Shown: positions 1 to 64,000, counted from the stretch's first letter. The stretch: DNA of 64,000 nt from an uncultured Methanoregulaceae archaeon (GCA_963701095.1 OY969564.1:288001-352000), one strand, 5' to 3'. The notes: generated by a model not told the origin, from the sequence alone. A program made the numbers and translations.

Positions 1-1
1 A

Positions 2-586
2 GCCGGTGTCGATGATTTCCTCGCAGAAGCTACCCCCGAAAGCAAACTGAAGCTGATCCGTGAATATCAGACCGGTGGAAGAATGGTAGCCATGACCGGC
101 GACGGGACAAATGACGCCCCGGCACTTGCCCAGGCAGACGTTGCGGTTGCCATGAACACCGGGACCCAGCCGGCCCGCGAAGCGGCAAACATGGTGGATC
201 TCGATTCCAACCCGACTAAACTGATTGATATTGTTGAGATCGGGAAGCAGCTCCTCATGACCCGTGGAGCCCTGACAACATTCTCGATAGCAAATGATGT
301 GGCGAAATATTTTGCAATAATCCCGGTCGCTTTTGCCTCAACCTACCCGGCACTTGGCGCCATGAACATTCTCGGGCTCCATGATGGCATCCTGTCCGCA
401 GTTATCTTCAATGCAATTATTATCGTGATTCTCATTCCCCTGGCGCTTCATGGGGTGAAGTACCGGGCAATGTCTGCCGAGGAGTCATTGCGGAACAACA
501 TTCTCATCTACGGTATTGGCGGACTGATCGCCCCGTTTATAGGGATAAAAATTATCGATATGCTGCTCCTGTTTTTGGGAGTATGA
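2..586 (+). CDS. kdpB: K+-transporting ATPase subunit B, C-terminal part (5' end outside window)
   Basis: Open frame from base 2: [52 protein letters not shown], characteristic KdpB motifs. Confidence 0.95.
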
Positions 587-675
587 AAATTCAATACAGC
601 AGTTCCGGCTGAACAGAGGCCGGCATACAATCCATTTTTCCCTCTCGGTCTTGTGTATATTGCCAAGAACGCACT

Positions 676-1782
676 TTATTTTCGTGTTTTATAAAACCTT
701 ATTTCAGGTTCATTCCACGATCCGGTGAGTTTCCCCCGAAGAGCAAGTTCTCCCAAGATTTTTTTGGTTTCAGTGAGAAGGGATCGCGCCCGTGTCCCGG
801 CAAGTGGCGTCCCGGGAAGCGGGATGAACTGGTGGACATGAATTTTTCCTATCCGTGCCAGATTCCGAATTGCCGAGAGTGTTTTTAGCTGATCTTCATC
901 GGTCTCGAATGGGAGCCCGACAATGAAATCTATTATAGGAGTAATCCCGGCATTATGGCAGAGCTCAGCCGCCCTTATTGCATCGGCAATGGTATGCCCC
1001 CGGTTGAGTCTGGCAAGGATCGTGTCGCTCCCGGACTGGGCTCCAAAGTGGAGTTTGGTGTTGGCACAGTAATCGTGGATGATGTCAATTGACTGTTGGG
1101 AGATAAATTCTGGCCTTACCTCGCTGGGGAACGTCCCAAAAAAAGTTTCATGAGTGAGTTTTTGGAGAAGGTGCTCAATTTTATCTAACCGGGGATGGAT
1201 ACCATCAGAGCCGTAGGCAAAAGCATTTGGACTAACAAATCTGGCCTGTCCGTACCGGTTGGCATATTTTGCGATTTCATCAATCGACCGGTGCCGCATA
1301 CAGTGCCCGAATATCTGCGGTGTCTGGCAGTACCCGCAGGAAAAGGGACATCCTCGGGAAATTTCAACATATCCCTTGACTTCAGAAAATGCGGGATAGG
1401 CATCAAGCCGGACACTGCTTGACACCGGTTCATACCACGATCCAGTTGCTATACCGGGGATATGCCCGCATCCACCATCCTCAAGATCGTCAAGGAGGTG
1501 TGGCAGAGTGAATTCTCCTTCTCCCACTATGACATAATCTGCATAAGCAGTTACCTCACGCCAGCAGGCTGTCGCGTGCGGTCCCCCAACAATGGTGATA
1601 CAGTCCGCTTCTGCTATCTCATCTTGGTATTGTTGTTTGTTGATCGAATTCAGCGAATAACAAGTAACATCGGCTTCAGGGTTTTTTACCGGGTCCAGCT
1701 GCCACCCGCTTGTTTCACATGCAGCCTTGAGGATGGCATATGAATTCCGGGAAGCAGGGATTTCCCGCCAGTTCACCTGCAT
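676..1782 (-). CDS. B12-binding-like/radical SAM protein (TIGR04013-like)
   Basis: CPFSCGYC CxxxCxxC motif, VGGPHA and GEGE N-terminal motifs. Confidence 0.8.
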   Translation of the reverse strand: MQVNWREIPASRNSYAILKAACETSGWQLDPVKNPEADVTCYSLNSINKQQYQDEIAEADCITIVGGPHATACWREVTAYADYVIVGEGEFTLPHLLDDLEDGGCGHIPGIATGSWYEPVSSSVRLDAYPAFSEVKGYVEISRGCPFSCGYCQTPQIFGHCMRHRSIDEIAKYANRYGQARFVSPNAFAYGSDGIHPRLDKIEHLLQKLTHETFFGTFPSEVRPEFISQQSIDIIHDYCANTKLHFGAQSGSDTILARLNRGHTIADAIRAAELCHNAGITPIIDFIVGLPFETDEDQLKTLSAIRNLARIGKIHVHQFIPLPGTPLAGTRARSLLTETKKILGELALRGKLTGSWNEPEIRFYKTRK

Positions 1783-1821
1783 TTCGTAAATCCGAACATG
1801 GTCGTGAAAAAAGAGGACAGC

Positions 1822-2313
1822 TTATTCGCCACTTCCGCCTCTGGAACGGTATTGCTTCAAGACGTCTGCCACTTTATAGGTCTGGCCATTGTTCATAGTC
1901 ACATAGACCTCGACGCGATCGGATTCCCCGGCGTACGTGCCGTTCCCCGGCGTCCCGACAAGGTTAACAATAGTTCCGGCATTGGATCCGAGCGTCTCGG
2001 TATCGGTAGTTCCATCGACTCTCGTCAGGACTACTTTTATCGAATTGACATTGCCTTGGCCAAAACCACCGTTAAATGTTACGGGAATATCACCATGATA
2101 ATCTTTTTCACCAACAGTAACTGTGACTGCCTGATCAGAGGGCATCACGTCGGTAGGTGTGGTTGTCAGGGTAGACGTGGGTGCTGTGGCTCCACTGGTG
2201 CTGGAAGTACCGGGAGTACTCGTCGATGACGAGGGTTGCGAACTAGTGCATCCGCACAGGACAACTGCACTACAGACAAAAACAATCAGCAGAATGATCA
2301 CACGGGCTTTCAT
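1822..2313 (-). CDS. Putative lipoprotein/secreted protein with Ser/Thr-rich linker
   Basis: Signal peptide ending CGCTS, Thr/Ser-rich stalk, beta-rich domain. Confidence 0.65.
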   Translation of the reverse strand: MKARVIILLIVFVCSAVVLCGCTSSQPSSSTSTPGTSSTSGATAPTSTLTTTPTDVMPSDQAVTVTVGEKDYHGDIPVTFNGGFGQGNVNSIKVVLTRVDGTTDTETLGSNAGTIVNLVGTPGNGTYAGESDRVEVYVTMNNGQTYKVADVLKQYRSRGGSGE

Positions 2314-2411
2314 ACCAAATGATAATAACTTACTTTATTTGACAGTTGTGATCTTTAGATCATATAAAAATAGCACCGATAGTCCTTTATTGATAAAAGA
2401 TTCTTCAAAGA

Positions 2412-3242
2412 TCATCCTCCTATCTTTTTGAGGGCATCTGCTACTTCCTGGACAACGCCACTGTCATGATGATGAAGCAGTTTCATGAGAGGAGTTGAAG
2501 CTTGAATAGATCCAATTTCGCCCAGCGCCCAGATTGCAGCATCCTGGATAATCGGAGAACGATCGAGGAGGGGAATAAGGGTCCCGATAGCATCCGATGC
2601 ATGCAATGCCCCAAGGATGAGGGTGACCCGCCATGTAGTCCCCTCGGTGGCGTCATGCAGTGCGTCGATAAGAAGAGAAGTTGCATTGGTTTTGGGATCG
2701 CAGAGGACATCGAATGCGGCACTTCTTACTGTCCAGTCATCGTTCTCGAGGGCATCGATAAGAAGGCGGACATTCCCTGCCTCCGGCGCTCCGGCAAGGT
2801 TTGCAATGATTCCGAGCCGGACAGATCGTGATGTGCGACAAATTTTCTCCGCCCATTCCTGACGGAGCACCGGATCAGTACCTTCTGCAGTCGGCACCTG
2901 CAAAACACGATCGTCTTGTTTGATCGGCGCCGGATCAGCTCGACCAAGGGCTTCTGCCCAGCTGATGACCGCCCATCGTGCCACCTCGCTGGAAAATCCC
3001 AGTTCGTCCTCAAGCCTTTTTATCAGAAATGCCTCGGTAAGTGCGAGAGGAAGTGCATGACGGGGTGTGAGGAGATCGTCTGGGATATGCTGTCGCACTG
3101 CATGGACAAGGACAAAAATCTCGCGGGAACACTCGGGACAGGTATCCCGTAGCAGACCCTCGCACCGGTTTGCATCATGGGCTATCGAGACACCATACAA
3201 GGCGATGAGACGCGAGAGCATGGTCCGGGCGGTATCGTTCAT
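2412..3242 (-). CDS. HEAT-repeat protein with N-terminal helical domain, 4th gene of TerY-P operon
   Basis: ATG at 3242 overlaps kinase TGA (ATGA); PBS-lyase-type HEAT repeats (VRSAAFDVL, AAIWALGEIG, VADALKKIG). Confidence 0.75.
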   Translation of the reverse strand: MNDTARTMLSRLIALYGVSIAHDANRCEGLLRDTCPECSREIFVLVHAVRQHIPDDLLTPRHALPLALTEAFLIKRLEDELGFSSEVARWAVISWAEALGRADPAPIKQDDRVLQVPTAEGTDPVLRQEWAEKICRTSRSVRLGIIANLAGAPEAGNVRLLIDALENDDWTVRSAAFDVLCDPKTNATSLLIDALHDATEGTTWRVTLILGALHASDAIGTLIPLLDRSPIIQDAAIWALGEIGSIQASTPLMKLLHHHDSGVVQEVADALKKIGG

Positions 3243-4588
3243 GGCTGTTCCTGGAATGGTGGCATAATAGTACATGATATGCCGTCGATGGTTATGGTGG
3301 TTTTCGGGTTGAGCGGTACAGCCTTTCCCGGTGGTACGCTGGAGGTCGTGCCATCGGGAAAAGACACGTGCCATGTACTATCAGAAAGGTTCCGGATGCC
3401 TGCGGCACCTGATATTGAAGGATGAGAAACGACGCGACCGATTTCCTGAGAACCGTTATCCTGGCTGGCTCCAGGTGAAATGTGAACAGATCGAAGCGTC
3501 GTCCCGAGAGAAAGGGCAAGACTTGAGTTGCCTCCTGGCCGCCGGATAACAAGAAATGGCAAAGGCGGAATCGGACTTTTGCAGTGCCAGCAGGAAACGG
3601 ACATCTGATTTTCTGCAACCATATTTTCAGCCCGGCACCGGGGGCAGGGAACCAGGCGGTCCTTTAAAGAGAGAAAAAGGTTCTGCCACTCTCCTTCCGT
3701 GACCCGGCGACCTGGATTTTCCAGTCCTTCCGTGAAAGCCCGAGTGAATAACGCTTGTAATTCGGGATGGCAGATTGCCCACCGGTCACGTGCGATGTTG
3801 TAATCTGGATCATTTGGCAGCCGGTTTGTCGTTTTGCAGGGATCAAACACAAAAATCGGGGAGATGCCGTAGACCTGTTTTTTTGCCGGTATATCCCAGC
3901 AATGGTAACGGTACTCCAGATCGCCATGGAAGGGATGGTGCCAGACCCAGAGATAGAAAAGGAGGACAGCAAGTGCGTGGAGATCCGTCACTGTAGAGGG
4001 GTCACTCTCTTCCCGGATCAGTTCCGGGGCCATATATTCTAGCGTTCCCCAAATCTGACAGTGCGACTGGCGGTTGACGCCCACATTGTCGTTGTCACAG
4101 ATCAGGACATCACCGGTTTTGGGATCAAACATCAGGTTTCCTGCCGAGATATCCCGATAACAGTGGCCGGAGAGGTGGAGTGCCCGGTAACTGTTTGCAA
4201 GCTGGTATGAGATCTCACAAAGTGCCGTTATGCTTGGGACCGGTTTTAAATGCGCCCATATCTCGCCAAGCTCGGCGAACCGCTGCGTGTCGATCCGGGT
4301 CATAAGGTACCCGAATTGTTTAGAACCTTCAGCCGTAACAAGATCAAGCGGCCAGATGAACCGTTTCCCTGCAGCACCATACGGTGGCCCGGTCCTGACG
4401 AGGTAGGAAATGGCATCCTGCTGATCCGGAGTAGCCTGTTCAGGTTTGTACCATTTCACAGTCTGATATCCCTGCGGCCCATCAACAAGATAAACCTCTC
4501 CCTGTGTGCCCTCGCCGATCTTTTTTATCACCTGAAGGGTGGTCTGGAGCTGACGTGCATGGAGCCGCTGGCCAACAAGAAGTGGCAT
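3239..4588 (-). CDS. Ser/Thr protein kinase (YegI/TerY-P type) with Zn ribbon and C-terminal beta domain
   Basis: IGEGTQGEVY Gly loop, VKWY, YRDISAGN catalytic loop, CDNDN, GTLEYMAPE; CPRC...CWHC. Confidence 0.9.
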   Translation of the reverse strand: MPLLVGQRLHARQLQTTLQVIKKIGEGTQGEVYLVDGPQGYQTVKWYKPEQATPDQQDAISYLVRTGPPYGAAGKRFIWPLDLVTAEGSKQFGYLMTRIDTQRFAELGEIWAHLKPVPSITALCEISYQLANSYRALHLSGHCYRDISAGNLMFDPKTGDVLICDNDNVGVNRQSHCQIWGTLEYMAPELIREESDPSTVTDLHALAVLLFYLWVWHHPFHGDLEYRYHCWDIPAKKQVYGISPIFVFDPCKTTNRLPNDPDYNIARDRWAICHPELQALFTRAFTEGLENPGRRVTEGEWQNLFLSLKDRLVPCPRCRAENMVAENQMSVSCWHCKSPIPPLPFLVIRRPGGNSSLALSLGTTLRSVHISPGASQDNGSQEIGRVVSHPSISGAAGIRNLSDSTWHVSFPDGTTSSVPPGKAVPLNPKTTITIDGISCTIMPPFQEQP

Positions 4589-4590
4589 GG

Positions 4591-5508
4591 TTACCAGCCC
4601 TCCCCTGCAGACAAATGTGTATCTGGCTCCTTATCCGGTGGTTTTTCTTCCGGTTTGATACAGGCCCAGACAAGAGTCATATCGTCGCCGCTTGCAATTG
4701 CTGAGAAACGGTCAAGCCATCCACCCATAGCGGCAGCCACAGCCTCGATGCCATAGGTGTTGATGCGATCGACAAGGCTGTGGACAAAAACAGAAAACTC
4801 CTCGCTGTCAGCGCCGTTGAAGGAGTCCGATATACCATCGGTTGCCCCGAGAAGGACGCCACCATTCTCCCGGTCAAGTGTCGCCGTCCGCCAGAGCAGG
4901 TGGGCATCAGAAGATGAGAGAGAACGGGTCTCGCTACCGGTAAGCACAGGGTCCCGGGGGAGAGGGAACTCGATAAGGCCTCCGGGCCTTACGAGAAGAA
5001 GATCGCCATCGCCAATCTGGGCAAGAAGTATGGTGTCGGATACGACAAGAGCGGCTAGCAGGGTTGTCCCGTACCGGGTGAATACCTGCTCAGTCGGTCC
5101 TGGTGCTTTTCCATCAGGAAAATGTTCCTCCCGGTTTATATCCTGCAACACGAGTTCCCGCCACCGCCTGGTGGCGAGCCTGGGAAAATCGGTCTTGAAT
5201 CCGGAACGGTACTGCTGGCGGGGGATATTTCCGTCAGCATAGGATCGGTGGAATGTTACCAGTTCGCTGATTGCAGCATTCACGGCAAGGGCAGCTCCTG
5301 TCCTGCTCAGGTCATGCCGGGGATCGCCATGACCATCGGCAACGGCAAATGCAATGCAAGGCTGAGCACCGGCAGATCCGCTCCAGAGTCCATATGCATC
5401 TTCGCAGGGTCTGTGAACCCGGACATGGGATGCCCCGGTTCTGCTGCAGCCAAATGCCCAGCCAAGGCCGGTATCGGCGGTGCAGGAGAACTCTTCCGGT
5501 GATGGCAT
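4591..5508 (-). CDS. PP2C-family phosphatase (YegK/TerY-P type)
   Basis: GASH..PCED, AVADGHG, YGTTL, QIGDGD, ATDGI, SGDDMT motifs. Confidence 0.9.
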   Translation of the reverse strand: MPSPEEFSCTADTGLGWAFGCSRTGASHVRVHRPCEDAYGLWSGSAGAQPCIAFAVADGHGDPRHDLSRTGAALAVNAAISELVTFHRSYADGNIPRQQYRSGFKTDFPRLATRRWRELVLQDINREEHFPDGKAPGPTEQVFTRYGTTLLAALVVSDTILLAQIGDGDLLLVRPGGLIEFPLPRDPVLTGSETRSLSSSDAHLLWRTATLDRENGGVLLGATDGISDSFNGADSEEFSVFVHSLVDRINTYGIEAVAAAMGGWLDRFSAIASGDDMTLVWACIKPEEKPPDKEPDTHLSAGEGW

Positions 5509-5515
5509 AATCTTT

Positions 5516-6237
5516 CTAGAAAAGATCGGTATTAGATGTGATCATCTGCGGCGGGGAATCAAGCGCAACGTTCGATATATCTTCCCCGAGCCTATGCTTC
5601 TGCTGCGGCCCCGTGATGATGCCACCGATGCACTGACTGACGCCCATTTGATATAGGCGACCAGTTCTTCCGGAGAATGTGCCCGTATAAGTCCCACGGA
5701 TTCCTGGTTGGTAAACTTGATAAGTTCGGGTGCATTGTAATCAGATTCGTCACCAATGGCGATAGCAAGCCTTACAGCTTTGATACCCCATGGAATTTTT
5801 CCAAGTTCCGCAATAGCAGCATCATATTCTTCTTGAGGATCTGTGCAGAAACCATCGGAAATAAGAATGCAGACTGGCGGAAGTCCGCGGCGGGGCATAC
5901 GATCGATGCTGAGCTCTTCAGTCAGGAGCTTGATGGCTTTTGCCGTTGCGGTAAGTCCACTCGTCTCCAGCTCAGGCCAGACAAAGTCGTTTAGAGGGAC
6001 CGGGTCTGGACCCACGTGCCAGGCAGCGTTATTTGAAAATTTTATTGCCCGCATCCGGATATCGACCTGAGGGTATGCTTCAACTGCCTTCTGGATCTCA
6101 GGCAAGGCTTCACGGATAGCCTGGTTAAGTGTGGCAATCTTCTTTCCCCGCATCGAGTCAGAGCAGTCTGCAAGCCAGAAGAAATGCAGCTGTTTTCTTG
6201 CTACCTGACCTTCAGGGATCGGAATCGCATCTTCGAT
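5516..6237 (-). CDS. terY: TerY-type vWA domain protein (start and C-terminus reconstructed)
   Basis: Frame extends upstream of ORF 5542..6153 to RKQLHFFWLADCSDSM (DxSxS MIDAS); LISDG; shifting at the GGGG near 5585 gives C-terminus GEDISNVALDSPPQMITSNTDLF ending 5516. Confidence 0.8.
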
Positions 6238-6369
6238 AATAAATCCCCCTAATCTCCTGTTTACTGTAATCTATCCGGTGACAATATAAGATCACCGGTT
6301 AGCCGGGCGCTATTCAGGGCAGAAATGCTCTAAAAACATGCACTATTTAGGTGCAAAAAAAAGATCCCT

Positions 6370-6642
6370 CTACTGTGAGGGTGGCGGAGTGGTGGTAGTC
6401 GCGCTTGCTGGGGCGGCACTCTTGATCATGTCTTTTACTGGTCCTGGAAGGTCCATACCATCAACAATTTCCGGTAGGATGCTCATAATGACCTGTTGGC
6501 CCTGCGTGGATGAGGCAAAGCTCTTCAGCAGGTTCATTCCGTCTGGAGTAGCCAGAAAACTTTTTACTGCTTCCTGTCCCTGGGGGGTCGAGATAAACCC
6601 GGTAAGTGAGCCTTCAAGGCTGCCAAGATTTCCAAAATTCAT
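6370..6642 (-). CDS. Hypothetical protein with short internal repeats (STPQGQ/ATPDGM/STQGQ)
   Basis: 90-aa ORF with GGAG RBS. Confidence 0.55.
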   Translation of the reverse strand: MNFGNLGSLEGSLTGFISTPQGQEAVKSFLATPDGMNLLKSFASSTQGQQVIMSILPEIVDGMDLPGPVKDMIKSAAPASATTTTPPPSQ

Positions 6643-6753
6643 TTTAATAAACTCCTAACTGTTTTCCTACATTTTAGCGGTATTTCCTCTTAAATTTGTG
6701 GGAGTCTACCATTACATCTGATAAATCCATCGGAAAAAAGTAATAGGCTTATC

Positions 6754-8136
6754 TTACAATTTCTTGAGTGCCTGGACGACTTTCCCGACTGTATCCTGGG
6801 CGTCGCCATACAGGAGCCTGGTGTTGTCCCTATAGAACAGATCATTTTCAATACCGGCAAACCCTTTCCCCTGACCCCGCTTGAGAATAACAACGTTCTT
6901 GACCTGTTCTACATCAAGGATAGGCATGCCAAAGAGCGGGCTACCCTGACGGTGGGATGCCGGATTAACGGTATCATTTGCGCCGATGACAAGAACAACA
7001 TCCGTACTGGGAAATTCCGGGTTGATCTCGTCCCGGTCGAAAAGGCGATCATAGGCTACGCCAGCTTCTGCCAGAAGGACATTCATATGTCCCGGCATCC
7101 TTCCGGCTACCGGATGAATTGCGAACTTAACCTGGATATTCCTTTTTTCCAAAAGGTCAGCAAGCTCCTTGACTTTCTGTTGGGCTTGGGCAACTGCCAT
7201 ACCGTAACCGGGAGCGATGATTACCTTATTTGCATAGGCGAGCATAACTGCGACATCATCGACTTCAACCGGTTTCATACTGCCCTGAATTTGAACGCCG
7301 CTTTCTTCTGTAGCCCCAAAAGCACCAAAGAATACGTTTGATATTGAGCGGTTCATGGCTTTTGCCATCTGGAGTGTCAGGAGGGAACCTGCCGCACCCA
7401 CAATGATACCGGCAATAACCATTGCGTAGTTGGGTGTTGCAAACGAGAATCCGTCAAGTGCTACAGCAAGCCCGGTAAATGCGTTGTACATCGAGATTAC
7501 AACCGGCATATCAGCCCCGCCGATGGGGAGCGTCATGAGGACCCCAAATACCAGTGAAAGGATAAAGAAAAGCGGAAGGTATATCGCGATACTGAGTGGG
7601 ATCCATGCCGGGGTCAGGACAATACAGATACCGGAGATAATAGCGAGGAAGAGAACTGCCATATTGACGATCTGCTGGCCCGGGAACGTTATTGGGCGCG
7701 GCCGCATCCATCCCTGGAGTTTGAGAAACGCGACGATGCTGCCGGCAAAGGAAATGGCACCGATAATACCACCAATGACTGCAAGTGAGCTTGTTGTGTT
7801 AATGGTGCCAAGCAGTTCAACAGCCGAGATCCCAGCCGCTGCACCGCCACCCATACCGTTAAAGAGTGCTACCATCTGAGGCATCCCGGTCATGGCGACA
7901 CGTTTGGCGGCAATGTAGCCAAAACCGCCACCGATCACAATCCCAATCGCCATTAATGCAAAATTTGTGAGGTTGGGCGTCAGGAACGTAACGAGTGTTG
8001 CAATAAGCATAGCGGTGCCAGCCCAGACTATGCCACTGCGGGCAGTGAGCGGGTGGCTCATCCGGTACATGCCAATGATGAAGAAGAAGATCGTTGCTAT
8101 GTAAACCGGATCGATGATCCAAGAGAGGTCGATCAT
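6754..8136 (-). CDS. pntB: NAD(P) transhydrogenase subunit beta
   Basis: MPQMVALFNGMGG, IGGADMPVVIS, PGYGMAVAQAQ, HPVAGRMPGHMNVLLAEA, GANDTVNP. Confidence 0.97.
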   Translation of the reverse strand: MIDLSWIIDPVYIATIFFFIIGMYRMSHPLTARSGIVWAGTAMLIATLVTFLTPNLTNFALMAIGIVIGGGFGYIAAKRVAMTGMPQMVALFNGMGGGAAAGISAVELLGTINTTSSLAVIGGIIGAISFAGSIVAFLKLQGWMRPRPITFPGQQIVNMAVLFLAIISGICIVLTPAWIPLSIAIYLPLFFILSLVFGVLMTLPIGGADMPVVISMYNAFTGLAVALDGFSFATPNYAMVIAGIIVGAAGSLLTLQMAKAMNRSISNVFFGAFGATEESGVQIQGSMKPVEVDDVAVMLAYANKVIIAPGYGMAVAQAQQKVKELADLLEKRNIQVKFAIHPVAGRMPGHMNVLLAEAGVAYDRLFDRDEINPEFPSTDVVLVIGANDTVNPASHRQGSPLFGMPILDVEQVKNVVILKRGQGKGFAGIENDLFYRDNTRLLYGDAQDTVGKVVQALKKL

Positions 8137-8137
8137 A

Positions 8138-8449
8138 TCAGGCCTCCTTTTTAGGCTTTTTCCCGCTGCGGTCAAACATCTGGAGGATCCGTTCTGTTAC
8201 CACGTACCCGCCGGAGACATTTGCTGCCCCGAGAATGACGGCAATAAAACCGATTGCCTGTTCGAGCGGTGTTGTGGCAAGGCCGAGGGCTACCATGGCG
8301 CCGACAAGCACAATTCCATGGATAAAGTTCGAACCGCTCATCAGGGGTGTGTGGAGGATAACCGGCACCCGGCTTATCACGACATAGCCGGTAAACGCGG
8401 CAAGCATCGCGATATAGATCGCAGTCCAGAGCATTGTTGTATCAATCAT
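8138..8449 (-). CDS. pntAB: NAD(P) transhydrogenase subunit alpha part 2 (membrane)
   Basis: LHTPLMSGSNFIHG..NVSGGYVVTERIL. Confidence 0.95.
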   Translation of the reverse strand: MIDTTMLWTAIYIAMLAAFTGYVVISRVPVILHTPLMSGSNFIHGIVLVGAMVALGLATTPLEQAIGFIAVILGAANVSGGYVVTERILQMFDRSGKKPKKEA

Positions 8450-9602
8450 GGTTTTGATCCCTCCAGAAGATCGCGTGTCGGTTGGTGACAGACCTTTCCT
8501 GCATGTACCAGGAGGCTCGCAGTAAGGATTTCGTCAGTAAACTCAGGTACCAGTGCGCCGTTCTTGTCTATAAGAAGAGAGAGGAACGATTGCAGGTTCT
8601 TTGCATACATCTGGCTTGAGTGGAAAGGTACCCGGCCGGAAGGTTCTGAGGGCCGATAATGACAACGCCATGCTCCCGGATTGTTTTGCCTGCCTGGGTA
8701 AACTCACAGTTTCCACCGGATTCAGCGGCCATATCGATGATGACAGCGCCCGGTTGCATTGTTTTTACGGTTTCTTTTGTAATTAGAACCGGGGCGCGGC
8801 GGCCGGGAATAGCCGCCGTGGTTATGACAATATCTGCCCGAGCAACCGCGGCTGAAACCATTTCCTGTTCCTTTACTTTCTCTTCGGCCGTGAGCTCACG
8901 GGCGTATCCACCCTGACCCTCAGCATTAATCTCAAGCTCGAGGAACTTTGCGCCAAGGCTTCTCACCTGTTCTCCGGCAGCCCTTCTGACATCATAAGCT
9001 TCAACAAGGGCGCCAAGTCTCTTTGCGGTAGCAATTGCCATCAGACCTGCAATACCGGCACCGAGAACGAGCACCGTCGAAGGACGTATGGTTCCGGCAG
9101 CGGTGGTTAGCATCGGAAGGAACTTGGGGCAGTTTTCCGCTCCAAGGATAACAGCGACATATCCCCCCGCTGTTGCCTGGGAGCTGAGTGCATCCATACT
9201 TTGGGCACGGGAGATCCGCGGCACAAGTTCAAGGGAAAATGCGGTAATCTTCCGGTCACGCATCTTCTTTACGGTCTCGAGATTGTTTGCCGCGTTCATA
9301 AACCCGATAACGATCGTGCCTTCTGCGAGTTCATCGACATCAGCAACGGTGGGTGGCTGCACGCGGAGAACAACTTTTGCGCCATCAAATAGCGCTTGTT
9401 TATCAGTAATAACTTTTGCGCCGGCTGTTACGAAACTGCTGTCCTGGTAAAAGGCACCTGCTCCAGCATTTTGTTCGATTCGTATCTCACAACCTGATTT
9501 AACAAGGTTCCGGACTACATCCGGTACGGTCGCGACCCGCTGTTCTCCAGACGCAGACTCCTTTGGGACCGCAATTACCAGTGCCGGTGTCACAATCCCC
9601 AC
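8446..9602 (-). CDS. pntAA: NAD(P) transhydrogenase subunit alpha part 1 (frameshift near 8635)
   Basis: PKES..EQRVA, RISRAQSMDALSSQ, GAGIAGL, AAESGGNC; alternate frame supplies DEILTASLLVHAGKV and a TGA overlapping the next ATG. Confidence 0.92.
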
Positions 9603-9674
9603 CGGGCCTTTCCAGTCGTATACCTATAAAACAAGTACTTCACTCCGATCTGCAATGTATCCTAAAATGTGAAC

Positions 9675-11315
9675 CTACAACTTCTTTATTTTACGCACAC
9701 GGACTGCCACGCCACGTTTCGACCCTTTCATTTCAGCGGCAGACATCGCCGCTTTACCGGTGGCATACGCCTTTGCTCCCATGACCAGGACTTCGTCACC
9801 CTCCCGGATAGCAGGATCAGCATTCTCAATACCTGGAGCAAGCACATCCCCTTCCGGTATGAAATCGCTGATAGTTACCCGGTACCCCTCCGGGATAAGG
9901 TTCCATCCATCAAAAGTAGGCCTGAGAAGACCAGAACCTGTATCGATAGAGAATACCTGCTGGTTGTTCTTTGTATAGAACAACTCCGGGAAATGGCCTC
10001 GCAAGAGCATACCTTTTGTGTCCACCTCGCAGCCGAACTGGTACGAGAGCATCCCGTGAAGCCGGTCGTCTTTTACCCGGCGTTCTCGGTCAAGTGCCTG
10101 ACTGAGCCGGGCAAGGGCTGCATCGCCCGACGGGTTTTCCCGGCTTGAATATTCAAGCGTGATACCGCATCTTTCTGCAGCCATTTCTGCAACTTTCAGT
10201 GCCCCTCCTTCTAGGTGGGCGATCACCCGATCATATTTATGGACCGAAAAGTAACGCGATACAACATCCGAGATGTACGCACACTCCTCAGCATCCCAGT
10301 ACCCGGTGACCGGGACATCATAATGCATTGCCGGGTATACGCATTCGAGTTCCCGGGGAACGAGACCAAGAGGCGAGGTAATAATCAGCTCATGGGCTCT
10401 TCCGGCGATAGCCATCTGGAACCGACGGTGACTTTGCGAAAGCGAATACGGTTTTTTTGCCGAACAGGGAAGAAGTACAGCGACAGTAGCGTTTGGTGGC
10501 CGGTACCGGGCAAGAAGCCGTTCTGCAAATCTGCGAACCTCAACCCGTTGCATGGATTCTGCGGAATTTACCCGCATCACACCACTCCGAGCCACCGCTG
10601 TGTGTGGTTCAAGCCATTCATAATCGGTATCAAGATGGCGCATAATAGAGACATGGTTTGCGTTCATCCTGCACCGGGATTCGACCAGTTCCCGGAGTTT
10701 TGACTGGCCTATAAAATACCGGACAAGCCCGGCTTCATGATTCAACGCCAGCCGGTTATGCAGTTTCAGGTCCCCGTTCCGGCACCCCTCGCAACCGCAG
10801 ATACCACCCTTTTGTGCATCTGCCGGGAACTCTCCTTCGGGAGTGCAGAACACGTCTTGGGTGGATTTAAGATCTACGCCGGTATAGTCAAAGATACTAA
10901 ACCCTGAATAACACAGGATATGGACCGTTGAAGGAAGCGCTGCGGCAGGAGCATACCACAGCGTATCGGGTGGGGTGATATTTTTGAGCATCTTGAGCCA
11001 GGTAACGTACTTGCGGGGATTTGTAAATGCTGTATGCCAATTGGCTGCCATCACCACATCCCCGTTTACCGCGGCGTTTTCTAGCGCCGGATGGACAATT
11101 ACCGGTTGGCCGACCCCAGCAGGAACATACGCCTTTGTAAACTCCGGCGGGGCAGCAAGCGGGACATTCGTGCAACCCCTTACAGCAAGTGTGGGAAAGA
11201 GTGCTTCGGTGTCAAACACAGCCGGGAAGGGCATATGTTGGTCTGGCAGTTCATCACCGGTTATAGCGCCGGCCCGCGCAAGACCATCCCGCTTTTTAAT
11301 ATCAAACCGGATCAC
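9675..11315 (-). CDS. arcS: Archaeosine synthase subunit (ArcS/TgtA2) with C-terminal PUA domain
   Basis: [40 protein letters not shown] domain; overlaps tgtA. Confidence 0.9.
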
Positions 11316-12760
11316 TCAATCAGCTCCGCAGTATTGCCGACTTCTTCCCAGAAGATTTTGTTCCAGCTGCCAAGCCCGGTGACCATTATCTTACTTTCCT
11401 TATGGCTCTCTGCGAGCATCCGGATCCCCCGGCATCCCTGTCTGATCATCGCTACATTCCAAGGAGGAATTTCGGATGGGCCGATGGGGAAGGTTTCTTT
11501 TAACTCAACGGGATATGGTCCGAAGGGCGGTTTGAAAAAAAGCACATCGTCATACCCCTCGCGATGCCGGGCATCGCAGACAACCAAGACATTTTCTCCG
11601 AGCCGCAACCGGGCCAACTGGTGCTGGTACCGTAATACCTCAGTACGAGCACAACTTTCTTCACCCCGGTAGAAGAACCGTCGTTTGGAGGCCCGGTCAA
11701 AAGCCTCAAGTTCAGCGTTGGATCCTAATAGCTCCCAGTAGGCAGAGAGGAGTTGCGGGTGATTCCGGCAACGGTCGTCTACCAGCTCCCACAGTGTTCC
11801 ATCAGTAATTGCCTGCCGTATCCGTGCGATCTCTGCAAGAGTCACAGCAAGATTGTGGAGCGCGAGGAGCCGAGTACGGTCATGTGCGGATTTTAATTCC
11901 TCGGCTGTACGGTTGCGGCAGACCGTACAGGCACAGGGAAGATCGGTCAATTCGTCTACCTTAAAACTTCCATGCGAGGTGAGGTACCTGCCATCTTTTG
12001 CATACAGTGCATACGCCGCCGAATCAAAAAGATCACAGCCCATTGCAGCGGCAAGGGCAAACATTGACGGGTGACCGGCACCAAAAAGATGAACGCATGA
12101 AGACCGGGGGATGGTCCGTTTTGCGGCAATTACGACTTCGACGAGCTCCCGGTACCGGTAGGCTTCCATGAGCGGTACAACGGCACCGATGGGACAGAAC
12201 GAGAAACCAAGATCACCTACTTCTTTTCCTGCTTTTTCACGGAGGTCCGGGAAGATGCCTCCCTGTACCGGTCCGGCGAGTGGGGCATCGTTGCCGAAGA
12301 GTTCTTTTGCCTCACGGAGGCGCTCTACGGTGATGGCAAGCTCCCGTTCAGCCGTCAAGCGATCAGCATCCGGTGAAGTCGGAATATCAAGAGGCACCCA
12401 GATATCGCTGCCAATATCTCTCTGGTAAGACAGGGTCTGCTCGTTTGTTATGGAAACTTCGCCGTAGACCGAAAGCTGGAATGATCCTGAATCGGTCATA
12501 ATTAAACCGTCAAAGTCAAGCAGCCGGTGGAGCCCTTCCTGCCTGACCTGCTCACTGTACTGCCCGCTCTGGGAAAAAATGTAGGCATTGGTGATCAGTG
12601 CTTCAACGCCCATAGCCCTGAGTTCTTTCGGGGTTACGAGCATAAGATGGGGGTTGATAACCGGAAGCAGCGCCGGTGTTTTTATGACCTTTTTCCCGGC
12701 ACCTAGTTTTCCGGTTCTTCCTGCAATATCATTATCCAGATTCTCGAATGTTATCGCCAT
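11312..12760 (-). CDS. tgtA: Archaeal tRNA-guanine(15) transglycosylase
   Basis: [40 protein letters not shown] zinc site. Confidence 0.96.
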
Positions 12761-12807
12761 GTCCCGGCCAATACTCCTTTCCCTAGATGATTGGCAGTCT
12801 CTTCACG

Positions 12808-13383
12808 TTAAACCGATCCCCCAAATGAGCCGCAAAAGATCTGGCCTTCAAATATAAGGATCTCCACGTCTTTTCGTTTCCAGCAGGAACAGGGTAGTCC
12901 GGCCTTTTCACAGGTGTGGTCCAGGAATGTCTTTGCGTCCCAGTTATACTCAGGCGCCACCTGGGGAAGCAAAAGGCCACTTGTGCCTAAACCACGGGCA
13001 ATAAGACCATGGCGTCCTACTTCAATATGTTTGGGACGTTCATCCGGGTCGCATGCCAGGGGAACAGGAACGGTAAGGACGGTGACTTCAAAATCGAGGT
13101 TTATGAGTTCCTCTTTTTTTACTCCGGGAAAACGGGGATCTTCAAGAGCTGCTGCAACCGCGGCATCTTCGATAGCATTTCCCAGCGGCATAACCGGGTA
13201 AGGAAAGCCGATACATCCCCGGAGCTGGCCGTTTTTAGTCAGGGTTACAAAAACCCCGCGTTTTTCGTCAAAGACCGGAGTCAGGTGAACCATTGGCTTT
13301 GGTTTTTTAGTAATAGTATACTCTATTGCCCCACGGGCAAGCCGGACGGCTAGTATTCCCTCTTCTGGCGTTAGGAGCTGCAT
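12808..13383 (-). CDS. AMMECR1 family protein (TIGR00296)
   Basis: GVFVTL..LRGCIG, DPRF, GLLLPQVA, CEKAGL. Confidence 0.92.
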   Translation of the reverse strand: MQLLTPEEGILAVRLARGAIEYTITKKPKPMVHLTPVFDEKRGVFVTLTKNGQLRGCIGFPYPVMPLGNAIEDAAVAAALEDPRFPGVKKEELINLDFEVTVLTVPVPLACDPDERPKHIEVGRHGLIARGLGTSGLLLPQVAPEYNWDAKTFLDHTCEKAGLPCSCWKRKDVEILIFEGQIFCGSFGGSV

Positions 13384-13510
13384 GACAGGTACCTCTTTTG
13401 TGACACTTTCTGCAAAGGTCGTTTATGTAGTTATGCCTTTCATGGTTGCTCAACAGGCCTATGTCCGTCCATCGGTTCCATTATTAAGGATCGTCTGCGC
13501 ATATGTTGTC

Positions 13511-13862
13511 GTGAGAGGGAGAGAGCGGCTGACGGTGGCCTCTGAATGGCCGCTGAGGAAAGTCCCCCCACCCACCGGGCACGCAGCCATACGCAAGTAT
13601 GGGTGGCGAGAGTCACGGCAATGGCACAGAAACGACACGGCCTGTTCCCAGTTATGATGCGGCTGAGCCCGCAAGGGCGAGAAGTGCGGATCTTTTCCGC
13701 ATGAGTAACCCGCTGAGCGTTTTTACGGAACAGGATACGATGAAACGGCGAATCCCTGCGGGTGCAAGCCAGAACAGGGTATTGGATCGCTCGGTATCCG
13801 CCCGGGTTTGGCGCAGAGCTGAATGCCGCATGAACAGAAGGAGGCTTACTCCTCCCACTCAC
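13511..13862 (+). ncRNA. rnpB: RNase P RNA (archaeal)
   Basis: GAGGAAAGTCC at ~13555, ACAGAAA, GAAACGG, GTGCAAG, AACAGAAGGAGGCTTA near the 3' end; ends partly complementary; boundaries approximate. Confidence 0.92.
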
Positions 13863-14000
13863 ATTCTTGTTTTGGGGATTTGGTTACATACACATCTTTG
13901 CATAAATATGACGTCTGTACTACAGATAAAGCAGGGAATGTATGGCTGGATTTAAACCAAAATCGACAATACCTTAATTTTTCAAAGAAAATATGCTGTT

Positions 14001-14993
14001 ATGCAGTTAAAACCTCAGAAAATCGCTGCGATTCTCCTGTTTCTGGTAATTGGTATTCTAATACTGATATCATCTGTTTCAGATGCGGAATCCGGACCGT
14101 CTCTTCTGCCAGCATTAAACTCTTCTCCATCAGAAATGCGGGTTGCGGTCTTTGTCAACTCTATCTATAACCTCAATATGGTCCAGGGAACCTACTCTAT
14201 AGATTGTTACCTCACTTTCCGGTGGACCGATCCCAGCATCGAGACCGCCGACTTCGAGTTAATGAATGGTGCACCTTCTTCCAGCCCGGATTCAGTAGAG
14301 AAAATATATGAAAACAAATCCGGTCCGGTAAAAGAGGAATGGTATCGGGTCAGGGCTGATTTCAGGATCACCCCCAATAATGTTGATTACCCCTACGAAT
14401 CCGGGATCCTGCCTATCGAGATCGAAAACACTCATCTAAAAAGTTCGCAACTCATCTTCGTTCCACTTACTGATGAAAGTGGAATAGAACCCGGGTTTGT
14501 CATCCCCGGATGGAAGTTTGGTACTCCAACATTCTCTCTCACCAGGCATTCGTATCCCGGGAACCAGTCTTTTTCTCTGCTCTCGTACAATATCCCGATA
14601 ACAAATGATGCATTGGCTTCGCTTCTCCAGACTGTCGTCCCTCCCCTCATCTTCTGTATCATAGCTAGTCTCTCATTCCTGATCTTGGTAAAAGAACCTG
14701 TTCTGGTCAGCCTGAGGTATACACTTTCAACAACCATGTTTATCTCAGCTGTGATGTACCATTTCGGACAGCTCGCCCTAATCCCGGGTCTCGGGGTTCT
14801 CAAGCTGTTTGACAAATTCATGATAGCCGTGTACCTTTTCCTAGCCCTGACTCTCGCCATTACTACCTTCTGTTATCTCGCCGAGCATCAATGGCATAGA
14901 CCCGAACTGGTGAAACCTATCAACCGTTATGGCGTGGTGGTGTCCATCATCTTTCCCATCATTTCATTCTGGCTTCTTTTTGTTCTGGTGTAA
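14001..14993 (+). CDS. Pentameric ligand-gated ion channel homologue (GLIC/ELIC-like)
   Basis: N-terminal signal/TM, YLTFRWTDP, Pro-loop DYPYE, GW motif, four C-terminal hydrophobic helices. Confidence 0.7.
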   Translation: MQLKPQKIAAILLFLVIGILILISSVSDAESGPSLLPALNSSPSEMRVAVFVNSIYNLNMVQGTYSIDCYLTFRWTDPSIETADFELMNGAPSSSPDSVEKIYENKSGPVKEEWYRVRADFRITPNNVDYPYESGILPIEIENTHLKSSQLIFVPLTDESGIEPGFVIPGWKFGTPTFSLTRHSYPGNQSFSLLSYNIPITNDALASLLQTVVPPLIFCIIASLSFLILVKEPVLVSLRYTLSTTMFISAVMYHFGQLALIPGLGVLKLFDKFMIAVYLFLALTLAITTFCYLAEHQWHRPELVKPINRYGVVVSIIFPIISFWLLFVLV

Positions 14994-15221
14994 AATCCAT
15001 TTTAGATCCTGAAGAAAACTGAAATATGAAAGGGATGAACTGGCAGGGAAAATCTCCGCTATCAAACAGGACGTGATGATCATGAGATTGCGGAAATCTA
15101 CGAAACAGAAGTCTGGATCCTAATAAAATTCAACACTGGATTCTTAATTGCAGATGCTTGGCAAATAAATATTTATGAATAATTAATATGTTTCATTCGG
15201 AATCTGAAAAAGATGATCTGA

Positions 15222-15845
15222 ATGAGCACCATCCTCTTGATTGATGATAATATCTATGTCGTTGAAGTTTTTTTAGAGATGCTTCGCCAAGGTGGGTACT
15301 CGGCCTCGGCTGCTTATGGCGGTGAAGAATGCCTGAAGATCCTGAAGAATGAAGTGCCGGATCTCATTCTGCTCGATATTATGATGGAGCCGATGGATGG
15401 ATGGGAGACACTGGAAAAGATCAAAGGGGAAATAACTACGGCTCAAATTCCGGTAATTATGCTTACATCAAAACATGTGACACCAGCTGAAATGGAGAAG
15501 TATGGTAAATACATCGAAGATTACGTCCTTAAACCCGTCACCAACATTCAGCTTTGCAATGTGATTGAGCATGTGTTCCAACGTCAACAATCTATCCAGA
15601 CCTCAGTAGATCGGGCCATGCGACGTGGAGTTCATTTTGGTGTTGCCAAAGAATACGCCATTCTTTCAAGAAGTATCGATATCAACAAGCGATTCTTGAA
15701 TATTTTCAAAACCAGATATATTCTCGATAACTCAAATATAGATACCATTGATAGTATTGGCCGGACTTTGGAAAAATTGGACGCCACTCTCAGGTTTCAG
15801 AAGACCCGCCTCCAGCAGATCGAAGAAGAAATTAAGGTAACATAA
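15222..15845 (+). CDS. Response regulator (REC + helical C-terminal domain)
   Basis: ILLIDD, PDLILLDIMMEPMDG, MLTSK, YVLKP. Confidence 0.9.
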   Translation: MSTILLIDDNIYVVEVFLEMLRQGGYSASAAYGGEECLKILKNEVPDLILLDIMMEPMDGWETLEKIKGEITTAQIPVIMLTSKHVTPAEMEKYGKYIEDYVLKPVTNIQLCNVIEHVFQRQQSIQTSVDRAMRRGVHFGVAKEYAILSRSIDINKRFLNIFKTRYILDNSNIDTIDSIGRTLEKLDATLRFQKTRLQQIEEEIKVT

Positions 15846-15947
15846 CTGGGTTATTGGGAAAAATTCCTTGAAACTATAAGGTCTCTCTTACCCATCTGTC
15901 TTCACCATAACTGACGTCACATTCTCTCTTTCCTTTTCCCGCATCTC

Positions 15948-16626
15948 TCAATAAAGTGCAGAGAACAGAAACATTGCGCAAATCAGATACAGAATATACA
16001 GAATAACCGGAATTCCTACACAAAATGCTGCATTCCGCAAAGTTAATTGACGTGCGTATTTCATGCCGCAAATCCAGCAGACCATGCTCCAAAGAAGAAA
16101 AACAATAGTGACTACCATAGAGATCCGGTAGAACTGGACCATCGCCGGATCGCTCATCAGGGCTTTTGTTGCGTTCAGTACCGGCTTGAGGATCACGGAG
16201 CATATCCTGGGTGATCTTGGGGACTATAACTTGAGGGAGGTACACTAAGGCAAATACCAGGGTAATAAACGAGCCAATGATCCGGGGAATAAATCCGTAC
16301 CCGACTATCTCAAGACTACGCGAAAATTCACCATTGCCTTTGAAAACAATGGAAATGACATAAAATATTCCGGATATAATGGCCCAGGAAACAAAGACAC
16401 CGAAAAAGGCAAAAATAACGGCAATCCCGATAATAACACTTGGTGCAAAACCGGTTGTTCCCAGCATATTTGCTGTCAGAATGCTGGTTAGATAGGCTGA
16501 CGCCGCACCGAAAATGCCGATAACAAGTATAATGAGCGCAGGAGGGACGAGATTTTCTTTCTCCGTCATCAGATTCTTGAAGAATACATTCGGGTGGAAA
16601 AGAAGATCAACGATAGGAGAAATCAT
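15948..16626 (-). CDS. Yip1-family membrane protein (frameshift near 16185)
   Basis: LLFHPNVFF..GEFSRSLEIVGYGFIP; C-terminus in ORF 15948..16196. Confidence 0.75.
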
Positions 16627-16717
16627 AGATTACCTGAACGCTTAGAACTTAAAAAATTTCGGAAGAAAGGGAAATGACAACAATAAACAAAAATGGTCTT
16701 GTCATCAAAAAATAAGA

Positions 16718-18055
16718 TTAGAGATTGACAAGGAAATAGAGTAAAATCAGGGGTATGAAGAAAACTGCCCAAATCGCCTTGTTCCAGTGATAAACATCTT
16801 TCCCATCGCACGGTTTGATGGGAAGCATCTCAAAGACTGCCTGAAGGAGATTTATTGAAAACCCAATAATACCGGCGATCGAAAAAAGTCCGCCAAGGGG
16901 AATAAGCATCAGGCAGGCGCATGCGATGATAATACTCAGCACCGGGCCCGCAAGCATAATCCGGCCCAGGTTTTGTTTTTCCAGCGGTACTTTTTCATGC
17001 ACAAGCGTAAGGGTCGGCTGGCCAAAGACACTCCCGAAAAGCCAGGATGTTAATGCCATGATGATGGTACCCATGCCATAGAACTGGATCTCAGTCGTGC
17101 TCTGGTATTTCCGGTTCATGTACCAGTGTGCCATTTCGTGGGTCATCAGGGCAATACCGCCCATCACGATATAGATAACAATAGCAACAAGGTTCAGGGG
17201 CAGGCGGGCAGCAAAATAAAAGAGGGCTCCTATGACTGTGGCACCAATTGCTATAACGATAAGCTCTCTGTGGGTAAACCCGAGTAGCAACTTACGATCA
17301 TAATTCTCTGAAAACGTCCGCTTTTCTTTCTGTTTGTCTGCAATCCTTCCCTGCGCCACCTGTCCCAAAGAATTTCCGAGAAACACCATCAGCTTCGCTA
17401 ACCATGCAGAAATGACAGTACCAAATGTAGTCATACCAAGAGCTGTCACAGCAATACCAATCGCTGCGGCAGCAACCGGTGCCACTTCATCAGGAATAAT
17501 GCCGGACAGGGGAAGCGCTGCCTTTCTGCAGGTCTGGTTTGGGGGAGGCAGGGAAGAGACTGCTGTTTTTTTGAGGGTATGAGTGACGCTTTGGATAGTG
17601 GTGGTTCGATCCTGTTCAACACTGTAACCGTCTGGAAAAACAATGGTGGCATTGACCATCATGTTCAAGGGATACTGGTATCCCCCGGGAAGGACAGCCT
17701 TTCCCGCATACTTGTTGAGGTTAATAGTGGTTGTTGTAAATGACTTTTTGTCTATCAGAGCAAAATGGGGCATGAGCAGTTCAGCTGCGCCTGGCTCCAC
17801 GCATACGACCTGAATATTATTATTTGAGACATTGATTCCATTCCGGTTCTGCAGGTTTGTGATAAAAGGAGAACTGGCGATAATGAGCCCTTTTGCCCCT
17901 AGGTATTCGGCAGGGTTTACATGATACGTCACGTCCATCACGGCGTTACCCTGTTGATCAACCGTGATATAAAATTGGTTAAGCTCGAGCGCACTGGCAG
18001 CAGATATGATCAGTAAACAGGACAAAACCCATGCCAAAAGGTAACGACAATCCAT
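16718..18055 (-). CDS. Membrane protein with extracellular domain and C-terminal M50/site-2-like metalloprotease domain
   Basis: Signal peptide, HEMAH, AGP, NLLQAVFEMLPIKPCDG. Confidence 0.7.
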   Translation of the reverse strand: MDCRYLLAWVLSCLLIISAASALELNQFYITVDQQGNAVMDVTYHVNPAEYLGAKGLIIASSPFITNLQNRNGINVSNNNIQVVCVEPGAAELLMPHFALIDKKSFTTTTINLNKYAGKAVLPGGYQYPLNMMVNATIVFPDGYSVEQDRTTTIQSVTHTLKKTAVSSLPPPNQTCRKAALPLSGIIPDEVAPVAAAAIGIAVTALGMTTFGTVISAWLAKLMVFLGNSLGQVAQGRIADKQKEKRTFSENYDRKLLLGFTHRELIVIAIGATVIGALFYFAARLPLNLVAIVIYIVMGGIALMTHEMAHWYMNRKYQSTTEIQFYGMGTIIMALTSWLFGSVFGQPTLTLVHEKVPLEKQNLGRIMLAGPVLSIIIACACLMLIPLGGLFSIAGIIGFSINLLQAVFEMLPIKPCDGKDVYHWNKAIWAVFFIPLILLYFLVNL

Positions 18056-18158
18056 GTATGGGGGTTTTATTGTGACACAATTTTAATTTTATTAAATTAT
18101 ATTTCGGTTGTTGAGATCAGTACAACGATAACATTGACATAAAAGAATGGCTGGCATT

Positions 18159-19224
18159 TTACGTATCATCTGAGATGTTCGGTTGAACGGTGATTTCCCG
18201 AAACAAATGATCAAGTCTTAAAAGTACATTGATCCAGGAAAGCTCATCACTAAATTCAAAGAGCGTAGCCACCATCAGGGTGAAGGGAACCGAGAACAGC
18301 ATCCCGGCAAAGCCGAGCAACCAACCCCAGAATATAACCGAAAGGATAATCACCAATGCCGGTATCTCAAACCGTCGAGCGGCGAGATATGAAAAGACCG
18401 GGTTTTCGACTATAAGGTTAAGGAAACAGACTAAGGCAATCACCGCAACAACTCCCCATATCCCAAACTGGAGCCATGCAAAGAAAATCGCCGGGATTGC
18501 CGAAAGGATGAGGCCAAAGTAAGGGATGTAACAGAGGAAAAACGTTAGAATCCCCCAGAGAAGAGCAGCGTGCACACCCATAATAGCAAGTGCTCCCCCA
18601 AAGAGAACACCGTGGAAAACGTTGGTTTCAGTACGCACAACCATGAAATCGACAACAAAACTGCTCATGCAAGAAAGTTTGCGGAGTTTTTCCGGCTGAT
18701 TGGCAAGCATCGATTTGATCCGCCCAATAATCGGCGGTGCTTCGAGCAGCATAAAACAAGTGGTTACCGCAATAAAAAAGAGATCCATTAAATCACTCCC
18801 GATATTCATCACTGAGGAAATCATGGTCTGGATGCTATCGACCAGATTAAAATTCTGGGAAAACAGATAGACTGGGATTAATACCGTGCATTGAAAAGAA
18901 TGTTGCAACGTCTGCAAGCCGGAGCGTCAGATCGTTGTGGTACTGGGGGAGGTCGATTAAAATGACTTCAAACGATGAAACGGTAAGGTACAGGACAAAG
19001 ACGATAATGATTATTGCTGCAAGTGTTACAACACCGACTGCTACCGGAACGGACAGCCCTTTTTTGCACAGCCATTGTGTTGCAGGATAAAGAAGCAGGG
19101 AAAGAACAAGGGAGACAAGGATGATGGTTATAACCGGCGCTGTCATTCTGACGCCGAATATAATTATAGTAATAAGTGCAAGCCAGAGCAGAATGCGTTC
19201 TGTTGCTGAAGTTGACAAGGTCAT
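18159..19224 (-). CDS. AI-2E family transporter (frameshifted near 18860-18915)
   Basis: LYPATQWL, YIPYFG, ENPV, FWGWLLGFAGMLFSVP; split over two overlapping ORFs. Confidence 0.8.
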
Positions 19225-19288
19225 TAATCTGCTGTTGTCGGCAAATAATACATAGATTTGCCTCGTTCACGGTTCTTGAAAAAGAGAT

Positions 19289-20695
19289 TTAAAATCCCGG
19301 TTGTTCGCTGGCTTCCCACTTTGAAAATCCGAGCCGGGCAAAAAAAGTGGCCGGTACAAAAAGGATTACAGCACCAAGAGCAGTAAAGGGGGACGCGAAC
19401 GCCACAGCCGAAAGGGTGAGGAGTACTATCCCGATAAGGATAAGGTAGGTCACCATTACCTTTACGTTGTACACAAGAACACTGGGAGAAAGACCGGTAA
19501 GCCATATTGTAACCCCGAGACAATAGAACGATACCGAGAGACAGATCACGACCGCAGGGACAAGGTAGATTACCTGTCCGGAGAACGTGGCAACAATGGC
19601 GACAAAAACAGCGGGGATCAACTGGAGGACCGAGAAACTCGCTATTTTGCTTTTTATGAGCGTACGGACACTCACCGGAAGGCAGGCATAGGCACTGAAC
19701 GTATCAAACATGGTAAGCCAGGTGTACATCGTAGATGCGATCACTCCCGTTACCAGTGCAAATTCGAGTAACACGCCATTCGAAGGGAGGTATCCGTTAA
19801 GAAGGGAGAGGAAAAACCAGATTACCACAAGCGGGATGATAAAAGAAAAGAGTGTCTGTCCCACCATGCCACCACTCCTGTACATATCAATCAGATCCTT
19901 TGCAGCGAGAGGCGGCGTGGGAAAAAATGATAGTTTTTTTGTCAATGGTGTCAGCATGTCGGAGTAACGTTTTGTTGCTCCCGATGTTTCCGGGGTAAAA
20001 AGCCAGATCGAAACCGTGAAGAGGAGAACAATTGCCACGCAGGAAAATGCAAGATTCAGCCACGAAAATGCATTAAAGAGTAACAGAGGGGGGAAGAACA
20101 TTGCGGGGTTCTGACCGGTCAAGAATGCCAGAACGCCAGCGGCAATTACGAGAATGCCAAGGATGCCGGCAAGCGCAGTCTTTGAGCGGGAATAAACTGA
20201 TGAGAGGAAAAAAACGGCGCAGAGCCCGAGAAGGAAAGAAAGTGTCAGCGTAAGAGAGAGGAGGAGCGGCAGGGTGATTGGTACACCGATGAAAGGTGAG
20301 GCAACGAGAAAACCTAACGCCAGGGGAAGCACCCAGAGCGCAAAATAGTAAAGTGTGTCTTTGATGACAAAGTTTGCGAAGATAAAACGTCCAGAGAGCG
20401 GCAGGCTACGGGCAGCATAGGCAAGCAAGCTTGCCTGTCCGAACCGGCGGTTCATTACCTCGGATCCGAGAAGCCCGAATGCCCCGACCATAAACCCGAG
20501 CATGAGGTAATTTGCATGGAGGACAAGGGAAAGCTCCCCGGAAGGGAGACTTTTTCGCATCAGCGGGAGAAGGAACGAACCCATGAAGGCTATCCAGAAG
20601 ATAAGGATAGGAAAAAGCGCAAAGGAGAGACTCCCAAACATCGTCGAATGGACCCTCCACTCCTCTTTTACCATCGCAATGAAGAGTTCAAACAT
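19289..20695 (-). CDS. ABC transporter permease (polytopic membrane protein)
   Basis: Many TM helices, MVKEEWR motif, overlaps the ABC ATPase gene. Confidence 0.75.
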   Translation of the reverse strand: MFELFIAMVKEEWRVHSTMFGSLSFALFPILIFWIAFMGSFLLPLMRKSLPSGELSLVLHANYLMLGFMVGAFGLLGSEVMNRRFGQASLLAYAARSLPLSGRFIFANFVIKDTLYYFALWVLPLALGFLVASPFIGVPITLPLLLSLTLTLSFLLGLCAVFFLSSVYSRSKTALAGILGILVIAAGVLAFLTGQNPAMFFPPLLLFNAFSWLNLAFSCVAIVLLFTVSIWLFTPETSGATKRYSDMLTPLTKKLSFFPTPPLAAKDLIDMYRSGGMVGQTLFSFIIPLVVIWFFLSLLNGYLPSNGVLLEFALVTGVIASTMYTWLTMFDTFSAYACLPVSVRTLIKSKIASFSVLQLIPAVFVAIVATFSGQVIYLVPAVVICLSVSFYCLGVTIWLTGLSPSVLVYNVKVMVTYLILIGIVLLTLSAVAFASPFTALGAVILFVPATFFARLGFSKWEASEQPGF

Positions 20696-21415
20696 TCCGG
20701 CTCCTTTGGACAAGGTCAAGGAAGAAATCGTCTAGGTGACAGTTTTCTGCGGTAAGTTCAGTAACTTTCCCAGAATGGAGGACATTTCCTTTGTGGAGGA
20801 TTGCAAAATCCGAACAGATCTCTTCCGCCACCTCAAGGATATGGGTTGAAAGGAAGATCGTATTGCCGGCTTTTACATAGTTCGTGAGATAGTCTTTGAC
20901 CACATGCTGCATGATGGGATCGAAATTGATAAGCGGTTCATCAATAAGAGCGAGCGCCGGTGCATGGATGAACGCCTGGGCAAACATAAGTTTTTGCCGG
21001 GTCCCCCGGGAAGATCTTTGCAGAGGACGTCTTTTTTATCCTTAAAATCAAGAAAATCAAACCACCACGTTGCCCGCTCACTTATATCAGGGATCTTCCG
21101 GATTGCACCCACAAACTGCAGGTACTCGGTCGCGGTGAGAAAACTCGGGGGTGTCTCCTGCTCTGGGATGATCCCGACGCGTTCCCGGACCCCGATAGGG
21201 TTTTGCTGCACATCAATACCAAGGACGGTTGCTCTTCCAGTGTTTGGCCGGATCTGGCCGGTCAGCATCTTGATCATAGTTGATTTACCGGAGCCGTTCG
21301 GGCCCAGAAGGCCAAAAAGCGCCCCTTTCTGGACCGTGAGATTGATATGGTTGACGGCAGTCAGGTCACCGTATATTTTTGTCAGGTCTTGAGCGGAAAT
21401 CACGTGTTCGGTCAT
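20688..21415 (-). CDS. ABC transporter ATP-binding protein (frameshift near 21005)
   Basis: GPNGSGKST Walker A; LIDEP and STH motifs in second frame. Confidence 0.9.
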
Positions 21416-21531
21416 AGTATTATATTAATTATAGTCTGAACTCCTTTTTTTCCTTGTCGCTCTCCCGCGTAGGGGGGTTTTCCGTTCCAGTTGATGCATG
21501 GCCGGAGACATCCATCGGATTTCCGGAAAAT

Positions 21532-24145
21532 CTAGACGCTTACGGTAGTTTTCTTCTCAATGGGTGTTTTCTTATCGATAAATGAGGAATACCTCCGATA
21601 GAACCACACTTTCCCGAGTTCTACAATCAGTACATACCCAACTACAAGGCATACCAATGCACCAAAGAACGCAGTAGGGGGCGTTACAAAGCCAAAGAAA
21701 GTGCCAAGGATGGTCAGGGGCAGGATACAACCCACTGCAGTTATCGTCCCAGCACATACCACAAGCTGCCAGGCTCGGTTTACTCTTGTAGAATGGTACT
21801 ACCCGGGTCCTGATGACAAATACAATCAGCGTCTGGGTACAGATCGATTCGATAAACCAGGAAGTCTGGAAAAGGGCTGGACTTGCATCGAAGATATACA
21901 GCAGAATGGCGAATGTGATAAAATCAAAGATCGAGCTGAGTGGTCCGAATAATATTGTGAAATCTTTGATGAACCTGATGTCCCAGGTCTTGGGCGTCTC
22001 CGTGTATGAGGGATCTACGTTATCTGATGGGATGGCCACTTGCGAAATACTGTACAACAGGTTGTTGAGTAGAATCTGGATGGGGAGCATGGGAAGAAAT
22101 GGGAGGAACAATGAGGCTCCGGCAACACTGAACATATTCCCGAAATTGGAGCTGGTATTCATCAGGATATACTTCATGGTATTCCCGACAGTCTTTCTCC
22201 CCTCTATGACCCCGTCATGAAGTATACGGAGATCGTTTTTTAACAGGATAATATCAGCGGATTCCTTTGCAATATCGACCGCATTTGCAACCGATATGCC
22301 GACATCTGCTTCCCTGATCGATGGAGCATCGTTGATCCCATCACCCATAAATCCGACAACATGGCCGTTGCGCTTGAGCGCGTTCATTACCCGGTTCTTC
22401 TGGACCGGTGTCATCCGTGAGAAAATGGTTACTCCATCTACAACCCGGGCAAGCGCCTCGAGATCGAGGTGTTCGATATCGGCGCCGGTCAGGACTCCTT
22501 TCACCGGAAGGCCGATCAGTTCGCAGGTTTTCCGGGTCACGAGCTCGTTGTCCCCGGTAAGTATCTTGAGCTCGATCCCGGATCGGGCAAGGAGCTCCAC
22601 CGATTCGCGTGTACTTTCTTTGGGAGGATCGATAAACGTGATAAGGCCGGACAAGACCATCTCTTTTTCATCAGCTACGGTAAATGCGGTCTGGGCAGTT
22701 TTCAGGAACCGGTAACATACCGCAAGTGTCCGAAACCCTTGTGTACTCTGGTCATGGTAAATCTGTTGAATACGGTTGCGAGCCTGATCATCGAGCGGCT
22801 GGATTTTGCCACCCCGATCCTCACTCGAACATATACTCAAAATCTCTTCCGGGGCTCCTTTGGAGATGATGAGCACGCCGTCTTTTGTTACCGCGACGAC
22901 GGATTCGCGCCTGCGAACAAAATCAAACGGGATCTCATCCATCTTGGAGCAATCGTTGATGTCGAGATGCCGGAATCGTAATACCGCCTCATCAAGAGGG
23001 CTTTTGAGCCCCGAACTGAAAATGCTGTTAATATAGGAATAATTGAGCACAGCCTCGCTGTCATTTCCTTCTGTATCAAGATGGTGTACAAGGGCAATCT
23101 GGTTCTCGGTCAGGGTACCGGTTTTGTCTGTACACAGAATATCCATACTCCCGAAGTTCTGGATTGATGCAGGGTGCTTGACAATAGCCCCCTTTTCTGA
23201 CATTGATATTGCCCCTTTCGAAAGGTTGAGGGAAAGAATCATGGGAAGAAGTTCGGGCACCATGCCCACAGCGAGTGCAACAGAAAACAGTAGTGAATCA
23301 AGAACGTCGTGTTTAAAAAGTGCATTAACAAAGAAAACAAAAACCACTAAGGCGAAGATAAATTGGGTCATTAAATAACTGAAATGTTTTAATCCCCGCT
23401 CAAATTCTGTTTCCGGGGGTCGAGCGACCAGGGTTTTAGCTACGCTGCCAAATTCCGTATCCGGCCCGGTCTTTGTCACTACAGCTGTCGCGGTTCCGCT
23501 GACGACCGATGTGCCAAGAAAGATATAATTCTCTGCTTCACTCAGGGCTTTTGCCGGATCTGAAAGCGTAGGTATCTTCTCAACAGGATATGGTTCACCC
23601 GTCAGGGCTGACTGGTTTACGAATAAATCCCTGCCAGTAAGCATCCGGGCGTCGGCTGGAACAATATCCCCGGCAGACAAAGAGATAATATCCCCGGGAA
23701 CCAGTTCGAAAATAGGCAGTTCCTGTTCCTTGCCGTCACGGAGAACTGTAGCTTTTGTGATAATTTTCTGCCTGAGCAGGTCAGCAGCATGCCCTGCTTT
23801 ATATTCCTGGAAAAAATCAAGGGTAACACTGATGAGGACGATGATGATGATTATAACGGCACTGATGACCCCACCGGTGAATGCGGAAATTACTGCTGCA
23901 AGGAGCAGGATGATAACCAGAAAATTTTTGAAATGATCCAGAAACTGAAGAATGATCGGTCGCTGGCGTATTCGGGCAACATCATTCGGGCCAAACTTTA
24001 CCAGACGTACTGAAGCTTCAGGAGAGGTGAGGCCCTGTCGTGTAGTCCCAAGAGCTGCCAAAACCTCCGTCTCTGTTGCTGAATGAAACGGGAAATTTAC
24101 GATTTTCGGGTCACGGGCCTGTGTATCTTTAGATTTTCCGATCAT
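21532..24145 (-). CDS. mgtA: Mg2+-translocating P-type ATPase (frameshift near 21770)
   Basis: TGE, PELLP, DKTGTLT, KGAPE, GDGINDAP, SSNFGNMFS, NLLY. Confidence 0.9.
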
Positions 24146-24439
24146 ATCCGGTGGTTTCTCCTGTAGGGTAGGGTTACCTGTCGGAATTAAAGAGTCCTTC
24201 GGTCATTTATCATAAAATGGAGGTCGATAGATTATTCTGATTCAGAAATGTTTCATGTGGTTTTTTCTTTGGTTTGTCACAGCATTATACCTGTGAAAAA
24301 TTTCTTGTAGGTAACGATATGTTTTTCTGGTTTCGATGCATTCGTGAAATTTGTAGAAGGATCGGAAATGGAAGCAAAAACATCAGAACGCATATAAGGA
24401 CATTAAAGCAGTTATTACAGAGCAGCATGAGTGATGTAA

Positions 24440-25063
24440 ATGTATACAATTCTCGTAGTAGATGACAGCCTGTTTGTCGTTGATGTATTTGTTACCATGC
24501 TTGAACGGGGGGGATACAGCAGCTTTGCGGCGTATGGTGGTGAAGAATGCCTTGAAATTCTCAAGACCGTAAAACCGGATCTTATTCTTCTTGATATTAT
24601 GATGGAGCCAATGGACGGTTGGAAGACGTTAGAGAAAATCAAGGAAAACTCTACCACAAAAGATATTCCAGTACCCATGCTTACCGCAAAGCCGCTCACG
24701 CCAACTGAAGCCGAGAAATATGGAGCCCTTATCGAAGATTACGTCCTTAAACCTATCACCGACCGCGAGCTTTATGATGCTGTTGAACATGTCTTCGGCA
24801 GGCGGGAAACTATCAGGTCAGACATGGCCCGGGCCCGCCAGTCCGGGGTCGATTTTGATATTGTCAACGAATATGCCCTTCTTTCCACCAGCGTCGATGT
24901 AAATAAAAAACTGCTGAAAATTCTTGACACAACCTATAATGCTAAGAATGCGAAAGGCGCAACGAGCAGCAGTATCTCAAAGGCATTAAAAAATATTGGT
25001 GCTACCATCAAGTTCCAGGAGACCCGCCTCCAGGAGCTTAAAGAAGAAATAAAAATGACATAG
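24440..25063 (+). CDS. Response regulator, paralogue of 15222..15845
   Basis: Same length (207 aa) and motifs PDLILLDIMMEPMDGW, IEDYVLKP, FQxTRLQ. Confidence 0.9.
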   Translation: MYTILVVDDSLFVVDVFVTMLERGGYSSFAAYGGEECLEILKTVKPDLILLDIMMEPMDGWKTLEKIKENSTTKDIPVPMLTAKPLTPTEAEKYGALIEDYVLKPITDRELYDAVEHVFGRRETIRSDMARARQSGVDFDIVNEYALLSTSVDVNKKLLKILDTTYNAKNAKGATSSSISKALKNIGATIKFQETRLQELKEEIKMT

Positions 25064-25251
25064 AACGGTTGCCAAATAGTCTTCCGGTTAACCTCATTGC
25101 TCGAATTTTGTTTCATGGTATGTGCATCAGAGAAAATTCCATTAAAAATAAGGCATATAATCCTTTCAATACAGCGGGCATTAAAAAGAAGTGCTAAAAT
25201 ATTGGAACCATTCTTTTAGTATCGATGGGAGTATAGGTACCTGAGCGGGAA

Positions 25252-26358
25252 TTGGTTATCATGTTTCGGGGCCCACGAGCTATTTTCAAACGGGATTTTA
25301 TAAAATTCTTAAACAGCCCGTTTATTATCTTCTCGTCGCTCCTCATCCCCGTTATGTATCTCGTCGTTTTTGGCAGCGCCCTCGGAGGGACCCTCACCCA
25401 TATCCCGGTCGGGGTCGTCCAGGAAGTCCCGCCGTATGCCGACACGCCGCTTTTTACCAATGCTTCATATCAGCTCAATCATATCAGTCAGGGTAGCGCG
25501 AATGACGCCGAAAAACAGCTTGACGTTACGGTTTACCCGGACGAAACACAGGCTTTACAGGATCTCAAAAACGGGAAGATTGCTGCCGTTATTGTATTTC
25601 CCTCGTCAGTGTCAAATGATAACACAGTCAGAATTTATGAAGACAGCTCGGATTCTGTTACGCCTCCCGTAATCGAAAATGGAGTAATGCAGGTTCTTCG
25701 CGAATTGGGAGCGAATATTTCGGTCTCTATCGACAAAATCTATGGGGATATTACCTACATCCAGTTTTTTGGCGTAGGGGTTATCATGATGGCCATCTTT
25801 ACTTCCACGTCCTTTGGAGGTGGCATAGCCCTTATAAAAGACCGTGAGAACGGCATCCACGAAGGCTATCTCGTTACGCCGGTGAAACGATCCAGTATTG
25901 TCCTTGGGATTATTTCCAGTGGCACTGTCCGGGCATTTATTGCGGGGTTTGTCATCTTTTGGATCGATTTGCTGGCGACCGGAATCACCCTTCAGAGTTT
26001 CCAGGATTTTGTACTTGTCCTTCTTGTGATCCTCATCGCGAGTGTTGGTGTGACTAGTTTTGTCGTCTCTTTTGCCACCAGGTTCTCGTCACAGCAGGAA
26101 TACGGGCCGGTTATAGCCTTTTTCAACCTTATCCTCTTTATGACCTCTGGCGCATTTTACCCGGTAATTGGCATGCCCGGGTGGCTTCGCTGGATCACGG
26201 TCATTAATCCGGAATATTATGGCATTCATGCCCTGAGAAGTATTATCCTGAAAAACCAGGGTCTCAACGTGATTGGTATCGACCTTGTTGCACTCATGAT
26301 TTTCTCATCGATAATGATTATTATCGGTATTACCACATTCAAGCGGACGCTCGAATAA
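25252..26358 (+). CDS. ABC-2 type transporter permease
   Basis: FKRDFIKF, DRENG..LVTPV, SGAFYPV..MPGWL..INP. Confidence 0.85.
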   Translation: MVIMFRGPRAIFKRDFIKFLNSPFIIFSSLLIPVMYLVVFGSALGGTLTHIPVGVVQEVPPYADTPLFTNASYQLNHISQGSANDAEKQLDVTVYPDETQALQDLKNGKIAAVIVFPSSVSNDNTVRIYEDSSDSVTPPVIENGVMQVLRELGANISVSIDKIYGDITYIQFFGVGVIMMAIFTSTSFGGGIALIKDRENGIHEGYLVTPVKRSSIVLGIISSGTVRAFIAGFVIFWIDLLATGITLQSFQDFVLVLLVILIASVGVTSFVVSFATRFSSQQEYGPVIAFFNLILFMTSGAFYPVIGMPGWLRWITVINPEYYGIHALRSIILKNQGLNVIGIDLVALMIFSSIMIIIGITTFKRTLE

Positions 26359-26376
26359 AATAGACTGGTCTTTGAA

Positions 26377-27066
26377 TTAGTCGTCGTGGCCGTGGAGAAT
26401 AATAAGTGTAATCGTGCGATCACTTCCTGCCTGCAACGCTTGATTTTTAAGAGCCTCGCAAGAAGTTTCTACATTCTCATCATTTATTTCCACAACCGAC
26501 TTGATTTCTTCCCGTTTAACGTAATCATACAATCCCGAGGAGCTAAGGACCATAAAAGAATTTAGGAGATTTACCCGGTGGAACTCCGAATCTTTGAGCA
26601 CGATCGGTTCACCCAACGTATGCGAAATAACCTTCTTTAATAATGAACCTGATTTCTCGGCAAAGGGTATTTCACGAGGGATAACAATGCCACTATCCGG
26701 AGAAATATAGTACACGCTTCCGTTTCCCGTATCAAGAATCGTGCAGTCCAGATTATCATCAACAAGACACGCACAGAGATCCGTCCCCAAACCGGCATGT
26801 AGTCTTTTTTGCCCATCTCTCTCACCGATTTTTAAATCCGCGTCTGCGACTGCTTTTACAAGAATTTCTGACGGGTCATGGGTATTGTTTTTTACGGTGT
26901 CCCGCAGGGAATTGATCGCAATTTCGCTTGCTTTACGTCCAATGCCTGAACGCCCACTGGCAACCGCAAAAACTTCATAGGATCCAATCCTCTCTGCACA
27001 GAAAGAATCGTCGTTTGTTTCCGAAACTCCCCTTTCAGATATTGCAAACGAGTGGATATGAGCCAT
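26377..27066 (-). CDS. PP2C-like protein, probably catalytically degenerate
   Basis: PP2C layout (SERG..NDDS, FAVASG, GTDL, LSSSGL, SDRTITLI) with the DG aspartates replaced by Ser. Confidence 0.7.
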   Translation of the reverse strand: MAHIHSFAISERGVSETNDDSFCAERIGSYEVFAVASGRSGIGRKASEIAINSLRDTVKNNTHDPSEILVKAVADADLKIGERDGQKRLHAGLGTDLCACLVDDNLDCTILDTGNGSVYYISPDSGIVIPREIPFAEKSGSLLKKVISHTLGEPIVLKDSEFHRVNLLNSFMVLSSSGLYDYVKREEIKSVVEINDENVETSCEALKNQALQAGSDRTITLIILHGHDD

Positions 27067-27129
27067 ATAGTTGCTTCAAACGGATTATTGAAGAATAAAT
27101 ATTTGGATACTGACAACATCCTGCATAAT

Positions 27130-27825
27130 ATGGACAGACCTAAATTATTGTCGACCAGTGCAGTGGCTGAGAATTACGCAGGGTATACGTACCACCTTGA
27201 CGGGGAACTGGTTCCTGCACTTACGGTTGAATTAAAACCGGGACAATCGATCTTCTTCGAGCATCACATTCTGTTGTGGAAGGATACGGGAATAGTGATA
27301 AGCGTTCGTCCTATGAAAGGTGCCATGAAACGGATGATTGCCGGGATGCAGATATTTGTGACCGATGCAACCGGACCGGGTCAAATTGCATTTAGCCGTG
27401 ACGGGCCCGGTCACGTTTTTGGTTTTCATATGAAACCCGGTCAGGAGATTGATGTTCGTGAACATCAATTCCTTGCCGCAACGTCAAATCTCGAGTACAG
27501 TTACATACGGGTAAAGGGGTTTGCAAATATGATGTTTGGTGGCACCGGGTTTTTCATTGATAAGTTCCGGTGTTTAACCAATGATGGGATTCTCTGGATG
27601 CACGGTTACGGAAACGTATTCGAAAAGGTACTAGGTCCGGGTGAACAAATTGATGTCGAACCCGGCGGATGGCTCTACAAAGACGCAAGTGTGTCAATGG
27701 AAACAAACATCCAGTCGATATCGACTGGTCTCCTCGCGAGCATGAACATTATTACGAATCGGTTCACTGGTCCGGGACGGATCGCATTGCAATCGATGTA
27801 TATACATTACGCGTCTGGGGAATAG
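27130..27825 (+). CDS. AIM24 family protein
   Basis: LKPGQSIFFE, GPGQIAF, FGGTGFF, HGYG, FTGPGRIALQS. Confidence 0.85.
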   Translation: MDRPKLLSTSAVAENYAGYTYHLDGELVPALTVELKPGQSIFFEHHILLWKDTGIVISVRPMKGAMKRMIAGMQIFVTDATGPGQIAFSRDGPGHVFGFHMKPGQEIDVREHQFLAATSNLEYSYIRVKGFANMMFGGTGFFIDKFRCLTNDGILWMHGYGNVFEKVLGPGEQIDVEPGGWLYKDASVSMETNIQSISTGLLASMNIITNRFTGPGRIALQSMYIHYASGE

Positions 27826-27937
27826 ATGGATTTCTTTCTTTTTTGGTGATAAACAGTCCTTTAATTTGGTAACACATGGATAATTTTGAACCAACACAAA
27901 ATACTGATTGTTGTCATGAGAGCCCAAAACAGAAAGA

Positions 27938-27995
27938 TGCGAGGGATGGGATTCGAACCCAAGAACTCCTACGAGACTAGGCCCTCAACCTAGCG
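27938..27995 (-). pseudogene. Displaced 3' part of host tRNA-Leu(GAG) (left junction)
   Basis: Reverse complement gives CGCTAGG-TTGAGGG-CCTAG..GGGTTCGAATCCCATCCCTCGCA; D arm and 5' acceptor strand absent. Confidence 0.9.
27978..27995 (+). repeat. att core, left copy
   Basis: TAGGCCCTCAACCTAGCG, identical to 35956..35973. Confidence 0.88.
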
Positions 27996-28036
27996 GTAAA
28001 CAAAGGCACTATATCTTATGATGCAGATTAAGAATC

Positions 28037-29152
28037 ATGGAAGATGTTTTGACAAAATACAAGCGGCTCGATCCGGTCAATCATCGGTATTTCGTTGATT
28101 ATCTACGGTACCTCCAGCTTCGTAACATCCGGGAAACGACGATCACAACGAAACTCTGGAAGATCTACGGATACCTGATCTGGTCAGACTTCCGGGATGC
28201 GAAGACAGCACAACCGCAGGATCTCGAAAACTTCTATCTTCAGCGGAGAAAGGAGCGATCACCCATCACGGCATTTGGCGATATCCAAGAGCTCGCCCTG
28301 TTCTTCCGTTGGTTACTCCCGGACCGTGAGCTTGTCAAGTTCAAACCACAGAAGCCCCGGACCGACCTCCCGCCGGAAAAGGTCTTACAATCTGATAATA
28401 TACGGGGAATACTGGAATACTGCGAGTCACAGCGGGATCGTGCCCTGGTTGCCGTGGCATGGGATAGTGCGGCCCGTATCTCGGAGCTGCTCGATACCAA
28501 TATCGGGCACGTTGCCTTTGACCGGTACGGAGCGGTAATAAGTGTGAGCGGTAAGACCGGACGCCGTAATATCCGGCTCGTGAGCTCAGTACCGGACCTT
28601 CAGGCATGGATCAATATCCATCCTCTCAAAAACAACCCGGACGCCCCCCTCTTCGTGACTTCCCGGAGGCGTGGGAATACTTCACTATCCCGGCTCACCG
28701 TGCGCCGGGTGCAAAACATCTTTGCCCGGCTGGGAGATCTTGCAGGTTGCCAAAAGGACACCAATCCCCACGCATTCCGGCACGGGCGTCTTACAATCCG
28801 GGGCAAGCAGCTTACCGAGTCCGAACTTCGGGAGTATGCCGGATGGTCCAAGGGATCGAGCATGGCACAGGTCTATGTGCACCTGTCCAGCCGGGATATC
28901 GACAATAAGATCCTGGCGGTGGATGGGATCAAGCCGGAAGAAGAACCGGAGGCGGACCCGATGGCAGCGCAGATATGCCCCCGATGCAAGAAATCAAACG
29001 CCCCGGATGCGATGTACTGCGACAGATGCAGCATGGCACTTAATGATGAAGCCATGAAAAATATCACTGTGCTCCAAAATATCAATGAGGATCCGGACGC
29101 TCATGCGGAGTACGCGGTATGGCTGAAGGCGCGAAAAGAGAAGATGGTTTAA
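28037..29152 (+). CDS. Tyrosine integrase with C-terminal Zn ribbon
   Basis: AARISE (R), GKTG (K), HAFRHGR (HxxR), AGWS (W), VYVHL (Y); CPRC..CDRC; starts 41 bp from the att core. Confidence 0.93.
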   Translation: MEDVLTKYKRLDPVNHRYFVDYLRYLQLRNIRETTITTKLWKIYGYLIWSDFRDAKTAQPQDLENFYLQRRKERSPITAFGDIQELALFFRWLLPDRELVKFKPQKPRTDLPPEKVLQSDNIRGILEYCESQRDRALVAVAWDSAARISELLDTNIGHVAFDRYGAVISVSGKTGRRNIRLVSSVPDLQAWINIHPLKNNPDAPLFVTSRRRGNTSLSRLTVRRVQNIFARLGDLAGCQKDTNPHAFRHGRLTIRGKQLTESELREYAGWSKGSSMAQVYVHLSSRDIDNKILAVDGIKPEEEPEADPMAAQICPRCKKSNAPDAMYCDRCSMALNDEAMKNITVLQNINEDPDAHAEYAVWLKARKEKMV

Positions 29153-29419
29153 TTTCCCCCCGCGCATCCTCATTTTTTCTTAAAATCAAATACACCTTTT
29201 TGTAAAAATTCAAAGCGATTTTTCCGATTAAATCTCAGACCATTACAGAGTATTTTGTGTGGTTATTATCCTTGAATACCTTAAAGAAAATTCCAATTAT
29301 TATATTCTTTAAATCTTTAAAGGTAATTCTTGTAAAATTGGCTTAAATTTTAGAAATAAGCCCAAATATTGATTTTATTACCAAGAACGTTATATAGAAG
29401 AATTTTTGTATCTTTATTT

Positions 29420-29644
29420 ATGCAATCACCAACAGTAACAATACGGATTGATGCGGCCGCCCATGAAAGAGCTAGAAAAGCAGGACTATGCGTCAGTAAA
29501 ATTGCATCCCAAGCCCTAATTCGGGCAGCGGATACTCTTGAAGGAACGACAAGCAAAACCAAAGAACCCCGGGAGAGCCGCCAAGCATCACCCCGGGATA
29601 CCACTCCAAGAGGAGGGCAGGAAAATGTCAGTCCCTCAACTTGA
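29420..29644 (+). CDS. Small ribbon-helix-helix-like regulator
   Basis: TVTIRID..HERARKAGLCVSKIASQAL pattern; follows an AT-rich intergenic region. Confidence 0.55.
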   Translation: MQSPTVTIRIDAAAHERARKAGLCVSKIASQALIRAADTLEGTTSKTKEPRESRQASPRDTTPRGGQENVSPST

Positions 29645-29816
29645 TAAACCCGTTGTACCTGTACGGGTGCCTCGTGCGACAGTAGAGGCCTACCGGAAAA
29701 CAGAACCACTATTCACAGAGTTTCTTATTGAATCCGGGCGGGTTATCGTTCTAGAAAAAATGCCGAATTTGTCGGCGGGAGCGCAGGAGCATGGCATCAA
29801 ATCTTCTGCCGTCTGA
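29625..29816 (+). CDS. Small hypothetical element protein
   Basis: GGAGG RBS before ATG 29625; part of an overlapping ORF chain. Confidence 0.5.
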   Translation: MSVPQLDKPVVPVRVPRATVEAYRKTEPLFTEFLIESGRVIVLEKMPNLSAGAQEHGIKSSAV

Positions 29817-30021
29817 AATTCCCCAGGATCGAACTGACGTGTTGCACCTCTTACGGCAGCACGACGACGATATCGACGAGTTAAGCACGGACCAGCTCGC
29901 CGCCATTCGGAAAATTTACCGACTCGACGACCCTCGCACCATCACCGAACTTATCGCGGTAGGAGAGATCACTGTCAGTAAGAGGGATATCGAAGAAATT
30001 AAAGCGGGTGGGTTCGAATGA
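29791..30021 (+). CDS. Small acidic hypothetical element protein
   Basis: AGGAG RBS; overlaps both neighbours. Confidence 0.55.
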   Translation: MASNLLPSEIPQDRTDVLHLLRQHDDDIDELSTDQLAAIRKIYRLDDPRTITELIAVGEITVSKRDIEEIKAGGFE

Positions 30022-30284
30022 CAAAAAAAACGGCTCTCCAAAAGATGTTTTTTCTTCACGATCAGGAATGGTACATCCGCTCCCGGTTGGATGGTGCTAT
30101 CATCTCCCCTTCTGCGAGAGGGTGGGCCGAACACAATCCGAAGCTATCTCACCGTATAAACCGGGTAATCCCGGCGGGCAAAATCACCGATGATGTTTGG
30201 ATCGATTTCGTCAAAACCGAGATCGATCAGGCAAAAAAGGAAAACCGCCGGCCCGCTCCATGGGCCGAGGGGTTGCTACAATGA
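30018..30284 (+). CDS. Hypothetical element protein
   Basis: ATGA overlaps at both ends. Confidence 0.55.
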   Translation: MTKKTALQKMFFLHDQEWYIRSRLDGAIISPSARGWAEHNPKLSHRINRVIPAGKITDDVWIDFVKTEIDQAKKENRRPAPWAEGLLQ

Positions 30285-32041
30285 CAGCATCAGCACCGGC
30301 AGAACCCCAAGAGCATCCGGTACATCTTTGCTGCGATGATTATCCCGAGCCGGACGATCTCAAGAAGAAGGATCACATGGTCGGCAATGCTCTTGCCAAT
30401 GCCAAGACTTCCGAAGAGCTCGCCGCTGCGTTTAAAATGCGGCAGGATCAGGTTGCTGCCGAAGCCCCTACAGAGGCCTCAGAAGCCATGAAAACACCTA
30501 CCACGCCCGAACCCACTCCAATACCCAAGAAAGCCCCACAGAACGCGAATACGGCCATCCCTGTAGCACAAGAACCGCCCCGGGTACACCATGCGCCATT
30601 GCCGGCAACCCCGGCCAACATCTGGCAGTTTGATCCAGTCCATCATAGGCTTGTATTCACAGCAGCCGAGAAGGGAAGACAAGACCGTAAAAGCCTCCAG
30701 TGCAAGGAGTTTTCCCGATCGGATCTTGGCAACTCGCAACGATTTACCCTCCGGTTTAAAAGAGACGTTCGGTACAGCTTCCCTTTCAAGAGCTGGTTTA
30801 TCTGGGACGGCACCCGCTGGCAACAGGATAACCAGGGGCTGGTGTACGAGATCGGCAAGGAGGCCGTGTTTCGCCTTGGAGACGAGGCCCCACTCTACGA
30901 GTCTGAAGCAGAACGAACGGCAGCGTTTAAGTGGGCGGCAAGCAGTCAGAGTAAAAGCGCTATCGAAAACCTTGTTGCACTCTCTCGGTCATCGCTCCCG
31001 ATATCACCGGACGAACTCGACCGGGACCCGTACTTGTTCAATACCGTAAACGGCACTCTCAATTTGAAATCGATGGAATTCACAGGGCACCGGCAAGAAG
31101 ACTATATCACGAAAATGGCCGGGGGGGTCTATGTCCCTGAAGCCGAATGCCCTCTCTGGCAGGATCACCTTCAGCTTGTGTTCAGCAATGATGATGAATT
31201 CATCACCGGATTTCAGGAAATGTGCGGATATTCTCTTATTGCCGGCAACCCAGAGCAGATAATGTTTATTCTGCACGGGACGGGGAAGAACGGTAAAAGC
31301 GTTACCCTTGAAACGCTCTCTCGTGTGTGGGGGGAGTATGCGGTCAACATTGCACCGGAAAGCCTGATGCAGCGAAGGAATAACGAAGCCCCCCGGGGAG
31401 ATATTGCCCGGATCGCTGGCGCCCGGCTGATTACCTCATCTGAAGGTGAAGACGGCGCCCGGCTTGCTGAATCCATCATAAAGATGCTTACCGGCGGCGA
31501 CCGTGTAACCGTCCGGCGACTCTATGAAAAAGAGTTTGAGTTCATCCCCACCGGCAAAATCTGGTTAAGCACAAATCACAAGCCCGTGATATTTGGCACC
31601 GATGTTGCCATCTGGCGCCGTCTCTGGTTGGTCCCATTCAATGTCACGATCCCAGAAGAGCGGCGGGATACTCATATCTTGGAAAAGCTCGCGCTTGAAA
31701 GCCCGGGGATCCTGAACTGGTGCCTGGAAGGATTGGGAAGATATTTCACCAAGGGCAAACTTCTCAAACCGGCCCGGATCGCTGAAGCCTCCGAGACATA
31801 CCGGGATGAAAGCGATCTTCTAGGAGAGTTCCTCGCGGACCGGTGCATCATGCAGGGAGAGGTAGACAGGCGTGCATTGCTTGCTGAATACAAAAACTGG
31901 TGCAATGATGTTAATGAGAAACTCGTTACCAGCAAGCGTTTTGCCTCGCTCCTGCGGGACAGGGGAGTAACAGAACGCAAAGATCACGGTAACCGGTTAT
32001 GGGTGGGAATCAGCCTTGTTGGGCAGGTAAAATTTACCTAA
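30281..32041 (+). CDS. P4/D5-family replication protein (D5_N + SF3 helicase)
   Basis: SDLGNSQRF, WFIWDGTRW, NGTLNL, YITK, GTGKNGKS Walker A, IKMLTGGD..RRLY, TNHKP, WRRLWLVPF; ATG 30281 coupled to upstream stop. Confidence 0.9.
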   Translation: MTASAPAEPQEHPVHLCCDDYPEPDDLKKKDHMVGNALANAKTSEELAAAFKMRQDQVAAEAPTEASEAMKTPTTPEPTPIPKKAPQNANTAIPVAQEPPRVHHAPLPATPANIWQFDPVHHRLVFTAAEKGRQDRKSLQCKEFSRSDLGNSQRFTLRFKRDVRYSFPFKSWFIWDGTRWQQDNQGLVYEIGKEAVFRLGDEAPLYESEAERTAAFKWAASSQSKSAIENLVALSRSSLPISPDELDRDPYLFNTVNGTLNLKSMEFTGHRQEDYITKMAGGVYVPEAECPLWQDHLQLVFSNDDEFITGFQEMCGYSLIAGNPEQIMFILHGTGKNGKSVTLETLSRVWGEYAVNIAPESLMQRRNNEAPRGDIARIAGARLITSSEGEDGARLAESIIKMLTGGDRVTVRRLYEKEFEFIPTGKIWLSTNHKPVIFGTDVAIWRRLWLVPFNVTIPEERRDTHILEKLALESPGILNWCLEGLGRYFTKGKLLKPARIAEASETYRDESDLLGEFLADRCIMQGEVDRRALLAEYKNWCNDVNEKLVTSKRFASLLRDRGVTERKDHGNRLWVGISLVGQVKFT

Positions 32042-32097
32042 CTCTCCAATCCACTTTTCAACCACTTTCCAAAAAAAAATAAGCCCGTATAATGGCT

Positions 32098-32260
32098 AGG
32101 GGCAGCAAGGGGCAGATAATTATCTATTTCCGTAAAGTCTTCATGAAGAATCCTATAGAAAAAGTTTACAAAATAGGTATCTATGTGCCCTCTTCTGCCC
32201 TTTTCAAAAAAGAACCTCAAATTATAGAAATACGTTCCAATAAGCAATCTCTCCTGCCCT
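32098..32260. other. Putative replication origin (GGGCA iterons around AT-rich core)
   Basis: AGGGGCAG at 32098 and 32108; inverted GTGCCCT/CTGCCCT at 32185, 32195, 32254. Confidence 0.5.
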
Positions 32261-32553
32261 TTGTGAAATGGACGGTAGGAAAAACGCTCCTTTCTTCCCC
32301 CAGGTCCTTGCAACGAGGTAAGCATAGAGGTAATTATAAAGGCCATCATCACCAATGAAAACTTTTTTCATTCAGATACATGAGATCCCCGGACAACTTA
32401 ATTCCTGTAACGACTGATGACCGGGTCTCTCACACAATTATCTTATTGTAGAAAAATATGGGGGATTTTTACCCAAAAGTAAAGTGGACTTGGATAAGGA
32501 CAACCCCGCTTCAAAGACCCGGCCGGGGATCTCCAATGGAAATATACCCCAAC

Positions 32554-32590
32554 CTTTCACAAAACGAACGTTTATTGAAAGTATATAAAT
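32554..32590 (+). promoter_or_regulatory. Putative serine-recombinase site abutting the resolvase TATA box
   Basis: CTTTCACAAAACG-AA-CGTTTATTGAAAG imperfect inverted repeat (11/13) followed by TATATAAAT. Confidence 0.5.
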
Positions 32591-32614
32591 ACAACAACCA
32601 ACAAAGGTAGTATT

Positions 32615-33199
32615 ATGAAAGAAGTGGGGTATGCAAGGATAAGTACCGATAAACAGGTACTTGATGGCCAGTGTGAAGCTCTTCTCAAAATAATGCCCCG
32701 GGGGGATATCTACGCGGACACCTGCTCCGGTACAATACCCGCCAAAGAACGCCCGGGCTTTACTGCACTAATGGCAGCGGTGAAAGCGGGAGGAGTGAGT
32801 ACGGTTGTGGTCTATGAATTCTCCCGGCTGGGACGCTCGTATGCGGATTCAGTCCGAACAGTTCTCGACCTTGAGGATCTCAACATCACGGTCCGGTCTC
32901 TCTCCCCCAAAGAGGCATACATTAGCACTTGCGCTGATAAAGGCATGAAACGCATAATGCTGACGATCGCGCTGACATCGGCAGAGCGGGAGCGGGATCT
33001 ATTAAGCGAGCGGACAAAACAGGGCCTTGTGGCAGCCCGGGCACGCTTGAAGGTATCTGGCCGGGAACTGGGACGACCCACAATACCGTTTAACCGTGAA
33101 TTTGTCGAGGCAGAGAAGGCACGAGGGCAGACACACAAACAGATAGCCGCATCGTTAGGAATGGGTGTTACAACTCTCTGGAAGCGCATGAACGAATAA
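32615..33199 (+). CDS. Serine resolvase/invertase
   Basis: GYARISTDKQ, ERPGF, FSRLGRS, ERTKQGL, GRP, C-terminal HTH. Confidence 0.92.
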   Translation: MKEVGYARISTDKQVLDGQCEALLKIMPRGDIYADTCSGTIPAKERPGFTALMAAVKAGGVSTVVVYEFSRLGRSYADSVRTVLDLEDLNITVRSLSPKEAYISTCADKGMKRIMLTIALTSAERERDLLSERTKQGLVAARARLKVSGRELGRPTIPFNREFVEAEKARGQTHKQIAASLGMGVTTLWKRMNE

Positions 33200-33420
33200 G
33201 AGCGATCAACCCACCATTCTTTTTAATCATCACCCCCAACGCACAATAACGCCCGTATATGGCAGCAATAGCCAATCGGAGCCCGTATTTTCGTTTCACA
33301 GGCGAAAAACGGTTTTTATATACTGCCAGGGAGGCCAGATAAAAATCCGGGAATTTTCACCTTTTTGGAGGCCTACCCGCTTCTACAAAAATCTTAAAAA
33401 AATGGGTTTTTTTGAGGTCG

Positions 33421-33546
33421 TTATAAATTGGAAAGTGCCCCGAGTCCAAAACAAAAGACCACCAAGGCGATCAGGGCGATGAAACCCAGTACGATCGCTA
33501 CGGATATCCCGGTGGCAAATTTCCCGCAGAAAGATAGCAGGTCCAT
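33421..33546 (-). CDS. Small single-TM peptide (41 aa)
   Basis: MDLLSFCGKFATGISVAIVLGFIALIALVVFCFGLGALSNL. Confidence 0.4.
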   Translation of the reverse strand: MDLLSFCGKFATGISVAIVLGFIALIALVVFCFGLGALSNL

Positions 33547-33654
33547 TCTCTCAAACACTCTTTGATTGGGTTTTTCCCCTTGACACGATAAAACGTGTGG
33601 GGGCTCTGGATAAAATAACAAGATTAATCCCAATCGAGTATCTAAAACGACATT

Positions 33655-34260
33655 ATGAAAAAGAGCATTATTTTTACTGGGGTATTGCTTTTGATCATCG
33701 CGGTATTTGTTGCCGGGTGTACATCAAATTCCCCGGCCAGCACCACCACTCCGGTACCAACAACCCCCCAATTATCAACGGTTGACCCCGCAGATATGGC
33801 ACTAACGTTATCAGACGTGCCTACAGGTTTCACGATAAAAGAGGGATCAGAAAAGACGTCTTCAGATGTTAGTCAAGAATATATTAGAGATGGGTGGGAA
33901 AAGGGATATTATGTACAGTTCGACCGAGTGAATACTGCCACTCAAGATTTCGAAATTTTAGAACAAACACTGAGCGTTTATCCAATTGGTCACGTGAACT
34001 TGGTCATGACACAGGCGAGTACCGAAATACTACAAACGGCAAATGCGACCAATACCGTTGAAAAATTATCAGATCCTAGCATTGGTGATTCGAGTGCGGC
34101 ATTTAGGACAAAAACCAGCATCGATGGTTTTCCGGTCACAGGGTTTACAATATTTTTTGTAAAAAAAGACGTATTTGAAGCGTTAGACCTAGAGGGCACA
34201 TCGGCGGATTATGCAACGCTCAAGAACTTGGCAAACGTTTCAGTCTCGAAGATCAGATAA
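33655..34260 (+). CDS. Putative lipoprotein (element cargo)
   Basis: MKK + hydrophobic core + VAGC lipobox, Thr/Pro linker. Confidence 0.75.
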   Translation: MKKSIIFTGVLLLIIAVFVAGCTSNSPASTTTPVPTTPQLSTVDPADMALTLSDVPTGFTIKEGSEKTSSDVSQEYIRDGWEKGYYVQFDRVNTATQDFEILEQTLSVYPIGHVNLVMTQASTEILQTANATNTVEKLSDPSIGDSSAAFRTKTSIDGFPVTGFTIFFVKKDVFEALDLEGTSADYATLKNLANVSVSKIR

Positions 34261-34403
34261 ATAACCAATCATATTTTTCGTTTTTTTAGCAAACTCACGT
34301 CAGAAAAGTTACTGTTTACGCTGTTCAGGCTGTTCAATAAAACAAGTAAAGTTGTTATTAACGCAAGTGTACTTTATATCCTTTGAAAGTCATATGGCAG
34401 GGT

Positions 34404-34571
34404 ATGGCAATACAACACGAGCGAGCAGGCGTTGTATATCAGCGTACCTCCGTGGATATACCCGCCGATGTAAAGGCCGATGTCGATAAGTACGGAATCA
34501 ACGTCACGCAGACATCAGTGGAAGCCCTGAAAAAGGCAGTAGAACAGAAGAAGGCAGAGGTGCCGGCATGA
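34404..34571 (+). CDS. Small RHH-like regulator
   Basis: RTSVDIPADVKADVDKYGINVTQTSVEALKK; TATA-like CTTTATAT at ~34371. Confidence 0.55.
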   Translation: MAIQHERAGVVYQRTSVDIPADVKADVDKYGINVTQTSVEALKKAVEQKKAEVPA

Positions 34572-34708
34572 GCACCGATTACAACGACTTAAATAAGATC
34601 GACAATGACGGGAATCCGCTTGTTGGTAACGCCGGTGCGATTGCCATCCAACAGAGGATACTAACCGCACAAATCAAGAGCAGGGGGCCAGCACATGACC
34701 GACAGTAA
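34568..34708 (+). CDS. 46-aa hypothetical protein (not in ORF track)
   Basis: GAGGTG RBS, ATGA overlap; MSTDYNDLNKIDNDGNPLVG... Confidence 0.5.
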   Translation: MSTDYNDLNKIDNDGNPLVGNAGAIAIQQRILTAQIKSRGPAHDRQ

Positions 34709-34925
34709 CCCCGAAGAAGAAGCCGGCCAGAACTCCGCCGACGTGATGAACACCGGCAGAGACGTGCCCCTGACTCCCGGCGAGATCATGAACAGAGACC
34801 GAAAACAGCGGGCAGAGGCAGCCCTCCGGGAAAACGAAGCGTACCAGCGCGGTATGGCCGAAGGGATGCGGAAGTTTAACAGCACACTGTTGAATCCCGA
34901 GAACAATCAGGAGAAGGTGCAATAA
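34695..34925 (+). CDS. Hypothetical element protein
   Basis: Overlapping ORF chain; helical AYQRGMAEGMRK segment. Confidence 0.5.
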   Translation: MTDSNPEEEAGQNSADVMNTGRDVPLTPGEIMNRDRKQRAEAALRENEAYQRGMAEGMRKFNSTLLNPENNQEKVQ

Positions 34926-34926
34926 T

Positions 34927-35434
34927 ATGGCCGTTTCCGAAATGCAGATCGAGTACCGGGTCCGGCCCGTCATAGCCGAGATGGAAAAAGGGCTTTTTAA
35001 GGTCGTGGATGAACTCCAGAAGGAAACACTGGCTATAAACGTTGCCCGGGTCCGCTCGGATTTCATGCAGGACCTGACATCTTCACTAGGGCAGTACCCG
35101 GGAGCTCCGGTACTTTGGAGACGACGCCCCGGAGATTCATGCAGTCCCGCCTTCACAGCGAGAGAAGGAAAAGATAACGCTGAACCGGCCGGTCCGGGAA
35201 GTCCTCCGGGTTGTCAAGTACTGTCAGGACAATCCCCGTGTGACCGGCGAAGATTTACAGCGGCTCCGGTCCACGGCATTCAGGTCCTTCCCCCCGCATC
35301 TGAACATCCAGATCATCCCAATTCTTACCGCTTACGGTGAGATTTTCGTGAAGCTCGCAGAGTTCCAGCGGCTGTTACGGTTCGATGCGGAAGAAGAGCC
35401 GGCGGACAGCATTCTCAAGGCCCCCAAACGATGA
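34927..35434 (+). CDS. Hypothetical element protein (~168 aa, frameshift near 35090)
   Basis: Removing one G from the GGG near 35090 joins the start of ORF 34927 to the frame of ORF 35240..35434. Confidence 0.5.
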
Positions 35435-35565
35435 CACCGCCGGGGCACAGCACCCGGAGGCCAAAGGGGATCGTGTGCAGACAATGCGGACGGAGGTTCG
35501 CGGACTGGATGACCTTAATCCTGCACAAACCCTGTAAGGGCGTACCAGTCAAAACCAAACCATGA
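35431..35565 (+). CDS. 44-aa zinc-finger micro-protein (CxxC-x12-H-x2-C)
   Basis: MTPPGHSTRRPKGIVCRQCGRRFADWMTLILHKPCKGVPVKTKP; ATGA overlap with upstream stop. Confidence 0.55.
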   Translation: MTPPGHSTRRPKGIVCRQCGRRFADWMTLILHKPCKGVPVKTKP

Positions 35566-35813
35566 CCGGGGGGGCGAGCGGGTTTGTTACATTTTCCCGC
35601 GATGAACCCCTGCAGCGCCACCGTTACTGCATTTTTTACACACCCTGGGGGGGAAATTACAACCCCCCGGGGATCGTGCCGTTTTGTAACCGCAATTATC
35701 CGTCAATAAAGCCCCACCAAGGCACTTCTTTTGGCAAAAGTCCCTGCCGATGGGTAAAAGTATGCGGTAAGTGAAAGAAAGGCCGGTTTTAAGAGAAACA
35801 AACTTCAGAAAAG

Positions 35814-35898
35814 TGCGAGGGATGGGATTCGAACCCAAGAACTCCTACGAGATTAGGCCCTCAACCTAACGCCTTTGACCTGGCTTGGCTACCCTCGC
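35814..35898 (-). tRNA. tRNA-Leu(GAG), complete, inside the element
   Basis: GCGAGGG/CCCTCGC acceptor, TTAGG-TTGAGGG-CCTAA anticodon arm, long variable arm, GGTTCGAATCC T arm, discriminator A. Confidence 0.95.
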
Positions 35899-35955
35899 CC
35901 TTTACTTTTTTTGAGGGATTATCTTACCGAGCAACGCAGTGCCTAAACCTTGTCA

Positions 35956-35973
35956 TAGGCCCTCAACCTAGCG
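35956..35973 (+). repeat. att core, right copy
   Basis: TAGGCCCTCAACCTAGCG, identical to 27978..27995. Confidence 0.88.
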
Positions 35974-36000
35974 CCTTTGACCTGGCTTGGCTACCCTCGC
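35956..36000 (-). pseudogene. 5' half of host tRNA-Leu(GAG) (right junction)
   Basis: GCGAGGGTAGCCAAGCCAGGTCAAAGGCGCTAGGTTGAGGGCCTA then non-tRNA sequence. Confidence 0.9.
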
Positions 36001-36258
36001 CCAGATAAGAATTGCACTGCGACTGTCGCCGGTGAGGCCGGCTTATCCCGCTTCTGTGCCATAACAAAAAGGTTGTCTATCTAAAAGAATGTTATGGCCA
36101 TTTTTTCGTAATCCACGTCAGAACACGTATTCCGGAATCAGGTTGGCTAGTAAACACCGGTTATTTTCAAACAGAATATATTTTCCTATTGTTTGTATAC
36201 GTTAATGGCATGCCGGAAGCATACATGTATATTTATCTACGTTATACCCGGTGAACAT

Positions 36259-36760
36259 ATGTGGTCAGATATTATCCACGAATTTGCAGACTCGCCGTCC
36301 CAGGGTCGCGTTGTCCGGTTCCTCCTTGAAAACGGTTTTGGGGTTAACGAGGAAGGAAGGATCTGCTGCAATGATATAGAGATCCCGGCAACGTCAGTCG
36401 CAAAAGCGATTGGTTCGGATCGCCGCGTCGTGGATTCTACTGCACGACGCATACTGGACCGCCCTTTCCTGCGGGAGATCTTTCTTAATATGCGGGCGAC
36501 GCCGGACCTGAGCCGGGTTGCAGAATCCTTGGGGTTCTCAGTTATTGTTGTCATGCCCCGGGATGCGAATGAGCGTGGTATCATCGGTTCCGCCATCCGT
36601 GTTATTGCTGACCATTCTCTTGCGATCCGTCAGATATTTGTCACTGACCCCCAGTCTGTCTGAGGATCCCAAATTGGTAATCATTGTCGAGGATCCGTTA
36701 CCTGCAGGTGTGGTAAATGAGATCCGGTCCCTCCCGCAGGTGCGTCAGGTCATCATTTAA
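36259..36760 (+). CDS. ACT-domain regulator of amino acid metabolism (frameshift near 36655)
   Basis: MW..F..SPSQ..V..LLENG, DRRVVD, IRQIFVTDP; C-terminus in ORF 36518..36760. Confidence 0.8.
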
Positions 36761-36766
36761 AAAACG

Positions 36767-37264
36767 TCAATGCGTGAGCAGTTCCACGTCGTTAGCCAGC
36801 CGATACATCCGTTTTCGGATCTTCCGGGGAAGGTTAACGGCAGCGGCAATTTCCTCCTCGATGATTACCCGATTAGAACCGGCAATAAGGTTGTCACTGT
36901 GCGTGACGATTTTTTCCTCGATAGTTTGTGGCATACAATCACGGGGTAAAAGTCCAAGCAACGTGCATTCATCTGCAGTCAGGCCGGCTCCGGTGTGACA
37001 TTCCACGATTCTTGCTATCTCTTCACGAAATCCCTTTTCGCGCAGGAGATCTGCACCCCGTTGTGCATGACCGATTGAATGTGTATTCCCGCGACCAATA
37101 TCATGGAGCATCGCGCCGATAGTTACAAGATTTCTATCAGCGAGATCGGACCGCTTGGCATACTCCTCTGCGCAAGTGCATACCGCTTTACAATGAGCGA
37201 TTACCTTCGGTCTGACGCCGCCCTTACGGAGCAGGGAAATACAACGAATCCGGTTCTCAGGCAT
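36767..37264 (-). CDS. HDIG-domain metal-dependent phosphohydrolase (TIGR00295-like)
   Basis: LHDIGR, HTGAG, EEKIVTHSDN. Confidence 0.85.
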   Translation of the reverse strand: MPENRIRCISLLRKGGVRPKVIAHCKAVCTCAEEYAKRSDLADRNLVTIGAMLHDIGRGNTHSIGHAQRGADLLREKGFREEIARIVECHTGAGLTADECTLLGLLPRDCMPQTIEEKIVTHSDNLIAGSNRVIIEEEIAAAVNLPRKIRKRMYRLANDVELLTH

Positions 37265-37778
37265 GTCCCAAGGTTTTCTTCATGCTCTCGATGCGGTCCC
37301 GTAATGCTTTTACCAGCATTTCATTTTCAAAATGGGAAAGCGGGACGTCGCAGTTCGGGCACTTGAAATCGTTACCAATCGCTACCGTGAAGGTGTAAAT
37401 GTCGTGGCATTCCTTACAGATGTAGAAATCGTTCTCTTCTTCAAACATGATCCTGCGTTCAAGTTTATGAAGCACCATTTCCATTTCTTCACGGATTGCG
37501 TCATGGATATGATCTATCCGCAGCTGCCAGAGATAGGTCAGCCATCCGGTTTCGTTGTTCTTGATCCTGTGGTATTCAGCTAGTCGTTTCTCGTACAGTG
37601 TATACAGGGTATGCCGTACTGAGTTCAGGTTAATGCCGGTTTTAGCGGCTAGATCTTCGTCGCTGTGTTCGCCTTCTTTGGGGAATTTCTCAAGAAGATT
37701 GAGTCCCTCGTCACCCACCAGCCGGTGAATATATGATCGCATTGCGGGATTATTGAGTACTTCTTCCACTGGATCCAT
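37257..37778 (-). CDS. tfe: Transcription factor E (TFE alpha)
   Basis: wHTH VRHTLYTLYE, GWLTYLW, Zn ribbon CKEC..FKCPNC. Confidence 0.93.
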   Translation of the reverse strand: MDPVEEVLNNPAMRSYIHRLVGDEGLNLLEKFPKEGEHSDEDLAAKTGINLNSVRHTLYTLYEKRLAEYHRIKNNETGWLTYLWQLRIDHIHDAIREEMEMVLHKLERRIMFEEENDFYICKECHDIYTFTVAIGNDFKCPNCDVPLSHFENEMLVKALRDRIESMKKTLGHA

Positions 37779-38851
37779 CAGCGCATATATTGTCGGACGG
37801 TGCTAATATTCTTATCCAGCGTACCAAATGCTGCATTGCGGGATGGACCTGTGCCTGAGACACTCGTAATTGCCTGGCCCTCTTCAAAAAAAGTCCCGGG
37901 CCACGGGATATCCGAAACGACCGGTGCAAATACTTTTAAATCTGCATCAAGGGTCAGGTCCCGGTCAGCAAATAGGATCCGGCGTGCAGCAAATATCTGT
38001 GGCCGTGGTGGTTCAGGGAGCATTCCTGCACAGGCATTGACATGAAACCGGAACAGGTTACAGGCATATGCAGCCTCGATGGTATCAAGGGTACCCTGGA
38101 ACCGGGGATTCATTTCTATGACATATGGCACATCGTTGCCAACGACAAAATCGATGCCCAGGCAGCCGATACAACCACTTGCTCCCGCAACCTTTTCGGC
38201 AATCTTAACCATTTCTTTCGCCAACGGGTGGTCAAAGGGTGTTACTGATCCTGAGAAACCAAACGCCGATTCACCGGTTTCCCGAAGTATCTGTTCATTT
38301 ACTGCAATCGCCTTTGCCGCATAGCCGTTTGCGATGCAGCAGACGCTTGCCGGGACACCTTCGGCAACCTCTTGCCGGATGTAAGGAATATCCGGGAAAA
38401 GTGCTGCCCATTTTTTTTCTGCCAAGTTATCGTTTAGTATAGCATTACGCCAGCCTCCGGCACCCCGGCGCGGTTTTGCCATCACCGGATAGTGACCATC
38501 ACCAGCAATGCGGGGGACAGGGACCTTAAGTTCTTCAAAAAAATGCTGCATCGTGAGCTTGTCAAGGAAACGTTCGATGCGGTCCCGCGGCGTCCCGCAG
38601 AGCGGAACAGGAAAAGAGATATCTTCCGCACCAGAAGTAGCCACAGCGAAATCAAAGGAGTACCGGTTGCAAAGTTGGGAAATCGCGCCGGGAATGTCGC
38701 TGATATCCTCAAACCGTATCCGATCCCGGGTATACCAGGAAAGATCCTGGTCGCAGAAATGGTCAACCGCACAGACCTCGTACCCGGCAAGAGTAGCGGA
38801 CTGCGCTACATGCCGTGTAGTAAAACCGACAACAAGAACCCGTCCTTTCAC
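37778..38851 (-). CDS. ATP-grasp domain protein
   Basis: [30 protein letters not shown]. Confidence 0.85.
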
Positions 38852-39378
38852 AGTTCCTCCGTTTGTTTTCCGGCCTGCGATGGTATAATACGGATCTTCG
38901 CACCGGGAAATGTCCGGTTGAATTCTGACCCTTCATAGAAGCGATCGAGAAACAGCGCAAGACTTGCTATTTCTGAATGCGGCTGGCCGGTGACAGAAAC
39001 ATTGTAATCCGCTAGCCCGTACATCTCGCCGGGAACTTTTTCGGCCCCCACTACCACTAGCAGTTTCTCACACGGTTGAATTTCACCAATAATATCAGGA
39101 AGGTTAATTCCGTACATTGTGAGATGAACAACCTTCCCCCCGGCTGCTTTCCATTCCTTGATGCAGGTTCGCCACTTCACATCGTCGGTGCAGAAAAAAT
39201 TACCGCCCCACCGTTCTGCAACGTCAGCAACACTTTGCACTACACCCTTATCGCGGGTTGCAAGAAACATACCTGAGGCGCCAAGTGCCCGGCCAGTTAA
39301 TGCTACGTGAGTGGTAACCCGCTGGTCCCGTTCCGGCCGGTGACCTATCCTGAGTATCGCTACTTCTTTTTCCGTCAT
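38848..39378 (-). CDS. trm56: tRNA (cytidine(56)-2'-O)-methyltransferase
   Basis: [34 protein letters not shown]. Confidence 0.95.
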
Positions 39379-39653
39379 AGATCTTTTTTCCGTGCCTTTA
39401 TCATGCCGTCTTCAATGATATACGGGAGTGTATTATCATATTTTGCCTGGCATTTTATGAGTGCTTCTCCTATGGAAAGCACTCGTACGGCGCCGTCTTT
39501 CCGGTCGATAAGGAAGGAACGTTCGAGCCGGTCCAGTGAGGTTGCAATTTCCACCTCACTAATCCCGCTTTTTTCTGCAAGCCCTGCAGCAGTTATGGCC
39601 GGCTCCTGCGCGATGATGTGATAGACCAGCCAGTCCGTATCCGATTCTTTCAC
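39375..39653 (-). CDS. Winged-helix (MarR-like) protein
   Basis: wHTH pattern [14 protein letters not shown] start; overlaps trm56. Confidence 0.7.
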
Positions 39654-39751
39654 CTTTACACATTCCGCCGCAGCCCCATTAAAATTTATTGCCCTTGTCT
39701 TTTACTGTCCGAACACGCACCCTTTTTGCTCATCAGGGCTTACCGTATGCC

Positions 39752-40156
39752 ATGGATGAAGAAGATCCTTCGTTTACCGAACTTGTCCGGATCGCAGACT
39801 GCCTTCTCGAAGAAAGTGGCGATGATGAAGATGCATTAGTGCGCAGGCTTGAAACCATGCCTCTGCCGGTCCTCCACGAACTGATAGTCTCGGATCTCCT
39901 GAACGCGTGGCAGGTTTTTTATTATTTTTTCCGCACCACGCCCGAAGAATTAATACGGGAACGTCTTGAACTCGAACCCGCGTCCTCACTTGTAGATGGG
40001 ATCGAGATAGATGAGATCGATCTCCTGATCCGGGTATTCCGGGTGAGAAATAGTATACCAGAGATTTTAGTTACTGACGGTAAAGAAACCCTCAAAACTT
40101 TTTCCGGCGTGAATGCATTTGACGATAGTTTTTCCTATATCGAATCGACTTCATAA
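39752..40156 (+). CDS. Acidic hypothetical protein
   Basis: ORF from MDEED; SDLLNAWQVFYYFFR. Confidence 0.6.
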   Translation: MDEEDPSFTELVRIADCLLEESGDDEDALVRRLETMPLPVLHELIVSDLLNAWQVFYYFFRTTPEELIRERLELEPASSLVDGIEIDEIDLLIRVFRVRNSIPEILVTDGKETLKTFSGVNAFDDSFSYIESTS

Positions 40157-40863
40157 ACGATCGCCGGCAGTAATCAGCTGTTCATCGACCCGTGCTGGGA
40201 CAACCGGGGGACTGTTCCCCACTCAATAATCGTTTCTCTCATGATGGCATAGACACCCTGGACCGTCGTCGGGGGAATGCTATCAAGGATACGCCGGTCA
40301 TCCGGCCGCAGCTCATTGCAGACAGCAGTCGCCCAGGCATCGGCGACAAGCGGGTCCTGCGCAAAGATTGTGACTGCGTCGGCTATACCAAATGATATGG
40401 AGGGACCGACGGTCGCTGATGACGTACAGATCCCAAACGGTTCTTTTTGTGGAGGGATAATAAATGCGATCCGGTCAGAGGCCGGGGCTGTTCCTGCATG
40501 AACACCTACGGTTAGTTCGCGTTCGCTCACAAGGGCAATATCGCCACCGTTATCGATGACCCCAAACGAAGCCCCTGCTTTTATCATGGCGTCAATGCCG
40601 GCAGCTGCTATGGCACCAGCTACCGTTGCCATCGGTCCGACACCCGCTTCAGCTGCTGATTCTGCCATGTGGCAAATAAGGGGGTCATCTGTATCCGGTT
40701 TGTACGGGAAAAAAGTACTGGCAAAAAAAGGGTCACGGGCGATATGCGCTTCAAGAACGAGCCGGGCGGAAATCATACCCTCCTTTGCAGCGGCCGCGTG
40801 AACCGGAGAATCGGCCAGGATCGCGGCAAAGGTTTCGCGGTACCGGAACGGCTCGCGGATCAT
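40151..40863 (-). CDS. UPF0280/ApbE-superfamily protein (frameshift near 40205)
   Basis: VGPMATVAGAIA, DNGGDI, CTSSATVGPSISFG.ADA. Confidence 0.85.
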
Positions 40864-41246
40864 AGAGGAAGCGAAAGCGCCTGGTGGGGGCATGCCGGGA
40901 CGCATTTACCGCAAAGGATACACTTTTCTTCTGCTATAGAAAGTTTCCAGTCTTTGTCAAATGTGAAAACTTCCCGGGGGCAGATAGCAATACAGGCACC
41001 GCAGTCCACGCATTCGCTGAGATCGAGACTGATTCCGTGTTCGAGCAATCTAACCGTTGCCCCCAGCCGGGTCAGACTGTCCCGCACGAGTTTGCACTGT
41101 TCCTGGGGGACTTCAATAAGCGCTTCACCTTCAGAAGTATCAATAACGGCCCGTTCTACATTGATAAGCACTCCGGTGTCCTTTACTGCCTGGGCAATAA
41201 TGGGGGCATTTTTCCGTCCTTTGGAAAAGTTTACCAGGAGTTTCAT
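40860..41246 (-). CDS. NIL domain + 2x[4Fe-4S] ferredoxin (homocysteine biosynthesis partner)
   Basis: CVDCGACIAIC and CILCGKCVPACP; coupled to upstream COG1900 gene. Confidence 0.88.
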   Translation of the reverse strand: MKLLVNFSKGRKNAPIIAQAVKDTGVLINVERAVIDTSEGEALIEVPQEQCKLVRDSLTRLGATVRLLEHGISLDLSECVDCGACIAICPREVFTFDKDWKLSIAEEKCILCGKCVPACPHQALSLPL

Positions 41247-42751
41247 TTCAGCCACCTCCCGCCAAAGAGTTTCCCGAGATTTATTGCAGTAAGCATACCT
41301 ATAACGTGGCCTTCAGCATCTAACACAGGTAATGCACTGATGTTATTCTGTTCAAGTTTCCTGACAGCAATGTCAACCGCTTCATCAGTTGTCGTTGTCA
41401 CGACTTTCTTTTTCATGATATCATGTACCGTGCTAGCATTGCCCGGGTTTGCGACCGCTTTTGAAATGTCAAAAGTGGTCACGATCCCGACAAGCCTGTT
41501 GTCGCTGCCGATGACTGGCAGGTGATTGGTTTCTCCTTTGAGGAGTTTTTGTGCGGCAGTACGGATCTCCTCATTCTCACCAACACTTACGACCTGCCGG
41601 TCCATGATGTCCATGACGCGGGGACCTTTTTTACTTTCATGCATCGGGTGCACTTTCTTTACCGGATCTATGGGGCGGGTGGGGAGGTCGAGCTGCATCT
41701 TTCCCTGTCCGATCCAAGACTTGAGCTCTTCGGCCACTTTTCGGGCCCTACGGAAGCTTGAGAGGGATGAGGTTCGCACCTGTTCACCGTTTACCTCCAC
41801 CGAGCCGGACCTGAGTTCTGCGTAAGTTACGCTCCGGACCTGTGGGCGGGCCCGGCTTGGCACACCGTAGTCGAGCAGGTCAACCGATATGTCTTCGTCA
41901 CAAATAGCGGTCGAGCGGACGACATCGATATCAAGCACGGGAAGTGGCACGCCAAGCCCAACGTACAAGGTGACACCGTACCCGGTCATGGTAGCGGCGC
42001 GGAGATAATCCGGGTTCATCTCTTTCAAGTTCCCGGTCACCATGAGAGTTCCAAAACCGCCAGCCGGTGAATGCCGAGTACCTTCGCCAATAATCATACC
42101 CTTGGCACCGCATAAAAAGATCGGAACGCCACTGCCGATAAGCCTGAGTTTGGGGTCGTTTGTGATTGGGTTGAGGAGTCCTGCACCGGAGTACGTGATA
42201 TTCCCGGTATTGGGAAGGAGCGTACCCATATAGGTATGGAGGAGGCGGTCGGTGGTATTGGTCGCTGCATTATACCTCTGGTAAGCGTTTCTCGGGTTGC
42301 ACATGATCGCCTGGTTAAGATTTTCAAGCAGCAGTTCGGTGGTTATATTCCTGCGAGGGTAACAGTCAGTGCCCCGGGAGGCCGCTCGCAGTTCCACAGA
42401 TTTCCCCGAGACAAGGTCTTCCAGGACATGTGCACCACCATATTTCTCTTCAAGGGTGTCCGACTGCTGCGTTGCTCCGATATAGGTATCGACAGCGGCA
42501 AGACCGCCGTATGCCTCAACACCGTTAAGCCAGATCCGTTCCATACGGATGGGAGGCTCCGAATGGCCGAAATTTAAAAATGCCCCGGATGAACACATTG
42601 CACCAAACGTACCGGTGGTAACAACATCTACCTCTCTTAACGCGCCTTCTTCGCCAAGCTCGTCAACGATAGCCGGCATCTCTTCTGCGGTGACGACGCG
42701 GGCGTTACCGTCACGGATGTGCTCGTTGATCTGACCGATGGACTTGTGCAT
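41243..42751 (-). CDS. Homocysteine biosynthesis protein (COG1900/DUF39 + CBS; aspartate-semialdehyde sulfurtransferase)
   Basis: VDVVTTGTFGAMCSSG, YGGAHV, PRNAYQ, TYMG; two CBS domains. Confidence 0.88.
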   Translation of the reverse strand: MHKSIGQINEHIRDGNARVVTAEEMPAIVDELGEEGALREVDVVTTGTFGAMCSSGAFLNFGHSEPPIRMERIWLNGVEAYGGLAAVDTYIGATQQSDTLEEKYGGAHVLEDLVSGKSVELRAASRGTDCYPRRNITTELLLENLNQAIMCNPRNAYQRYNAATNTTDRLLHTYMGTLLPNTGNITYSGAGLLNPITNDPKLRLIGSGVPIFLCGAKGMIIGEGTRHSPAGGFGTLMVTGNLKEMNPDYLRAATMTGYGVTLYVGLGVPLPVLDIDVVRSTAICDEDISVDLLDYGVPSRARPQVRSVTYAELRSGSVEVNGEQVRTSSLSSFRRARKVAEELKSWIGQGKMQLDLPTRPIDPVKKVHPMHESKKGPRVMDIMDRQVVSVGENEEIRTAAQKLLKGETNHLPVIGSDNRLVGIVTTFDISKAVANPGNASTVHDIMKKKVVTTTTDEAVDIAVRKLEQNNISALPVLDAEGHVIGMLTAINLGKLFGGRWLK

Positions 42752-42843
42752 AACTGGATATATCGTTTCGTGAATGTTAAAGGTTACTGTAATTACTATC
42801 AGTAATATATGGTATATATCTTCGTTCAGCAATATTCCTGTAT

Positions 42844-43551
42844 ATGCGCCTGCGTGCCTTTGCAGAAGAGATGGAATTGCTTGCCCCTTCAGCGCTTGCC
42901 GAGGATTTCGACACCGGGAGAATTGGGATTATCGTTGAAGGGAAACCGGATATAGAGAAGGTTTGCTGTGCCCTTGACGCGACGCCTGTGGTGGTCAGGC
43001 AGGCAGTCGCCGCGGGCGCTGATATGCTGGTCGTCCATCATACCCCCCTCTGGAAACCGGTGACTTCTCTTACAGGAACTACTGCCGCACTGATGCGTGA
43101 GATCTTATCCGGTGGATTGAATGTGTATGTCATGCATACGAATTTTGATCACGCAGCTGGCGGTGTTAACGATGTCCTCGCTGATCTTCTCGGTCTCCAA
43201 AACCGGCAACCGTTGTCTCTGGGTATGGTGGGATCCTGCGCAATTTCTCTCCCGGAGATCTCACAGAGGCTGGGTGGCACCCTCCGTATCTGGGGAAACC
43301 TCGCCCCTACCCGGAAGCTTGCTATAGTTGCCGGCAGTGGTTTTGATCTTGAAATTATTACAGAATCTCAGGGACTTGGGGCTGATACTTTCCTTTCTGC
43401 TGAGATGAAATTATCTGTTGCCCGGGCTTCGCCGCTTCCCTGTATAGAATCCACACATTATGCATTGGAAGCGCCGGCCATGAAACATCTTGCCGCACAG
43501 AACGGGTGGCAGTATATTGACGATCCCCCCCTTCTGTCCGTATACCCATGA
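42844..43551 (+). CDS. Nif3-like dinuclear metal centre protein
   Basis: ALDAT, VVHH, HTNFD..GGVND, THYALE. Confidence 0.9.
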   Translation: MRLRAFAEEMELLAPSALAEDFDTGRIGIIVEGKPDIEKVCCALDATPVVVRQAVAAGADMLVVHHTPLWKPVTSLTGTTAALMREILSGGLNVYVMHTNFDHAAGGVNDVLADLLGLQNRQPLSLGMVGSCAISLPEISQRLGGTLRIWGNLAPTRKLAIVAGSGFDLEIITESQGLGADTFLSAEMKLSVARASPLPCIESTHYALEAPAMKHLAAQNGWQYIDDPPLLSVYP

Positions 43552-43865
43552 ATGATCCCTGGCAGTTGATAAATGACAGAAAAGAGCCTGACAAAGAAAG
43601 TCGGGCCGCACTCATAGCTCTGTACAGTACGCGGGGGAAAAAAGCAATTGATGCAATCGATTCCCACCTGGTCAAAAAATATCTCGATTTTTTTGTGGTA
43701 ACCGGTTCTTCAGCAAGGTATGTAGTCTGCGAAGAGGTCTGCACGTGCCGTGATTTTGCGTACCGGCAAAAACCCTGCTGGCACCTTATTGCCGTACGTA
43801 TAGCAGAAGCAACCGGGATATATGAGACAATCGACACCTGGTACCAAGAAAAGGGAAAGATATAG
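43548..43865 (+). CDS. SWIM zinc-finger protein
   Basis: CTCRDF..CWH. Confidence 0.8.
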   Translation: MNDPWQLINDRKEPDKESRAALIALYSTRGKKAIDAIDSHLVKKYLDFFVVTGSSARYVVCEEVCTCRDFAYRQKPCWHLIAVRIAEATGIYETIDTWYQEKGKI

Positions 43866-44107
43866 GTAATGCTTACCGGTTATCATCTTAATGGATTTAT
43901 TTCATATGACACCGCCAAGATCTTTTTTCAAAAGAGTCTTTCATCGCAAACCCTTTTTCCCTTCACGGTTATATTATGGTTAAATGAGTGGAAAACCAGA
44001 CTGTCGTACGGATTATTATTCAGGATCGATCCTGAAATATCTGATGGCAGGATGGGCTTCCTCTGTTACCGTAACTTCCTGATATATATACTATGGACGT
44101 GCGTTTG

Positions 44108-46853
44108 ATGCTCGAAGAAGAATACAAGCTCGACTATTTCAAGAAACAGGGGATGATGCGGAAGATCTGTAAATCCTGTGGCTCTGCCTTCTGGACACGG
44201 GACAGTTCCCGCGAGGTCTGTGGTGACGCACCCTGTGAACCTTATACTTTTATTGGAAATCCTGTTTTCACCTGCCATTCTGTCGATGAGATGCGGGAGG
44301 CATATCTTTCTTTTTTTGAAAGAAATGGTCATACCCGGATTGAGCGGTACCCGGTTGCCGCACGGTGGCGGGATGATATCTACCTGACCATTGCATCCAT
44401 TGCTGATTTCCAGCCGTTTGTGACTGGAGGTGTTGTTCCGCCGCCTGCAAACCCTCTTACTATCTCTCAACCCTGTATACGGCTTAATGACCTTGATTCG
44501 GTAGGAAGATCGGGTCGGCACCTGACCACATTCGAAATGCTTGCCCACCATGCGTTTAACACTCCGACCGAGGAGATTTACTGGAAAGACCGTACGGTCG
44601 AGCTGTGTGATCAGTTCCTAGCCTCGATTGGTGGCGATTTAAACAAGGTCACGTATAAGGAGCATCCGTGGATCGGTGGCGGTAATGCCGGTCCGAGCGT
44701 AGAAGTAATGATTGGCGGTCTTGAGGTTGCAACCCTTGTTTTCATGAGCCTCGGCCGCCAGAAAACCGATCATCCGGGTTATGACCTCAATGGTGAGAAA
44801 TATTATCCGATGAAGCTCCGCATTGTTGATACCGGTTATGGACTTGAACGGCTTGTCTGGGCATCGAAAGGATCCCCAACGATCTATGATGCAGTTTTCC
44901 CCAATATGGTCAGCCGGGTCATGAGCTCAGCTGGTATTTCCCACCTTCTTGAGAATAAGGATTATACAAAAATCCTCTCATTAAACGCCAAGTTTGCCGG
45001 ACTCATGGATATCTCCGGTTCCAATCTTTTTAACCTGCGAAAGAAAGTCGCTGCCGCCATTGAGATCTCCCCGGAAAAGCTCGACCGGATGATTACACCT
45101 ATCGAGAAAGTGTACGCGATTGTCGATCATACACGGTGTCTTGCGTACATGCTCGGTGATTGCATTGTACCATCAAATGTCCGCGAAGGCTATCTTGCCA
45201 GACTCGTCATCCGGCGGACTCTCCGGATGATGAATGAGTTTAAAATGCAGGATACTCTTGCTGATCTCATTGAGGAACAGATGAAGATCATCGGCCTTAA
45301 CAAATTCCAGCAGGATATCGCGATTGTCAGAGAGATTGTGGACAGGGAAGTGGAAAAATACGCCGTTACTCTCGACCGGGGAACACGAATTGTCCAGAAG
45401 GTCGCAAAGACCTACAAGGCAAAGAGCCAGCGGGTACCGCTTTCAGAGATCATTACGTTGTACGATTCCCATGGAATTCCCCCGGAGATGATAAAAGACA
45501 TCGCAGCAAAAGAAGGCGCCGTCATCGATCTCCCGGACAACTTCTATTCCCAGATTGCCGACATGCATTCTGAGTCAAAGAAAGAGGTTGTCGTTGACAA
45601 GACTGCAGTATATGCAGACCGGGTCCGGGGACTTCCCCCGACAAAGAAACTCTTTTATGATCAGCCCGGGGATACCGAGTTTGAGGCAATGGTCATCGAT
45701 TTCTTTGACGAATTTGCAGTGCTCGATCAAACCCTTTTCTATCCGGAAGGCGGCGGCCAGCCGGCAGATACGGGTAGCCTTGTCGGGCCGGAAAGTATGG
45801 CACGGGTAGATGATGTCATAAAAGACGGTGAAGTGATCCTTCATCACATAAGTGGCGGTGTCCTGCAGCGCGGCGAACGGGTGAAAGGGATGGTTGATGA
45901 GGAACGTCGGTTCTCGCTGATGCGCCACCACACAGCCACCCATATCCTGCTCCACGCGGCACAAGAGGTACTCGGTGTTCATATCCACCAGTCCGGTGCA
46001 CAGAAAGGACCCGAAACCTCCCGTATCGATATCCGGCATTTCAAACACATTACTCCTGATGAGCTACGAAAGATCGAGATCGCCGCAAACCGGATGGTGA
46101 TGGCTAATCAGGAAGTCGAAATTTCTGTAGAGAACCGCACAAAAGCTGAGCAGGAATACGGTTTTTCCCTGTATCAGGGTGGCGTTCCTCCAGGTAAAGA
46201 TCTCCGTATTGTAAAAGTGGCCGGCGATATAGAGGCTTGCGCAGGCACCCACTGCCGGAGCACCGGTGAGATTGGCGTTATTAAAATCATCCGAGTCGAA
46301 CATATTCAGGACGGTATCGAACGCATTGAGTTTGCGGCAGGAACAGCAGCGGTCTATTATATGCAGCACCTGGAGCAGATTGCCGCATCATCAGCTGAGG
46401 GTACTTTCTGTCCAACTTGAAAACCTTCAACCAACAGTCCAGCGGTTTTTCTCCGAATGGAAAGACCAGAGAAAAGATCTCGATCGCTTAAGCCAGAAAC
46501 TGGTCGACCTTGAGATAAAAACAATTCTTGCCGAATCGATCTGTGGCATTCCGGTTACTGTAAAACGCATTGATCTTCCCGCCCGGGAACTCACGATAAT
46601 AGCAACAGCACTTGCCGAAAAAGGCGGTATTGCCCTTCTTGCTATGTCCGGTGAAACTGCCCGGGTAGTCCTTGCTTCCGGTGATCCACGGGTTAACGCT
46701 GGAGAGATTATCGGACAGGTATGCGGCCTTCTCGGTGGTAAAGGTGGCGGAAAACCCCAGATGGCTCAGGGCGGTGGACCCGATAATGATAAACTGGACC
46801 TTGCCCTCAATGTCGGTCGCGAACGCATCATTGCAGCTCTTCAGAATAAATGA
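44108..46853 (+). CDS. alaS: Alanine-tRNA ligase (frameshift near 46400)
   Basis: ARWRDD.YLTIASIADFQP, DTGYGLER, HHTATH, CAGTH; C-Ala GGKGGG in second frame. Confidence 0.96.
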
Positions 46854-47437
46854 CCGGAACAGTTACAGTTCTTGAACCAGGCGATGAACGGGCCCAGAAG
46901 ATAGCAAAAGCAATGGCAAGTCAGACAGCAAATGACATTCTCTCGCTACTTGCAGCTGGATCCATTAGTCTATCAGATATTACAGAAAAGCTCAAGATTC
47001 CGCTTACAACCGCAAAGTATCATGTTGAAAATATGCTTGATGCCGGTCTTATAACGGTATCTGAAACCCGGTACAGCGTCAAAGGGCGTGAAGTAAAGTT
47101 GTACGCGCTCACCGATCAGCTGTTGATTGTTGCGCCAAAAAAGACCAATATCCGGGATCTCCTTCTCAAATACGGCTCTCTCTTTGGCATAGTAGTTGCA
47201 GGAACGCTTGTTGTATTCGCGCTTGCACCTCTGTTTTCTTCAGCCGTTACACCGGAGGCAGCCGCCCTCATGACTACTAATGGGGGTGAGGTTTCCGGAA
47301 TTCCTGGTGCAATAAGGGAAAATATGATGGTCCAAGGAACATACATTGACCCGGTTTTTACTTTCTTCCTTGGTGGCATTCTTGTTATCGGCGCCCTGTT
47401 CTGTTACGAAATATTTCTCTGGAACAAGGGACGCTGA
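46850..47437 (+). CDS. ArsR-type HTH regulator with two TM helices
   Basis: KIAKAMAS..YHVENMLDAGLI..SVKGREV; C-terminal TM segments. Confidence 0.8.
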   Translation: MTGTVTVLEPGDERAQKIAKAMASQTANDILSLLAAGSISLSDITEKLKIPLTTAKYHVENMLDAGLITVSETRYSVKGREVKLYALTDQLLIVAPKKTNIRDLLLKYGSLFGIVVAGTLVVFALAPLFSSAVTPEAAALMTTNGGEVSGIPGAIRENMMVQGTYIDPVFTFFLGGILVIGALFCYEIFLWNKGR

Positions 47438-47558
47438 AATAGGAATTAGGGAAAGATAAGGAAACATAGAAGGGTATTCTGTCTTTAGAAGGAAGTAATA
47501 ATTTTTTTAAAGTCTGTTATTAAAGACGGAATATGCCGGAGAAAAAAGATTATTGACT

Positions 47559-48392
47559 TCACTCATTTCTGATTTTATTCAGAACAAGCATGGCGATCCC
47601 CAATGCACCGATAACTACTACCACAGAAAGAGGTGATTTGGTAGGTGTCGGGTGGATAATGGGTGTGTAGGTCACCATTGGCGTTGTTGTAATAGGAGGA
47701 GGGGTTATAGTCGTAGGTATTGTTGCAGTAAATGTCGGGGAAATAACATGATACACGACCGAAGTAATTAAGCCGTTTTCATCGGAAAATTTGACGGTAT
47801 AGTCATCCGGCTGGGTAACTGGCACGGTTTGGGTGAAGATCCCATCTCCGGTCTGGAGATTTGCAACAGTCTGGATATATTGCGGACCGAATACCCGACC
47901 TGATGATGCACCATCGATCTGAATTTGAATACCACTATTCCCCGCGTTTTTGTGTGAACCGGAAATAACAAGTGCATCTGCTAGGTTTTGGGTAGTAGCA
48001 GAAGTGAGAGTAAGCTCAGCAGAACGATCTGTCAGCATAATAATCTGGCTTGCAACCGAGTCAGAGCGCATGGCAGGGACAGCACCGTTCCATTCAATCT
48101 CTACATCGTACTGGCCACCTTTGAGTCCGGTTGTATCAAAAAGTGCATATTGAGTCTGCTGGCTTGGCTGGATGGTCATAACCTGGTTGTTGATTTGTGT
48201 GGACGTATACTGTTTCTGGTAAAAAACCAGGTTGAAACTTGTTCCTGGGGGGAAATCGGAATCAATCGAGCATTTTATGGTCTGGCCGACCGGGATTGTT
48301 GTCGGGGAGCAGTTGAGATATATCCCGTACGCTGACGCTGAACCCACAACGAACATGGTGAGGAGGGCTAGGAAACAGAGAATCTTTTTCAT
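47559..48392 (-). CDS. Cell-surface protein with C-terminal sorting-type anchor
   Basis: Signal peptide, Thr/Pro linker, PTPTKSPL + TM + short charged tail. Confidence 0.7.
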   Translation of the reverse strand: MKKILCFLALLTMFVVGSASAYGIYLNCSPTTIPVGQTIKCSIDSDFPPGTSFNLVFYQKQYTSTQINNQVMTIQPSQQTQYALFDTTGLKGGQYDVEIEWNGAVPAMRSDSVASQIIMLTDRSAELTLTSATTQNLADALVISGSHKNAGNSGIQIQIDGASSGRVFGPQYIQTVANLQTGDGIFTQTVPVTQPDDYTVKFSDENGLITSVVYHVISPTFTATIPTTITPPPITTTPMVTYTPIIHPTPTKSPLSVVVVIGALGIAMLVLNKIRNE

Positions 48393-48481
48393 GCCTAATT
48401 GGTCGAATGCCCGGACATTAAAAGGTTACCAAAAGGATAGCGGACATTTCCTTTGCCTGAAATTAAAACCGATTTTTAAAC

Positions 48482-49091
48482 CTAAACCAAATCGATAAAA
48501 TTTTTGAGGAGGCACAGACCTAAAGACCCGCTTTTTTCCGGGTGGAACTGGACACCGTATACATTTTCCCGGACTATGGAAGAAGCAAAAGGAACAATAT
48601 ATTCAGTCGAGGTAAGGGTGTATTGGAGTGTTGTATCTGCATAAAAGGAATGAACAAAATACACATACGCTTCACGGGGCAGTCCCGCAAAAAGCGGGCT
48701 GTCTTCTTTTTCAAGTCTTATAGTATTCCAGCCCATATGCGGGACTTTGACGCCGGGGACGACCGGGAAACGCCGCACGCGGCCCGGGATAAGACAAAGG
48801 CCCTCGTGCAGTCCGTGTTCTTCGCTTGAGTCCATAAGCATCTGCATGCCAAGACAGATCCCCAGAAGCGGAACATCTTTTATTGCAGCACAGACCGTTT
48901 CCCTGAGTGTTCCTCAGCTGTTCCATGCCTTCGTGAAAAGCACCGACTCCTGGAAGCACAATTCCGTCGGCTGCCGCGATTTCTTCAGCGTTACCGGTGA
49001 TAACTGCCTCTGCTCCTGCAGCCTCTATCCCGCGCATGACACTACGCAGGTTTCCAAGGCCGTAATCAATAATGGTGATTTTTTTTCTCAT
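48482..49091 (-). CDS. hisH: Imidazole glycerol phosphate synthase glutaminase subunit (frameshift near 48910)
   Basis: IIDYGLGNL, LPGVGAF, PHMGWN, YFVHS, QFHPEKS. Confidence 0.93.
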
Positions 49092-50475
49092 GCATATCGT
49101 CCCGGATTCTCCATGCCCCGCTTTCGATCCACTCCTCGGGCAGATCCTGCTCTCTTTGCCATGTTTCGAGATGTGCCTGCCATCCTTTCCAGAGACCGGC
49201 AAAATCGGTCTCAATCATGTGTATCAATGCCATATCACTTGACGGGCACATGAAACATCCGATCCGATCCAGCCGGTGTGCGTAAAGCCGGTTGTACGGT
49301 GCCTCTTCCCGGAAAAGATAAAGCCAGACGTGAAGCGCGGTCCATTCCTGAATAGGTGCCGCTGATACCTGGACTTTTACCGTGGGGTTTCTCCAGACCC
49401 GGTCACTTTTTGCACGAGAAAGCGATTCATACCGGCGCTGGCCAATAAAGGAAAGACACTCGCCCCATGTAGAACGGATCGTCTCTGCAACAGGAATGAG
49501 CTTGCATACACTACAGCACCAGCGGGCGTTTACGGCTGGGGGACCCTGCTCGGCAAGGGTTGCATAAAATTTATCGGTAGTTGTAGTCCGTATTACGGTC
49601 ACCTGGTACTGGTTCTGCACATCGAGGATATTTTGATAGGTTTCCGGGAACTCCAAGCCTGTGTCGGCAAAGAGGAGTGGTACATTTCCCAGTGCTTTTT
49701 GTACCACGAGGAAGGTTGCAAGACTGTCTTTTCCACCGGAATAGGAGATTGTTGGTTGGAGTGGATATGTGGCGGCAACTGATTTTACGAATTGAACTGC
49801 CTCGTCTTCTGTATTTTTGATGGTTTCTGCATTGGACAATACCGCATCCGACCATGTGGCTTCACCGGTTATAATGGTTGATGAGATGTTTTTTCGGTTC
49901 CTTACGACTTGTCCTTTCTGGAGCATCATTGCTTCAGTAACTCCCAGTTTAGCCCTTCCGGCACCAATGCATTTCCCGTATTTATCGAGAATAAATACCT
50001 CATCTCCCTTACAAATTTCCTTATCTATTTCCTCGAGACCAGGCCGGAGAACGCTCATTCCCCGATCCCGTATGAAAGGGACGGTGCTGTCGTCGACAAC
50101 AACGAAACGTTTTTTTGGGCGGAATACATTGCAGGCTTCAGGACGAGGAATGGGTTCCCACCGGCGTTCTTTTGGGATATACCGTATTGATCCGGCAATT
50201 CCGCCGCCAATCACGATCTCTTCCATCCGGTCAGTATCTGGAACCTTGTTTAACAGAACAAGCTGATTATCGGGAATAAGCGGTGCACCAAAGTGATCTT
50301 CAAAAATGCTATTGATGAGTGCGATGTCAGCGGGAAAGGCCGGTCGTGCATCACCAGGTGGGGTGAGTGGGACTTCACGGGTAGTCGACCCGCAGGCGGT
50401 ACAAGTTTTTGCAAGGACAGGTGTATGGCACTGGTCACACCAACGGAGCAGGATTTTTCCCAGGTAGGGGCGCAT
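49066..50475 (-). CDS. PAPS-reductase family protein with PUA domain
   Basis: SYSGGKDS, DTGLEFPET, WCCSVCK, RIGCFMCP. Confidence 0.88.
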   Translation of the reverse strand: MRPYLGKILLRWCDQCHTPVLAKTCTACGSTTREVPLTPPGDARPAFPADIALINSIFEDHFGAPLIPDNQLVLLNKVPDTDRMEEIVIGGGIAGSIRYIPKERRWEPIPRPEACNVFRPKKRFVVVDDSTVPFIRDRGMSVLRPGLEEIDKEICKGDEVFILDKYGKCIGAGRAKLGVTEAMMLQKGQVVRNRKNISSTIITGEATWSDAVLSNAETIKNTEDEAVQFVKSVAATYPLQPTISYSGGKDSLATFLVVQKALGNVPLLFADTGLEFPETYQNILDVQNQYQVTVIRTTTTDKFYATLAEQGPPAVNARWCCSVCKLIPVAETIRSTWGECLSFIGQRRYESLSRAKSDRVWRNPTVKVQVSAAPIQEWTALHVWLYLFREEAPYNRLYAHRLDRIGCFMCPSSDMALIHMIETDFAGLWKGWQAHLETWQREQDLPEEWIESGAWRIRDDMHEKKNHHY

Positions 50476-50668
50476 TCCCACATCTGTACGCATTTGGTCT
50501 TAAAAAAATGGTGCCGTACACGTCAATTCGCGGCAATTTTCTGTGTGTTAATTGATACTTCTTAGAGTAAGACCGATAGGATTGATATGGACTGCCTCTC
50601 CACATTGATAGTACGAATTCGACTGCCGGAAAAACCGGCTTTTCCGGACTTCCGGGGTGTGATTAACC

Positions 50669-50933
50669 ATGAGTGTAGATATCTGGCTCTTTACAGCGGT
50701 TGTTTTTTTCATCCTTACTATTTGTGCAGTTCTACGTATTATCCCCGGCCCGACATTGAATGACCGGCTGATCGCCATCAATGTAGCGGCCACTCTTGCT
50801 TGTGCCGGGGCCCTTGCTCTCACCGTCAGCTGCCGGCAGTCTCCTTATTGTCCTGATTGCTGGCCTGTTCGCGTGCATGGTATTTGCTTTTACGATACGC
50901 AGCTTCCAGACACGTGAGAGGTCATCAGCATGA
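50669..50933 (+). CDS. MrpF/MnhF-like subunit (frameshift near 50830)
   Basis: RIIPGPTLNDRLIA; alternate frame gives a third TM and a TGA overlapping the next ATG. Confidence 0.7.
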
Positions 50934-51283
50934 ATGCATTGATCCTTGATATAATCCTATATCTCCTGCTTTTGGCAGGACTCGGGTTTGGCGCCATCAG
51001 TGTAATTGGTCTTCTTCTTTTTCCTGATATCAGAAGCCGATCCTTTACCGGCCTTCGCGCAGGCGTCCTTGCTATAACGCTTGTAACTATAGCCGGTGCA
51101 AGCTATGGTATCTATGAATGGATCATGAGTGGCGATATTCAATATCAGTACCTGTTTTATGCTATCGGTTCAATCCTGATGCTTGTCCTTATAGTAGTCC
51201 TCAACCGGATTGCCGTCGACATTGTTTGCCGGTCTTCGATTCCGGTGTTCTTACCTATTCCTGACGAAGAAGAAAAGAAATAA
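50930..51283 (+). CDS. MrpG/MnhG-like subunit
   Basis: IGLLLFPDIRSR; three TM helices; follows mrpF-like gene. Confidence 0.6.
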   Translation: MNALILDIILYLLLLAGLGFGAISVIGLLLFPDIRSRSFTGLRAGVLAITLVTIAGASYGIYEWIMSGDIQYQYLFYAIGSILMLVLIVVLNRIAVDIVCRSSIPVFLPIPDEEEKK

Positions 51284-51326
51284 TAAAGCCTGTCTCTTTT
51301 TTATCTAAATTACAGGAAGTGACTAC

Positions 51327-51677
51327 TCAGGACACTTGTTCCTTTTGATCTGTATTTTCCTCTTCCGGTTCGATGAAACAGAGAAGAGACGCCACTCCCA
51401 GAAAAATGATGGCCGGCAAATAAATGGTGATAAGAGTAAAAGTTCCCGCAAGGGGAACCGAGCATAAAATACAGGCCCCCGACGATAGAAGCATCCACCC
51501 GGCAAACCGCGTATCCGTGTTTGCAATTGCTGCGCCCATCAGACCAAGACTAGAGAAAAGAGCGGCTTGTACACCAGAAAGTGTTATATCTGACGATATT
51601 GAGGAAAAAATCACCAGTGCTGCTGATGCTATTCCCAGAAATCCCCCTATTACACCAAGTACAAACTGTTTTTTCAT
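51327..51677 (-). CDS. Small 4-TM membrane protein
   Basis: FVLGVIGGFLG.. hydrophobic helices. Confidence 0.6.
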   Translation of the reverse strand: MKKQFVLGVIGGFLGIASAALVIFSSISSDITLSGVQAALFSSLGLMGAAIANTDTRFAGWMLLSSGACILCSVPLAGTFTLITIYLPAIIFLGVASLLCFIEPEEENTDQKEQVS

Positions 51678-52062
51678 CAGTAACAGATTGAATAACAAAT
51701 GCCTTTAATCTTCCTTTTATAATACTATACAAAATAGACTCTGCTGGATGAAGGCGCGGATATGATTTTTTTCGAAAATGTCCCCCAAAATACAGTTTTT
51801 GGCTTAATTTATAAGACCTTTCTCAATCGAAATTTGGCGTATTTAAGGCTTATTTTTGCAATTGCGGCTTATTTGTTATGATTGCGCATTTTGCACCTAA
51901 TCGTTCTGAATATCAGTTGTATTCCGGAGTCTCGCTTTTTGTGAGGGACAAAAGTTCGGTTTATACCAATTCTATGCAGGAAAACCCCTTTTCGACCAAA
52001 ATATTTATTTATTCAAAGATTAATGAAAATTATAACCCTTTCCGGTGGGAGGTGGATCGAAA

Positions 52063-52146
52063 ATGGTTGCAGCAAAGAAACCGGCCGCAAAAAAGGCCCC
52101 AGCAAAAAAACCCGCCGTAAAGAAGGCAGCCCCTAAGAAGAAGTAA
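52063..52146 (+). CDS. 27-aa Lys/Ala/Pro-rich histone-H1-like micro-protein (not in ORF track)
   Basis: MVAAKKPAAKKAPAKKPAVKKAAPKKK; GGAGGTG RBS at 52048-52054; AT-rich upstream region. Confidence 0.75.
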   Translation: MVAAKKPAAKKAPAKKPAVKKAAPKKK

Positions 52147-52223
52147 TTTATGGGGTTTAATTAATGTTTTCTCTCTATTTTTTATGATTCTCCTGTAATT
52201 GAAACGGTATATGGAAATGAGTA

Positions 52224-52886
52224 TTATTCCAGCCAGGTTGTAACTTCACGAACCGAAGGCCTGATTGAAGGAGACAACGTTTCTGCCGGGTATCCAATGG
52301 CACATCCCATAAGCGCCCAGGTACCCTTTTCAATCCCAAGGATACTACAAAACCGGGCATTTTCTGCCATTTGTGTCGTAACTGATACAATCTGGAAACC
52401 AAGATCGAGAGCAGTCGCCTTCAACCACATATTTTCCAGACAGTGAGCAAGGGACTGCAATTCTACCGGGGGGAATCCTTTCTTTTCCGTGACGACAATA
52501 TAGAACGGTGCGGTACCGACACCCGGTACCATACCCATGGAATTTATAGCGTTAAGTCGGTTCATGAATGATGCTGCCCGGTTTTGCAAGTCGGCATTTT
52601 TTTTCACTTCATTTGCCAGATTATCGCGCATCTCAACAACTTCTGCATATACAAGCGGTATAAGCTCCTTCATAGCCTTTGAATCCTTCCTGATGACAAT
52701 AAATCTCCGGAAATAGTCATCCCTGCTGCCAATCGCTGAAGCGGCGAACGGAGCATGAAGTCCGGCACGGATTATACTCTCGATCATCTCATCCGGGGGA
52801 ATTTTTTCAGTAAATTTCCGGTGGGAGCGTCGTTCCCCTATAATCTTGTCAAAGGCTGCATTTGCAGGGTCAATTTTTCTTGCCAT
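52224..52886 (-). CDS. Nitroreductase family protein
   Basis: ERRSHRKF, AP, ENMWLKATALDLG, IGYP. Confidence 0.88.
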   Translation of the reverse strand: MARKIDPANAAFDKIIGERRSHRKFTEKIPPDEMIESIIRAGLHAPFAASAIGSRDDYFRRFIVIRKDSKAMKELIPLVYAEVVEMRDNLANEVKKNADLQNRAASFMNRLNAINSMGMVPGVGTAPFYIVVTEKKGFPPVELQSLAHCLENMWLKATALDLGFQIVSVTTQMAENARFCSILGIEKGTWALMGCAIGYPAETLSPSIRPSVREVTTWLE

Positions 52887-53004
52887 AGGTTCTCAACTTA
52901 ACATCTCATCATTGCTGGATATATTTCAAATTAACTTTATGATGGTCAGGATGAATCGAATGTCCCCGCTTTTTTTATATGTCATCCCGTTAAATCCCTG
53001 ACGT

Positions 53005-53586
53005 ATGACACCAGGGATAATTCTGAAAGCGATGGATTTTCTCACCCATCCTCTGGAAGCATTCAAAAAATCACGGGAAGACGATATGCGGTCAGTCATC
53101 AGATTTTATTTCGCATTCCTGCTGGCAAATGCGGTTCTGACTGCTCTAGCCTCTCTTACGGGTGTTGGTATTTTCGGACTAATCCGGCGATCACTGTATA
53201 TCCACAACCCGGTAATAATCTTTTTCCTTGTCATTCTTAGTGGCATTATCGGCATCCCGCTTCTGGGCGCATGGCTTCATTTGTGGGTCTATATTGCTGG
53301 CGGACGCAAGGGATTCACATTTACTCTAAAAGCTGTGATGTACGGATCAACGCCCGTCCTGCTCTTAAGCTGGATTCCCTTTATTGGAATTATTTTTTAT
53401 CTCTGGGGTGTGATCCTCACTATCTTCGGGATCCATGAGCTTCACGAGATTGATGGTGATCAGGCTGCTTTTGCCGTAATTGTCCCAATTGTTATTGTTG
53501 TTGTCATCATTGTGCTTCTTATTGCACGCTTGTTCCTTGCTGGTGTCCTCACAAATATGCCCCTGACGAGGTTCAGGTATTTCTGA
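53005..53586 (+). CDS. Yip1-family membrane protein
   Basis: FLTHPLEAF, TLKAVMYGSTP..WIP. Confidence 0.8.
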   Translation: MTPGIILKAMDFLTHPLEAFKKSREDDMRSVIRFYFAFLLANAVLTALASLTGVGIFGLIRRSLYIHNPVIIFFLVILSGIIGIPLLGAWLHLWVYIAGGRKGFTFTLKAVMYGSTPVLLLSWIPFIGIIFYLWGVILTIFGIHELHEIDGDQAAFAVIVPIVIVVVIIVLLIARLFLAGVLTNMPLTRFRYF

Positions 53587-53711
53587 GCATGACAATCAAC
53601 GAGGAGGATACAAACTCATTGAGAACCAACATGAAAACCATATATGTATGTGGTATGCCTGAGTTGAATACAAAACCAGATCCGATATCGAATAAATAAA
53701 TGAGATTGAGA

Positions 53712-56150
53712 ATGCCAGCATCACGAGATTCCCATGAGACTATTGACCGTTATGAGGACATGGGAATCGATGAACTTGTTTCCCGTCTGGCGATTGACAT
53801 TACATCTGGTTTATCTTCAAATGAGCATAAAAAAAGGATTGTTATTGAAGGCTACAATGAAGTCCCGGAAAAAAAAGCCAATCTTTATCTTAATTTTGCA
53901 AAAAAATTCTCTGGTCCCACTGCATGGATGCTTGAAACGGTTATTGTCCTTTCGCTTGTTTTGAGGAATTATGCTGACGTCTATGTGGTCATTGCACTCC
54001 TAATATTAAACGCAGGTCTTGGTTACATTCAGGAACTAAAAGCGTCAAAGGCCGTTGATGCGCTGAAAAAACAGTTGCAGATCAATGCGCGTACTTTACG
54101 CGACGGAATCTGGCAGCTTATTCCAGCGCGTGAGCTCGTTCCTGGCGACATAGTTAGGATACGAGCTGGTGATTTCGTTCCGGCAGATATCAAAGTTCTT
54201 GACGGTAATCTCAATGTCGACCAATCTTCCTTGACTGGAGAATCTCTTTTGATTACAAAAGATCGTTCTCACATGTTATTTTCTGGTTCTATAATAAAAA
54301 CCGGCGAAGCAACAGGCCTTGTTGTCCTGACAGGAACGAAGACTTATTTTGGGAAAACTACTGAGCTCGTGCAGTTTGCCCGCCCACGTCTCCTGGCTGA
54401 GGAAGTAGTATCCCAGGTTGTGAAATGGCTTCTTTTGATTGTCGGTTTTGCACTTGCCATCACTTTCGCCATGTCCTCACTTTCCAGCATGAATATGTTT
54501 AATATTCTTCCCCTGGCGCTCGTACTTCTTGCCTCATCTATCCCAGTCGCTTTACCGGCGATGTTTACCATTACCATGGCTCTTGGATCGGTGGAACTTG
54601 CTAAACACGGTGTCCTGGTAACACGACTGAGTGCATCAGAAGATGCCGCAACCCTGGATACTCTTTGTTTGGATAAGACCGGCACAATAACAATGAACCG
54701 GCTTACAGTAGCCGGCATCGTTACAGAAAACGGCATGAGCGAAGAGGAAGTCCTTATGTACGGAGCGTTAGCGTCTGAAGCTGCAAACCATGACCCAATC
54801 GACTGTGCCTTCCTAGTTACGGTTGACGACCGGAAAATTTCTATGGAGGGATTCGCCCGGCAATCATTTATCCCGTTTGATTCAGCGACCCGGCGAACAG
54901 AAGCAATTATCGAAAAGGACGATAATCGCTACCGTGTTGTAAAAGGTGCAATTGGTGCTGTTGTTGAGCTGACCAGTACCAATCCAACGATTTTGAGAAC
55001 CCAATCGGCCGGATTTGCAGCGAAAGGGTACCGCACTCTTGCCGTTGCCTTAGGTATTAACGAACAACCCTTACGTGTTATCGGTTTGGTCGCCTTGTAC
55101 GACATGCCACGGTCGGACGCCGGGAAACTGATTAGAGATCTCCAGGATCTCGGTATATCGGTCAGGTTGCTGACCGGCGATGCGCTTCCTATAGCTCAGG
55201 AAACAGCACGGCAGGTTGGTTTGCCCGGGATTATCACCGGTGCAGAAGACCTGAAAAAAATTCAGAAAACCGATCCTGTAAAGGCATCTCAGATTATTGA
55301 AGAAAGTGCCGGTTTTGCCAGAATCTATCCCCAAGATAAATACGTGATCGTAAAAAAACTGCAGGAATCCGGCCATGTAGTAGGTATGACCGGAGATGGC
55401 ATAAACGATGCACCATCACTCCGGCAGGCTGAGGTGGGCATCGCAGTCAGTAACGCTACCGATGTTGCAAAAGGGGCGGCAAGTGTTGTCCTGACTGGCG
55501 AAGGACTGGGAAATATTATTAACCTTATCCGGGTAGGTCGGAAAATCCACCAGCGAATGCTGACCTGGATCTTCAACAAGGTTGTAAAGACATTCCAGAT
55601 TGTGGTCTTTGTTGTGGTGGCGTTTCTCATAACCGGACAATTTATTGTCTCGGTGTTCGATGTAGTGCTCCTGCTTTTTGTTATAGATTTTGTTACATTA
55701 TCACTTTCGACTGACAATGTGAGAGGATCAAAACAACCAGACAGCTGGGACATATCGGGACTGGTGAGATCGTCTCTTGTCCTCGGTGTTCTTGTGGTCC
55801 TGGAATCCCTAGCGATCCTTGCTGTCGGTCTCGGACCTCTAGGCCTCACCGGAAAAACGGCAGCAATCCAAACCTTCTCCTTTGCCATTCTTTTCTACTT
55901 TGGTATGCTCACCGTTTTTGTCGTCCGGGAGCGGGGACATTTTTGGGATTCTTTTCCAAGCAGGTCGCTGTTCCTTATCATGCTTGCAGACATGGTTGTC
56001 GTAGCTATACTGGTTACAGTGGGTATTCCCGGGCTAACTGCAATCCCGCCGGTAGATTTACTGACCGTTATCGCTATGTCTGTGTTCTTCTCGTTTTTCA
56101 TCAACGACTTTGTCAAATATTTTATGCTGAGGCCGGGAAAAGACGATTAA
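53712..56150 (+). CDS. Plasma-membrane type H+-efflux P-type ATPase (P3A)
   Basis: GPTAWMLE, DQSSLTGES, IPVALPA, DKTGTIT, DPID, VKGA, GDGINDAP. Confidence 0.88.
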   Translation: MPASRDSHETIDRYEDMGIDELVSRLAIDITSGLSSNEHKKRIVIEGYNEVPEKKANLYLNFAKKFSGPTAWMLETVIVLSLVLRNYADVYVVIALLILNAGLGYIQELKASKAVDALKKQLQINARTLRDGIWQLIPARELVPGDIVRIRAGDFVPADIKVLDGNLNVDQSSLTGESLLITKDRSHMLFSGSIIKTGEATGLVVLTGTKTYFGKTTELVQFARPRLLAEEVVSQVVKWLLLIVGFALAITFAMSSLSSMNMFNILPLALVLLASSIPVALPAMFTITMALGSVELAKHGVLVTRLSASEDAATLDTLCLDKTGTITMNRLTVAGIVTENGMSEEEVLMYGALASEAANHDPIDCAFLVTVDDRKISMEGFARQSFIPFDSATRRTEAIIEKDDNRYRVVKGAIGAVVELTSTNPTILRTQSAGFAAKGYRTLAVALGINEQPLRVIGLVALYDMPRSDAGKLIRDLQDLGISVRLLTGDALPIAQETARQVGLPGIITGAEDLKKIQKTDPVKASQIIEESAGFARIYPQDKYVIVKKLQESGHVVGMTGDGINDAPSLRQAEVGIAVSNATDVAKGAASVVLTGEGLGNIINLIRVGRKIHQRMLTWIFNKVVKTFQIVVFVVVAFLITGQFIVSVFDVVLLLFVIDFVTLSLSTDNVRGSKQPDSWDISGLVRSSLVLGVLVVLESLAILAVGLGPLGLTGKTAAIQTFSFAILFYFGMLTVFVVRERGHFWDSFPSRSLFLIMLADMVVVAILVTVGIPGLTAIPPVDLLTVIAMSVFFSFFINDFVKYFMLRPGKDD

Positions 56151-56160
56151 ATAGAGAACA

Positions 56161-57216
56161 TCACCCGTTAAGATTTGCAATCCAGTCCCGGGTCATCATC
56201 ACGGATGAAAACCGCATTGCCTGGGTGACGCAGATCGCCCGGTGCAGTTCTTCTGCTTTTACCGTTCCAGCATAGTTGGTTATATCAAGTGTCCCGGTGG
56301 CATCGGCTATGAACTGAACGGTATATCCCCGGTGGAATGCCTGGCGTGCCGTGGTATCGCAGCACATCTGGGTCATATAGCCAACAATAGTAACTTTAAC
56401 GATCCCGCGCTCCTTGAGCCATCTCCCAAGGCCGGTACCGGAGAAACTTCCCGGCAGGGTCTTTTGGATGAGGACGTCATAAGGACGGTTCTTTATTTCA
56501 TTGAGCAGTTCATACCCTGGCGATCCGATCCGGAATGTCTTGGCATCTGGTGCAGTGCTCCCATGCTGGATCACAACAATGGGAATATGATGATCTTGTG
56601 CGGTATCCATGATCAAAAGAATATTGTTGAGACTGCCCGGCGGGTAAGTAATGGGAATATTACCGGTAAAATACTCGTTCTGGACGTCTATGACGAGTAC
56701 TGCCTCCTTTCCCTCTTTTTCCCGGGCTGCCGGATCTTTATCCTCCGCGGCAAACTGATCACGACTGATTATCATCTGGTAGAACTCTACCGGTTTTCCC
56801 TGAATATCTTCGGTACATTCTCCAACAATCTGGAACGATAGTGATGAATAGAGTTTCTGCGCCCGGAGATTTGTTTTACGTACTATCAAACGGATTGACC
56901 AGATATCCGGGTGGGAAAAACCGTGCCGGAGAGTTAGGAGTGTAATTGTTTTTCCAAGGCCGTGTCCGACCCGTTCCGGGTGCAGAGCAATTCGGAATTC
57001 GGCACTCCCGCCAATTTCGCAGGAAAGGATGGAAAAGCCAACGATGGTATCTGAGTCTTCGGCAATAAATAGCTCGGTTCCCGCTTTTTCGACATATTCA
57101 CCGAGCCAGCCGCTGTCACGAAGGGTATAATCAAGCCCGGAAAACTCTGCGGGATACGGTGGCCACGCTTTGATGATGCTTATATCGGATTTTTGTAAGG
57201 GACGCAGGGAGATCAT
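56161..57216 (-). CDS. GNAT acetyltransferase-isochorismatase (cysteine hydrolase) fusion
   Basis: GHGLGK and [12 protein letters not shown] motifs; [22 protein letters not shown]. Confidence 0.8.
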
Positions 57217-57541
57217 GCATGATATTTTTGGTGAGGATATTGAAAAGAGATGTTGTTGATCGTAAAGGAAGTTCTTATCTCGCTATCTTAAACCTATCTT
57301 CTGGAATGATGTGAGTAAACATTGGATGTGTCGGAATTATCCATTATTGTTGAAAAAAAGATTGTTACAATTTTTGATTTTCAGGTAAACATCTTTTAGG
57401 ATCTTTTTTAATTAGAGTTCTAGGGACTGAATTTGTCCTTAAGAAAATCTCAGGATTCAGCTATCTGTCCGAGATCCTTTTGAAGGTTTGTGACGTTGGG
57501 CGGATAGCATTCACGAGCAAAAGCAACAGAGAGTGGAAAGT

Positions 57542-57703
57542 ATGATAGAGATTGTAACCATCATCGAGGGAATTATAGCACTTATAGTGGGGGTCGCCCT
57601 TTTGGCATCTCCTTTACTTGTCATTCAATTACTAGGAATTTTTGTGATTTTAGTGGGCGGGATTGTCGTTAGTAAAGGTCTTGTCAAAAAGTTTAGAGAT
57701 TGA
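57542..57703 (+). CDS. 53-aa two-TM membrane peptide (not in ORF track)
   Basis: MIEIVTIIEGIIALIVGVALLASPLLVIQLLGIFVILVGGIVVSKGLVKKFRD. Confidence 0.55.
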   Translation: MIEIVTIIEGIIALIVGVALLASPLLVIQLLGIFVILVGGIVVSKGLVKKFRD

Positions 57704-57889
57704 CCGGAGATTGATTCTTTTTCACTCTATCCGGAAAGTAAAACAAACAGACTTTTCAATATCTCTTAATTTTTAATATTCTTAATATTGCAAATTTTGC
57801 AAAAAATGGGGAGATTTTTATTTTCCATTAATGAAAAGAAGTTTGTCCCCGTATATAGTAAAAATGATATGTGGGGAATGGAGTCGTAT

Positions 57890-58105
57890 ATGCCTGTAAA
57901 AAAACCAAAGATCAGCAAGGCCGGGAAAGCACAAAAAATATCTGACAAGGCTACGCTAAAAATGCATAACGATGTCACTGCATCACTTGAGCAGTTGGAA
58001 CATCCTGAAGTGAAAGCGAAGAAAAAATCAGGTTTCCATAATGCCATTTCTACAGTTAGAAATGTAGTAGCACGGAAGCCAGAAAAAAAATTGAAAAGGA
58101 AATGA
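57890..58105 (+). CDS. Small basic hypothetical protein
   Basis: GGAG RBS; MPVKKPKISKAGK.., Lys-rich. Confidence 0.5.
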   Translation: MPVKKPKISKAGKAQKISDKATLKMHNDVTASLEQLEHPEVKAKKKSGFHNAISTVRNVVARKPEKKLKRK

Positions 58106-58119
58106 TTGCCGGGTGAGTT

Positions 58120-58275
58120 ATGTTTGATCTAATCTATCTCGCGGTAATTTTCCTTATCCTTGCCCTGATTTTTTATATAGTAGGTGCTCGGGGTATAGCC
58201 GGCTTTTCCATGGAAATCGCAAAGTGGCTCGTAATTATCTTTGTTATAGTTGCTGTAATCACATTTCTGTTGTAA
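58120..58275 (+). CDS. DUF1328/UPF0391-like small membrane protein (not in ORF track)
   Basis: [41 protein letters not shown]..; GGTGA RBS. Confidence 0.8.
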
Positions 58276-58408
58276 CGGGAGGAACAAAGAAAATAAAAAC
58301 TTTTTCCAAGGTTATTGCTAAGGTACTGAAACCGGGCGTTCTGATACAAAAATTTTGGAACATTAGGTCAGATGGAAATTTGAAGAAAATTCAGGGGAGA
58401 AACAAACA

Positions 58409-58564
58409 ATGGCTGATCTCATCCAATTTGCTGTGATTTTTCTTATACTTGCTCTGATTTGTTTTATGGTGGGTATAAAAGGTATAGCCGGGCTCACTAT
58501 GGATATCGCAAAATGGCCCGTCGTGATACTCATTGCAATGGCTATACTCCTTCTCGTATGGTAA
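58409..58564 (+). CDS. Second DUF1328-like paralogue (not in ORF track)
   Basis: [37 protein letters not shown]..; same length (51 aa). Confidence 0.75.
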   Translation: MADLIQFAVIFLILALICFMVGIKGIAGLTMDIAKWPVVILIAMAILLLVW

Positions 58565-58727
58565 CCGGGAGATAAGAGAAAAATCAGTCCAGGTGTATAT
58601 TTAGCAGTGCTTTGAACTGTGGTCATTCATAGGGGCACTCTTGGATTGTATACACTTGGATTTAGGATTATGATACAGATGCTATTATATGGGAAGATAG
58701 AAATCCCCATACCGAGGTAACCATTCT

Positions 58728-59063
58728 ATGAAAATCTTTAACAGCGCATTTCTGGGAAGGACGTATTATAAATTTACTTTAGGATGGCAGATTATCAATC
58801 TCCCTCTCGCTTTCATCGGTTTTCTGACCTTTGCTAAAGTCTGGCAACCCACCATTGAATATTTCAAAATACCCTTTATCGCGGTGCTCATCGGATTTCC
58901 TCTCGTACTCATATTGATCGGTTTTGTAATTGGCGATCTAATGATTAAAAAGAAAGTTCAGTCGGAAATAAACAGTTTGGTAAACCAAGAAGCCAATCCG
59001 CAGTTTTTTGAGTTGTGCGCCGATGTAAAAGACATCAAAGAAAAGCTACGGATCAAAGAATAA
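58728..59063 (+). CDS. Two-TM membrane protein
   Basis: GAGGT RBS; two hydrophobic helices and a charged C-terminus. Confidence 0.65.
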   Translation: MKIFNSAFLGRTYYKFTLGWQIINLPLAFIGFLTFAKVWQPTIEYFKIPFIAVLIGFPLVLILIGFVIGDLMIKKKVQSEINSLVNQEANPQFFELCADVKDIKEKLRIKE

Positions 59064-59327
59064 AATTTATGATGCGGATTTACGATAAATTACCAAAAAG
59101 CCGGATTTGAAAAAATGGATGTGTGAGCACACAAAACTATATTCAGGATGCGCCGACCGGGCTTTAGGCCATTACGTCAGAAGCCCTTACCAAAATTATA
59201 TGTCTTTATTGCAAACGCGCATAAAAAAAAATAAAAAATAACAAATATTCGAAATATGCCGCACTCATTATTGAAAGGACCACGAAGGAAAGGTTCCGAT
59301 TGAAAAGGTAGTATCTTTACTCTCATG

Positions 59328-61214
59328 TTATAATCCCGGAAATCCTCCATGTGGCAGAGGTATATCGGTTTCTGGAGGAGAATCCATATGGAAGATTTTC
59401 GCATGCATCCAGATGCAACGTAAAAGTTGATTTTCATCTCCATTGAAGAAATCGGATCCTTTGATTTTCTTACCAATATTCATTAAGTACGCTTTGACAG
59501 GGTCGGGAAATTTCAATTTCACACCTTCTCTGCTGAAACCACCAGAGTGAATCCATACACGGGACATCAATGGATAAGATGGTGATGTTACAACCTCATC
59601 ATGTGCATTTAGATATGAAAGCCCGGATAAGTATTCAAAAATGTCAAACGCCGAATCAAAATAGATCTCGCTTGGGATAAGCGGTTTGATAATATTGTGG
59701 ATAACTTTGGCGGGATAAGAAATAGGGTCTTCTCGCATTCCAAATCTTTCTAAACAGAAATCAAGTATCCACTGCTCACTTGTCCATAAAATACTCCAGA
59801 CATTTACGTCTTCAATGTATGGAAAATATTTCCAGGCAAATAACACATCAGCATCATATCGCCTTTGCCGTGGCTTCTCCAAAACAGCTGTAAGACTATT
59901 AAAGTTTCCCTTATGGACAGCTGTGATTCCTGAAGCATAGATCACAAGTAATCCCGGGTAGAATCGTAATTTATTGAGATATTTGTTTAAATCCGTTGCA
60001 TAAGTTCCATTAACTCTTTGTCCGTCATGAAGAAAAGAAGGATCGATTGTCTGCAAATTGATTAACCGATCAATTGTTTCAGTTATTAAATCTGAATAAG
60101 TTCCATTGTCATAATAGGATATTGTTGCAACCATCGCAACGAGAGGAGCAGATATTCGTTCAAGTTCTTCCAACCGGTTCTTAAAACACGTTTTCCCATC
60201 AATCGGGCCATGAGGGACAAAATCAGAACGATTCACTTCCGAAAAGATCCGATCTGTTTCATTACGAAGGAGGTCGGATAGAACCATTTCCGGTCTAGGA
60301 TCTCTAAATGCATCCTTGGCCTTTTTGATAGCACTTTCCGCTGAAAGAGGAGCAATTCTTTCATGTCGCCGTAATATATCTATCCTTGATTCGAGATCCT
60401 CAAAAAACTCATTTGCTGAAATAATACCTATAGTCGAAAGATGTAGTTTGGATCTGATTTCTTCCGGAATTGTCTCGGGCGACTCTCTGACGCACCAAAA
60501 GATCGCAAATCTTCGAATCCTCTTACCGGTCAAAATTTTTACAAGACCAGTATCATGTTTTCCAGACCATCCACAAATGACCAAACCATATTCTGAAAAG
60601 ATACGATCAAGATAATCTGAAAGTTTTTCATCGTATGTGTTGAGATCATCCGGGGTTAACTTCAAATCGGTGGTGGGATATCTTCCATTAACCATTACAA
60701 TTCGACACCGATCTCCGGTAACTTCCATCACTCTGAGATCGCTTTCATGAGTGATGACAACAGGAGTTTTTCCCGTTTCTTGTTTTATTGCTTCTTCAAT
60801 AAGTGGATCAAAATTCGTCGTAATAATCATACTGATTATGCCGTCTCTAACGAGCCTTGCAATACTTACATGCGCAGGAGTTGGTGTAATCTTGGGGGGT
60901 TGATCCGGTGTAATATCCGGTTCAAAATAACGACTGAGAATGGCTTTGCGATCATCGTCAGATTTTGCTAACTCGTCAAATAGCCGGGAAAACGTCGGAG
61001 CCCTCCCGTCATGTGTTTCTTTATACCAATCTTGAGGGTTCTGACCGGATTTTATCCCTTTTCCGGCTATTTGGCGAATCAGATCATCGGTTATATCCCC
61101 AGCAGTAGGAATGCCTGCCTCTTGGGAGATACCAGAGCCAACAAGAAGGGCATATCTTCTTGGAGAGTTATGTAAGGCAAGAGCGACAGGAATTACTTCG
61201 TCGGGGGATGGCAT
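59328..61214 (-). CDS. SIR2-like (SIR2_2) domain protein with large C-terminal domain
   Basis: LLVGSGISQEAGIPT, IITTNFDPLIE, VICGWSG..D. Confidence 0.85.
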   Translation of the reverse strand: MPSPDEVIPVALALHNSPRRYALLVGSGISQEAGIPTAGDITDDLIRQIAGKGIKSGQNPQDWYKETHDGRAPTFSRLFDELAKSDDDRKAILSRYFEPDITPDQPPKITPTPAHVSIARLVRDGIISMIITTNFDPLIEEAIKQETGKTPVVITHESDLRVMEVTGDRCRIVMVNGRYPTTDLKLTPDDLNTYDEKLSDYLDRIFSEYGLVICGWSGKHDTGLVKILTGKRIRRFAIFWCVRESPETIPEEIRSKLHLSTIGIISANEFFEDLESRIDILRRHERIAPLSAESAIKKAKDAFRDPRPEMVLSDLLRNETDRIFSEVNRSDFVPHGPIDGKTCFKNRLEELERISAPLVAMVATISYYDNGTYSDLITETIDRLINLQTIDPSFLHDGQRVNGTYATDLNKYLNKLRFYPGLLVIYASGITAVHKGNFNSLTAVLEKPRQRRYDADVLFAWKYFPYIEDVNVWSILWTSEQWILDFCLERFGMREDPISYPAKVIHNIIKPLIPSEIYFDSAFDIFEYLSGLSYLNAHDEVVTSPSYPLMSRVWIHSGGFSREGVKLKFPDPVKAYLMNIGKKIKGSDFFNGDENQLLRCIWMHAKIFHMDSPPETDIPLPHGGFPGL

Positions 61215-61215
61215 A

Positions 61216-62014
61216 TTAATGTCTCTGACTGATATTCATCGTCTGGTAACAATCGTAACAAACAGGTTTCGCATACGAGATTGAACCTTTCTTTTCACCA
61301 CATGAATGACAAAAATGCTCTTTGTAGTTAGGATCCTTGTATTGTGCCCAGATAGGGTAGCAGTTGTTACAGAGGGGCCTGTCAGTGTTAAACTTATCCA
61401 TTGGAGTACCACATCGGATACAATACGCCTCTTCACCTAGTACCTGACTCAACCAAATTATCAATCAGGCCTTTATTTTGTGTCATCTTCGGCTTCCGCA
61501 GTGGTTTTTGCGGAGTGTATTTCGAAGAAGCATCATGAGGTTTGGATATAGCAGATTTACGAACTATTTTCGGGTTCTCCTGGCTCTGTTTCAAGATCAT
61601 CTGAACCTCCTCATAGGCTGAGCCGTATATCCCGGGATCTTCGGCTTTGGTAAATCGAATCCCCATTTCCCAGTTGTGTGTCTGTGAGTGTTCATGCAGA
61701 TTCATTGAAGTTATAAGGCCCTCATTTTCGTTGAGAAAACACTTTGCATGGAGATCTGCGCAGACACGGATGTTGGCATTCTTAAGATCTCGAAAAAATT
61801 GCATGTCGGCGTCGTCAACGTTTTTATCGGTTCCACTCTCCACGCGTGAGATTATTGTGAAGTTGATCCCGCGAGTATCGATGTTTTTCAGATAATTCTT
61901 GGTTTGTTGCGGAATTTTGAGGTACGGCGCTACGATGAAAAGTTCAGTGCGTGCCCCATTAATGATTTCAGTAATCGTGCCGTAAGACATTGCACCATTT
62001 ACAAACTTAGCCAT
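61216..62014 (-). CDS. PLD-family (single HKD-type) nuclease with C-terminal Cys-rich Zn-finger domain (frameshift near 61456)
   Basis: IVAPY, LHAKCFLNE..ITSMNL, NWEMG; removing one T joins to CIRC..CNNC..CHSC..CYDC. Confidence 0.78.
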
Positions 62015-62272
62015 GTTTTCTCAATCTGCTATGTACTTGGACTAGGGATAAGATTTTGGCTCATATGGATACAGATTACGCTATAGATTTAATGAAGAAA
62101 GGGGAATGATGTGAAGAAACAACACGCTCCAACGCCCCAAAACAACAAGCCCTGTGGGACGTAAGACTATTCAAGTATAAGCCTTTTGTCTTTTGAAATA
62201 TCTTCAATATCCGTAGTGGCACTCTACAATTAACAATAAGATTATTTCGAATGGCTTAAAATTATAAAATAT

Positions 62273-63106
62273 ATGAAAAAGTGTCCAAAATATGGGGAAT
62301 CACTTCTATCTGACGATACTAAAAATTGCAATGATTGTAAAACTATCCTATTGGTTATAATATTTGTTTTGATGTTGGGCTCTTTATTAATTGGGATATT
62401 TATTGGATACCTGATTGAAGAGAACCTCTATTCTGATAACCAAAAGATGGACACAGCAATTCAATTTTTATTACCTGCAATTCATGATGCCGGCCAAATG
62501 AGAATAAACCAAATTGTAAACCAAACCTCTGATTTGGGTCAAAATTCGACTAGATTGAATGCGATGGCTGAATTAATCAAAAACGATTTTACTTCACCCG
62601 ATTGGAATAATGCAATTTACACTCAAATGTCTCCAACAGGATCATCTTATTTAGTTGATGCACGAGGTCGTATAAGGCAAAATATTCGCGATAATGATAC
62701 CTTTGATTTAAGTACAATTCCTGATTGGGTTGCCTTTGAGAGAACCGGAAGATGTGAAGAAATGTCTGTTTTATTTTATGCTGTGGCTACCAAAGCTGGA
62801 TTTAATATGCATGTTGTCGGAGCTGCTGGAATAGGTCATTGGTGGAACGAGGTGGAAATTAACAACGATTGGAAATACTTCGATCTCCAACGATATGGTG
62901 AAGTCAATGGAGTGGGAGATCAATCCCAATGGTTTGGAAATAGATCTAATTTTTCTAAAAACGTTGGATATCCAATTGACAATTTAACCAAATCTGGTAT
63001 TTGCGTTCATGATTTACAAGAAAATGCCGATATCGAAGACATAACAAATGCATATGACCCTCTTAACACGTCAATGCACGGAAGTTGCAAGGTTATGACC
63101 AACTAA
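62273..63106 (+). CDS. Membrane-anchored transglutaminase-like (Cys-His-Asp) protein
   Basis: N-terminal TM; GRCEE, GHWWNEV, WKYFD; low GC. Confidence 0.75.
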   Translation: MKKCPKYGESLLSDDTKNCNDCKTILLVIIFVLMLGSLLIGIFIGYLIEENLYSDNQKMDTAIQFLLPAIHDAGQMRINQIVNQTSDLGQNSTRLNAMAELIKNDFTSPDWNNAIYTQMSPTGSSYLVDARGRIRQNIRDNDTFDLSTIPDWVAFERTGRCEEMSVLFYAVATKAGFNMHVVGAAGIGHWWNEVEINNDWKYFDLQRYGEVNGVGDQSQWFGNRSNFSKNVGYPIDNLTKSGICVHDLQENADIEDITNAYDPLNTSMHGSCKVMTN

Positions 63107-63117
63107 TTTTTTATTCG

Positions 63118-64000
63118 TCAGTCGTATTTCTTATAATAGTTCAGTTGTTCATCTGTGGGTTCCAGAGCCCGAATTTCTCCCTTGGAGTTCTTGATTAGCA
63201 GACCCTCTTCATTAAGACGAGAGAATGACTCCCTATACTGATCTATACTCATAGGGATCTTGTTCAGGTTCTGGATTATTAACTCCTCAGGAAGGTACAC
63301 ATCAACATTGTCCATTTTTATAATGAAGAGATACAGCTTTCGATCACGAGGTTCCCGGGTCATCATGGCAGACCGGGGATATTTTGTTGAGTAGAGATCA
63401 TTTGTGAGGGTAATCATATCCTCCAGATGTTCAAAGGCCATTTTTATCTCATCAGTTCCGGCTTCCCGTTTGGCAAATAACCTCGAAATGGACGTCGCTG
63501 CTCGCGGTATACTCGTTCCCAGATCAAATCTGCAGGGTACTTTGTTCGTCTCAAACAGATTTTTTAAAGCGTAAATCTCGTCAATTAACAGTTTTTCGTG
63601 TTCTTGCGGAATATTGGGACGATAGAGTACCGAATCGATCAGATATCCGGTGACAAAAGGTTCGTCAGCTCTCCTGTGCTTCCCGATACCATCCGGTTCC
63701 TTTTGCCTCACAATCAATCGTCAAAGGATTATGCATTACTGTATTTTCAGGGAGATAAATGGCATAACTCACCTCGATGTTTCGCGATAGTCCTTCTGCC
63801 CCCTCCTCTTTTGATATTTTATAATAATAGGGGGAACTTGTTTTCCGAAACTCCATCGGAATGATTTGCATAGTTCTGCTGTATGCAGTCCAACCAGATT
63901 TATCGGAGAACACTGCGGTATTTATTCCGCCCATATTTGACATCAAAGGTGGGGCAGAGAGGCACGATAAGGCGGAGCAGAGTGCTATGCTTTTCAGGTC
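63118..64000 (-). CDS. Partial hypothetical protein, possibly MCM-like with C-terminal winged helix (frameshift near 63670-63715; 5' end outside window)
   Basis: LSAPP..GGINTAV, PRAATSISRL, DEIKMA, RLNEEGLLIK; two overlapping ORFs. Confidence 0.4.

Follow-up and report, generated by a model that had tools for sequence, protein, structure and literature searches.

The 64,000-nucleotide window analysed here carries, in a Methanoregula archaeon, a 7,978-bp integrated element, both ends of which are formed by an 18-bp core matching the anticodon arm of tRNA-Leu(GAG). Taken together, the data make it very likely that a small, plasmid-like element has integrated here in a tRNA-dependent manner, apparently the first archaeal case described of a tRNA-dependent lysogeny strategy that is already known in bacterial viruses. 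The element codes for a tyrosine integrase, a P4/D5-type primase–helicase and a serine recombinase, and a complete tRNA-Leu(GAG) lies close to its right end (Table 1).

Table 1. Features of the integrated element and its flanks (positions counted from the first nucleotide of the window).
Feature	Position	Strand	Basis
Host left flank, AIM24-family gene	27052-27825	+	Pfam AIM24, 1.8e-36
attL: 3' part of host tRNA-Leu(GAG), position 25 to 3' end, G43 and C27	27938-27995	-	Sequence, repeat
Left core copy (anticodon arm), 18 bp	27978-27995		Sequence
Element end, integrase side: attP P side and int upstream region	27996-28036		Comparison with G044 and L102
Tyrosine integrase, 371 aa, intact ORF, C-terminal CxxC...CxxC zinc ribbon	28037-29152	+	Pfam, PHROG
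Three small overlapping ORFs (29538-29816, 29791-30021, 30018-30284)	29538-30284	+	ORF calls
P4/D5-type primase–helicase, 614 aa	30197-32041	+	Pfam, PHROG, NCBIfam
Serine recombinase (resolvase/invertase type), 194 aa	32615-33199	+	Pfam Resolvase 1.5e-29; PHROG DNA invertase
ORF, 201 aa	33655-34260	+	ORF call
Small ORFs (34383-34571, 34695-34925, 34927-35340)	34383-35340	+	ORF calls
3' flank of element tRNA cassette	35747-35813	-	Comparison of Methanoregula elements
Complete element tRNA-Leu(GAG), U27-A43	35814-35898	-	Rfam 49.7 bits; ARAGORN
Spacer, 57 bp, element tRNA to core; core-proximal part is attP P' side	35899-35955		Homologous spacers
attR: 5' half of host tRNA-Leu(GAG), positions 1-42, C27; includes right core 35956-35973	35956-36000	-	Sequence
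Native leader of split host tRNA, with putative promoter	36001-36100	-	Conservation in relatives, ahead of intact tRNA-Leu(GAG)
Host right flank, TrpY-family-like regulator, 156 aa	36193-36663	+	NCBIfam TrpY_fam

An earlier note on this DNA had described three tRNA-Leu(GAG) pieces, two of them partial and sharing an exact core, and sequence inspection, Rfam and ARAGORN place all three where it had located them. The core, TAGGCCCTCAACCTAGCG, is indeed present in both partial pieces, which lie at the two element ends, and attB overlaps the host tRNA gene. The attL piece lacks tRNA positions 1–24 and the attR piece positions 43–76, and no functional tRNA is rebuilt at either junction. Moreover, neither piece gave an Rfam match at E<=1 when positions 27000–37000 were scanned; the sole RNA match there was the complete tRNA (gathering score 29), which ARAGORN places at 35813–35898 with anticodon GAG. 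The attL piece matches the intact tRNAs of element-free relatives in their 3' part, and the upstream flank of attR is the native upstream region of those tRNAs, in which a TATA-like sequence, TTTTAGATA (minus strand, about 36078–36087), is a candidate promoter of the split tRNA. A repeat search paired 27930–27995 with 35806–35871 (66 nt, 94% identity) and 35854–35900 with 35956–36002 (47 nt, 98% identity); these repeats are far above chance level, and other genomes show the same arrangement. As the earlier note had also reported, the complete copy differs from the partial pieces solely at 35853 (T versus C) and 35869 (A versus G), the two partners of pair 27–43. Both flanking pieces have the host alleles (G43, C27) and the full copy has both element alleles.

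The integrase matches Pfam Phage_integrase (PF00589; 54.5 bits, cut-off 27.1) and the PHROG integrase family, scores under the NCBIfam XerA cut-off, and shows weak Pfam matches to its zinc ribbon. Its translation contains ARISEL, HAFRHG and VYVHL, which may hold the R-H-R-Y catalytic residues of tyrosine recombinases. An SSV-type integrase was ruled out, as the ORF is intact and the core ends 41 bp upstream of its start codon; the intervening segment is 95% identical to that of G044. The primase–helicase assignment rests on Pfam D5_N (2.1e-28) and DUF5906, PHROG DNA primase (9.9e-116) and NCBIfam primase_Cterm (262 bits). Searches of Pfam and PHROG with the three overlapping small ORFs, and of Pfam, PHROGs and NCBIfam with the 201-aa ORF, were without match, and the first of the last three small ORFs has a weak CcdA-like match under the cut-off. 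The right-flank regulator scores 175.1 bits against TrpY_fam, under the cut-off of 180, and an orthologue is present in 51 of 61 genomes searched, G000 included.

If integration breaks the host gene, an intact tRNA should be found at the empty site. The closest relative, G066, is element-free and 84% identical to this locus at the nucleotide level over 9 kb. It has AIM24 (87% nucleotide identity), then on the far side of that gene one intact C27-G43 tRNA-Leu(GAG), and then the right-flank genes. This is the empty site that the earlier note had predicted, and it supports that note's proposal of a core-only attP that disrupts its target. Orthologous loci hold tRNA-Leu(GAG) in 17 of 19 cases. Fourteen of the 17 display the native C27-G43 allele and a host-type upstream region, with neither spacer nor half, which gives 14/14 for the C27-G43 allele among element-free Leu(GAG) loci; three native Leu(CAG) loci are likewise without spacer or half. 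In G003 and G062 the element is gone and an intact U27-A43 tRNA, the spacer and the 5' half are retained, with the tRNA abutting the host flank. Element-free relatives of this kind had been named beforehand as evidence against a host gene broken by integration; they nominally exist, but not as the ancestral state. Judged by sequence comparison, both are derived scars, given that the integrase brings the same cassette of spacer and tRNA to other tRNA-Leu loci.

One of these loci is in the same genome, where a second element, with a frameshifted integrase gene that is 94.5% identical at the nucleotide level, splits a tRNA-Leu(CAG). It carries the same tRNA, altered solely at the anticodon (G34 to C34), next to a homologous 57-bp spacer; the genome has no other Leu(CAG) gene with Rfam support. 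Spacers homologous to that of the element occur at six other loci, this different chromosomal target among them; the 3' flank of the cassette is conserved across Methanoregula elements with differing tRNA bodies, and copies 100% identical to the element tRNA were found in G003, G044, G062, G077 and G114. These comparisons indicate that the tRNA cassette belongs to the element.

A search of 301 Methanomicrobiales genomes found the integrase family in 40. All 16 related integrated elements with both ends readable, from 11 genomes and one metagenome contig spread over Methanomicrobiales, share the three-piece layout for which the earlier note had suggested searching, although many of them are related and the counts therefore overstate independence. 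Seven are from the genus, eight (8/8) from other genera of the order (integrases 43–50% identical; the far end was unresolvable in seven of 15 distant loci) and one is on contig L100. Common cores in relatives are about 9–17 bp, against 18 bp here, and in 16/16 the anticodon of the element tRNA is that of the target (GAG 4, CAG 6, TAG 3, TAA 3). The unintegrated form, with tRNA, spacer, core and integrase, is seen in two metagenome contigs, L101 and L102. In L102, sequence like 35805–35973 is joined via the core to sequence like 27979–28551, with an integrase start 89% identical, so that the circle junction predicted for the element is present in a relative. L101 is a tailed-virus fragment in which tail genes, tRNA-Leu(CAG), spacer, core and integrase are contiguous. 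In both contigs, attP consists of arm, loop and arm alone between the integrase side and the spacer, with no tRNA half.

Compensatory recoding of the anticodon stem, first noticed as the single pair change described above, is seen in 15/15 tabulated elements: the element tRNA differs from its target in 1–3 stem pairs with all stems 5/5 paired, and the 7-nt anticodon loop is identical. In L100, two non-anticodon loop bases differ. The tRNA body of six of the 15 differs from that of the host at 10–15 positions with the anticodon still matching. In four lineages with near-identical bodies, differences fall at 12/40 stem sites versus 2/300 other sites (Fisher 1e-10; 7e-7 with each pair counted as one event). 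Native orthologues differ at 4/140 stem sites versus 9/1050 others, a stem excess of about 3-fold (p=0.056); native anticodon stems are thus somewhat more variable than the rest of the molecule, and a foreign origin of the tRNAs could account for some of the divergence in the stem. The recoding probably keeps the element's own tRNA from being an attB-like site for the integrase. The attP arms are themselves imperfect, and no clear rule separating accepted arms from element-tRNA arms emerged among the compared elements.

In the proposed mechanism, attP would be no more than an anticodon stem-loop of the tRNA-Leu type (P arm, 7-nt loop, P' arm), imperfectly copied and situated 41 bp upstream of the integrase gene. 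The integrase would recombine it with the corresponding stem-loop in the host tRNA-Leu(GAG), with crossover in or next to the loop. The host gene would be left as the attL and attR pieces, and would stay split because attP is without a tRNA 3' or 5' half. The complete element tRNA, 57 bp from attP, would replace it; after integration it would follow closely downstream of the host promoter and the orphaned 5' half, oriented as they are, and the change from C27-G43 to U27-A43, with pairing kept, would hide it from the integrase.

The element-supplied tRNA is present as a gene, and the anticodon match in all 16 elements, together with the scars that keep it, suggests that it functions as the replacement. 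It is presumably expressed, with transcription starting at the host promoter or in the spacer, and is likely to be needed by the host after integration. The earlier note had asked whether Leu(GAG) was encoded only once in this genome, and it is not: ARAGORN calls a diverged, 92% identical copy at genome positions 187357–187441 (Rfam 39.2 bits, above threshold), which makes strict dependence of this genome on the element copy less certain. A search of 107 other genomes of the genus matched the tRNA part of this diverged copy but not its flanks, and surplus tRNA copies elsewhere in this genome are degenerate. In addition, tRNA-Leu(UAG) might read CUG codons by wobble, which makes the Leu(CAG) cases weaker evidence of necessity.

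The strongest competing view accepts the layout and regards the tRNA as unneeded cargo, for codon supply or against tRNA-targeting defences, with the anticodon match a by-product of capture from the target locus. Several element tRNA bodies are identical or nearly so to the host's, as expected after capture, the second Leu(GAG)-like gene fits, and the available text of PMC10865867 raises counter-defence as a possible selective force. This view is nevertheless unlikely, given the six elements with strongly diverged bodies and matching anticodons, the two elements here with one tRNA retuned at position 34 alone for two targets, and a tRNA that stays intact in scars where extra copies decay. Conventional integration would have attP bring the tRNA 3' part, make 35814–35898 the rebuilt host gene and explain the spacer and 5' half as an older host duplication. 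The 66-nt repeat does run 8 bp past the tRNA 3' end, and the full tRNA, spacer and 5' half do stand in element-free G003 and G062, but the data already contradict this account, which is very improbable: homologous copies of spacer, tRNA and 3' flank occur at more than one chromosomal target (the Leu(CAG) locus of the same genome, Leu(TAG) and Leu(CAG) loci of others), the 14/14 element-free Leu(GAG) and three native Leu(CAG) loci show no trace of the supposed duplication, host alleles stand on both flanking pieces and element alleles on the full copy, and unintegrated L101 and L102 hold tRNA, spacer, core and integrase together.

Some archaea have split tRNA genes, and the host halves might still be used by RNA-level joining, the 5' half having kept its native promoter region. 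The pieces, however, overlap by the entire 18-nt anticodon arm and do not abut, no complementary leader or trailer was seen on reading the flanks, the 3' piece has no evident promoter and sits immediately upstream of the divergent integrase gene, and a complete tRNA is retained in every scar and element; there is scarcely any likelihood that the halves are joined. An assembly artefact from repeated tRNA sequence, although short-read contigs of public runs do break at repeats, has a negligible probability when the same arrangement is present in 11 genomes, several of them single-contig, and in independent metagenome contigs.

The preferred reading, a replacement tRNA brought by the element, can be extended tentatively, and with rather less than even confidence, to a module of integrase, attP and tRNA common to plasmid-like elements and tailed viruses across Methanomicrobiales. 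This module would continually turn over host tRNA-Leu genes by isoacceptor hopping, in which it retunes the anticodon of its own tRNA, with recoded stems invisible to the integrase and, once the cargo has gone, the tRNA left to the host as its new gene, a state that the G003 and G062 scars would represent. The tRNA body found with G34 and with C34 in two elements here points to such hopping. Within the genus, one native locus is occupied by two widely differing tRNA-Leu(CAG) bodies, which would accord with an element having left its tRNA as a host gene. If this is true, the evolution of tRNA-Leu sequences in these archaea would be driven in large part by mobile elements, and stem recoding would be a self-protection device comparable to the proposal that disrupting tRNA genes shields them from integrases. 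The elements provide natural comparative evidence, in that the tRNA tracks the target anticodon and the stem stays different, and hosts can apparently keep the tRNA permanently. Island finders that expect a rebuilt tRNA and one fragment would misplace the borders of such elements, and integration vectors based on such integrases would need to include the tRNA.

Of the known archaeal systems, SSV-type ('suicidal', type I) integrases are likewise tyrosine integrases that target tRNA genes, but in the available accounts integration splits their int ORF, within which attP is located (PMC7253208, PMC8371274), whereas the int ORF here is intact with attP 41 bp upstream. With conventional anticodon-loop integrases (Williams 2002, SSV1) the element shares the tRNA target, the anticodon loop as overlap region and the stem arms as core-type sites; there, attP has a tRNA half and the intact gene is rebuilt (PMC8371274, as available), whereas the present junctions, unlike those of tRNA-restoring islands and proviruses, rebuild no tRNA. 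The same review, which covers archaeal tyrosine recombinases and dates from 2021, states in its available part that an uninterrupted tRNA gene is regained on integration; the 16 resolved elements are at odds with this.

No archaeal description of tRNA-dependent integration was found in the literature consulted, nor did the earlier note know of one; the strategy itself is known in bacterial viruses (PMC10865867, in the part available). Prophage Lj965 of Lactobacillus johnsonii, as cited there, is a bacterial prophage that also leaves the tRNA unrebuilt and encodes a cognate one. Pelagiphages HTVC019P, HTVC025P and HTVC119P split a host tRNA gene with an att sequence that does not complement it, a phage tRNA of the same kind being 'likely used instead', and in HTVC025P a tRNA-Leu gene adjoins the integrase gene (Zhao et al., 2018, bioRxiv 10.1101/410191). 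The element resembles them in splitting its target and bringing a same-kind tRNA, but they are bacterial T7-like phages, and the available text of that preprint does not describe stem recoding, scars or family-wide isoacceptor tracking for them.

The closest parallel is the tRNA-dependent lysogeny of the actinobacteriophages Fionnbharth and other K4 phages, cluster L and Gaia (Guerrero-Bustamante & Hatfull, mBio 2024, PMC10865867). According to the available text, these share with the element a tyrosine integrase, an attB inside a host tRNA gene, a short core and the absence of a rebuilt tRNA; the phage tRNA is required by experiment there, and by inference here. tRNA-dependent integration, shown experimentally in actinobacteriophages alone, would thus be extended to Archaea and to non-viral integrative elements. 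Their cores, as given in that text, are about 8–10 bp, against 18 bp here and down to about 9–11 bp in relatives, and the Fionnbharth tRNA overlaps gene 37 and has its own demonstrated promoter, whereas the present tRNA lies 57 bp from attP. Unlike the actinobacteriophages, the element has an archaeal host and is plasmid-like, without virion genes, though its relative L101 is viral; its crossover would fall at the tRNA-Leu anticodon loop, and one integrase family follows four Leu isoacceptors.

Re-reading of the sequence confirmed the layout described in the earlier note, namely three tRNA-Leu(GAG) pieces, an exact 18-bp core shared by the two partial ones and a two-base difference at pair 27-43. 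The complete gene is the sole tRNA called in the window by ARAGORN (minus strand, 35813-35898), and in Rfam nothing else in 27000-37000 matches an RNA family at E<=1 (35814-35898 for this gene, 49.7 bits, the gathering score being 29). Two bases alone, 35853 and 35869, set the full copy apart from the pieces; they form pair 27-43, which is C-G in the pieces and U-A in the full copy. A repeat search returned one match of 66 nt with 94% identity and another of 47 nt with 98%. Between the cores no virion genes were found, and most 500-bp bins of the element have a G+C content of 0.51-0.58, versus 0.44-0.47 in the flanks. The whole window sits in a single 2.63-Mb contig of its genome (G000).

Features of the window element, and targets of the seven Methanoregula elements read at both ends
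Feature	Position in window	Strand	Anticodon of target tRNA-Leu	Basis
Host tRNA 3' part (attL), 58 nt	27938-27995	minus		read from sequence
Host tRNA 5' half (attR), 45 nt	35956-36000	minus		read from sequence
Exact 18-bp core, two copies	27978-27995 and 35956-35973			read from sequence
Tyrosine integrase, intact, 371 aa	28037-29152			Pfam/PHROG-based
P4/D5-type primase-helicase	30197-32041			family matches
Serine recombinase	32615-33199			family matches
Several small ORFs	between cores			family matches absent
G000 first element (in the window)			GAG	
G000 second element			CAG	
G044			GAG	
G114, split over two contigs			GAG	
G015			TAG	
G053			CAG	
G077 second locus			CAG	

Just 2 of 41 genomes yielded the flanking AIM24 gene at E<=1e-20, and the right-flank gene was therefore taken as the synteny anchor instead. 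This gene is TrpY-family-like (175.1 bits, under the cut-off of 180) and has orthologues in 51 of the 61 genomes searched, G000 included. When 19 of the orthologue loci were scanned for tRNA, a tRNA-Leu(GAG) gene lay beside the anchor in 17 and none was present in the other two. Fourteen of the 17 hold an intact C27-G43 gene, with the same upstream region as that beyond the window's 5' half; the remaining three are of the U27-A43 type, with the spacer (the 57 bp between full tRNA and right core in the window) and a 5' half ahead of the tRNA. The element-free site with one intact tRNA that the earlier note predicted was seen in the closest relative, G066, where the AIM24 gene (87% nucleotide identity), a single intact tRNA and the right flank (84% over 9 kb) line up in the same order as the window once the element is taken out. 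Of 20 public runs covering part of 27500-36500, all available as contigs and none recorded as RNA, four were examined; their contigs contained no empty-site or circle joint, but contigs end at the repeats and so are uninformative. In the window (36001-36060) and some relatives, about 45-55 nt with a GC-rich inverted repeat lie between a conserved promoter-like motif and the 5' end of tRNA-Leu(GAG), as seen in a comparison of loci L022, L023, L025, L027, L028 and L030; in other species the motif abuts the tRNA. This stretch may be an insertion or a long leader.

On the conventional reading, the full copy would be the rebuilt host gene, and the spacer with its 5' half an older host duplication. 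This is ruled out by the cassette of a second related element in the same genome (G000:C1:2535903-2543714; locus L094), which splits a tRNA-Leu(CAG) gene elsewhere. It repeats the three-piece layout and the element-side flanks, has a homologous spacer of 57 bp, and its full tRNA is that of the window with anticodon CAG as the sole change, i.e. one tRNA body retuned at position 34 only. Since the same tRNA-spacer cassette is found at a different, Leu(CAG), target, the cassette belongs to the element. The second integrase is 94.5% identical to that of the window in nucleotides and is frameshifted (two matches, residues 1-204 and 183-368). An ARAGORN call of Leu(CAG) at 2214249 was rejected, having no Rfam match at E<=1 and lying inside an ORF, which leaves the element copy as the genome's only supported Leu(CAG) gene. 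The second element may be immobilised, with the host now dependent on its tRNA. Fragments 70-85% identical to parts of the element cargo (about window 32810-33536 and 35555-35789) also occur at G000:C1:2613902-2617084 and 2623376-2623779, with tRNA pieces absent nearby.

Integrase relatives were found in 17 of 108 genus genomes (E<=1e-40) and in 40 of 301 genomes of the order, from 12 of 43 genera (E<=1e-60); none was found in viral contigs. Close relatives in named genome records comprised three loci, on contigs of G044 and G015 and in a Pacearchaeota genome; the Pacearchaeota integrase lies beside tRNA-Asp and was set aside as unrelated. Within the genus Methanoregula both ends were read for seven elements. 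Fifteen loci were fetched from outside the genus, with integrases 43-50% identical, and in every one the integrase gene adjoins a tRNA-Leu 3' part that stops at the anticodon loop. Eight of these could be followed to the far end, and each has the host 5' half, a spacer and a complete tRNA-Leu there. Of the other seven, three lack a tRNA within some 40 kb, and four stop at contig ends or were not extended. A sixteenth element with both ends read came from metagenome contig L100; metagenomic locus L095, seemingly the contig region of the G044 locus over again, was left out of the count. The three-piece layout, which the earlier note suggested seeking in integrase homologues, is present in all 16 elements read at both ends.

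In each of the 16 the anticodon of the element tRNA is that of the gene it splits (GAG 4, CAG 6, TAG 3, TAA 3), although many of these elements are kin and the counts overstate independence. Even so, the matching holds across tRNA bodies that are 0 to 15 other positions apart from the host's. Among the 15 elements tabulated in the analysis the 7-nt loop is identical, one to three anticodon-stem pairs differ and both stems are fully paired; in L100 the loop differs at positions 32 and 38. At the G077 second element (L048 about 13600, and L059) the attL loop reads GAG, and the attR loop and element tRNA read CAG, which suggests recombination between sites differing at position 34 or later mutation in a dead fragment. 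In G044 (L046 2399-2522) the host flank outside attL is 88% identical to the 3' flank of the element tRNA (window 35747-35871), reflecting either an older element remnant next door or a lineage resembling the source of the cassette. The Leu(GAG) locus of G077 (L049, G077:C1:1962000-1981000) has an orphan 5' half that itself carries U27; no integrase or 3' part was found within 17 kb leftward, and its flank matched none of the loci compared. It may be a scar or a very large element.

In four lineages in which the body of the element tRNA is almost that of the host, differences fall at 12 of 40 stem sites versus 2 of 300 other sites (Fisher 1e-10, or 7e-7 if each pair is counted as one event). 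The corresponding figures for native orthologues (n=14) are 4 of 140 and 9 of 1050. The elements of G053 and the G077 second locus have the same stem-loop on different bodies, that of G053 being its host's. This pattern fits homogenisation of element tRNA bodies with the neighbouring host pieces, the stem being kept different. The earlier note proposed that the recoded stem keeps the integrase off the element's own tRNA, a role to which we give an even chance. It is plausible because, with a perfect attB in direct orientation some 100 bp away, attP could take part in a deletion; such a recombination would remove the spacer and the tRNA's 5' half. No rule telling attP/attB arms from element-tRNA arms was found by reading them.

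The unintegrated arrangement is seen on two metagenome contigs. L102 (1,080 nt; integrase start 89% identical) has a part like window 35805-35973, comprising tRNA and spacer, joined via the core to a part like 27979-28551 on the integrase side; a relative thus shows the circle junction predicted earlier. L101 (8,077 nt; integrase 62% identical) carries, in order, tail genes (Sipho_Gp37 and three tail-collar proteins), tRNA-Leu(CAG), spacer, arm-loop-arm and integrase, and the tail genes indicate that a tailed virus carries the integrase-attP-tRNA module too. Contigs L098-L102 show no terminal overlap of the kind expected of a circular molecule. Common cores are about 9 to 18 bp and centred on the loop every time, which places the crossover at the anticodon loop, as likewise described for the classical anticodon-loop class of tRNA integration (PMC8371274, available text).

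Complementation by the element tRNA is supported indirectly, by anticodon tracking, scars and decay of surplus copies. In G003 an intact U27-A43 tRNA is bordered on the left, at its 3' end, by 482 bp that match the element-free flank of G050 at 87% identity; beyond the tRNA come a spacer and the host 5' half. G062 has the same arrangement, and a second contig in its bin carries the native allele with the same flank. Recombination within the repeated 3' part evidently removed the element and left its tRNA in place as the gene of the locus. Elsewhere in G000, surplus tRNA-Leu copies of the element type are degenerate. Four such fragments (G000:C1:171875-171924, 371585-371671, 1070258-1070340 and 1099815-1099877), not called by ARAGORN and some with a spacer-like A-rich upstream stretch, look like debris of earlier visits by the element family. 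A diverged tRNA-Leu(GAG)-like gene at G000:C1:187357-187441 (L087; Rfam 39.2 bits) counts against strict necessity of the element tRNA in G000. It has a U27-A43-type stem and lies 180 bp from tRNA-Ser(TGA); only its tRNA part, and not its flanks, was matched in 107 other genus genomes, and it is possibly a relic of another element. Transcription of the element tRNA could start at the host promoter and run through the orphan 5' half, or a putative promoter in the spacer could drive it; some distant elements have longer spacers with A/T-rich motifs that by eye resemble the host tRNA promoter.

At the native Leu(CAG) locus in L039 (G115:C9) the host tRNA is reduced to roughly 18 nt of its 5' end, with about 60 nt after it and next a complete tRNA-Leu(CAG) whose acceptor stem differs; the replacement breakpoint is in the D arm, and the cause would be another type of element or else a derivative formed by deletion. 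Beside an acetyl-CoA-synthetase-like gene, one locus in the genus holds either of two tRNA-Leu(CAG) bodies that differ greatly, one of them resembling the Leu(GAG) body (L058 of G003 and L060 of G062 versus L032, L034 and L035 of G050, G070 and G043), consistent with past gene replacement.

According to the available text of a 2021 review on tyrosine recombinases of archaea, an unbroken tRNA gene is re-formed on integration (PMC8371274), and the portions available of a study covering 38 head-tailed proviruses from archaea (PMC11705971) and of the tycheposon preprint describe only conventional partial tRNAs. No archaeal description of tRNA-dependent integration was found in the literature covered, which lay outside supplements and subscription journals. 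Three papers mention both tRNA-dependent lysogeny and archaea, but judged by their titles and the openings of their abstracts they deal with other subjects than archaeal elements. The mechanism is already known in bacteria. The same design was described in 2018 for pelagiphages HTVC019P, HTVC025P and HTVC119P (10.1101/410191, as far as its available text goes). In tRNA-dependent lysogeny, shown experimentally for Fionnbharth and other actinobacteriophages, the short core leaves the tRNA gene unrestored and a phage-encoded tRNA of that isotype makes up for the loss (PMC10865867, accessible part). The anatomy of the window element matches this system as set out there, and what the genomes point to in archaea is an order-wide integrase-attP-tRNA-Leu module, carried on plasmid-like elements and tailed viruses.
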